A DNA stretch of 64,000 bases from Eledone cirrhosa (lineage: Eukaryota): the NCBI GenBank assembly GCA_964016885.1, contig OZ024747.1, positions 46,562,001-46,626,000 on the forward strand, written 5' to 3'. This document shows positions 1 through 64,000 of this stretch, piece after piece. Below the pieces are notes generated by a model. That model was not told where the DNA came from and searched no databases. It worked only from the letters and a program-made list of their open reading frames with translations. The position numbers and the translations under genes were made by a program. Position 1 is the first letter of the stretch. Every line of letters begins with the position of its first letter.

Positions 1-277
1 GACGTACAGTACTATGTATATATATATATATACATACATGCACACATATATATATGTACGTATGGATTCACCGAACATTTATTATAATGCTCGGTGAGCA
101 TTATAATAAATGTTCGGTGAATCCATACGTGCATATATATGTGTGTGCATGTATGTATATATATATACATACTACTGTACGTCTGTATATATATATATGT
201 ATGTACGTATACATACTTATATTTAAGTAGCAGCCGTACTAAGAGTGAGAAATGAAATTTCGTTTCATTTTTTCTCT
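1..277. mobile_element. Family A HHR-repeat remnant forming a fold-back palindrome centred at ~94
   Basis: ttataatgctc-ggt-gagcattataa; arms 1-92 and 96-183 are reverse complements; sequence matches 17583-18190 and 54502-54951. Confidence 0.85.
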
Positions 278-283
278 TTATAT

Positions 284-316
<33 letters not shown>

Positions 317-499
317 AATATATATATATATGGGGGGGGGGGGGGGGGTGAGTGTGTGTGCGTGTGTGTTCTACATTTTATCTTTAAAGAATAATTAATA
401 TCAAAACAGTCATTCCGAACATGTCTACACCCTCCACACGCACCTCCACACACACATACACACATTACACACACATATATATATATATATATATATGTG

Positions 500-715
500 A
501 AGGCGTGTGGCTGAGTAGTTAGAGAATTGGATTTGTAATCGTGAGGTTGTGAGTTCGATTCACGGACCGGGCGATGCGTTATGTCCTTGAGCAAGACACT
601 TTATTTCACGTTACTCTTCTACCTGGAGTTGCGACCGATAGATAGTATTAGCAATTCGAAAGACCAACGGAAACATTGTTTCCTCTGTACGATTTGACAA
701 AATTCGTTCGACTTT
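500..715 (+). mobile_element. tRNA-derived SINE (CORE-like)
   Basis: A box tggctgagtagtta, B box gagttcgattc, then tccttgagcaagacactt; second copy at 36945-37161 (-) and fragment at 31862-31930. Confidence 0.8.
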
Positions 716-1243
716 CGGTATATATTTATACAAATTTAAATAAGTTTAAATATTTAGAAGCCCGGCAATTCGTGCGAGATTAAAAGTGCCAAGGTAATAG
801 GAGTTAGAGAAGAGAGTGACAACTATAGAATTTGACCTCAGCAATTTTATTGATCTCAAATATTTTCGGATTTACAATCGGTTATCAAGAGAATCCGTAT
901 GCAGGGGTTTAGAGAGTACTCGGAAAAGAATTGCGGATGGCTGGTAGAAGGAATATATACAGTATATATATAATTATTAACGTTGTGTAAGCCTTAAAAT
1001 AATTCCTATATATGAAGAGATATAAGGGAGTGTTAAAAACTTAGTATATATAAATTAAATATAATTTTTTTACTAATATATGTTGAGTACCTATTTAATA
1101 CTCTATTAATCTTGTAATATGAAACACCAAGAATAAATTGTGCAACGTTCTAAACGCAGATACACAGCTAACAATTAGTGAGAAAGATCCCCCACACACA
1201 CACACACTCACACACATATATATATAAATGTGTATATTTCCTG

Positions 1244-1365
1244 TAGAAATAGCTTCTACAGGATTAGAACTGTTTCATTCTAAGAAAATCACCAGGAAAG
1301 CCGACTGTCAATGTGCTAAGGTGGTATTTATACATTTTCTAGTCCTGTAGAAGTCATTTCTATAT
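1244..1365 (-). mobile_element. Degenerate HHR repeat (same family as 20152-20196 and 32123-32244) with partial inverted repeat
   Basis: minus strand ttcCTGGTGA ttttcttagaat GAAACAG..CTGTA gaa; inverted ttctagtcctgtagaag near 1336-1352. Confidence 0.55.
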
Positions 1366-1481
1366 CAAATAGTTGTTCTCTGATATGTATTGAGTACCTT
1401 ACTTACTGTGGTTATTCCCGATTGAACCTGGGATACACACACGCACACACACACGCGCGCACAGACACACACGCATACGCA

Positions 1482-1514
<33 letters not shown>

Positions 1515-1629
1515 GCGCGCGATTATTATAATTGTTTGTTTCAATATTTTACACGACTGTATGTAAAATCCCCGGCATGTATCTTTGTATTGTCCCCTTT
1601 TCTTGTTCGCCCTTGTGGCAAATAAAGAA

Positions 1630-1659
<30 letters not shown>

Positions 1660-1660
<1 letters not shown>

Positions 1661-2304
1661 CAAAAGTCCCTGGCCTGGCAGTGCTACCGAGGAGCTCTAC
1701 CAGTTCGAGACAAGCTCTACGGACATGGGCGTCCGGGCAGGGACCCTGCAAAAAAAATCTGTCCAAGGTGCGTGCGTAACAAAGAAACCGTCGCGCACGC
1801 ATTCATACATTGCCCGGGCGTCACTGACCTGTGGGGCTATGTAGAACGACTATTGTCGCGGGTGGGACCAATCCGGTTGACCACCGAGTCCATTGTCATG
1901 ATCAAACCGCCACCCTCCTTCAAAAACGAAGGAGAGGCGGTTTTCCTTTGTGTGATAGCTATGGCGAAAGAGGTTGTATGGTGGACAAGGTTGAAAGGGC
2001 TGAGGTCAGACACCTTTCTCTCCGGCCAACAACTGATTCTTTTTTTCAAATACCACTTTGGAAGAAGAATCAGGATGGAGAGAGAGGTGCTGTACCCCAG
2101 CAAACTCTTCGTACTCCTGGAGATGAGGGTTGCACATTTTTTCGGGGGTATGTGTTACCCATATGAACTGTCTCCCCCTATTGGGGAAAATCGACTAATT
2201 TTTTAAATTGCATTTGATAACATTTTACACGTTTTTATTGTATGTAAACTTCCCCCTTTGTATTTGTCCCATTCTTTTGTGCCCCTGTGGCTAATAAAGA
2301 AACA

Positions 2305-2345
<41 letters not shown>
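1660..2345 (+). mobile_element. Tx1/L1-clade LINE 3' fragment, copy 1, with (ATCT)n tail
   Basis: ORF2 C-terminal zinc knuckle CPRC..ETVAHAFIHC (zf-RVT-like); internal deletion at ~2103 relative to copy 2; aataaa followed by (ATCT)n. Confidence 0.85.
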
Positions 2346-2347
<2 letters not shown>

Positions 2348-2364
2348 ACACTATATATATATAC

Positions 2365-3470
2365 ACCTTCAGGTATTCCTCTCCGGTCAACCGGTGTGGG
2401 CCCCGTTTGTGAGGCGAGCCTTTCCCAGACTCGTCTCACTCACCGAGCTGCAATCCTGGGTCAAGCAAAGACCGAGAAAACTGGGCGCCTGGCACACAGA
2501 GTGTGCCTAGGCGCTCACGGCTCTCTGGCAGGCGGACCCGGCTGTCAGTGGAGAATCCACCTCGTCATTCTATAGAGGGCTGGTGGTTAGCAGGTGCGAC
2601 GACGCCCTCGGAGAAGCCCTAGGCATGGAGGAAGACGAACTGGCCAACCTGTTCGGTAGGACATTCAGCCCGGGACCCATGGATAACTTCCAGAGGTCCC
2701 TGGCCTGGCAGTGCTACCGAGGAGCTCTACCAGTTCGAGACAAGCTCTACAGACATGGGCGCCCGGGCAGGGACCCTGCAAAAAAGATCTGTCCGAGGTG
2801 CGTGCGAGACGAAGAAACCGTCGCGCACGCATTCATACACTGCCCGGGCGTCACTGACCTGTGGGGCTATGTAGAACGACTATTGTCGCGGGTGGGACCA
2901 ATCCAGTTGACCACCGAGTCCATTGTCATGATCAAACCGCCACCCTCCTTCAAAAACGAAGGAGAGGCGGTTTTCCTTTGTGTGATAGCTATGGCGAAAG
3001 AGGTTGTATGGTGGACAAGGTTGAAAGGGCTGAGGTCAGACACCTTTCTCTCCGGCCAACAACTGATTCTTTTTTTCAAATACCACTTTGGAAGAAGAAT
3101 CAGGATGGAGAGAGAAGTGCTGTACCCCAGCAAGTTTTATGAAAGGTGGGTGAAAGTGGCGAGAATGGCCCGAGTGAATGGGCCTTCTCTCTATATCAGC
3201 CTGTAGGTTGAGGAAAAGGAGGAGGAGAGGAAAGGAGTACAAGCTCTTCGTACTCCTGGAGATGAGGGTTGCACATTTTTTTCGGGGGTCTGTGTTACCC
3301 ATATAAACTGTCTCCCTCTATTGGGGAAAATCGACTAACTTTTAAATTCCATCTGTGATAACATTTTACACGTTTTTATTGTATGTAAACTTCCCCCTTT
3401 GTATTTGTCCCCTTCTTTTGTGCCCCTGTGGCTAATAAAGAAATATATCTATCTATCTATCTATCTATCT
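2365..3470 (+). mobile_element. Tx1/L1-clade LINE 3' fragment, copy 2 (ORF 2583-3206)
   Basis: LAWQCYRGALPVR...CPRC..ETVAHAFIHC...C-terminus; 3' UTR and (ATCT)n tail. Confidence 0.85.
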
Positions 3471-3489
3471 ATACACTATATATATATAC

Positions 3490-4600
3490 ACCTTCAGGTA
3501 TTCCTCTCCGGTCAACCGGTGTGGGCCCCGTTTGTGAGGCGAGCCTTTCCCAGACTCGTCTCACTCACCGAGCTGCAATCCTGGGTCAAGCAAAGACCGA
3601 GAAAACTGGGCGCCTGGCACACAGAGTGTGCCTAGGCGCTCACGGCTCTCTGGCAGGCGGACCCGGCTGTCAGTGGAGAATCCACCTCGTCATTCTATAG
3701 AGGGCTGGTGGTTAGCAGGTGCGACGACGCCCTCGGAGAAGCCCTAGGCATGGAGGAAGACGAACTGGCCAACCTGTTCGGTAGGACATTCAGCCCGGGA
3801 CCCATGGATAACTTCCAGAGGTCCCTGGCCTGGCAATGCTACAGAAGGGCTCTGCCCGTTCGAGAAAGGCTCTACAGACACGGGCGCCCGGGTAGGGACC
3901 AATCGAAAAAGATCTGTCCCAGATGCGTGTGTGACGAGGAAACCGTTGCACACGCATTGGTACACTGCTCGGGCATTGCCGATCTGTGGGGCTATGTCGA
4001 ACAACTGCTGTCAAGGGTGGGACCGATCCGGTTGACCACCGAGTCTATTGTAACGATAAAGCCGCCTCCCCTCTTCAAAAACGAAGGAGAGGCGGTGTTT
4101 CTGTTCGTAATAGCCATGGCGAAAGAGGTTGTATGGTGGACGCGTCTGAAAGGACTGAGGTCAGACACCTTTCTCTCTGGCCAACAACTGGTCCGTTTCT
4201 TCCGATATCATTTCGGAAGAAGGATCAGGATGGAGAGAGAGGTGCTGCACCCCAGCCGTTTCTATGAAAGATGAGTGAAAGTGGCGAGAATGGCCCGTGT
4301 GAATGGGCCTTCACTCTACATCAGACTAAAGGTGAGGAAGATGAAAGACCAAGGGAGCACCCCTTCTCTGTGCTCCTGAGGAGAAGGGTTGCACACTTTT
4401 TTCGGGGGTGTGTGCGACCCCCCAAGGCGCCTCCTCGCTATTGAGGACTTTGTTATAAATTTTATTTTTTGTTATATTTTATTTTATTTTTATATATTGT
4501 TATTGCCTCCTCCTTATTGAGGACGCCTTGTTTTGTAAACTCCCCCCATTGTACTTGTCCCACTTTTGATGCCCTGGTGGCAAATAAAAGAAACATATCT
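3490..4600 (+). mobile_element. Tx1/L1-clade LINE 3' fragment, copy 3 (ORF 3708-4274), divergent 3' half
   Basis: Same zinc knuckle; matches copy 2 up to ~3834 and then diverges, with a different 3' UTR. Confidence 0.85.
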
Positions 4601-5046
4601 ATATATATATACACATATTTATTAATCTCTTCATTTTTATTTGTATTCTATTGTTTTTAAAACCAATAATAATTGTTACAGCAATTAAAGCGACACTAAT
4701 TGTTCTATTGACCCCATTCTTCTAATTATTAACGACCTAATTCTAGAACAATTATACCAATTATAAAATAAATGAAAGCATTTTCGAAATCAGCAGAAGA
4801 CGGTGAGTATGTATAATGCGAGGATTAGATTGAAATATTGTTGTTTACCTGTAACCAATCAGATCTATGACAAAGATTATCGTTGAAATGTATGTTCGTT
4901 GTGCGTTTGTTTGCGTATGTTGGGTCACGGAAAGTAGAAACTGTGCGGAAACCGGCTGGTGGATTTTCGTATAAATGTAGTGGTTATTTTTGACATTAGC
5001 TGAGTCACACCCATATCGTCTCATGAATGTAGTACAATTAAAAAGT

Positions 5047-5230
5047 TACCGTATTTCCTGGGGCCGAAGACGCTTCGCCCTCGAGGACGCACCCTACTTT
5101 TGATAACCAAAAATTTGAAAAATAATTTCAAAAAAAATAACAAACAACGTTTGGCCTCCAGGACGCATCGTAGATTTTTGAAACTTATTTTAGGAAAAAA
5201 GTAGCATCTTCGACGCCGGTAAATACAGTA
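5047..5230. mobile_element. Tc1/pogo-type MITE
   Basis: Imperfect terminal inverted repeats taccgtatttcctggggccgaagacgc / gcatcttcgacgccggtaaatacagta with TA ends. Confidence 0.65.
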
Positions 5231-5467
5231 GGTAATATCATTAACAAAAAAAATAAACATCATCGAAATCGATGGAAAATATTTATAACACAGACACAGA
5301 CACACGCACACACAAACACACACACACACACATATACAGATATATATATATATACAAAATTATTTGAAGGAAATTGGCAATTACAACCTATATATCTCTC
5401 TCCACTCTCCTTTGAGATTTGATTGTATACTTCCACTTTATAATATATATATATATATATATATAAT

Positions 5468-5552
<85 letters not shown>

Positions 5553-5739
5553 ACCTTGAGCTGATCAGTGGTGAAACGCGCGTCACCAACCAATAAATGT
5601 AATGAAGGAGTAACCAATCGTCCTTGTTACGTTTTCACTATAATACACTCTGTCTAGCTCTACACCTCGACACTGAAGTAAACCTAAACATCTAGTGCTC
5701 ACCCGGGTGAACCTACAGTAACTCCAAGTTACACTCACT

Positions 5740-5786
<47 letters not shown>

Positions 5787-5879
5787 CAAAAGGGATATTC
5801 AATTCGTTTGTAGTTCAAGAAATATAAATGTTTATAACTGATTTAGAGCACTCGACAGTTTTTCAGGAGTATAATATTC

Positions 5880-6139
5880 AATGATATTAAATAAATGGAA
5901 ACTATATGTATAAAACCATATTTATTCTATTATATATATTTCAAGGGTACCAAAACTTTGGTACGCTTTCATAAGATAAAATACAAAGTTTGTTTTATAA
6001 ATTTTGACATAACCAAGAAAAGATACCTTAACGGTTCAAGTTTTCCTTGGATATCTAAGGAAAACCAAAGTGAAATATATATAATAGAATAAATATGGTT
6101 TTATAAATATAGTTTCCATTTATTTTATTTAATATCATC

Positions 6140-6140
<1 letters not shown>
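5880..6140. mobile_element. HHR-family fragment with inverted arms (family of 18698-18915)
   Basis: ataaatggaaactatat..tatttca mirrored at ~6071-6123; degenerate core cttatga..gtaccaaagttttggtac..gaaat on the minus strand. Confidence 0.6.
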
Positions 6141-6199
<59 letters not shown>

Positions 6200-6412
6200 A
6201 TATATATACGTGGAAAAGTAAGAAATAGGAGAACAGACCGTTAATACATGTTTATTTAAAACAGCATCTACGTACGTTTCGGCCGGATGGGCTTCTCATG
6301 GGCATAAATAACTAAAAGTGTTCCTTACATGGCCCGGAAAGTGTTTTGGGAGGTAAGTTCACGTCAGAGTTCATTCTTCGCAAAAAAAGCGTGCTTTGAT
6401 TTTCCAGTAGGT

Positions 6413-6455
<43 letters not shown>

Positions 6456-6518
6456 GAAAATCGGCCTTGCGGATCAAAAGTTGCTGCGGAACACACACAC
6501 ACACGCACACACACACAC

Positions 6519-6581
<63 letters not shown>

Positions 6582-7312
6582 TTTTCATTTTTATAGATAT
6601 ACTAGCTGAATGACCCGGCGTTGCCCGGGTTACTGCTGTTTTTATTCAGATTAGGAAACAATAAATATGAAGAATTTTTTTTCTCATATTCACTTTACAT
6701 TAAATATGTCAAAGTTGTCATGATAATAGAATTTAGAAATGAAAAGCTCTTCAACCCGGTTTTACCATCTTCTTTTCTCAACCAAGAAACCAACAAAAAT
6801 CACAAAAAGGGAACACAAAAAAAATATATATATATTAAGAATAGCAAACAGAAATCGTAATAAATTTTCTGTCGAAAACAAAAAACAGCCAAAAAACAGT
6901 TTTTTTTTAACGGATGATAAAGTACTGTAAAGTTGTTGGAAGAGCCTGATAGAATGAGATGAGCAACAGCCAGAAGCACAGCAGCAGCAGCATTTCAAAC
7001 TGTCCACCATTTAGAGTCGTAATCTTCAGTTTCGATATCAGATTTATGAGAGAGGTATATCGATTTTTTTTGCGTAATTGGGGATCAATTATAAATATAT
7101 AAATTCTGCATGACCTAATTGAAGCTATTTCGAATATTGATAAGTAATTTTCCATTGAAGGAGGTGTTTTTTTTTAATCGTATAGAAAAGGAACATGCAC
7201 ACACACTAGCTTTTATAGATAATGATATATATATATCTGTATGTGAGTGTGTGTATGTGTTTGTATATATATAAACTCTTTTTGTGTTAAATCATCTCAG
7301 TGGTAATGCACG

Positions 7313-9465
7313 TTACCGGACCTCTTTGTAGACTATGTTGCGGGTCATACCGTTGGGTGTGTATGAAAAAAGGGATTCCTTACACCCAACTCGCGAGCAG
7401 GCAACATAAAGTTGGCCATGAGCAAAGCAGGGCTCTTTTAGATGAATGCTCGCCACGGACAAAGTTTGACCCTGAGATTTGTTTATGGTGATCGCGAAGC
7501 AAGGCCTTACGGGAAACTGATGTCGCCTGAAACCTATCGGGATGTCCGTGGTCGAAGGTTGGATGCTTAGCCTTGGGATCATGACGGTCTCACCTTTACC
7601 ACAACCAGTTAAAATGGTTGCTTCAATGAGATGGTTCGTCATTGATTTGACTACCATTCGAGTGCCATTGCACTGTTTTGGGGGCGCATGTTACGCATAA
7701 GCATAATCGGACTGCCGACCTTGAGCTTCAGGATGTGGGGTGGGAGACCTGGGGGTCAAGGCTATTCAAAATCTCTACTGGGTAATCCGTCGCCTCCTGT
7801 GGATTGGTGACGCGGTCTATAGACTTACAAATTTTCTCTTGGGCTGGAATCTTGCCGAGTAGCTCTTCGTTGAGAGCATTAACAGCAGAGTTTTTGGGGG
7901 ATAGGATGGTTCTTGAACTAAGCCAATCTAAGTTAGTGTAGTTAACCTGTAGATTTGGAAAAACAGCTTTTAAAAGGGCCTGAGGACTGTCAACTGTATT
8001 ACAAACAGATGCCAGCGACACCTCACCCTTTTCGTTGGAAGGAAGTCGGCCTTCCCCTATAGCTAGGATGGCCTGGCCGAATTCAGCAGACGTGCTGTCC
8101 CCGAGCAACTGCGCCCGCATGTTAACGCTCAGGCGGAGTGTCCGAACGATAGGCCAAAGCGTCGACGACTTCAGGTATGCGCGGACTTTATCAGCCTTTG
8201 TCCCTTTGGGGATAACAGGCAGCGTTTGGATGAAGTCACCCGAAAGCAGTAAAGTCACGCCACCCAAGGGTACCGAGGAGTTCCTGATATCTTTTAAACT
8301 CCTATCTAATGCCTACAGAGCACCCTTATGTGCCGTGGTGCATTCGTCCCACACAATGAGGCAACATTTTGCGAGAAGTGCCGCTTTGTCGGAGTGCTTG
8401 CTAATGTTGCACGTCAGCGTATCAGTTCGTGCGAGGTCCAACGGAAGCTTAAAGGCAGCATGAGCCGTCTTCCCTCCAGGCAGCAAGGTAGCGGCGATCC
8501 CCGATGAGGCGACCGCAAAGGCAATCTTTTTTTGTTGTCGAAGACGCGCCAAAATGAGGGAGGTAACGAAGGTTTTGCCTGTACCGCCAGAGGCATCAAG
8601 AAATAAGACACAACCTAATCCACCCAGTGCACTGTCAACGACAGTCTTATAAGCAACCCTTTGCCCGGGAAGAAGCTTACGTTCATTTTCATCTAGGAAA
8701 GTTGTCAACATGGCGACATCGTAAGATGTCTCCAACAGAATATCTAGACCCAGCACACTAACATTTTCCCTGCTGGCGGCTGGCAAGCCGTATGTTGGCA
8801 AGTCATTCCCCCCCTAGTTGAAGGAGCTCTTCTTGGATGGAAATTAGCCCTTGGTTGTAAATCATTTCGCTGAACCCCACTTCTAAAGACGGATTTTGCC
8901 GTTTGGCTGTGCGGAGGAAGTCCTCGCACAAATCGTCCCTGTACTTCAGCCAAAGGGATGAAGGGTTAGCTAAGCCACAATTGTGCAGCAAAAAGGCAAA
9001 CAGTTCCCTTAATTTCTGTGGGGATTTCAGCAGAGCACCATCGGCGAGGGTCGAGTCCCATTGGGAGTCATCTTCCAAGAGACCAAGCCTAAAGCAGGCT
9101 TCTCGAAAAGTGTTGCAAAGTTCCCCGTTTACTGTTTTTAAGTCAAAGAAACCTTGCGGCCCCTTGACCTCGTGCAGAAGAATGCGCAGGTGAAAGCACT
9201 CAGGTTGGGTTGAGGGAACCGTGTAGACTCTACCGAGGCAGTCAGAAAATTTTACTCCTGGATGCGATTCAACTGCCTTACTAGTTTTTCGCCGTACCCA
9301 GCTATTGCGGCGCCAAGTGAAGTAGGACGGCACCTGAGGGTAAATTAGAGTTCTCGCAAAAGCGTCTACGTGACAGAGATTAAAGAAAGCGGTTAACGTG
9401 GTTTCTTTGGGGTTAGCCGCAACTTGAGCAGCATTTGCGGCCGTAAAGTAAACCCGCTGTCCGTT
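7313..9465 (-). pseudogene. Helitron RepHel, Pif1-family helicase portion with stops and frameshifts
   Basis: Walker A GGTGKT, Walker B IVWDE, GDFIQTLPV, FAITINKSQGQT, HGQLYVACSRV spread over ORFs 8803-9333, 8313-8801, 7728-8267 and 7313-7657. Confidence 0.93.
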
Positions 9466-12123
9466 CTATAAGTGGACCGCCAGGTTTGTGATTTTGGGGT
9501 ACCTTTCATGGATAGAAAAACCAAAAATTCGCCAAAACGCTTCGTTTGTACTTATGTACCGGGCCGACAGGTCCCGGTCGGACTGGAGGGCGAATGCGGC
9601 GGAATCGCAGCCCTTGTTGACGTACTTGCAAACATATTTAATCGATTTAACTGAGCTACAGAATTCCACATTAATGTGGGCTTGGAACGTCGAAGTGAGA
9701 AGTGGACAATAGGGGACCACCCATCGATTGTCGACTTGCTTGCCCCTTACAATGGAAGTAAAACCACCGTCTTCAGGCGACCGGCGCCTGTACAGGGGAT
9801 AGCCGTCGTGCCCTGTCTGGGTCTCTGAAACAAATTTCCTAGGGTACCTCTTACTACAGATCCCGTCTTTCTGACACGAATGGTTAGAACCTGGATAACA
9901 GGGTCCGTGTATCATGGAAGTCGTGATGACGTCGAAGAGTTCTTTGTCGGTGGCAGGGTTGGGGATCTCTGCGCAGATAAATTTGTCGATGTCGTTGGAG
10001 TTGATCTTGTTCTGCAGCCACAGTAACAGATGAATGTGAGGCAGGCCCCGTTTCTGCCATTCTACGGTGTACGTATGGCATCTAGCAGGGCCGAAGATGT
10101 TGGCTTTTGCACAACATGCCTTCATTTTCTGTATGTTCCTCTCGAAAGCCCTCGCTATGAGGTCAAGGCGGTGGTGGTATGACTGCCCTAGAAGGAGTTC
10201 TCGGGTGATCTCATCCGCTTTCGGGTTGCACGTGAAGGTGATGAAGAGGTCAGGACGGCCGTAGGCCCGCACGTAGGTCATGGAGTCCTGAGTCCTCTCG
10301 TGCATGTACCGAGGTCCTCCAGTGAAGGTAGAAGGCAGGATGCAGACCTTGCCAATGTTTCGGGGATCCCCGTCGTTGGTCAAGCCGTCTCGCAGGTGTA
10401 TGTAGCTTTCGCTACGCAGTTGCTGCTGGTGGGTTCGAATGAAGGCCAGTCGTTCTGACTCCATCTTTGCTGCCATATCCACCGCAAATTGGTTCACTAG
10501 GTCCTGCGATCTGTGCAAACTGTTGAAACAGTTTCTCCGAGTTATGAGTCGGTATGCGTAAAATTCCTTGCAGGACACGGTTTTGGCGGCAGCAACGGAG
10601 GGCTGGTTTGGCTGGCAGTGTGGAATCTTGAAGTGGTAGCCGTCCTCGCCGCGGGGGAAAAGTAGAGGGCATTGGAGGCTGTCGTAGGATCCGTGTGTTT
10701 CGCGTATTCTGTGGAGGCCAGTTGCACAGTTGGATATGACGATATCCCGGGGGTTGTGCTGGTCTCCGTGAAGGACGACTGCCACCTCGTTGCACGCGGG
10801 CGCGTTGAATCGACGGGCGTGTTCTCCGGATGGTCTTTTGTCGGCATCGATGACAATGTTGAAGTTAGGCAGGTCAGTAGTCTCCAAGGCGTACTTGAAG
10901 CTCTGCACGTAGCTGTTTTCGGAGTGTAACATTTGCTGCAGCGCAAGGAGGACGTCTCTGTCCAGGTTCTTTCTAGTGTCATCAGCTGGGATGACAGATG
11001 AGCGCATGTCAGCCTGCTTGTTGTAGTCAGCTATGAAGTAAATTTGCAGGAAGGCGGGTTGCGCTGACGGCGCAGGATGTAGAGGACCGACATAGTGGTA
11101 AACCTGGCCCTGAACCTTAAAGGTTGGCATCCACCCGCTTTCTCGGACAATTTTGGCCCCGAACGAAGTCATCTGGAAGGCGCAGTTGTATTTCCTTATG
11201 TTGCCAAGGAAGTTTGTTGACGTAGAGGTCTCTCCGCTAAGAAGTTCTCGCAAAGGTTCTGGAGGGGCCGCCAAAGGAGGAAGTGAAACCTTCCCATTAG
11301 AGCAGCACAGGCCAGGTGGTTCTCCGGGCCACTTCTCTGCACCACAGAATTGGCATATGACATCCATCCTGCTTAGTTGAATGTCCGTACGGTCGGAGTA
11401 TTTTACTGTTGGATCGTAGTTGAAAGCCTTCATAAGCCAAAATGACTCATGTGGACTCGTTGTTCCTCTGGTGGTGTCTCTTCGTGCGTTGTTTGTGTCC
11501 AACCGAGCACGGTGGGCTGTTTGATGTTCTGCGGCACGGGAGGCGGCGGTGGATACAGCGTTCTGGGACATTCGGATGGCTGTCTGTATCTCGGTCTGGG
11601 ATGCTCTGGCAGCTGCGGTGGAGGCGGAGTCCTTGAACCTTCGGATGGCTGTCTGTATCTCGGTCTGGGATGCTCTGGCAGCTGCCTTGGAGGCGGAGTC
11701 CTTGGACCTTCGGATGGCTGTCTCCTGGTCGGTTTCTGCGGCACGGGAAGCGGCGGTTGAAGCAGCGTTCTTTGACCGTCTGGTGGCTGTTTGCTGTTTA
11801 GTTTCGGAGGCCCTTGCAGCAGCAGTTGCAGCATTCCTAGCCCTACGAAGAGCTCTTTGGCTGTCACTCTCTGCTGCCCTAGAAGCGGCTGTTGCAACTG
11901 CATTCCGACAATTACAAATGGCACGATTCGAAGCGGTAACCGTAGATAGAGAGGCGCTGGGTTGGGCTGTGCTAGGGGTACTTAAGTTTGAAAGCGAAGT
12001 AACAAGGGTTTTTGGCCAAAAATGCAGTCCGGCATCCGTAGACTGCTCATTCAATCGCCTCTTTTTTGAAACAACAGACGATGTTTTCCTACGGCTAAGG
12101 GTACTATTTCTTTTCAGTGGCAT
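9466..12123 (-). pseudogene. Helitron RepHel, Rep (HUH endonuclease) portion, 885 aa
   Basis: Motif 1 PDLFITFTCNP, HUH motif VEWQKRGLPHIHLL, Y2 motif KYVCKYVNKG, zinc finger CQFC..CC; ends at a premature TAG with in-frame continuation NGQRVYF. Confidence 0.95.
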
Positions 12124-13286
12124 GGTTGCAATAGTACAGTAAACAATAAAGGGGAAGCAGGTTTAGAACAAAGGCGAAGGTGATAAGCAGTATTTTGGGC
12201 AAGGTAAAAAAAAGTGACAAATTGTTACAATTTTAAGCAAGAAAAAGTAAACAAAAAACGTACTGGGAATGGCAAAGTCCAAAAGCGAGGTCACAAAATG
12301 TAATGCAGTGAGAGTGAAGCACACGTCTACACAGTAGCCTAACCAAGTAGCAAGTGTAGCGTTTGAAAACCCAAGCTTTGCAGGCCACTCAAATCAACGA
12401 TAAGAGTCTGCAGAATATTTTGATAGCAGTCTTGCCAAAACAGAATAAAAGCTGCCACCTCCAGCCGTCCATGAAATTTTTTTTTTGATTCAAGGCGAAA
12501 ATTTGTCCACTTCTCAACCGAAAGAAAGCAAAAACTGACTCAACTGGTGCCAGGTGGTCAGAACTGGCAGGAACTGGTTTGTGTCACGTGAAGCTGTAAC
12601 TATAGCAACAGTGGTTCCCTCGGTCTCAAAGACCAAAGTAAGTGGAGAGGGGAAGGTAATGTTACTGTAACACCAACAACGTCTCTCTCTATATTCCTCG
12701 CTCAATAAAGAAGGGGGAGGGGGAAAGTAATGTTACTATAGCAACAGTGGTTCGCTCACTGACCAAAGTGGAGAGGGGAATGTAATATTTCTGTGACACC
12801 CAAAACTTCTCTCTCTATCTTCCTCTCTCTCTCTACAGAAGGGGGAAGGGGAAGGTAATGTTACTATAAGACCTGTTATTCCTGTCTCTCTATATACGAA
12901 GTGGAGATTCGACCTCGAGCTTCACTCTCGACCGAATTTCGAAATGATTCGAGCACGTCAACAAAATTTAGACTCTTTTCTACCCATATTAGCAAAAAAC
13001 CGGGTCAAAAAACTCAAAAGGAAAAATTTTTCACGCGTGCATAAAATGCAACCTCATCTCCCGATTTCACCCAAAATAGACAAAAAGGTGGATTGCGGAC
13101 CCCTGGGATGGGCTATCAAAAACCAAAGTAGCCTAAGCAATGTAAAGGGTCACGAGGAGTGATGTATGCAAATTTGAGCGAGATCGGGCGAGCGGTGTAG
13201 ACGCCAACCTCGAATAATGTAGCATCCACACACACACAGACAAACACACATCCTCTGTTTTATATATATAGATATATAAATATATC

Positions 13287-13314
<28 letters not shown>

Positions 13315-13321
<7 letters not shown>

Positions 13322-13497
13322 GTTTGAATATGTGTAATAAGGCCAAGACAATGCAGGTATGGACATAGAAAAAAGAATGCAATAGTGAAAGATATTGATG
13401 TGAATTCGTCTTTCACCTTGAATTTATTTAAATGTCCTTAATTTTCGAGATAATATCTCTTCTTCGGAGGGAAGTAAAGGTCTCAAACCAGCGTCTT
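13315..13497 (-). mobile_element. Solo Penelope pLTR fragment with HHR at 13436-13471
   Basis: Matches 40125-40300; cctCCGAAGA agagatattatctc GAAAATTA agg. Confidence 0.75.
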
Positions 13498-13500
13498 TAT

Positions 13501-13503
13501 ATA

Positions 13504-13559
<56 letters not shown>

Positions 13560-14796
13560 TGTTCCGCAGCAACTTTTGATCCGCAAGGCCGATTTTCCAA
13601 ATTTCTTTTGTAATCAACCACAAACTCATCAGGGCAGGTCTGCACGACATTGCCAATGATCGACTCCCCCTTTGTCCAGGTAAACAATCGATAAAACTGA
13701 CTATAGGTACGACTTTGCACAGAAAAAATCTCTATATCTATAAACATGAAAAAGAAAGAGTGAGAGTGAAAGAAACAGACAGATAAAAGAGGGGGATAGC
13801 GGGAGAGAGCGAGGGCGACAGACGCTGTGTTTGATACATGACAGTGGAAGGGGGGAAGGAATGCTATAACTAATTAACATGTGTGCGTGTGTTCGTGCAG
13901 CGTTCCAGTAAGAGTTAAATCTATTAAGTGAGGATAATACGTCGTTATGTGGACCGAGAAGAACAATTTCATGCAAAGACAAGACCAAGTTTATGGTGTA
14001 AATGGAGTCGTTAGACTAATATTCTAATTACAATAACCGAATTATTTCCAGCCCCGGAGTTTAAGAATGATGTAAATAAAATTGTAAACGAAAATGACAG
14101 AGGTTATTAAAATAGTTGTTTCTACTTTAGGCACAAGGCCAGCAATTATTCAGTATATTACTGGTACTTTATTTTATCGACCCCGTATGGATGAAAGGCA
14201 AGGCTAACCTCGACGGGATTTTAACTTTGCCTTAAAATAGTAAAAGTAAATAGTGAAGATTTAGGCCAGTACATACGTGTGCGCCGACGGACATACACAT
14301 ATATATACATACGCACACACAAATACATACACACACAAAAACACACACACGTGCGCACGCGCGTGTGTATAAACCTTATGCATTTTTACAGTATTTTCAC
14401 CAAACTTAAGACATAGGTTACTTATGTACTCCGGATGGTCATGGGCACTTTCATTTTTCCAGATATTGATTATAGGGCCTCCCGGCAGATAACCCCCTTT
14501 AACCACTTCCTTGGAGTCGACTGAAGCACTGCAGTGCAATGCAACAAAACGTCATAACTTCTGGAGTTCGCAACCGATTTTCACAAAACTTGACACAAGG
14601 GCTGCGTTTGTTCTACAGATGTGAACTCTCAGAATTGGCACATATTGAGTAGGGAACCCCTGGGGGCAGGAACCCCTTTTTGAAAAAGCCGATGATTTTG
14701 TAAAAGTATAGTTTTCGAAGCAGCACTGAAGTATTGACATAAATGGTATACATAACTGCTATTTAATACCCGAGCAACGCCGGGTACCTCTGGTAG
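13501..14796 (+). mobile_element. Non-autonomous Helitron (contains SINE fragment ~14117-14225)
   Basis: 5' region matches the Helitron 5'-end fragment at 6452-6597 (-); 3' hairpin tacccgagcaacgccgggta followed by degenerate GTAG|T. Confidence 0.6.
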
Positions 14797-14800
14797 TATA

Positions 14801-14845
<45 letters not shown>

Positions 14846-14873
14846 TTTTTAATATATATATGGGGGGAGGGAC

Positions 14874-14963
<90 letters not shown>

Positions 14964-15527
14964 ATGACTCTATTGTCTTGGACTTACCTTTCCCTGCTTC
15001 CTCTCGGATTATACGTGACTACTATTTTCCGGATGTTACCTGTTCTGTGTCGGTCTCAATATAAGTGACCATCTTTGTCATGCATTGTTCTATTTAAATG
15101 TCGGGCATTTAATTATTTATATATACTCGCCATATAATTTCACATAAGTTTTCTTTTACTTGTTATGTTTACTTTATTGCTTATGTCTACGATGTGTAAT
15201 GAATGCATTTTTATTTCATTTTCCGTCTTGTAAAAGGATTGTCTTTAACTATTTCGTGAGACACCGTTATCCCGAATGAGTCAGATTGAAATATGTATGT
15301 AAAGTATTGAAAGCATGGGGCGTCTACGCAGACGCAAATACCGACTAACAACACACACACACTCATATAAGTGAGTATGTTTGTGAGTACATATGTAATG
15401 TCATTAGAATTGCCATTGGAATTATACGAATAAGTTTATAGATTTATGAGAGCGTGTACATACTAGTAAATATATAATTACCCCCCCCCCCCACACACAC
15501 ACACTCATAAACAAAGACATATATGTG

Positions 15528-15563
<36 letters not shown>

Positions 15564-15590
15564 CATGTAAATTTGATTTGTATATATATA

Positions 15591-15750
15591 CTAGCTGAGG
15601 AACCCAGCTTCGCCAAGGTTAACAAATGATAAGAGAAGACTGACAGAAGAGAAAACGTCTGTATTGAATGCATTGTCTCGTTTACAGTGTGTGTGTATTG
15701 TGTGTGTGTGTGTGTTTGTGTATATATATACATGTGTGTGTGTGTATATA

Positions 15751-15816
<66 letters not shown>

Positions 15817-17403
15817 CCTGTGTGAGTGTTCATGTGTGTGCGTGTGCGTGTGCGTATGCGTGTGTGTGTGTGTAAACCACCGTTGGAATCGGAGACATAG
15901 GCCGCGAAATACGATCATCACTGACAACGAACTCGCAGAGAGAATCCCTTATGGTTGATTCCCAACCTGCTAGAAATAGCAGTCAGGCTGGTTAGCATAC
16001 GTGGTATGTCTTTCTTCTTTGGTGTTATAACATTAGTATCAATAAACTTGCCTGGATATACTCTTATCCCAATCCTGTACATACTTTCCGATTGTCACTT
16101 TTCGTTTTTTTCGTGTGACACGCGAAGGAACCAACCAACAAACATCTCTCTTTTATATCTCTTTTATTTGTTTATTCAAAATATTTTTCAGCTAATTCTG
16201 TCATTCAATATACATCAGCAATCGTTATCTAATGTCTAAAACATATGAATAGCTGCGATATATGCCTCATATCAATCAAAAACGATATGAGAATTGAATA
16301 CCATACTAAAGCGCCAGTAAGCTTGCTAAGAACCTGCAGATAGAAATGTTAATAAATACAACATTTGGCTTGGGTAAACTTTAAGATGTTCTTTCATTGT
16401 AGGTTTCTTTTCTCAGCCAGTACGTTAAAGAAAATTGATAGTTACAACAATACATGTTGAACTGAGAACAAATTTTTTAACAAACTTTACAATACTTGGT
16501 ACAACCATAATGGAAATTCCAAGTAACAGAAAATACATAAATTACATTATTAGAGCCTCAGAGTATACAATATTTTTTGTTCAGCCCTCGGGAGCAAAGG
16601 TGAAGAAATTGTTTGGCGAGCTCACTCTAGAGCACCTACATACAATTGACCATGGTTTTCCCAGATGAAGGCCAACCCCTTTTAGGATTTGACCCTGAGC
16701 TTTGTTGATGGTAATCGCGAAACTTAGTCTCTCTGTTGCTCTAGTAACATTTTTTCTTCTGGAAAATCTGACTTGCGGCCAGGCTAGGACTTTTTGGGTG
16801 GCATATCGGCAGTAACAATGACGATAAACCGTCTGTGGTTTTGTGAAATAAATACGTTTGTTATAACATTTTTTCTTCTGGAAAATCTGATCTTGCAGCC
16901 AGGCTAGGACTTTTTGGGTGGCATATCGGCAGTAACAATGACGATAAACTGCCTGTGCTTTCGTGAAATAAATACGTTTGTTTATAGTTTGTTTTTGTGT
17001 ATGCAAAAATATCTGTACACGAATATATAATTATAAGTTTAAGCAAAGAATCGCTGCTTTCAACCTTAACGGGATATTCTGAAACTAAAAAAAAATCAAT
17101 CTGTGAACGCAGAAGTAAATATTTCGAAAAACGTTGCAACCGAAAGAAAACAGGAAGACGATACTTTGGTTCGTGAAGACGTTGGGAATGTTGTATAACT
17201 GGAATTGTTGATATTTGAAAATTTTAAAGAAGTGAATATTTAAATGATATCTTTAATCTTTTAACAAAATTCAGTAGACGAAAATACCTTCACTTTCTTA
17301 CTTGGAAAAAGTTACATCTATGGTGCAAATTTGGTGCCGTTTGGCCCAGCCGCTTGGCGGAACGTTTGTTACTTACATAAAGCCGTCAGCTTTATAGTAT
17401 AAA
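15591..17403 (-). mobile_element. Deleted Helitron with Pif1 C-terminal remnant
   Basis: CTAG at 15591-15594 with hairpin aaccttggcgaagctgggtt; LSFAITINKAQGQILKGVGLHL at ~16660-16730; 120-bp tandem duplication ~16745-16980; 5' end approximate. Confidence 0.65.
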
Positions 17404-17418
17404 TTTACATGTACGTAG

Positions 17419-17473
<55 letters not shown>

Positions 17474-17540
17474 TACATACACATACACACATATACATAA
17501 ATATAGATGTTTATATATATGGATATATATATATATATAT

Positions 17541-17576
<36 letters not shown>

Positions 17577-17582
17577 TATATA

Positions 17583-18190
17583 AATGGAAAAAATGAAATT
17601 TCATTTCTCACTCTTAGTACGGCTGATACTTAAATATAAGTATGTATACGTACATACATATATGTATACAGACGTACAGTAGTATGTATATACATACACA
17701 CATACACACACATATATATATATGCACGTATGGGTTTACCGAACATTTATTATAATGTTCGGTTTGTTTGTAAACAAACAACCCGAATTAAGCCGTACAG
17801 TGTTCGGCAACCATCGTCGCCCTTTTGTTCAACAGTGAAAAAGGAACGGTGAACTAGTTTCTAGCTTATTAACTGTCATCAGCACCGTATACCTTCCTGT
17901 CAGTCGATTAAACGTTTGAAAGTATATACTTTCCCTATGCATATTAACTAGAAACTAGTTCCTCGTTCCTTTGTCAGTGTTGAACAAAAGGGCAACGATG
18001 GTTGCCGAACACTGTACGGCTTAATTCGGGGTGTTTGTTTACAAACAAACCGAGCATTATAATAAATGTTCGGTAAACCCATACGTACATATATATATAT
18101 ATGTCTGTGTGTGTGCATGTGTGTATGTATATACATACTACTGTACGTCTGTATACATATATGTATGTACGTATACATACTTATATTTAT
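17583..18190. mobile_element. Family A HHR repeat as an inverted pair (junction 17947/17948)
   Basis: Left arm carries a full HHR at 17848-17886 (-); right arm starts at the GAAAC half; the arms differ by several substitutions. Confidence 0.85.
17848..17886 (-). ncRNA. Minimal type I hammerhead ribozyme (family A)
   Basis: ggtg CTGATGA cagttaataagcta GAAAC TA GTT cacc. Confidence 0.85.
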
Positions 18191-18195
18191 ATACA

Positions 18196-18258
<63 letters not shown>

Positions 18259-18599
18259 TACATGTATACACACACACACACATACACACACACACGCACA
18301 CACATATATATATATATATATGCGTTTGAGACCTCGTGTGAATCTGTCCATAATGGTACATCCCTCTATAACTACTAATACTATGTATACATACAATTAT
18401 TACATCAACCGATTGAATCAGTTAATTCATTTACGGCCCACTACATAAGAACTCCTCGCAGTTTTATGATATCAAACATTGTGGTATTGTTATTTTATTT
18501 TATTTTATCTTTTATTGTCCAATTTGATAGATAGATTTTGTAGTCTTGGTAGTATACCCTTGTCTATTATTTGCAGAGAAAATGATTAGAACTTTCCTA

Positions 18600-18697
<98 letters not shown>

Positions 18698-18810
18698 AAA
18701 ACCATATTTATTTTATTATATGTATTTGAAGTTTAGATAGTATCCAAACTAAACCTGAACTGATAAGGTCTGGTTTCTTGGGTATGTCAACATTTATAAA
18801 ACAAATTTTG

Positions 18811-18871
18811 TATTTTATCTGATGAGGGCGTACCAAAATTTTGGTACCCTTGAAATATATTTAATAAAATA
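18811..18871 (+). ncRNA. Type I hammerhead ribozyme motif
   Basis: tattttat CTGATGA gggcgtaccaaaattttggtaccctt GAAAT atattta ataaaata; helices I and II pair. Confidence 0.75.
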
Positions 18872-18912
18872 AATATGGTTTTATAAATATAGTTTCCATT
18901 TATTAATATCAT

Positions 18913-18944
<32 letters not shown>

Positions 18945-18949
<5 letters not shown>

Positions 18950-19962
18950 TAAAATGGCGAGCTGTGTGTATAATGAAAATAAAAGTTACAGGCGAAAGAG
19001 GGTAAAATCCATCGTCAGTTTTCTGCTAGGAATCATAGGTATTTCTTCGCATTAGAGACAATATACCTCAGCCTAGGGCGAACAATAACAATAACTGAAA
19101 TAAGTTATTGGGATAAAAAAGGGGGGAGAGAAAGAACAATGTAAACAGACACGAAGGGTGAAGCAACGAAAAGAGAGGAAAAATATCAAGTCAAAAACTC
19201 ATTTCGAACGTAAGTTCTGGTGGGTTCGACGAGAAAAAAAGACACAACTTCACTGTAGTCGTGTGAGCGAGAGAAGAGACTGCTTACAGTGGGGGACGAG
19301 GGAGGAAGTGAGCTAGCGGAGAGAGGGTGACTAGCAGAGAGGGCGTGAGTGAAAGTAAGAGGAAGCGAGAGAGAGAGATAGTTATAGTGGCAGGCTAGCC
19401 GAGAGAAGGTGACTAGCAGAAGAGGGAGAAGGAGAGAGAAGGGGGCGAGAGAGGATTGCAACAACGGGAGAGAAAAGAGACGGGTCACAGCGGAGAAGGA
19501 AATTATGTGAATAAAATGGCGAGCTGTGTGGTTGCAATTAAGTATAATGAAGTTAGGGTGAAAGGTTAAAATCCATCGTCAGTTGTCTGCTAGGAATCAT
19601 AGGTATTTCTTCGCGTTAGAGACAAGATACCTCAGCCTAGGGTGAACAATAACTAAAATAAATTATTGGGTTAAAAAAAAGGGAGGAGTGAGAGAAAAAT
19701 GTAGACAAACACGAAGCTCTCCGCAAGCTCACTTACTCCTTCGTCCCCCACTGTAAACAGTCTCTTCTCTCGCTCACACGACTACAGTGAAGACGTCTTT
19801 TTTTCTCGTCGAACCCACCAGAACTTACGTTCAAAATGCGTTGTTGACTTGATTTTTTCCTCTCTTTTCGTTGCTTCACCCTTCGTGTCTGTTTACATTT
19901 TTCTCTCTCTCCCCTCCTTTTTTATTCCAATAACTTATTTTAGTTATTGTTTGCTCTATATA

Positions 19963-20023
<61 letters not shown>

Positions 20024-20083
20024 AAGGCAAACAATAACTAAAATAAGTTTTATATATATATAACTTATTTTAGTTATTGTTTG

Positions 20084-20090
<7 letters not shown>
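18945..20090. repeat. Family E repeat: tandem plus inverted copies (third copy ~23990-24295)
   Basis: aataaaatggcgagctgtg starts units at ~18948 and ~19510; ~19080-19310 is inverted at ~19725-19950. Confidence 0.7.
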
Positions 20091-20151
<61 letters not shown>

Positions 20152-20196
20152 TTCTACAGGACTAGAACTGTTTCATTCTTTAGAAATCATCAGGAA
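20152..20196 (-). ncRNA. Type I hammerhead ribozyme motif
   Basis: ttc CTGATGA tttctaaagaat GAAACAG ttctagtc CTGTA gaa. Confidence 0.8.
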
Positions 20197-20208
20197 TATA
20201 TATATATA

Positions 20209-20480
20209 TATTAAAATATAAGTATTAATAAAATAGATGTTCTTTTGATCAATTACATTTTATTATACATATTTCGGATGTACAACAGTACGTCCTCATC
20301 AGACAAAATATAATGATACATGACTACCTTGTTTAAATCTTAACCATTTAACATCTCAGGGTATGTCATGTATCATTATATTTTGTCTGATGAGGACGCA
20401 CTGTTGTACATCCGAAATATGTATAATAAAATGTAATTGATCAAAAGAAAATCTATTTTATTAATACTTATATTTTAATA
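20209..20480. mobile_element. Fold-back element with an HHR in each arm (20257-20309 minus, 20380-20432 plus)
   Basis: attttgt CTGATGA ggacgcactgttgtacatcc GAAAT atgtata ataaaat; ~115-bp arms with ~40-nt spacer. Confidence 0.8.
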
Positions 20481-20593
20481 TTAATAACTCCTGAAAATTA
20501 TTATACCGTTGAGTGCTTCCAATCTACTGTAAAACTCATTCTTTGACATAATCATTGAATATTGTTTAAAAAATTAATACTTATATATATATA

Positions 20594-20635
<42 letters not shown>

Positions 20636-20645
20636 CATGCATACG

Positions 20646-20727
<82 letters not shown>

Positions 20728-20774
20728 TATATACACACATACATGCATACGTATATATACATATATATATATAT

Positions 20775-20963
20775 AGGAACAAGACCCCGACGGCTGAGCT
20801 CAAGCCGTTTCGACGGCTAATTCAGTACAGAATTAGCCGTCGAAACGGCTTGAGCTCAGCCGTCGGGGTCTTACTTGTTCCTATCACCCACTCTACTACC
20901 CTAAGTAGTGAGTACTTTGGTGCGTTATGGTCCACCTGGTTCCTTACCACATTTCCTTCGTTA
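20775..20963 (+). mobile_element. Family C fold-back half-HHR element
   Basis: Hairpin ccccgacggctgagctcaagccgtttcgacggctaatt / aattagccgtcGAAACggcttgagctcagccGTCgggg, in (TA)n. Confidence 0.75.
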
Positions 20964-21454
20964 TATATATAAATAGATAGATGGATATATATATATATAT
21001 ATATCCATCTATCTATTTATTTATCTATCTGTCTATCTATCTATGCCTCTCTTTCTACATGCCTCCCCCCCCCCTCTGTCTACCTCTATATCTCTCTAAC
21101 GTTGTATTTATATAATAATCCACCTGTGTGTCTGACTCCTTTGCTCAGACTTTCTATCTCGCTGTCTGTCTACAGCACAGTCTCTATATCTGTCTATCTG
21201 TTTTTCTATCTTTTTGCCGATCTATCTCTCTATCCATCTGTCTTCCAGTCTTATCTATATAACATCTATCTATCAGTCTATCAGTATATAGTATATATTT
21301 TTCACATGAATCACATTAAGAGTATGCAGAAAATATGTGTTTCCTAAAGCACAAATATTTTGTATACATGATATTCTTGTGTAATATTTCTCCAATACAA
21401 TGGTTTATAATGACTGAAGACAGACGTGGGAGCAGTCCTCTCCTTTGCTTTATG

Positions 21455-21537
<83 letters not shown>

Positions 21538-21679
21538 GAATGTAGAAAGGTAACACACGAGTTGCTATATATAAAAACAAACAGTAGAAAGGAAAAAGAT
21601 TTTTTATAATGTATACAAAATGTTTGTGCTTTAGGAAAAACTTATTTTCTGCATACTCTTATATATATCTGCACATCCA

Positions 21680-22665
21680 CCCACGTTGTCTATGCTCTCC
21701 GGTGTTCCATTTGCAGGTCTTTATATATCAGACAAACGGGACGCCGTATGGCGGAGCGTTTTGCCGAGCATTTGAGGGACATACGACTCGGTTTGGATAC
21801 TCCTATCGCCCGTCATTTCTGTTCTCCTGGTAATTCTTCCCTACATGTTTCAGTCCTAGGTGTCTTTTACATCATGGATCACAGGTCTCGCGCACCAGGA
21901 CTGAACAAAGTCTGATTCACCGCCTTGGGTCCTATTCCCCTCTTGGACTCAACTCACCTCCCCAATTTCTCTAATACCCCGTCCATTATCAAACCCCTAG
22001 ATTCCTATCGCTTTCTCTTGATAATTAACATCTTCTCTTACAACTAATACAGACCGACTATATATGCTCACTCCATTTCACTGCTCTGTATACACACATA
22101 CACACGCTATATTAACATACTTTTGCTCATAGCTTCGTACTTACATGCACACACACTGTTTTACTTACATATACACACACATTTCTTCTTAGCTACGTAC
22201 GGACGTTTAATAATACACACAATATAACACACACAATAACACACACACACACAAATAACACACACACACAAACGCGCGCGCGCGCACACACAGAAACACA
22301 CACGCACACATGCTTATTCACGTGCACAAGTATAGTTCTTTTTACAAAACGTTTTTTTTCCATTTCCGGTAGACGGTCTCCATCATCCACTTTTCAAAAA
22401 ATATATCATACACAAAACGCCAGCACCAACAGATTTGCAAGAGATGTGAACATGAATGGACCTGTTATTTTTATCTAAAAACATTTTTTCCAATTCCAAC
22501 GCGCCCGTCCCCTCAATCTATCTTATTTCTCATTATTTCTTCTGATGAAGGACTAGCGTCCGAAACGTTAAGACCCTGTTCCTGCTATATCAAGCGTTAA
22601 CCTAATATATCGCTTCCATATACTGTAACGATTGTGTTGTTATCTCTGTTTACCTTTTACACACA
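21680..22665 (+). mobile_element. Penelope-like element 3' fragment: GIY-YIG remnant, 3' UTR and HHR
   Basis: Translates ..CRSLYIRQTGRRMAERFAEHLRDIR..PIARHF..EQSLIHRLGSYSPLGLN; HHR at 22538-22573. Confidence 0.8.
22538..22573 (+). ncRNA. Minimal type I hammerhead ribozyme
   Basis: tctt CTGATGA aggactagcgtcc GAAAC GTT aaga; loopless palindromic helix III (ACGT). Confidence 0.85.
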
Positions 22666-22671
22666 CACACA

Positions 22672-22718
<47 letters not shown>

Positions 22719-23255
22719 CAAGGACGAATGGTTACCCGTTCATTACGTTTATTGGTTGGTGACGCGCGTTTCGCTTCTGATCAAGGTTCAATCTGTATCG
22801 ATCTCGACTCTGGGATGAAAAGCTCGTCGGAGCTCTGCGGTAGTAATTGAGGACAGCATAGAAGCGAGTTAAAGGAATTCGAAAAATTAAGGAACCAATT
22901 TTGATTAACCGATTAAAGCCAGAATTAAATAACAGGTCAGAAAGGAACAAGGTGGAATGGTTACTGTAGCAAGCCCACGCACGCGCATACATGCTTCCAA
23001 CACATAGGACCAGTTGCAGAAGTAGGGTCAAATCGTTCGCTTGTTTTATCAAAGCCTGTTTCGGCCCTCCACCGGAAAAGAGTGTTTTAGCCCCGAAATA
23101 TCGTGCCATAATTTACTTTATTTTTTTTTGTTTCAAGATTTGCCCTCAGTATTTTCTACCATGTTGTATAGACTATTAAAAAAACATTACCAGTCATTTG
23201 GTACTTAACTCACAAAGCTTCGTATTAACCACACTACTGCATATATATACATACA

Positions 23256-23601
<346 letters not shown>

Positions 23602-24309
23602 TACGGCTCGGAAAAATCTTTTTCCTAGAGCTAATTTACTGTAATGAGACTATTTTGAGTGTCTAACTCAATACATGCTTTTGATATATATATATATACA
23701 TATATATTTCTTTAAGTCGTTTGGAAGCCTCGACAATGCAGATGGGTAAATCTCCGGGCAACAGGATCCGTTGGTAGAGAGAGAGATGTAAGTGGGTGTA
23801 CGTTGAGATGCGTGGCGTGTATAAGACGTGTAGAGGAATGAAGGATAGAGCGTAAAGGATAAAAATAGAAATAACAACACGAGAGAGAGTTACCTTGGGA
23901 GAGATTTAATTGTCCCTATATATTTCGGATTCACATCCATCAACTGGGGGCATTTTCCGGGGTGGGGGAAAGGTTATCTGTATATATATGAATAAAAAAT
24001 GGCGAGCTGTGTTGTTGCATACAAGTATAATAAATGAAAATTAGAAATAGAAGTTAGGAATATCCGTCATCAGTTGTCTACTAGCCATCATAGGCATTTC
24101 TTCGCATTACAGACAATATACCTCCAGCTAGGGAGATACAATAACTAAAATAAGTTATTGGGATAAAAAGAGTTGGAGAAAGAGAGACGTGTAAACAAAG
24201 ATGAATGGTGAGGCAACGTAAAGAGAGGAAAAATGAAATAATCGAGTCAATAATTCATTTCAAACATAAGAACGGGGGAATTTTGACGAGAAGGTAAATA
24301 TATATATAT

Positions 24310-24628
<319 letters not shown>

Positions 24629-25052
24629 GTGTGTGTGGGGGTGTGCGTGTATGTATGCATGTATAGTGATTGCTTTCCGAATAAATTGTGATTGCATTTC
24701 TGCTTAACACTTGTAGTGAAAGCTGAGAGCGTCAATTGTTGACTCATAATCTATTCAGTATATTATATATATTTCTTATGTTACCTTTATATTTCATAGT
24801 ATGTTTACTGTTATATCCGCTTCCTTCACGAATTCAAGCTTTTTATACACAACATTCCATTTCATTTCAGTCGCCATTCAATGATGTGTCGTCATCTTGC
24901 AGTCGTGGAAATAGACAACGCTCTAGGTCTTGTCAATATACAATGAATTTAATTACTTCTCTATAACATACACACATACACATAAACACACACACACCGC
25001 ATATATATATTTATGTATATATATATATATGTGTGTGTCTGTGTGTGTATGA

Positions 25053-25087
<35 letters not shown>

Positions 25088-25179
25088 AATATAAATATAT
25101 ATATGTTTATACACGGACACACATATAATTATATATACGCACATATATATATATATACATGTATATACACACATTTATG

Positions 25180-25301
<122 letters not shown>

Positions 25302-25854
25302 TCCATATTCATTACTCACAATGTACTTTAATCCGCATTATTAATCACCAGGGAAGAGAATGTTAGGGTAATTGTCGGGGCAAATACATTAACGGTAGCA
25401 AGGAGCTGTTTCCGCCCCCCCCCCCTCCTCACGGGCTGCAATTTTGGCCGATTCGATTGTGCCAAAAGTCATAATATAATCAATATTGAGAAATTATTTC
25501 CAGCCGGTTTCCATCGCTAGAAAAATTGGTTACCGTTCAATAGTAAATTATGAAAAGGTAACATTGAGAAATATATTCATTCTTATAATGGCTGAAATAT
25601 TCCAGTCAGCAACGTTTAGCTCCGTATTTGACCAGACAACGGCGAAGAGATACTGTGTCTGGATATAGATTTTAATGTCGCAATTGTGTCTACTTAGACG
25701 GCAAAAATAAGTCAATTGCTTCAATAAACAATATCAGATTAACTAAGGTCGTTAATGTCAACGAATCAATTATGAAGATGATGTGCATCGAGGTGGCCTC
25801 ACTTTCTACGAAAACGGTTTCTTGTTCTCGGTATATATATACATATGTATGTGT

Positions 25855-25910
<56 letters not shown>

Positions 25911-25915
25911 ATGTA

Positions 25916-25969
<54 letters not shown>

Positions 25970-26173
25970 TGTAAAAATATATATATATCTGTGTGTGTGT
26001 GTGTGCGTGTGTGTGCGTGTGTGTGCGTGTGCGTGCGTACGTGTGTGTGTGGGTATAGTTTAAATTTGTATAAATTATATGAGCTTAATATTCACAGAGC
26101 TTTCTTGGTTGAGTAACATCAACAATATATAATTTATAGATATGGATTTAACCTAGTTGTATATATATATATA

Positions 26174-26980
<807 letters not shown>

Positions 26981-26993
26981 CCGAAAGTCAAAC

Positions 26994-28063
26994 TTTGTTC
27001 ATACTGCCTGCCCACCGGGGTGTTATGGTTCGGGCAGGAGGACCCAGTTCGTAGTTTTCATGTCACAGTCGCCTCCCGGGCAAAATACGACGCCTGTACC
27101 CGGTGTTTACAATTAATAACTGATTCTGCTCGGCTGTTTAAGAGCTCATGGGGTGTTCTTATGATGTAGTACAGCTCCATGAGGCAGAGCTGGCATTTCC
27201 CCCTGAAGTTGTAGGGTGCAGCCCTACTGACAATATCCCAGTGTGTGGAGAAGCTTATGTTGGCGTCTTGCAATGTGGTGACGTAGTTGGCAAGCGATGT
27301 GGAGTGCCTTAAATTTTTGTTCCTGAAAGAGGAACAAAAACAAACATCGCTTGCCAACTACGTCACCACATTGCAAGACGCCAACATAAGCTCATCCACA
27401 CACTGGGATATTGTCAGTAGGGCTGCACCCTACAACTTCAGAAGAAAATGCCAGCTCTGCCTCATGGAGCTGTACTACATCATAAGAACACCACATGAGC
27501 TCCTAAACAGCCGAGCAGAATCAGTTATTAATTGTAAACACCGGGTACAGGCGTCGTATTTTGCCCGGGAGGCGACTGTGACATGAAAACTACGAACGGG
27601 GTCCTCCTGCCCGAACCATAACACCCCGGTGGGCAGGCAGTATGAACAAACATCTGTGAACCAAATGTACACCGCAGACCATACTCGAACAAACATTAGT
27701 GAAGCAACATCCACTAAATAATAAATGGACACTCCAGACCCGACCTGTACTGGCACTAGGGAAACAACACACATAATATAAAGATGCTAAACATCAGCAT
27801 ATGAACAGGCATTAAAATCCACATGGGATTGATTGCTTGAACACCGGCCAGAGTTACTCCCAATGCTCTGTGATAATAAAAACACATGCACATAGAGGAA
27901 AATGAATGATGATGTTAGTTTAACCGTAAATTCCCTCCTGGGTCCTATATTGAACATTATTTTGCTTTCCATGCCCTTGATAAGCCCGCTCAGGGCGAAA
28001 CCTACGTAGGTGCACTATTATATAAACATGTTTTAACGGTTTTAAACTCTTTGTATTCATTTC

Positions 28064-28068
<5 letters not shown>
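26994..28068 (+). mobile_element. Penelope-like element 3' end with inverted 5' duplication
   Basis: C-terminus HWDIVSRAAPY..KCQLCLMELYYI..LLNSRAE..CKHR (27344-27586) mirrored at 26994-27300; degenerate HHR TTGATAA gcccgctcagggc GAAACctacGTA at ~27972-28013; related pLTR at ~6235-6305 (-). Confidence 0.75.
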
Positions 28069-28119
<51 letters not shown>

Positions 28120-28122
<3 letters not shown>

Positions 28123-28496
28123 AAAGAAAATTTTCGCTCTACATGGCTAAATACAATAAATGTAATCTGAGTTTTTCGAATATTAATAATATTAAGATTC
28201 GATTCGTTTGTAATTCGTTTGTAAAGCCTCAATTTTATAGCAAATCAGGCCTACCAGTCACTGTATTTTTGAAAATAGCATATATTTTCAATAGCTCTGA
28301 CAGTTTGGCAGGTGAATAGTGAGCTGTACTGATGAAGGGTGAAACCCAGAAACATTAGCGTCTGCAGTTCTGTTCACATGCCAACACAAGAGCAAGAATG
28401 AAGTGTTCATTCCACTGACATGGCTATAAAATTAAGACTTGTTCGCATAATTGCAAACGAATCAAATGTTATTAATATTCGAAAAACTCAGATTAC

Positions 28497-28501
<5 letters not shown>
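28120..28501. mobile_element. Family B HHR repeat with inverted arm; HHR at 28321-28370 (+)
   Basis: gagctgta CTGATGA agggtgaaaccca GAAAC attagc GTC tgcagttc; ~28157-28241 inverted at ~28422-28501. Confidence 0.85.
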
Positions 28502-28536
<35 letters not shown>

Positions 28537-28543
28537 TTGTGTG

Positions 28544-28600
<57 letters not shown>

Positions 28601-28681
28601 ACACATATTCTATGTATATATATATATATTTATATATATATGTGTGTGTGTGTATATTTATATATGTACGCATATTATATG

Positions 28682-28754
<73 letters not shown>

Positions 28755-28870
28755 TGAAACAAAATGAAAACGAAATTTCATTTCTCACTCTTAGTATGGC
28801 ACTTACTTAAATGTAAGTATGCATGTATACGTACATACATATATGTATACAGACGTACAGTAGCATGCAC

Positions 28871-28905
<35 letters not shown>

Positions 28906-29064
28906 TATACATATGCATACAGGTACACATACATATATGCACGTATCAGTTTAGCGGCGCTAACGTCGCTTTGTTCGTTTGTAAACAAACTGAACAGCCT
29001 GAATTTATGCCATACGGTGTTAAGGCAACCACGTCACCTTTTTGTTCAACACTGACACAGGAAC

Positions 29065-29103
29065 GATGTACTAGTTTCAAGCTTGTTAGCTATCATCAGC
29101 ACC
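29065..29103 (-). ncRNA. Minimal type I HHR (repeated at 29541-29579 and 30017-30055)
   Basis: ggtg CTGATGA tagctaacaagctt GAAAC TA GTA catc. Confidence 0.9.
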
Positions 29104-29346
29104 GTTTACCCATCTGCCAGATAGTTGAACGTTCGAAAGTATATACTTTCCTTATGAAAATTAACGGCTGAGCAGCCTAATTTGCATATTGAGTGAGTTA
29201 AATCGGTTAGGCATACCGAAAACGATAAATTGAAACAAAATGAAAACGAAATTTCATTTCTCACTCTTAGTATGGCACTTACTTAAATGTAAGTATGCAT
29301 GTATACGTACATACATATATGTATACAGACGTACAGTAGCATGCAC

Positions 29347-29381
<35 letters not shown>

Positions 29382-29822
29382 TATACATATGCATACAGGT
29401 ACACATACATATATGCACGTATCAGTTTAGCGGCGCTAACGTCGCTTTGTTCGTTTGTAAACAAACTGAACAGCCTGAATTTATGCCATACGGTGTTAAG
29501 GCAACCACGTCACCTTTTTGTTCAACACTGACACAGGAACGATGTACTAGTTTCAAGCTTGTTAGCTATCATCAGCACCGTTTACCCATCTGCCAGATAG
29601 TTGAACGTTCGAAAGTATATACTTTCCTTATGAAAATTAACGGCTGAGCAGCCTAATTTGCATATTGAGTGAGTTAAATCGGTTAGGCATACCGAAAACG
29701 ATAAATTGAAACAAAATGAAAACGAAATTTCATTTCTCACTCTTAGTATGGCACTTACTTAAATGTAAGTATGCATGTATACGTACATACATATATGTAT
29801 ACAGACGTACAGTAGCATGCAC

Positions 29823-29857
<35 letters not shown>

Positions 29858-30298
29858 TATACATATGCATACAGGTACACATACATATATGCACGTATCA
29901 GTTTAGCGGCGCTAACGTCGCTTTGTTCGTTTGTAAACAAACTGAACAGCCTGAATTTATGCCATACGGTGTTAAGGCAACCACGTCACCTTTTTGTTCA
30001 ACACTGACACAGGAACGATGTACTAGTTTCAAGCTTGTTAGCTATCATCAGCACCGTTTACCCATCTGCCAGATAGTTGAACGTTCGAAAGTATATACTT
30101 TCCTTATGAAAATTAACGGCTGAGCAGCCTAATTTGCATATTGAGTGAGTTAAATCGGTTAGGCATACCGAAAACGATAAATTGAAACAAAATGAAAACG
30201 AAATTTCATTTCTCACTCTTAGTATGGCACTTACTTAAATGTAAGTATGCATGTATACGTACATACATATATGTATACAGACGTACAGTAGCATGCAC

Positions 30299-30333
<35 letters not shown>

Positions 30334-30603
30334 TATACATATGCATACAGGTACACATACATATATGCACGTATCAGTTTAGCGGCGCTAACGTCGCTTT
30401 GTTCGTTTGTAAACAAACTGAACAGCCTGAATTTATGCCATACGGTGTTAAGGCAACCACGTCACAAAAAGGTGACGTGGTTGCCTTAACACCGTATGGC
30501 ATAAATTCAGGCTGTTCAGTTTGTTTACAAACGAACAAAGCGACGTTAGCGCCGCTAAACTGATACGTGCATATATGTATGTGTACCTGTATGCATATGT
30601 ATA

Positions 30604-30638
<35 letters not shown>

Positions 30639-30881
30639 GTGCATGCTACTGTACGTCTGTATACATATATGTATGTACGTATACATGCATACTTACATTT
30701 AAGTAAGTGCCATACTAAGAGTGAGAAATGAAATTTCGTTTTCATTTTGTTTCAATTTATCGTTTTCGGTATGCCTAACCGATTTAACTCACTCAATATG
30801 CAAATTAGGCTGCTCAGCCGTTAATTTTCATAAGGAAAGTATATACTTTCGAACGTTCAACTATCTGGCAGATGGGTAAAC

Positions 30882-30920
30882 GGTGCTGATGATAGCTAAC
30901 AAGCTTGAAACTAGTACATC
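30882..30920 (+). ncRNA. Minimal type I HHR (repeated at 31358-31396); predicted cleavage after 30916
   Basis: ggtg CTGATGA tagctaacaagctt GAAAC TA GTA catc. Confidence 0.9.
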
Positions 30921-31079
30921 GTTCCTGTGTCAGTGTTGAACAAAAAGGTGACGTGGTTGCCTTAACACCGTATGGCATAAATTCAGGCTGTTCAGTTTGT
31001 TTACAAACGAACAAAGCGACGTTAGCGCCGCTAAACTGATACGTGCATATATGTATGTGTACCTGTATGCATATGTATA

Positions 31080-31114
<35 letters not shown>

Positions 31115-31555
31115 GTGCATGCTACTGTACGTCTGTATACATATATGTATGTACGTATACATGCATACTTACATTTAAGTAAGTGCCATACTAAGAGTGA
31201 GAAATGAAATTTCGTTTTCATTTTGTTTCAATTTATCGTTTTCGGTATGCCTAACCGATTTAACTCACTCAATATGCAAATTAGGCTGCTCAGCCGTTAA
31301 TTTTCATAAGGAAAGTATATACTTTCGAACGTTCAACTATCTGGCAGATGGGTAAACGGTGCTGATGATAGCTAACAAGCTTGAAACTAGTACATCGTTC
31401 CTGTGTCAGTGTTGAACAAAAAGGTGACGTGGTTGCCTTAACACCGTATGGCATAAATTCAGGCTGTTCAGTTTGTTTACAAACGAACAAAGCGACGTTA
31501 GCGCCGCTAAACTGATACGTGCATATATGTATGTGTACCTGTATGCATATGTATA

Positions 31556-31590
<35 letters not shown>

Positions 31591-31806
31591 GTGCATGCTA
31601 CTGTACGTCTGTATACATATATGTATGTACGTATACATGCATACTTATATATATATATATAAGATCAAAAGATGGTTAAAAGAGTTCCACGTATTTTAAC
31701 CATCTTTTGATCTTATATATTATGTATACTCCAGTCCTACAAACTGTAGAGTGCTTCTTATCCGATATCTGCATTGCTTTATTGTACTACAATAAAACTC
31801 ACCTCC

Positions 31807-31862
<56 letters not shown>

Positions 31863-31963
31863 GCGATGCGTTGTCTCCTTAAGCAAGACACTTTATTTCC
31901 CGTTATCCCTTCTGCCTGGATTTGCGACCAATATATATATATCGACAGTCGATCGACAAGATG

Positions 31964-32019
<56 letters not shown>

Positions 32020-32122
32020 GATACATGCATATATATATACTGATATATATATACGTTATTCTGGGTTGAATCGGAGGTAACCACAGTAAGTAAGGTACTC
32101 AATACATAGCAGAGATTAAAAC

Positions 32123-32244
32123 TTTTAATATAGATAAGATTCTATAGGACTAGAACTGTTTCATTCTTTAGAAATCATCAGATTCCTAATGATTTCTAAA
32201 GAATGAAACAGTTCTAGTCCTGTAGAATCTCATCTATATTAAAA
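32123..32244. mobile_element. Fold-back HHR pair centred at ~32183
   Basis: gtttcattctttagaaatcatcag attc ctaatgatttctaaagaatgaaac; family of 20152-20196. Confidence 0.75.
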
Positions 32245-32248
32245 CTGA

Positions 32249-32290
<42 letters not shown>

Positions 32291-32439
32291 CATATATATG
32301 TGTCTGTATCTATGCACATAAACATAATGTAGTCTTTATAAGCAATCCCCTATGATCTAAATAACACTAATAATATGTGATAAGCCGATGATGACAACGA
32401 CGACGGCAACAACAACGCGGATGCTGAAAGTGATAACTA

Positions 32440-32442
<3 letters not shown>

Positions 32443-32477
<35 letters not shown>

Positions 32478-32525
32478 CTGATGATGATGATGATGCTGAT
32501 GATGATGATGATGATGATGATGATG
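32443..32525. repeat. (GAT)n microsatellite
   Basis: Direct observation. Confidence 0.95.
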
Positions 32526-32685
32526 GTTTACGTATTTGCCTCCAAGTTGAAATATTACCAACATTAGAATACAATATAATTAAATTTCAGTAGAATACAA
32601 TGCCAAAGAAATAAAAGTACTTCCAATGGGGTGTGACTATATATGTATATATATATATGTGTGTGTGTATATATATATGTGTGTG

Positions 32686-32724
<39 letters not shown>

Positions 32725-32743
32725 TTTTATATATATATACATA

Positions 32744-32779
<36 letters not shown>

Positions 32780-32811
32780 CATATCCATACACATATACAC
32801 ACATATATATA

Positions 32812-32873
<62 letters not shown>

Positions 32874-32900
32874 AATATAAATATAAATATATGTAAATAA

Positions 32901-32951
<51 letters not shown>

Positions 32952-33776
32952 AATATAAATATAAATATATGTAAATAAGCACACACACACATATATATAT
33001 ATATACGTATATTACATATATTACTGCTTTTGAAATTCTTTGTATTTTTATTCTATTTGTTTGTGTATATATGTGTATGTCTATGTTTGTGTGAGTGCCT
33101 ATATGTGTATATGTATAATGTGTAGTATGAATTGAATGAAAATTCCCAATGAAAACAAAACAAACCAAATATATATCAGATTGATATATTTAGCTACACT
33201 TTTCAACGCATTATTTCTGAAAAAAAATGTGACACAAAAAACGAAAAAACAACTGAAATAAAGAGAAACCTTATATCGTCATACAATATAATGACTTTTG
33301 AATGAAATAAGGTGTGGTGGCGTTTGTCTATTTAAAAAAAAATAATCTTCTGCAGCCGTCTGGTTGATCAGTGAAGCGGTCAACCAAATATACCTCCATT
33401 TTGTCTGTGTTTTCTGAAAGGATCTAAGCAACGAGTAGATATTCTGCCAATCTTTGTACATTCTTTTGTTTTTACGAACAAAAGGCTTTTCTCTAGAATT
33501 TACACCAAAAAATGTCAACCCTGACTTCTGTTGAACTCTTTTAAACCTATTCTGCCGGAAGAAGTCACTTCTAAGACAAGAAGTGATCTTATGAAAATAT
33601 GATAATATGATAAAATGAAAATTCTATCATGTTAAGATAATGGTTCCAATTTCTAATTGTTTTCTTTCATCAAACAAACGTGGGTGGCAAATCCGATAAA
33701 GCAGAAATATATCTGCGCATCAATTTATATATACCTTTGTATTAACCCATAGGGTTGTCTCTCCGTCTCTAAGTAA

Positions 33777-33907
<131 letters not shown>

Positions 33908-33909
33908 AC

Positions 33910-33952
<43 letters not shown>

Positions 33953-34215
33953 AAACCGTTATCTTTATACTTTCATGAGTGATATATATATTATCTGTTC
34001 TATTATTTTATTGAGTGACTTGTATTGCTATTTTAGTTACACTCTAATGACACCAACGGTCTATACTCACTAATGACAAATAGTTAAGTAAAATGATTTG
34101 GTATGTTAGTATAACCATGGGAAGAAACAATTGTCAGTTATTAAATGCTTTAAACTCTTGAATTCTTTGGTTTGTAAAGAAATTGTAACTTTATAAATAA
34201 TTATCTATATATATA

Positions 34216-36283
34216 TATAAACGTTTGTATTTGTAAAGCCAAAACAATGCAGGTATGGATATAGAATATAAATGCAAATGCAAAAGATATTGTTGACAAT
34301 TAGTCTTTTACCTTAAATTTATTTAAATATCCTTAATTTTCGAGATAATATCTCTTCTTCGGAGGGAAGTAATGTTGTTAAACCAGCGTTCTAAATAGCT
34401 TGCCAAGTCATGCTGACAGGAAATGGTATAGAGAATCTGTTCTATCTCTAATGTCAAAGAGCGAAGGTTAGGTGGATAAAGCGTAGTCTCCATTTAAAAG
34501 GGGTTTTGTACATGTATGTTTAAGTGTGTGGGAGAATATGTGAAGGTGTAAGTATGTGTGTGTGTGTGTGTGTGTGCGTGTGAGAAGATATTTCTATACG
34601 TGAATTTGGGGGATAGATGCTCTATCGTGTTAAAAGTGGTCTTTGTGTGTGTGTGAGAGAGAATAAGTGGAGGTGTAAGCGAGTGTGTGTGTGTGTGTGT
34701 GTGCGAGGGGAGGGTGTAAGTATGGGGCTAGGTGCTCTATCAAGTTATAAATTGGGTGTTGAGTTCTAGTCTATTATTGATTGGTGGTTGTGTTTTGTCT
34801 ATAATCAGTGCTTCCTTAATTCTAAGATTGCCGAGGTTTCTTTCCTTAGTTTCTATCCTAACTGTTATGTTTTTGTCGGTGTTTTTGCATTTGACTAGGT
34901 ATTTCTTAAATGAAGAAGCGTTAGTATTGAGGTGTTCTTTTATTCTTATGTGAAGAGGTCTGGTGGGGCTACCTAGGTATAAGTTGCTGCATTTGTCGCA
35001 CTCTAATCTGTATACGACGTAAGCCTGGTGGCATAGGTCTGTGTTGATGGGGCAGTTCGCTAGCCTGCAGCGGCTGTCATGTCTGGTGGAGTGTCTTTTG
35101 GTTAGCCGTCCGCGTAGAGAAGGTCCTGAGTGGGCCAGTTGGATATCTAGTCCCTCTCGTCTGATAGCTCTACGGATGGCTGTTGTTGTTTCCTCACTGA
35201 AGTGTGGGAGCTTCAGGAAGCAAGTGTAAGTGCCTCGGGTGTGGTGTCCTCTGTTCTGTCTGGCACGGATCGTGGTGGACGTCGGGTAACCGTTCAGTTT
35301 GAGTACTTCCAGGAAATGTGTGGTGTGTGTGTCTCGGTCTCTTGCGTCGGTGCATTTGTTCTGGATACGTGTAGTTCGTTTCTTATGTATCCGAACTTAA
35401 CGCCGGCTGGGAGGGCCGATCTGAAATGTACGAACAGGTCACTGCTGGCGGCTTTTTTATAGAAGCGGGTGTGGATGTTGCCTTCCTCTGTTACCCTGAT
35501 TTGGATGTCCAGTATGGATAGGGATCCGTGGTCATTGGGGTGTTCCATGCTGAACTTTATACTGGCGTCCATGCTGGAGAATGTCGTGTATATTTTATCC
35601 GCCTCCTCACGGGATGATGTAAGGATGAGTATGTCATCTACATATCGGGTGAAGAAGGTATGGGAATGGCAGGTGTTGACGGGTCGGCATTCTAGCTGGT
35701 TCATATAGGTGATGGCCAGCAGGCCCGATAGGCTGGATCCCATAGGTAATCCTGTTGTCTGTCTGTATGTGTGGTGGTGGAAGGTGAAGTACGTGTTGTC
35801 CACTGTGAAGGACAAAAGCTGGTGTATGTCCGTCGGATGGAGGCCGTAGCAGTGGATGTCCTTTGCAAACTCGCAGTCCGTCAATAAATCGACAGCTGGA
35901 TGAGCGGGGACTGTAGTGTAGAGGGAGACAACATCGGGGCTAAAGGCGTATCTATTTAGTTTAAGTTGTCCTGGTTGGAGTTGGTGTAGTCTACGTATGA
36001 CTTCGTCGGTGCTACTGACATGCCCGGGAAAGGTGGAGTGTAGAGGCTTGAGGACCTGGGAGAGGAGCCAGGGAATTTTGTATAGGGGTCCTTCTATGCT
36101 AGAGACGATGGGTCTTATTTGCGTCTTAGTACTAAATAAATTTAAGGTAAAAGACTAATTGTCAACAATATATTTTGCATTTGCATTTATATTCTATATC
36201 CATACCTGCATTGTTTTGGCTTTACAAATACAAACGTTTATACCTCATTACACAATGCTTCAAGTGAAGTATAACTTCCTCCT
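34216..36283 (-). mobile_element. Penelope-like retroelement, 5'-truncated, with inverted pLTR at 36133-36283
   Basis: RT motifs YRQTTGLPMGSSLSG and RYVDD (35294-35884), RPIVSS upstream; [35 protein letters not shown] (~34740-35030); pLTR HHR at 34331-34366. Confidence 0.92.
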
Positions 36284-36304
36284 ATATATATATATACATA
36301 TATA

Positions 36305-36381
<77 letters not shown>

Positions 36382-36944
36382 AAAGGAATTACACCATAAT
36401 CGAAGCTCTGGCTGCAGCTAAGCTAACGAATGCAATCGGGATGTACAGCTAAGCACTCAATAAGGTATTTTACCTTAGAATTATAACATTACGTTTAGAC
36501 AGCTTTGCAAATTGAAGACAGCGACCGATAAGCGAGCCGCAGTGACCAAAGCAACGAAAGAACTGACTCAGGAAAATATGACAAACCTGAACTATCGCGT
36601 CGGTATTATAAAATATCTCCGCTAGGTTTCTGTAAATCCAAAATCAACAAAATCCACTTGCAGGGGCCTGCAAGTTATTGGTTTTGGAAGATAAAACAGT
36701 GGAATTTACTTCGTCAACAAATTTACGTTCTAGGCCGCTCTGGTTGTGAAAATTAGCAGTAACCACCGCCAGTAGTCACGTGGTTTTCCTGAAGGGAGGT
36801 AACCCCGGTTTTGCCGGTCAAATTCAAAATTTGAACAAAGGAATAAATTCATTTCCACAAACCGAATAAAACTCTCAACTAGATGTTATTAAACAAACAT
36901 AAACAATTAACCAATCAATAGAATTGTTTCTATATATATATAGG

Positions 36945-37330
<386 letters not shown>

Positions 37331-37372
37331 AGATATAGATATATAGATATAGATATATAGATATAGATATAT

Positions 37373-37561
<189 letters not shown>

Positions 37562-37613
37562 TATAGATATATAGATATAGATATATAGATATAGATATAG
37601 ATATAGATATATA

Positions 37614-39465
<1,852 letters not shown>

Positions 39466-39526
39466 GTATATATATATATATATATATATATCTGTATCTA
39501 TCTATCTCTATATATATGTATGTATA

Positions 39527-40342
39527 TACTACGTAGGTAGCACCACCAGACCACTCCACATAAGAATAAAAGAACACCTCAATACTAACGCTTCCTCATT
39601 TAAGAAACACCTAGTTAAATGCAAAAACACTGATAAAAACATAACAGTTAGGATAGAAACTAAAGAAAGAAACCTCGGTAATCTTAGAATCAAGGAAGCA
39701 CTCATTATAGATAGAACACATCCACCAATCAATAATAGACTAGAGCTCAACACCCAATTTATAACCTGATAGGGCCTCTAGCCCACTTTACACACCCCAC
39801 ACACACGCACGCACACACCTCCACTTATTCTCTCTCACACATACACACACAAAACCAGTTCTAACACCAGATAACACCTACCCCCCACTTTTACGATTAG
39901 ACCTATCTTCCCACACTCACACACACACATACCTACACCTTCATGCTTTCTCACACACACATATACAGGCACGCATATATAATTTAAAAAACACAACAAA
40001 AACATAAACAAACCCCTCTTAAAGGGAGACTACTCTTTACCCACCTAATTTTAATTCTTTGATATTAAAGTTAGAACTCTATACTATTTCCGGTCAGCAT
40101 GGCTTCATTGGAAATTTAAGACGCTGGTCTGAGACTTTTACTTCCCTCCGAAGAAGAGATATTATCTCGAAAATTAAGGACATTTAAATAAATTCAAGGT
40201 GAAAGACGAATTCTCATCAATATCTCTCACTATTGCATTCTTTTTTCTATGTCCATACCTGCATTGTCTTGGCCTTATTACACATATTCTAACGTTTATA
40301 CCTCATTACACAATGCTTCAAGTGAACTATAACCTCCTCCCA
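39527..40342 (+). mobile_element. Penelope-like element 3' fragment (GIY-YIG end, UTR, pLTR with HHR at 40144-40179)
   Basis: [24 protein letters not shown]; same family as 34216-36283. Confidence 0.88.
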
Positions 40343-40402
40343 TATATATATATATATATATATATCTGTATCTATCTATCTCTCTATATATATATAAATG
40401 TA

Positions 40403-40494
<92 letters not shown>

Positions 40495-40699
40495 TACATA
40501 TATACATATATATATATATATACATACATACATATATACATACATCAGTCTCTCTCTCTCTCTATATATATATATATACATATATACATATATAAATATA
40601 TGGTGGCTGCCAACTCGTTCTCGAGTACGGCCACTACTTTATATCCATGTAGGAGAACACCCACCGATGCGCTGAACGAGTGTGACTTTTTAGTCCAGC

Positions 40700-41205
40700 C
40701 AGCGACTTGAAAACTCTGGTACAAACACTACACTTGTGACAATTATTGACACATAGTGCTGGGGCCATGGTACCATGTGACGACAAGTGCAGAGAGATCT
40801 CCAGATATAAAGCAATGCCTGTGCCGTGAAGCTTTTATAGTGAGCAAAGGCACTGCACAAAGCCAGTCCCACTCTCTTAACCAAGATGATATTTACCAAA
40901 AAGAAGAACAAGTCAACATAATTGGATGCCATCAGAGTTGCAGGTGTTATATCAGAGTTTTCCTTCTCCTAGAATTCTGCCTTGACAAAGGCTAAGGGGT
41001 CATCTCTCACTGTGATTTTGGATGGCCATTGACTCTTAAGAGCTCCTTTGCCCTTTGACAGGTTTTGTTTTTATTCCTGCAGAATGTCCAAAGTCACCCT
41101 CCTCACCAAGAAACCTTGGTGGGTTGCCAGTTTAGTCGCGAACGACCGACCATGAGTCAGGTTGTACTGGATACATGTTACCAGTAGCACCAACTGGTGA
41201 CCTGT
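40700..41205. repeat. Interspersed repeat family G (also ~49190-50155 and ~58800-58960), probably SINE/LINE-derived
   Basis: Shared ggatggccrttgac..caccctcctcaccaag..catgttaccagtagcac. Confidence 0.6.
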
Positions 41206-41248
41206 CATATATATATATACATATATACATACATACAAATACACTACA

Positions 41249-41295
<47 letters not shown>

Positions 41296-41431
41296 TATAT
41301 ATATATAGATTATATATATATATATATAGTATATATATATATAGTATATATACTAGAGAGAGAGAGAGAGAGAGATATGTATGTATATATGTATATATGT
41401 ATATATATGTATACATGTATATATATATATG

Positions 41432-41526
<95 letters not shown>

Positions 41527-41736
41527 GCATATATACATATATACATATATATATATATGCAGACTAAGATACTTTCATGGAATGACCAAATTCCGTTTAT
41601 TTTAACATACCTACTCGACAAAACAATGCAGGTATTAGTAAGATGAGTTGAAATGAATGCATCCAAAATTTCACAGCTCTAGCATCACTTCTTTCTAGAC
41701 ACCATATTAACGTTTCAGTCAAACCTCGTGTATATG

Positions 41737-41803
<67 letters not shown>

Positions 41804-42573
41804 TTATCTCTCTCTCTATATATATATATATACCTGTGCGTCTCTCTCTCTCTCTCTCGCCCCCCCCCCCCATCTATTTATCTTTTATATATATATATAT
41901 ATATATAATATATAGTATATACATACATACGCACACATAAGTATATATACATAGATATATCCGGATATTTAGTTAATAGACAGATAGAAAAACGTAAATT
42001 TGTACCGAGCTTTGTGTAAACAGAACTTAAGCTGAATTTATCGGTTAAAGAACGTCTATTAAAGAATAGAGTATCGAGGCACTAAGCTGACTGTTAGAAA
42101 GGATGCTTGAGGGTGGTCTGAGAGTCGTCTTTAGTGCATAAGAATTGAATCAGTTGCACTACGTGCAGATGGCTGCAAATTTTCCCCCACTGTATGAATT
42201 TAGGCGTATTATGATGCATACGTACAACGTACACACAGAGAAGCAGATACACCTTTACAAACACATACATAAACATGTATTCGTATGTAGCTAGTATAGC
42301 TTTGCTCATATATCTACGCATTACTTTTTCATATTAGTATAACTACATCCTTCCTTCATCTTTTCATCTGACTGCCCGTCTGTTAGTCTCTCCTCAGAGT
42401 TTATTGACAAAAGTGTTTCTGTATATATCTATGTCTTCAATAATTAGGACATATATTATTTGTATTCATGCGATACAATACGTGTGTATATATATATATA
42501 TATATTATATATATATATATAATATATATTATATATATATATATATATTTCTTTCTCTCTATATATATATATG

Positions 42574-42605
<32 letters not shown>

Positions 42606-42624
42606 ATATTTCTTTCTATATATA

Positions 42625-42659
<35 letters not shown>

Positions 42660-43276
42660 TCTTTATATATATATATGTATATATATGTATATATATATAT
42701 ATTTCTTTATATATATGTGTATATATATGTGTATAATATATATATATTTCTTTTATATATATATAGTATATATATATATATATATATATATTAGATATAT
42801 ATAATTATATATATATATATATACACTTATATATATATATAGAGAGAGAGAAAGAAAATATATATATATATATATAAAGAATATATATATATATACTATA
42901 TATACATATATAGATATACATATATATAGAAAGAAATATATATATATATATATACTATATTTCTTTTAGATAGACTGGACACACACACACAAACACACAC
43001 TCGCAGAGACACAAACACACACACACACGCACACCATAGTAAACTCTATTATATATATAATATATATATATATATAAAAAGAGAGACAGAGAGAAAGAGG
43101 GGGAGTGAATGTGTAAAGAGAGATATATCACTCTCTCCTTCTCCCAAACTATATAGTCATCTCCATACTTGTGTGCGTTTGTTTCATACTAAATCCGCAT
43201 GTAGGTTTGTATATGTGTTAAAATCGGAGAAGGACCGACGGCAGGGCAGGTAAGTTTTCAATATTATATATATATA

Positions 43277-43310
<34 letters not shown>

Positions 43311-43502
43311 GTATATGTGTATGTATATGTGTATATATATGTACTGTATAGTTTATATATATATATTATATATATATACTATATATATACTATATATATA
43401 TATACTTAAACGTATATGTGTATGTATATGTGTATATATGTGTATATATGTGTATATATATATATATATTATAGTATATATATTATATTATCATATATAT
43501 TA

Positions 43503-43545
<43 letters not shown>

Positions 43546-43717
43546 ATATATATATATCTATATATATTTATATATATGTACACATATATACAACATACAT
43601 TGTGCCATATCTAATCTTACACTATTTCCTTCTTCAGGTTTACTCTCTCTCTCTCTCTCTTCTCTTCTCTCTCTCTCTATCTCTCTCTCTCTCTCTCTCT
43701 CTCACTCACTCTCTCCC

Positions 43718-43750
<33 letters not shown>

Positions 43751-44053
43751 GATTTCAATACCCATTCTTTTTCTCTTCCTTTCTCTTCCTCCCACACTTC
43801 CACACATTCGATCTTTTATTACGAACGTCAAAAGACGTATGCTGCCGATCGAAAGCAACGTAGTCAGCAAAGAGATTAAGCGGTATCAGTACCATAACTG
43901 CTACACGCTATACACCAACTTTCTGTCCACCTTTGTTCTAGAAGCAATCTATACTTCTATGGCTATATCTTATTTACAGTTAAGCTAACTCCGTCTGACT
44001 GGAAGCCGTTGCTGACTCCGTCCTGACTGGAAGTCGTTATACAAATGTACTTT

Positions 44054-44253
44054 NNNNNNNNNNNNNNNNNNNNNNNNNNNNNNNNNNNNNNNNNNNNNNN
44101 NNNNNNNNNNNNNNNNNNNNNNNNNNNNNNNNNNNNNNNNNNNNNNNNNNNNNNNNNNNNNNNNNNNNNNNNNNNNNNNNNNNNNNNNNNNNNNNNNNNN
44201 NNNNNNNNNNNNNNNNNNNNNNNNNNNNNNNNNNNNNNNNNNNNNNNNNNNNN
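44054..44253. other. Assembly gap (200 N)
   Basis: N run; ~30-bp sequence duplicated on both sides. Confidence 0.99.
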
Positions 44254-44528
44254 GTCTGACTGGAAGTCGTTATACAAATGTACTTTGATTCAATTTGGCT
44301 GGCGATGGGGTTAACCTCGCATATATGTACCCACCTACCTAACTACATACACAAACATACATACATACATACATACATACATACATACATACATACATAC
44401 ATACATACATACATACATGCATACATACGTACATATACACATACGTACACTTATGCAGTCGTAAATTTTATTTCTCCCAATCTTTCCATCTCCATCTCTC
44501 TAAATATGTGCATATATATATATTTATA

Positions 44529-44595
<67 letters not shown>

Positions 44596-45900
44596 TTATG
44601 TTACACATATGCACCCACATACACGTATATCTACATTGTGATATAGTAATCGTTCAAAACCAGCTACTGTCGGTCTTTTCATTTAATATGGCATTTTCGA
44701 GTTGAATTTACCTTAAGCACGAACGTTCAGTGCAGCTTAAACAAAGACAGATATAAATATATAGTCACTGCTCATACTCACACACACAAACATGCATATA
44801 CAGTGACGTACCCATGCACATACATACTCAAACACATATATGTGTGTACGCATATATATATATATATATATATATATGCATCCTTCTGTGTCTATGTATC
44901 TTTTTTTTTTGTATTTATGTGTATACATATTTACAGACATATCATTATATATTCACAAACATATACGTACAAGAATAGTCATATATCTGTGTACGCAAAT
45001 ACGCAATATACATACCAGTATAGTTTACTTTTGACTGGGCCCATTGACAAGAATTTCTGCAGGAGAGAAATATATTGCCGAACCAATTTACTGCACTTTG
45101 TGCCTGAAAATTATTTCACCAAGAATTTATTGTTAATTTAGGCGAGCATTTCGCATGATTGTGCTCAGGTTCTCAAGAGACTAATGGGAGAAGAGAGGGA
45201 GTTATTCCCAAACAGGTTAGCTTGCCAGATTTCTTGCAACAGAGTGAATATATTTAAAGAAGCCACATGTGGGTACATTAAGTGGGTCAACAGATTAAGC
45301 TTGCTAGCTAAGACCAAGCTGCGTTCCTCTGACAGGACTTCACACCATTTCATTCAGAAGGCTTTGGTCTATTATAGTAGATACTTTCCCTAGTCGAGGC
45401 TACGGGGTTTTCTTGTTTTAAAAACAAGATAATCAAATAGCCTATAAGTTATTTTATTGTTCCAAATGTGCTTGTGCTAATCCAAGCCTACCCAGATTAA
45501 GAATAATAATTTTAATTAATCTTAGAAATATGTGTTGGCCATTTCTCATTGATCAAGAGACCACCTATATGCTCGTGCACATAGAACTTATCCCGAAAAG
45601 GTTATGCACCGAGTATCATGGCTATGCCAAGGTTTTGGGAAATGTATTCAGAATAACCAACCTGCCTGGAAGCTCTCTAAAAGAATTAACATTGAGTGTC
45701 CTCATCATATTCGCGCATACCTTCCACAAGTGCTCTATGATATGCCGCTTTACACTGTCTAAAGCGTACATCAAATAGCAACATTCTCAATGAGAAAGGT
45801 TTATTCTTGCCATAATATCTGTCAGTATAATTACTGTGACAACAGATATACCTACACTGATGTCTGACGTAAGCCTCGTTTGTTCAGTATACATACACAC

Positions 45901-45970
<70 letters not shown>

Positions 45971-45991
45971 ATTCGTGAGTTTTATATAGGA

Positions 45992-46690
45992 CTAGCAGTG
46001 GTACCCGGCGTTGCACGCCATAAGGTATTTTGGAACGCGGGCCGCCAACAGACCTAATCGTGGAAAAACTGCATGCCTAGACAATATGTAAAGAAAATAA
46101 ACCGAATACTCTGATGGCTGGATAATCTTTAAGATTTTACTCGATGAAGCAGGAAAAATGCAGGTTTTCACCTAATGCGGGCCCTAGGGGATCAAGAAAA
46201 GGAATTTTTTTAATGTGCATAATATGCCTTGAAATTTAAGGAAAATCGGCTAGACGTAACGTCTCAAAAAAGCCCTAAAAAGCTGAAAAAATGAAGTTTT
46301 TCATCTAATGTGGGCCTTACGCCATAAAAAAAGTTGGATTTTCTTTGCTCACGGTATGAAGAAGAGACTGACTAATACATAGTTACAATTTCAAGGAAAT
46401 CGGTCTGACGTAACGCCTCAAAAAACCCCTAAAAAGCTTTTAAAACGCAGTTTTTCACCTAATGCGGGCCCTAGGAGATCAAAATGTTAAATGTATGTGC
46501 ATAACACTCCCTGAAACATAAGTAATACACATGTAAAGTTTGAATAATATCGGTTGGGTACTTCTCGAGTTTTAGGGATTCAAACTCACACACACACACA
46601 CACACAGACAGACATCCTCAGGGAAGTGACTTAATGCAGAGAGTCAGACATACAGACAGATATTATAAGGGCGCGACGTTATATGTATAT
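45992..46690 (-). mobile_element. Non-autonomous Helitron-like element with three internal subrepeats
   Basis: CTAG at 45992-45995 next to acccggcgttgc (as at 6613); ttttcacctaatgcgggccct-like motif three times; 5' end approximate. Confidence 0.55.
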
Positions 46691-46750
46691 ATCTATCTAA
46701 AAAGAGAAATACTAAGAATTATAAAGAGAGATCGCGCGGTCCCTAGAGCA

Positions 46751-46781
<31 letters not shown>

Positions 46782-47479
46782 GAAGGTTCTGCAACTCTGA
46801 TACACATATTGTTTATTATTTATTATTAAGATGTATAAACTGGACACAACTGTTATCATCCTATATTCTCTCAACGAATCACACTTGATCATATTTCTCT
46901 ATCCTGTTTTCTCCCCCCATAATTATTATATTTTTATTATTTTTTATTATTGTTTGAAAAAAATCGGTTTTTTTACATTGTGTTTTCCCCTCCAAATATT
47001 CGCTTATATTTCCTTATATATTCTCTATATATTTTTTATCTTTATTATTATTTCCACTTTTATCCTCCTTTATATTTTACCTTATTCTTACCTTTATACC
47101 TTATAATAGTGTAATCTTCCCCATGCCTTATTATACACTATTAATTATAGATTATTATTATTACTCTTTTTCCATTTCTAATTACCTCATGTACCTTCTC
47201 CTCCGCTATATGTATATATGTATTCTACGCCCTTTGTGTTTGTGTAGCCTCTGCGCACCCTCTGCACCATACTATCCACGCCACCCCATCTATGGTTCAG
47301 CTAACCACCCGACCCCCGGGAATGAATATGGCCGCAGCTAGTAAACAAGGACCAACACCCCACCCTCCCGCACCAAAATTAGACTTATCGTCCCCTACTT
47401 TTGCTCTTTACTCTCTTTACTCTTTGTTCTTGGGTGTTTGGTTGGTAGAGTCCATAACACCAATCAAACCCCTTTTATA

Positions 47480-47526
47480 GCTCTGATGAAGCCTACGGTT
47501 ACACGTAAGGAAGAAACATTGTTAGC
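47480..47526 (+). ncRNA. Type I HHR motif at the end of a putative PLE 3' UTR (~46785-47572)
   Basis: gct CTGATGA agcctacggttacacgtaaggaa GAAAC att GTT agc. Confidence 0.7.
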
Positions 47527-47567
47527 CAATAAAAATTTTTTGATGTTGTAGACGCTCTTGTGTTCTT

Positions 47568-47603
<36 letters not shown>

Positions 47604-47689
47604 GAAAATATAGAAATTAATGTGAGCAAGCAGCCAACAGTATTTCATAATATATAAGTGACTATATATATATGTGTATTATATATATA

Positions 47690-47894
47690 TAACGAAGGAG
47701 TTGTGGTAAGGAACCAGATTGACCATAACGCACCAGAGTACTCAATACTTACGGTAGTAGAGTGGGTAGTAGGAAAATGTATGACCCCGACGGTAGAGCT
47801 CAAACCGTTTCGACGGCTATTTCTGGACTCAGACTGAGTCCCGATATAGCCGTCGAAACGCTTTGAGCTCTGCCGTCGGGGTCATACATTTTCC

Positions 47895-47895
<1 letters not shown>
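47690..47895 (-). mobile_element. Family C fold-back element
   Basis: Homologous to 20775-20963. Confidence 0.75.
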
Positions 47896-47937
<42 letters not shown>

Positions 47938-48008
47938 ATATATATAAATAATGTTCAATTAATCTATATCCGAAAGTTTATTGCCACACATAGACACACA
48001 GACACATA

Positions 48009-48360
<352 letters not shown>

Positions 48361-50128
48361 TATGTATAAATATATATATGGGGTATGGGGAATGAGTGGG
48401 AAGGGTCTGAGTACATAGTGGGTAAGGAAGTGAGAGGAGGGACATGGTAAGGTATTCGTAAGTTTCTATAAGATATTTATTAATTCTATAATATACTTCA
48501 TTGCACACGTAGTAAGTGATTTGGAAAGCTTAATTCAGAGACAGGTCGAATACATCAGTTTAGTCTCTGTTGAAGTCTTTGTAAATCTTTCTAAAATTTT
48601 GAAATAATCCACACAATTCTAGCCTTGTGTATCTATCACTAAGTTATTTTCCCTTAGACATGATTTGCTGTGTTACATGAAATATATATCTGACTCATCA
48701 TATTCCTTATCTAGGGCAGTAAAATCAAGTTCACCGTGAAAACAATGAACTCACTTTGTTAACGTTAACTTTCCCTTCCTTATTGACTCAGTATTCAATA
48801 TCTTGCCTTGTCAGACATTATCAGATGTCTCACTATGCAGAAAGCTGAAATTAGTAATAAGTATGGTTAATCAAACATACCGTAGAGGAAAATGTACAGT
48901 GTAATCTGTTAAATTTTTATACGTCATTTGAGAACGTGATTCGAGCATAGATGGTCGAAATATGGCCTCTTATATTTCATAAGTTCGATTGGAAATCACC
49001 GCATTAGTCGATTGTTCTCTATCAATGCCTTGTTGAGTGAAATTTAGTAGACGTTTACACACATAAACAAACAAACACATACATACATACATACATACAT
49101 ACATACATACATACATACATACATACATACATACATACGTACATGATGGCTGCAAACACTGCTAACAGTAATGCAATTGCTTGGAGGATTATAGAGTTTG
49201 GTGCACTTTTAGTCTACGGCCAGGCACACAAACCTGTAACATATCCTGAACAAGCAATGCCTGTGCTTTGAATGTTTTTTAAGTGGAGAAAGGCCTTGCA
49301 CTGGACCAATCCCACTCTCTGAACATCGAAAGCACTACACGAAAAGGAGAACTGGTCAACATCATCGGATGCTTCTGAAGTCGCAGGTCTTTTTTTTCAG
49401 CGACTAAACCGGCAACCCCACCAAGCTTGCTTGGTGAGGAGGGTGATAGTTGCACACCCTGTAGGATGAAATACAAGACCCGGCAAAGGGCGAAGGAACT
49501 CAACAGAGTCAACGGCCACCCAAATAGTAATTTTTTGTTTCACCTGGGAGTGAAAGGCCCCCAGTTGTTGTTACAACAGATACATACACACACGATGATG
49601 GCTGCCCCCTCGTTATCGAGTATGGCTATTGTACGATATACCATTATTAATAATTATTATCGTGCAATATTAATTCTATCGTGCAATGCCTGTGCGAGAA
49701 AATATTTTTTAAAGTGAGGAAAGACTGTGCACTGAGCCAATCCCACTATCTGAGCGACAGTAGCTATAATCCGAAAAGAAGAAAAAGATCAACATCATTC
49801 GTAACTACTGAGCAGCAGGTTTTATATCGGAGTTATCCCAGTTTCCTGAGTTGCCTTCTCCTTGAAGACTGCCCTGACAAAGACTAGGGGTCCTTCACTC
49901 CCAGTGGTTTAACCGCGCGATCGGATGTCCATGTACATGTGTATATACATATTTACACACTTTTGGATGGCCGTTGACCCTTATGAATTTCTTCCGCCCT
50001 TTGTCAGGTTTTGTTTTTTGTCCTGCAGGGTGTCCCAAATCACCCTCCTCACCAAGTAAACTTGGTGGGGTTGCCGGTTTAGTCGCCGTCGACCCGACAT
50101 GCGACAGGTTGTACTGGGTTACATGTTA

Positions 50129-50287
<159 letters not shown>

Positions 50288-51506
50288 CTATATCTTGTTA
50301 TAAACACGCCATAATTATTCTAGTAGTAAAACCGGTGCCGAATTATCGTCGTTGGTAGTCTTGTCGCGATTTTGAAAGTGAAAGTGTTACAAGTAATAAT
50401 TCACTTTACTATGTTTCTCAAAAATGTTGATGTTGGTAGTGTTGGATCTCCGTCGGGTCTGACGACCAATGTTCCAATTATTATCAAAGGAACTCTATGC
50501 TCATGAAGTTATTGAATGTGGTTGAGTGTTCCACAACCACCGGTATACTTAATTCTTACTCCTAATCAGTGTGACATATGTAAAATTCCTGGACCGTTTT
50601 TGCCTGCCTAATTTCACACATAAACATTGAGTCGTCTCAAATCTATGGTAAATGACACTTTGCCAAGATGCCATTCAGTGGAATCCCACATATTATTTAA
50701 AGTAAGAACAACAAGGAATTAACACCTTTGCTAATTTCAATACATAATTTTGAAAGTGAAAGTGTTACAAATAAAATTGTACTTTAGTAAGTTTCAAAAA
50801 AATAACAATATTTAATGAAGCATGGGCTTTCGAGTAACACATATCCCTTTTATTAGATATGATTTTATTATTTTTATTATTATATTTCATATATTTCCGC
50901 AATTCGAATTGTTTCCTAACGTCATGTGTAAGATGCCTCACGTTGTTTGTTTCTCTAAACATTTTTCCATTAATTTATTATTCAGCAAGGTTTCGGGCGA
51001 TGGAAGTTATTTTGCTCAGCACTCTCTCAGGTGTTCAAAATGGTTTCGAAAGTATATTGAATGAATAATAAATAATAAGTGTACTTTTATAGCTTTCTGC
51101 AGCATTGGAGATTTCAGCAAAAATCTCATGGACGCCATTTTAGTAGATACTTAAGATTTCATTTTAATGACAACACGTTTATACCAATGAAAGCTGTCGA
51201 AGTAGCTAAAGATTAAATATTAAATATCAATAATAAACTAGTAACAAAACAACAACAACAACAACAACAACAACAATAATAATAATAATTATAATGGTGT
51301 TCTTATGGCATTGATAATTATGATAATGATGCGTTTGATGATGATTTTAAAAAATATGTATCTACTTTCTTCTCATTTAAAAAATATATAAAGTTCATTC
51401 AATTTGACACGAAAATTTATGAAAGACCTATGTACTTCAGAAAATCTCCGGTATCAAAAGAATATATATACAATATATATAGACACACAACCATACACAC
51501 TCTCTC

Positions 51507-51549
<43 letters not shown>

Positions 51550-51919
51550 AGTGTGTGTGTGTGTGTGTGTGTGTTTATGCATATATGCATGTATGTATGA
51601 ATGCATGCATCTATGTATGTATATATATGTATACAATGTGTATATTTGAATAAATATATCACTGTTACGTTTTCATGAACGCATACGCGATGATATACGA
51701 AATACAATCTATATCGAGAGAATATCCACTCAACGGGGTATGTGTGCAGACGCAAACTCACATAATTCTCAAATGTATATCTATATAAATATATGTATGA
51801 AAAAAATATCCGTAGGTGTGAAAAAGGAAACAAAAAAACGAAAACAGTGCTCAATCAGGGATGAGAGCTGATATCCTATATTATTTACTTCAGGTTATAC
51901 ACGGAACAATAGTGTTATC

Positions 51920-52225
51920 TAAGGTTTCAAGGCCCACAGCAAAGTTTCTCTCCACTCGTCGAGCTCTTCCTCATCTCTTCTGAGAGTCTCAGCGATTTGA
52001 GATCAGCTCTCACCACCTCTGCCCAGGTCTTTCTTGTTTAGCTCTGCTGTGGCTTCCTTCTACTGGTATTCCTTGGCACTTTTTCCTCTAGCGATCATCG
52101 TCCATGCGCATCAGGTGTCCGTACCAACGCAGTCTTCTCTCTTGTACACTGCTTTGGATCCCTCTTAACCCAGCTTATTCTCTAGTTCATCCAAGCTCTG
52201 TATTTCTCTCATATTAACCATATCT
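51920..52225 (-). mobile_element. RTE-type LINE C-terminal remnant
   Basis: VQERRLRWYGHLMRMDDDR..KTWAEVVRADL. Confidence 0.65.
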
Positions 52226-52943
52226 TCAAACTGTAAGAAGGATGAAAATTGAGACCTAATCTTCAAGCGCCTGAAGATTAGTTCACGATTTCGATCCCTC
52301 TTAAAATCGGGAGATATGGTTAATAATGAAACTTGAAACCTAAGGTAGCGCTTTTGATCTGTGAATGAACATAAACAAGTGAGTATATATTTGACTAATT
52401 AATTGCTTAAGTTTATTTAAAACAACCTGTTCGAGAGCTTAATTCGATTTGTGCAGTTTTTTGCAATTCTTGCAATACTTTTACACATTCTGAATCCATC
52501 CACCAAAACCGGGGTTACCTCCCTCGCAGGGTAAACACGTGGGGTAATCACTCCAACACTACTAATGCATGGGAACCCGTTCGCCGGCTGAGAACAAAAT
52601 AGCTGTTGACGAAAGGGCAGCCTTGTTCGATCGTTATACCAAAAGCTTACAATGAAAGCAGGCAGTATAATTGATTTAGGTGTCACAGAAACCTCCCATT
52701 GGATTATACCATCAATTTCCAGGAGGTCCAGGTAAATTCTTTTGTTTAACCTGTTTAGCTTGCTTCTTTTTTTTTTTTGGCTCCAGTGGCTGATAGCTTC
52801 ATGACCGCCGTTTTCAGTTCGTATGGCCTCTATAACGTATGTTAATTGCTCTGGTCTTCTTTTAGTCCATTTAGCGCTTGCCGCATATCTCGAAAATTGC
52901 GTTTCGCTTTGTTTTTGACCACAACCGAAATAGGATCTCGATG

Positions 52944-52994
<51 letters not shown>

Positions 52995-53001
<7 letters not shown>

Positions 53002-53932
53002 AAATTTCGCTCTCCATGGCTGAATACAATAAATGTAATTTAAGTTTTTCGAATATAAATAATAACATTCGATTCATTTACAATTATGCAAACAACCCTC
53101 AATTTTATAGTCAAGTCAGTAGAATGAACACTTCTTTCTTGCTCTTATGTTGGCATGAGAGCAGAACTGCAGACACTAATGTTTCTGGGTATCACCCTTC
53201 ATCAGTACAGCTCACTGTTCACCTGCCAAACTGTCAGGGCTAGTGACAATATATACTATTTTCAAAAATACACTGGGACTGATCGGCCTGATTTGCATAT
53301 TTTCAGACTGGCTGATCAGGCAGATCTGCATATTAGCAGATCCACTGATCAACAGGATTTGCATATCAGCAGACTGGCCAGTCAGTTTCCTGTATACGAG
53401 CGATAAATGGCCGGCTTTGCCAAATTCAAATAAAAGAGAAATTTTCGCTCTACATGGCTGAATACAGTAAATGTAATCTGAATTTTTCGAATATTAATAA
53501 TTGTTTCTACTTTAGGCACAAGGCCAGCAATTACCCAGTGCATTACTGGAATATTAATAATAACATTCGATTCGTTTGCAATTATGCAAACAAGCCTCAA
53601 TTTTATAGCCATGTCAGTAGAATGAACACTTCATTCTTCCTCTTATGTTGGCATGCGAACAGAACTGCAGTCACTAATGTTTCTGGTTATCACCCATCAT
53701 CAGTACATCTCACTGTTCACCTGCCAAACTGTCAGAGCTAGTGAAAATATATGGTATTTTCCAAAATACACAGGGAAGTTGGCAAAGCCGGCCCTTTATC
53801 ACTCGTATAGAGGAAACTGACTGGCCAGTCTGCTGATATGCAAATCCGGCTGATCAGTGGATCTGCTAATATGCAGATCTGACTGATCAGCCAGTCTGCT
53901 AATATGCAAATCAGGCCGATCAGTCACTGTGT
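52995..53932 (-). mobile_element. Family B retrozyme-like repeat: ~436-bp units in tandem, then an inverted segment (~53776-53932)
   Basis: HHRs at 53164-53213 (intact GTC) and 53662-53710 (GAC variant); a short SINE piece at ~53502-53549 between aatattaataat duplications. Confidence 0.85.
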
Positions 53933-53953
53933 ATTTATATGTATATATATATG

Positions 53954-54046
<93 letters not shown>

Positions 54047-54049
<3 letters not shown>

Positions 54050-54250
54050 AACAAGTAGGACCCCGACGGCTGAGCTCAAGCCGTTTCGACGGCTAATTCT
54101 GGACTAAAAAGATTTTAGTTCAGAATTAGCCGTCGAAACGGCTTGAGCTCAGCCATCGGGGTCCTACTTGTTTTTATTACCCACTCTACTACCCTAAGTA
54201 TTGAGTACTTTGGTGCGTTATGGTCCATCTGGTTCCTTACCATATTTCCT
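54047..54250 (+). mobile_element. Family C fold-back element
   Basis: Homologous to 20775-20963. Confidence 0.75.
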
Positions 54251-54277
54251 CTTCTCTCTCTCTATATATATATATGC

Positions 54278-54332
<55 letters not shown>

Positions 54333-54355
54333 CACATATATACATATATACATAT

Positions 54356-54951
<596 letters not shown>

Positions 54952-54966
54952 ATATATATACACTCA

Positions 54967-55058
<92 letters not shown>

Positions 55059-55541
55059 TGTTTAAGAATTCTGAAGCTTTTAAATCATTCTTGCATTGAC
55101 TGAAGGTGCAGTACATACTGCTGTGTAGAGTACAAAAATATATGTTCTAAGTAGAAGAGTGACAGTGACTTAGAAGTCTCAGCTTAGTCGCTTTATTTGA
55201 CTGCGTCCTGTGAAAGCCTTAAATGGCTTATCTTTACCTTTCCAAGTAGAAGCATCAGAGAATCTATTTGTAGTTAGGGACCATATTTGTTTGCGTTGGT
55301 AGTTAAGGTGTTTAATGAGTCTAAACTGTTTTTTAGTGCCTTTGATAGTGTTTCAGTCTCTCCGTGTGTATTGGTAAATTTAGATTGTGGGATATGTGTA
55401 TGTAGATGAGGGATTATATTTAAATTTGACTTTTTTGTACAAATATTCCCAACCTCTCTACATACACATAGCCAATAAACATAATTTACCTATACATAGA
55501 AAAGTATGCGTGTATGTATATTTAGATATATATAAGTATAA

Positions 55542-56910
<1,369 letters not shown>

Positions 56911-56929
56911 ATATATATATATATATATA

Positions 56930-57985
56930 GACATCGTTACTCGATAAAACATGAAAACCAGCGTTATGTAACAACACTCGCAGACAAAGCTTGGCAGCAG
57001 CGCGAAAATAACCAACAATTTAACCTAAAATGGGATATAATACTGGCTGCCCCTGCATATTTCCAAAGACAGGAATTTTGTAAATTGTGTAATATCGAAA
57101 TATTTTGTATTATGAAATCCAAAAATATTTGATTAAATAACAGAATAGAGCGATCGTTATACTGTAACCATCGCTTGAAATCTACATTTTCATATTACAA
57201 AGGCTACCAGGATTGAACGCCTGTCTCCATCTCCGTTTGATTGTCAAAATACATATTAACATTCTCTCGATCTGATTTCAAATCCCGCCGAGGTTGACTT
57301 TGCCTTACATCCTCACTGGGTCGATAAAATAAAGTACCAGTAATGAACTGGTTAATTGCTGGCCTTGTGCCTAAAGTAGAAACATCTATTAGTCTTAATT
57401 CTATCAACTCTTCTATTCTTTACCATTTAATATAAACTGCTATAGATAAAATGAGATTTCTTAAATCAATTTCCTAATGCATATACCAGCAGGCTACCAG
57501 CATTGTTGTTATACAGTAGCAGTGAAAATCTCTCTCTTCCTTACTTGACACTTTATATCTGTATTAATACTACTACACCAAACGACCAGCCCTGCCCATT
57601 GTTCAATTGGTCAAATATAGATTAAAATAGGCACTCCCAAAAATTCTTATTTAGATAATATAAGCCATATACTCATTGTATTCTCATTAAAAACCTTCTA
57701 TATATTTGTTTACCAGCAAATTGAATTGCTATCTGTCATATACTATCCCTTCTCTTCTTCCTTTCTTGCAACTAATATAAATACTTTGATTTTTCTGATT
57801 TTTTCCAATTTATTCAATATCTCTGAAGAAGTGACAACTGATTATACATTTGGTATCGAATACTTGCTAACATTATATGATTACGCAAGCAGCGATACAT
57901 AGGTATTCCGTCTGTTACAGAAACATATGTCAATACCTAATACATTCCTTTATAAAAGCACTTTCATTTTATATTCATCTTTTCT
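56930..57985 (+). mobile_element. Old PLE 3' fragment with nested SINE (~57205-57385, minus) and long-helix-II HHR (~57823-57932)
   Basis: LKWDIILAAPAY..FCKLCNIEIFCI resembles 27344-27586; CTGAAGA agtgaca..tgttaca GAAAC atat GTC. Confidence 0.6.
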
Positions 57986-58169
57986 ATATATATATATTAA
58001 AATAACAGATTGAAGTTTAAGCAAAGAATCGCTATTTGATATATATTTATCCTTATCGAGCGGTCTTGGATTTTAGTCTTCACATTTATTATTATTACTA
58101 AGTATAAATATATGCATATTCATACTTATATATATATATATATAAATCTACATATATATATGTGTGTGT

Positions 58170-58250
<81 letters not shown>

Positions 58251-59179
58251 ATTGCGAGAGTGATTAAACAATTAAGTTTTTATATATTAAATATATACTG
58301 CATTTTATTATTCCCATTTCAAACTGTAAAATGAGAACTATAAACTCTTCAAGGATCGATTATATCTCATTTTATATTCGTTTATATACGAAATATTATT
58401 GATTGATTGCACACAAAAAAGTATAAAAACATACCCTCGTGTAACAAATTAAAGAGTTTCTCTGACTAGTTAATGAGATTATTAAAAATATTTCTTGTTT
58501 CTAATGTTTTTCCCTATATTTTCGTTGTTTTTAATTATCCAATAATATTTTTTGTCGAAACACAATCGGATATGCGAGGCTGATTTCGTCATAAATGTAG
58601 CGTAAAATATTTTTTTATTATGAGATATTTCGCATCAGTTTTACAGATTCTCGTTCTCGTTGTGTTAGTGTGTTGAATAAATGCATTAATTATATTTATA
58701 AATCTGTTAATATGTGTTGCTAAATTTATCAAAACTTATGTGTCATATTACTTCCTATACACGTTGTAGGTACGTATGTGTGTGTTAGGTCTATCTAGCG
58801 CGCTACTGGTAACATGTAACCCAACTTATTGCATGGTCGGGTCGTCGGTGACTAAACAGCAACACTACAAAATTTGATCGCTGAGGAAAATGATTTCGGA
58901 CATTCTGTAAAACCAGTCAAAATGAGGAGGAACGCATGAGAGTCAACGGCCACCCAAGTGCACACACACACACACACACACACACCCACACCCACATATA
59001 TGTAGTATTAATAAATGTGAAGACTAAAATCCGAAGAGGGCTCGATAAGGATTTTATATATATATATATATATTAATGCAATGAAATATCTATGATCGTC
59101 GGCAAATCACTGATGAGGGACTTATATTATTTTATTACATGTTATCCATGTGCAACCAGCAGTATTCTTCTCCCCATTT

Positions 59180-59223
<44 letters not shown>

Positions 59224-59251
59224 GTAGAGCAAATATTTATTATAACAGATC

Positions 59252-59345
59252 AAAGTTTAAGCAAAGTATCGCTCCTTTCACCCTTAACGGGATCTTCAGA
59301 AGATCACGTTAAGGGTGAAAGGAGCGATTCTTTGCTTAAACTTTT
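59252..59345. mobile_element. Fold-back HHR fragment (family also at ~17030-17090 and ~58005-58035)
   Basis: Palindrome centred on cttcagaag; minus strand CTGAAGA tcccgttaagggt GAAAG. Confidence 0.7.
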
Positions 59346-59352
59346 ATCTGTT

Positions 59353-59419
<67 letters not shown>

Positions 59420-59446
59420 ATACGTATATATATATAACTTCCTTCG

Positions 59447-59532
<86 letters not shown>

Positions 59533-59536
<4 letters not shown>

Positions 59537-59731
59537 CGAAGGAAGTGTGGTAAGGAACCAGGTGGACCATAACGCACCAGAGTACTCGATACTTTGGGTA
59601 GTAGAGTGGGTAATAGCAAAATGTTCAAGACCCCGACGACAGAGCTCAAGCCGTCTCGACGGCTATTTCTGGACTGAAATAGCCGTCGAAACGGCTTGAG
59701 CTCTGCCGTCCGGGTCTTGAACATTTTCCTA
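59533..59731 (-). mobile_element. Family C fold-back element
   Basis: Homologous to 20775-20963. Confidence 0.75.
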
Positions 59732-61563
59732 TATACATATATAATGGTGTAGGTGTGACTGACGGTGAGCGTGAGTGTGTGTGTATTTTGTTTTTTTGTT
59801 TTTTTAATTCTTAACTTTAAACTACGCTCTCTAACTTTCAAAATTTTAACGAGATTGGGAAGCCCTTGGTCTACGAATACGGAAATAATCAAACCCACAA
59901 CACGCCACGGTGGTACCTTTGACAAGGCCTAGCACACAGGAACCACCCTGCCAGGGTTAGGGTGAAGTCATGCATTTGTAGGTTGATGGATGATGAACTA
60001 CGGCAGATGAAATCAAGTCAGATTCAGTGGAATATGTCATCAGATGTTCTGAAGGGAAGAACCTCCTTGGTCAACCATACCTATTACAAAGTCAACTCAT
60101 CTGTAGATGTGGCATTCGCAGATGGGAATGAAAGACCCCAAGCCGTTGTTACGGCATTCATCTAAGAGAGGAAATCTCTGTAGTGAGATCTGCGATTTGT
60201 ATGATTACTGGTCATCTTCCTTAGGCTTGTCATCAGATAATAATCACTGAGAGTTGTAGTCGTGTTGTACAAGCGTTTACCACTATAATCCAATGTTGTA
60301 CATCTTTCTTTTATGATCTTCCCCTCTGTTAGTTTATCTGTCAAATGTTCTGTGATGATGGAGGAGTGACACAGTTACAAAACGGCGGCACGTATGTGAC
60401 AGGTTTTCATCTTAACATCGTTGTTGTGTCTTCCTGTGACATGGCCTAACTTCATTGGAGGCTCTCGTGTCTGAGTATTCCTTGTAGGGAGAGTGATGCT
60501 CACCTAGTGTGTTGGCTAGTTGTTAGAATTCATTAGTATTTACAATGTTGAGTATATTTATAGAAGTTGTCTTTCTACTGTTTTGAATATAAAACTATAA
60601 ATGGTGTAATAATTTATGTATTATTAGATCAGGAACTGATACCTTGTTCGTTATGTATATGACAAAACTTCCTTATTAAGCAAGAGTCCAGTATCTGATA
60701 GAAAATAGCATCGAAATCCTCATAGAAATTGTAGACACGGTAATATACCGACTTATATATGACATTCATGTAAATGAATCAAGATTGGATTCCAACTTTC
60801 TTACAAGTCTATACAATTAGGAACTGTAACAACGAAAGTATTACAAAATTGTGAACCAATGAATACCTGGTACCTATTTTCAATTGACCCTGGATGATTA
60901 TAATGCCCTGTGAGATTTGAACTTTGAAGGTAAAGATAGAAAACTAAGAACTAGAAAACATTTACTGCAATATTTTACGGCTTTTGCCACATTAAGAGTA
61001 ATAAAATAACTCGAGCGTTGAAAAGCTTTAATCTTGTAGCAATCTATGAAGAATTTGCATTCTATTTCCGTTGGTCTCCTTCTCTGGTATTACAGTTAAA
61101 ACAAAGAAAGATACGTATAAATATCCATGTGATTAAACCAGATGGTTCTCCTACGGACACCAATGTTTTCAGGCTACATTGCACTGACGTTGATTACATT
61201 ATTTTTACAGAATCAAGGCAAGTGTGAAATTATCTTTAAGCATTATTTTCTGTCCATTTCCTACAAAAGGACAACTTCCCCCATCGTCTCTTGATCGCTT
61301 CTTGTCGATATAACGAACACGCGGATATGAAAGTTCTCAAATGGGTTTACATTGCTGGAGAGAGAATTGAGAAACCAGTTACAACAACTTTAAAGATCAT
61401 TAACCTATTGGATTCTATGCAAAATCAATTGAAGTTCGATCTCATTATGGTATCGTATATATGACCCAAGACCATTGTCTAATGGCCAATTTGAGAAGAC
61501 AGAGATATAGATAGAGACATACACATATAAAGGGAAATATACTTACACACACATATTATATAT

Positions 61564-61677
<114 letters not shown>

Positions 61678-61692
61678 GAGACAGGGAGAGAG

Positions 61693-61745
<53 letters not shown>

Positions 61746-62554
61746 AGGAGAAAAAGAATGCTGCTGTTCTTATATATATATATACAATCTGAGCAGCTAA
61801 AAATGGTTGCTGTAAAATTTGATCCGGTCACATTTAGTTAAAAATAATGACCAAATTTTTGGGGGCACTTTTTACCGGATATTAATTACGATGCGGAAGA
61901 AAGTCTCCTGAAAGCAGATCTAATCTACTCTGCGTGATATTCAACCACAATTCTGTCCTAGATAAACTAGTTAACGGAAAATGATAATAAAGGCAGACAC
62001 GATTTTTAGCGAATACATTTGCTGTAAAATAAAAGAACGTTTAAAAAACAATTTATATAGCAGCAAATACCAAAATAACTCATCACGGCACTCGTAACAA
62101 TAATCATATAATATACTTTCTTTCTTTTTTTTCACTGATCAGAAGACTAAAGATCGAAATTTAGTCGACAGCTCGGCAGCCATACACGAATAAATTTGGT
62201 AATATTCCTTTGATCGGCATTTGAATACTGACGCTAGAACAAATTCCCAAGTGTTTAGCTTATTTTCAAAGCAGACAAATTTGTTCTTGTAACATACAAT
62301 TGATTTTCTTTGTTGATTTGTTTTCTGTTATTTTTTTTGTTTCACATTTTCTTAAAATATTTCCATCAACATTCAAACATCTCATTTACCTAATTCAGGT
62401 TCTCTTTCTCCCTATGTATTATTTCCTTTTACTTTATTATCAGGAATTTTGTTCTTAGTTTTTATCCTAGATTGTCGTATTTAACTTTAAATATACACAC
62501 ATATTCATACATAGACACACATATTCATAGATAGACATACATACTCATACATAG

Positions 62555-62732
<178 letters not shown>

Positions 62733-63175
62733 ATAGATATGCTTATATATATCTATAATATATACATACACATATGTGTGTATGTATGTAAATGTATGTA
62801 AGTGTATATATATATAATTGATAGAGTTGTTAGAGAAACGGAGACAATACCTCGTGGTTTTGGTTCCAGCTCTCTGCACACTGTGATCAAATCCTCTTAA
62901 GAACCCCTTTACCTTTTATACATTCGAGTCCAAATATCGATGGTAGCCTGGAAGATAATTAACGGCATTTGTTAGGGCGATCGATCTTCGGCTACCTGCT
63001 CCAGGTTTTGACGTCCGTGAGTTTTGAGTCATGAGATATTGTAATGAAAATATGCCGTGAAAAAAATTGTATAATCCGAGAAGAAACTCAGGCTAAAATC
63101 CAAATTGGCGTCCAGTGTCAAAATAATGATGTATTGTAGATGAATGCGTTTAGCTTTAGGCGACATAAGAACGGT

Positions 63176-63583
63176 TCGAGCTCAGCTCGTGTTCGGAACT
63201 CATCGCATGTAGATGTGGTAGGTATGTCGAGCTCAGCTCGTGTTCGGAACTCATCGCATGTGGATGTGGTAGGTATGTCGAGCTCAGCTCGTGTTCGGAA
63301 CTCATCGCATGTGGATGTGGTATGTATGTCGAGCTCAGCTCGTGTTCGGAACTCATCGCATGTGGATGTGGTAGGTATGTCGAGCTCAGCTCGTGTTCGG
63401 AACTCATCGCATGTGGATGTGGTAGGTATGTCGAGCTCAGCTCGTGTTCGGAACTCATCGCATGTGGATGTGGTAGGTATGTCGAGCTCAGCTCGTGTTC
63501 GGAACTCATCGCATGTGGATGTGGTAGGTATGCCGAGCTCAGCTCGTGTTCGGAACTCATCGCATGTGGATGTGGTAGGTATG
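63176..63583. repeat. 51-bp minisatellite, 8 copies
   Basis: tcgagctcagctcgtgttcggaactcatcgcatgtggatgtggtaggtatg repeated with about 3 substitutions. Confidence 0.95.
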
Positions 63584-64000
63584 ACATGCAAATACCTAGT
63601 GTGGAGAGAGCACTCAGCTTCGGATAGTGGAAGGTCAGAGGATATGATTACAAAGGTATGGGAGGTACGTGAGGGAGAGGAAATAGTGGTGACGGAGAAG
63701 CCGTGGTAGGTTAGTTATGTGTGTAGTGTGCAGAGTCAGTGGTGGTGGTGGTGGAGGGGGGGGGGGGGGGGGAGTTAAGGTGGCAGCGACGAGAGAATGA
63801 AACGAAGGCAATGGGATGATAGGGTTACGACTGTAGGTGAGGTGGCTGCTTATGTTAACAGTAGACAAGGAGCGGAGTGTGTCACGTTTTTACAGGTGAG
63901 AAAATTGAAGTGCATACATATATAGATGTATATACACACACACACACACATAAACACATACTTACACAGAAACACATACTCTCACATACACACACACACA

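Follow-up and report, generated by a model that had tools for sequence, protein, structure and literature searches.

A candidate snRNA-type promoter inside the monomers of hammerhead ribozyme repeats in Eledone cirrhosa

Two kinds of hammerhead repeat in the genome of Eledone cirrhosa carry the same short cassette upstream of the ribozyme: an octamer, a TATA box and a GGCAG word, at nearly the same distances from each other. Is this cassette a promoter, from which each monomer could drive its own transcription, and which class of host promoter does it resemble? The question arises from a stretch of 64,000 nucleotides (contig OZ024747.1, positions 46,562,001 to 46,626,000), called the window here, in which a first-pass annotation had read the cassette as an snRNA/U6-type promoter that each monomer carries and regenerates.

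Non-LTR retrozymes of metazoans have been defined, with Penelope-like elements proposed as their partners (PMC7229834, Cervera and de la Pena 2020), and a review assumes that they are transcribed by host read-through and holds that they do not appear to have promoters (PMC7761336). The promoter cases for hammerhead repeats that we located are two old reports, on newts and schistosomes: newt satellite 2, a hammerhead tandem repeat with an internal snRNA-type promoter reported for Pol II, and the schistosome hammerhead satellite, with a Pol III promoter (both as outlined in PMC2220036). A ribozyme repeat with its own snRNA-type promoter is already known from newts. The newt promoter, described by Coats, Zhang and Epstein in 1994, is said to consist of an octamer and a proximal sequence element. 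That of the schistosome satellite, attributed to Ferbeyre et al. in 1998, is reportedly of the tRNA-like A/B-box type. A search of the main texts of the open literature found no report of the present cassette or of cephalopod retrozyme promoters; the families may yet be listed in supplements among retrozymes or Penelope-like consensus sequences. What appears to be new is the hybrid layout described below, its spread over a group of families with more than 20,000 copies, and a junction-spanning layout in one further family. With that many copies, host genes as a built-in reference and young identical arrays, the question of retrozyme transcription becomes directly testable.

The cassette and its ribozyme monomers

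In family A, on the plus strand, the octamer ATGCAAAT (30798-30805) is followed after 34 nt by TATATA (30840-30845) and after a further 21 nt by GGCAG (30867-30871). In family B, on the minus strand, the octamer (53298-53291) is followed after 35 nt by TATATA (53255-53250) and after 22 nt by GGCAG (53227-53223). A foldable type I hammerhead motif lies downstream of each, with predicted cleavage after 30916 and 53172, respectively. Family B has a surplus octamer at 53364-53357 and a variant, ATGCAGAT, at 53331-53324. The first-pass annotation had given these coordinates and spacings for both cassettes, and the extra octamers of family B (53357 and the variant at 53324), all of which proved correct on re-reading. 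The family B octamers belong to three 33-bp units, each with an octamer (53291-53364, minus strand), and at least two extra octamer-like words occur upstream in 28 of 54 B matches. The TATATA is private to the window copy of B: among 34 distinct B copies, 29 show CATATATT at this place and one shows TATATATT.

The family A copies form a head-to-head array, with 3.6 identical 476-bp monomers in the left arm (28749-30465, minus strand) and 2.5 monomers in the right arm (30464-31653, plus strand); the 3' end of each arm runs into (TA)n. Around the right-arm cassette, an octamer block, TATGCAAATTAGGCTGCTC (30797-30815), resembles the upstream element of host U6, U6atac, MRP and tRNA-Sec genes, and a TCAGC word (30814-30818), 26 nt before the TATA box, is like the YCAGY of host Pol II snRNA genes (p 0.008, low score). 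By host spacing, transcription is predicted to start on the A of C|AG at 30870, which lies 30 nt beyond the first T of the TATA box. The type I motif of family A (30879-30923) has stem I at 30879-30885 paired with 30917-30923, the core at 30886-30916, and a short palindromic stem III; a distal extension of stem I, whose 5' strand (30855-30870) lies upstream of the predicted start, pairs with 30928-30941. A predicted 3' hairpin with T-runs, belonging to the preceding monomer, is found at 30725-30748 and again at 31201-31224 on the same strand (z -1.2, weak). A second plus-strand cassette with its hammerhead lies at 31273-31399, and the minus-strand copies have octamers at 30139, 29663 and 29187.

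The family B cassette with its type I motif (53164-53299, minus strand) is part of a partial tandem (52992-53790, minus strand), which has a second hammerhead-like core at 53703, a 3' end running into (TA)n and an inverted 5' piece at 53775-53936. A diverged family A copy with the cassette, A2, lies at 54504-54951 on the minus strand (octamer 54890-54883). Two inverted pairs are incomplete: a diverged family A copy at 17590-18189 is truncated 5' of the TATA box, and in a family B copy at 28116-28502 the inversion junction cuts the octamer. Hammerhead-like cores lacking the cassette occur in the window at 18819, 20193, 20302/20387, 22542, 32181, 47483 and 59299, several of them in inverted pairs. 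A 51-bp tandem repeat of eight copies (63176-63583) has an octamer directly after it, at 63586. The window also contains a Helitron-like frame (9469-12162, minus strand) and two reverse-transcriptase frames (35297-36154, minus strand, and 38637-39533, plus strand); Pfam assigned no family to 4 of the 7 frames scanned.

Rfam gave no match in the window at the gathering threshold. Family A matched Hammerhead_HH9 below it (E 0.032, 18.5 bits, gathering 52), and family B had no ribozyme match, even sub-threshold; the base of stem II is a U.U pair in A and an A.A pair in B. Each monomer nonetheless has the type I core and three stems. The monomers are short, tandem and dispersed in many copies, with neither coding frame nor LTR features, and no frame of at least 250 aa lies over the arrays. 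Two more families have the same cassette, C, discovered through its ribozyme, and E, discovered through its octamer. Families A, B, C and E form a related group of hammerhead repeats with the anatomy of non-LTR retrozymes. The first-pass annotation had treated A and B as independent families, a view that did not survive: E is intermediate, its promoter region being like that of A and its ribozyme like that of B, and the families have downstream blocks in common. The conserved islands within the group are the octamer, the TATA box and the ribozyme core.

As far as the cited sources describe them, metazoan non-LTR retrozymes are likewise short non-coding tandem repeats with a type I hammerhead and a weak stem III (PMC7229834; PMC7761336), and have high copy number and coexist with Penelope-like elements (PMC7229834). 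They differ in length, at about 170-400 nt against the 476 bp of family A (PMC7229834), whereas here, on the evidence of the sequence, the arrays are head-to-head palindromes in (TA)n. They differ also in being reported as seemingly without promoters (PMC7761336), while host-like promoter elements are present here in every full monomer. Penelope-like look-alikes do coexist with the present repeats, as assigned by frame likeness: of 98 random stretches, 14 contain RT/GIY-YIG frames of Penelope-like character, and Atlas look-alikes carry both the GIY-YIG and RT families. A test of the distances between hammerhead clusters and Penelope-like frames found no cluster enriched. The account of Penelope-like elements cited here (PMC8557442) describes tandem and inverted structure and microsatellite targets; the present repeats share with them the partial tandems, the inverted 5'-truncated copy, the microsatellite bias and, on the promoter reading, a promoter within the repeat, but, unlike them, have no coding frame.

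Abundance and conservation of the cassette

Could the cassette be a chance arrangement in AT-rich DNA, and the palindromic arrays an artefact of assembly? The two arms of the window array are 100% identical, the local DNA is TA-rich, and the 3.0-Gb assembly as a whole is rich in (TA)n. However, the 22-nt upstream half of the cassette, TATGCAAATNAGGCNNNTCAGY, has 21,605 exact matches in the genome and its reversed pattern none, a count that misses family C and decayed copies by using that half only. A script that demanded the hammerhead core with its three stems was run on 98 evenly spaced 10-kb stretches (980 kb). It returned 87 motifs in 17 clusters, 11 of the motifs from a single array; shuffled sequence gave 1. 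The same architecture recurs at many loci with differing centres, flanks and microsatellite variants. The locus diversity and the match counts refute the artefact reading as far as the tools go, and we hold it to be extremely improbable; the cassette is a real, non-chance arrangement. Extrapolated to the genome, the sample would correspond to roughly 270,000 hammerhead motifs.

Conservation across families was assessed in several ways. In an alignment of 90 distinct copies from the four families, all agree in 9 of 9 octamer columns, 5 of 6 TATA columns, 4 of 5 GGCAG columns and 7 of 7 columns of CTGATGA, while agreement in flanks, spacers and stems is 0.09-0.23. The octamer is the longest invariant run (9 columns, permutation P 0.0005), exceeding the catalytic CTGATGA. 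The copies were gathered by octamer match, which overstates this conservation, and the agreement is further inflated because family E was found via its octamer. Two checks are free of this bias. One is the ribozyme-first sample, in which an octamer with at most one mismatch lies 70-110 nt upstream in 14 of 17 A, B and C motifs and in 5 of 70 motifs of other clusters (Fisher p 1e-9, with copies that are not independent). The other is the distribution of variant sites among A copies: none of 18 falls in the 28 motif bases (p 0.026; positions 30770-30930, counting variants that reach a share of about 3%, in contigs from three runs of one sample). That the motifs might be no more conserved than neighbouring sequence, the objection raised at the outset, is thus not the case for the octamer, TATA and CTGATGA, all conserved above flanks and spacers. 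GGCAG is also part of the extended stem I of the ribozyme, so its conservation need not be a promoter signal. The cassette does not extend to all hammerhead families: only 3 of the 17 clusters have it, plus family E. Since the families share ancestry, their common match to host promoters counts as about one evolutionary event. An octamer-bearing repeat (L104, L117, L143) was set aside, as it has no ribozyme core in the 130 nt after the octamer.

Comparison with host snRNA promoters

The host reference came from loci for U6, U6atac, MRP, tRNA-Sec, U1, U2, U4, U5, U11 and U12, and further for U4atac, U3, RNase P and SRP, of which only distinct upstream sequences were kept (L001-L003, L173, L211, L213 and L214 versus L051-L058, L161-L163, L199-L205 and L251-L262). 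Near-duplicates in tandem arrays were dropped. The 20 U6 loci yielded three promoter types, after removal of six array members with replaced upstream sequence and two retroposed-looking copies; 5 of 6 U6atac loci and 6 of 8 tRNA-Sec loci were dropped as retrocopies or weak matches. U3, RNase P and SRP, whose class is uncertain, stayed outside the class counts. In these small, hand-picked sets the classes separate cleanly. Every one of the 7 Pol III type-3 promoters has the octamer (at most one mismatch) between -76 and -79, and none of the 20 Pol II snRNA promoters has it there. YCAGY stands between -55 and -58 in 16 of the 19 Pol II promoters that remain once a near-duplicate U4 is left out, and in none of the 7 Pol III promoters. 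All seven Pol III promoters have TATA at -30 or -31 and start at T|G; a TATA-like box is present in most promoters of both classes. A distal element (at most two mismatches) stands between -257 and -290 in 11 of the 19 Pol II promoters and in 4 of the 7 Pol III promoters.

The layout of the host genes can be described as follows. In Pol II snRNA genes, AATTAA stands near -90 and YCAGY near -57, followed in most of them by a TATA-like box at -30; Pol III genes have the octamer block at -77, and TTACYTCCCTT near -260 is possible in both. In U6 tandem-array members L007, L008 and L010-L013, the promoter upstream of TATA has given way to other sequence, which seems to be an abundant repeat. Within the L263-L268/L212 set, the U3 genes have no YCAGY and, as judged by eye, a word near -77 that differs from the octamer at 2 positions; their ends are T-rich. 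These features hint at transcription of host U3 by Pol III. The RNase P RNA gene has the Pol II-type word but no octamer. The host promoter consensus may serve for guide-RNA expression in this animal group.

The cassette shares features with both classes. On a 19-nt Pol III matrix, families A, C and E score 20.0, 22.6 and 19.3 bits, within the host leave-one-out range of 12.7-27.8, and B scores 10.3, below it. The 10 nt after the octamer, taken alone, match with p 0.003 in A, 0.0008 in C and 0.004 in E, but B fails (0.13). The octamer and TATA box thus recall host type-3 Pol III promoters (U6, U6atac, MRP, tRNA-Sec), but the cassette has neither their T|G start nor their spacing: the octamer-to-TATA distance is 41-43 vs 46-48, 3-7 nt closer, and the start is C|A. 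Its T4 runs differ as well from the mostly longer T-runs of the host genes. Two features come from the Pol II side. A, A2, B and E carry TCAGY at 26-27 nt ahead of TATA (p 0.001-0.008), and in all of A, B, C and E the TATA box is followed at 30-31 nt by C|A, as it is in host U1 and U4. The pairing of YCAGY about 26 nt before TATA with a purine start 30 nt after it, as in host Pol II genes, occurs in A, A2, B, E and also in D, a family described below, but not in C, which has no TCAGY word before TATA. Scores on the Pol II matrix are 1.5-5.8 bits vs 7.2-15.7 for the host genes, these being in-sample. By inspection, an octamer stands where the upstream AATTAA of host Pol II genes would be. No host distal element occurs at a host-like place in A, B, C or E.

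These results support a reading of the cassette as a hybrid that would combine a host Pol III-type octamer block with a Pol II-type TCAGY word and C|A start. The first-pass reading held in part: the match to a promoter stands, and the plain U6 type gives way to a mixture of two classes, since the spacing falls short of that in host Pol III genes and a word of Pol II type is also there. Given that its upstream elements match those of host snRNA gene promoters, each unit probably drives its own transcription. The host match and the conservation above neighbouring sequence together support the proposal of a promoter inside every monomer, and we consider it probable that the cassette works as an snRNA-type promoter in each monomer of these related retroelements. 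As to the polymerase, we lean modestly to Pol II because of the spacing and of an analogy with insects, in which, in the account cited, the 3' half of the proximal element sets polymerase choice (PMC1761439); the class-specific octamer block points to Pol III, to which we give the smaller though substantial share of our expectation, with use of both polymerases a minor prospect. Because the cassette splits host Pol II and Pol III determinants, it offers a natural test of what decides the polymerase in this lineage, whose promoters of either class have a TATA box. In vertebrates, the Pol II snRNA promoters lack one (PMC1761439). The putative promoter differs from that of newt satellite 2 in its TATA box and compact mix of Pol III and Pol II elements, and in its occurrence in an invertebrate and in several related families. 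It is like the schistosome hammerhead satellite in placing a promoter of its own, here predicted, beside a hammerhead repeat, and unlike it in that the polymerase there is reported as Pol III, whereas here it reads as a hybrid.

A second host-like arrangement is seen in family D (L121 2450-3381, minus strand; L275-L299), whose 310-bp hammerhead monomers have no octamer. They form head-to-head arrays of up to about 19 monomers per arm, near-identical across chromosomes. In D, CCAGT lies 27 nt before TATAAG (p 0.008), and an exact copy of the host distal element, TTACTTCCCTT, lies at -257 from the predicted start of the next monomer (chance P 0.0006 in a 35-nt window, a match noticed after the fact in a single family). 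This distal element is also the 3' strand of ribozyme stem I, and ribozyme constraints may lie behind part of the match. Tentatively, and with more doubt than belief, these retrozymes in general could be read as promoter-bearing circles with mosaics of permuted modules of the host's Pol III and Pol II snRNA promoters, complete only across the monomer junction; under that reading the 310-bp period of D puts the distal element at -257, and rolling-circle copying would therefore assemble the promoter.

The motifs might instead have been kept for another reason, such as RNA structure or a role in binding either a POU protein or the reverse transcriptase, or be an inherited relic, with the RNA coming from host read-through, as is reported of retrozymes generally. 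GGCAG and the spacer from TATA to the start do lie in a predicted RNA stem, the families share ancestry, the geometry of the cassette fits neither host class fully, and retrozymes seem to be without promoters as the review has it (PMC7761336). However, the longest invariant run is the octamer and not a ribozyme element, three separate elements stand at host promoter distances, B has triplicated its octamer unit, and D shows a second, different host-like set. We judge this explanation unlikely.

Transcript ends, RNA structure and the proposed cycle

If the cassette is a promoter, where do its transcripts end? The first-pass annotation had proposed that T-runs near the monomer end are Pol III terminators. 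The first sense-strand T4 near the 3' end lies at +346, +221, +275 and +294 in the four families, 3' ends of copies cluster around the predicted T-run hairpin (30725-30748), and 33 of 36 A-type 3' ends lie at +296 to +377; 3' ends inside the internal microsatellite are invisible to this count. With the octamer block specific to host Pol III genes, these positions would suit a plain type-3, U6-like promoter whose near-end T4 runs act as leaky terminators, read-through yielding the promoter-containing monomers. Host U6 genes terminate in 7-10 T, and therefore T4 could leak. However, the short octamer-to-TATA spacing and the C|A, where 7 of 7 host Pol III genes have T|G, speak against it, as does the need to pass four T4 runs in making a full A monomer. 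The bodies are T4-free, but no more so than chance allows (P 0.23-0.47 without the microsatellite), and D copies end at two fixed sites away from T4 runs. The terminator proposal accordingly found no backing in T4 depletion or in the D ends. Since D has fixed ends at sites that lack T4, reverse-transcriptase recognition together with short (TA)n homology accounts for the copy ends no less well than termination does. We regard the plain U6-like promoter as improbable; it is a variant of the promoter reading and its share is counted within the weight given to that reading.

The host 3' box was sought after the transcribed region, where 12 of 19 host genes have it, and was found in none of the four families, nor in D; a resemblance near the B end, noted by eye, failed the 3' box pattern. 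As there is no host-type 3' box, a polymerase starting at the cassette would read on through the next monomer.

The RNA folds bear on whether the RNA contains the promoter region. Folds were computed with the ribozyme core kept open. In four families (A, C, D and E), the sequence before the predicted start contributes 6-14 bases that pair on the 3' side of the cleavage site, and 0-2 of 300 spacer shuffles fold as well (2 in A). In B the pairing is absent from the lowest-energy fold, and 77 of 300 shuffles fold as well. Those bases would be missing from a transcript that starts at the cassette; the structured RNA is therefore likely to be a circle or a monomer made by read-through. Together with the array structure, the predicted pairing lends support to the idea that the promoter region forms part of the RNA.

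Under the preferred promoter reading, the following cycle may be proposed. Transcription would start near 30870, about 47 nt before the cleavage site. Two successive ribozymes would cut out a 476-nt unit with the promoter sequence inside; the ribozymes would probably act as dimers, given their short palindromic stem III. Ligation would turn the unit into a circle, and a Penelope-like reverse transcriptase, starting from a nick in (TA)n, would go round it several times. The product would be head-to-head tandem arrays, in which every complete monomer again has the promoter before its ribozyme.

The arrays themselves have features that relate to the copying step. Family A arrays identical over a 331-nt query occur elsewhere in the genome. 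Among six A arrays, three have their own substitutions in the internal microsatellite and the rest differ in its modal length; in the three where both arms were sampled, the variant is common to both. Some spread of length persists within A arrays. This homogeneity fits repeated copying of one monomer, and local amplification after insertion is also possible.

Two kinds of U6 retrocopy were seen among the 31 U6 ends examined. In L368 (= L014, G000:C10:48072670) and L383 (G000:C2:392823803), the terminal T-run continues directly into the sequence beyond a predicted cleavage site, that of another hammerhead family (window copies 20193 and 32181). Such joins occur at 2 of the 31 ends, with one exact match genome-wide, and no U6 copy was found joined to the predicted cut ends of A or of B. 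Ligation of U6 RNA to the product of ribozyme cleavage, followed by retroposition, may account for these joins and would be an indirect sign of cleavage in vivo. In 8 of the 31 (L369, L372, L374, L377, L393, L394, L396 and L398, among others), one recurrent repeat tail stands at the 3' end of the U6 retrocopy, suggesting that these fusions arose by template switching of another retroelement.
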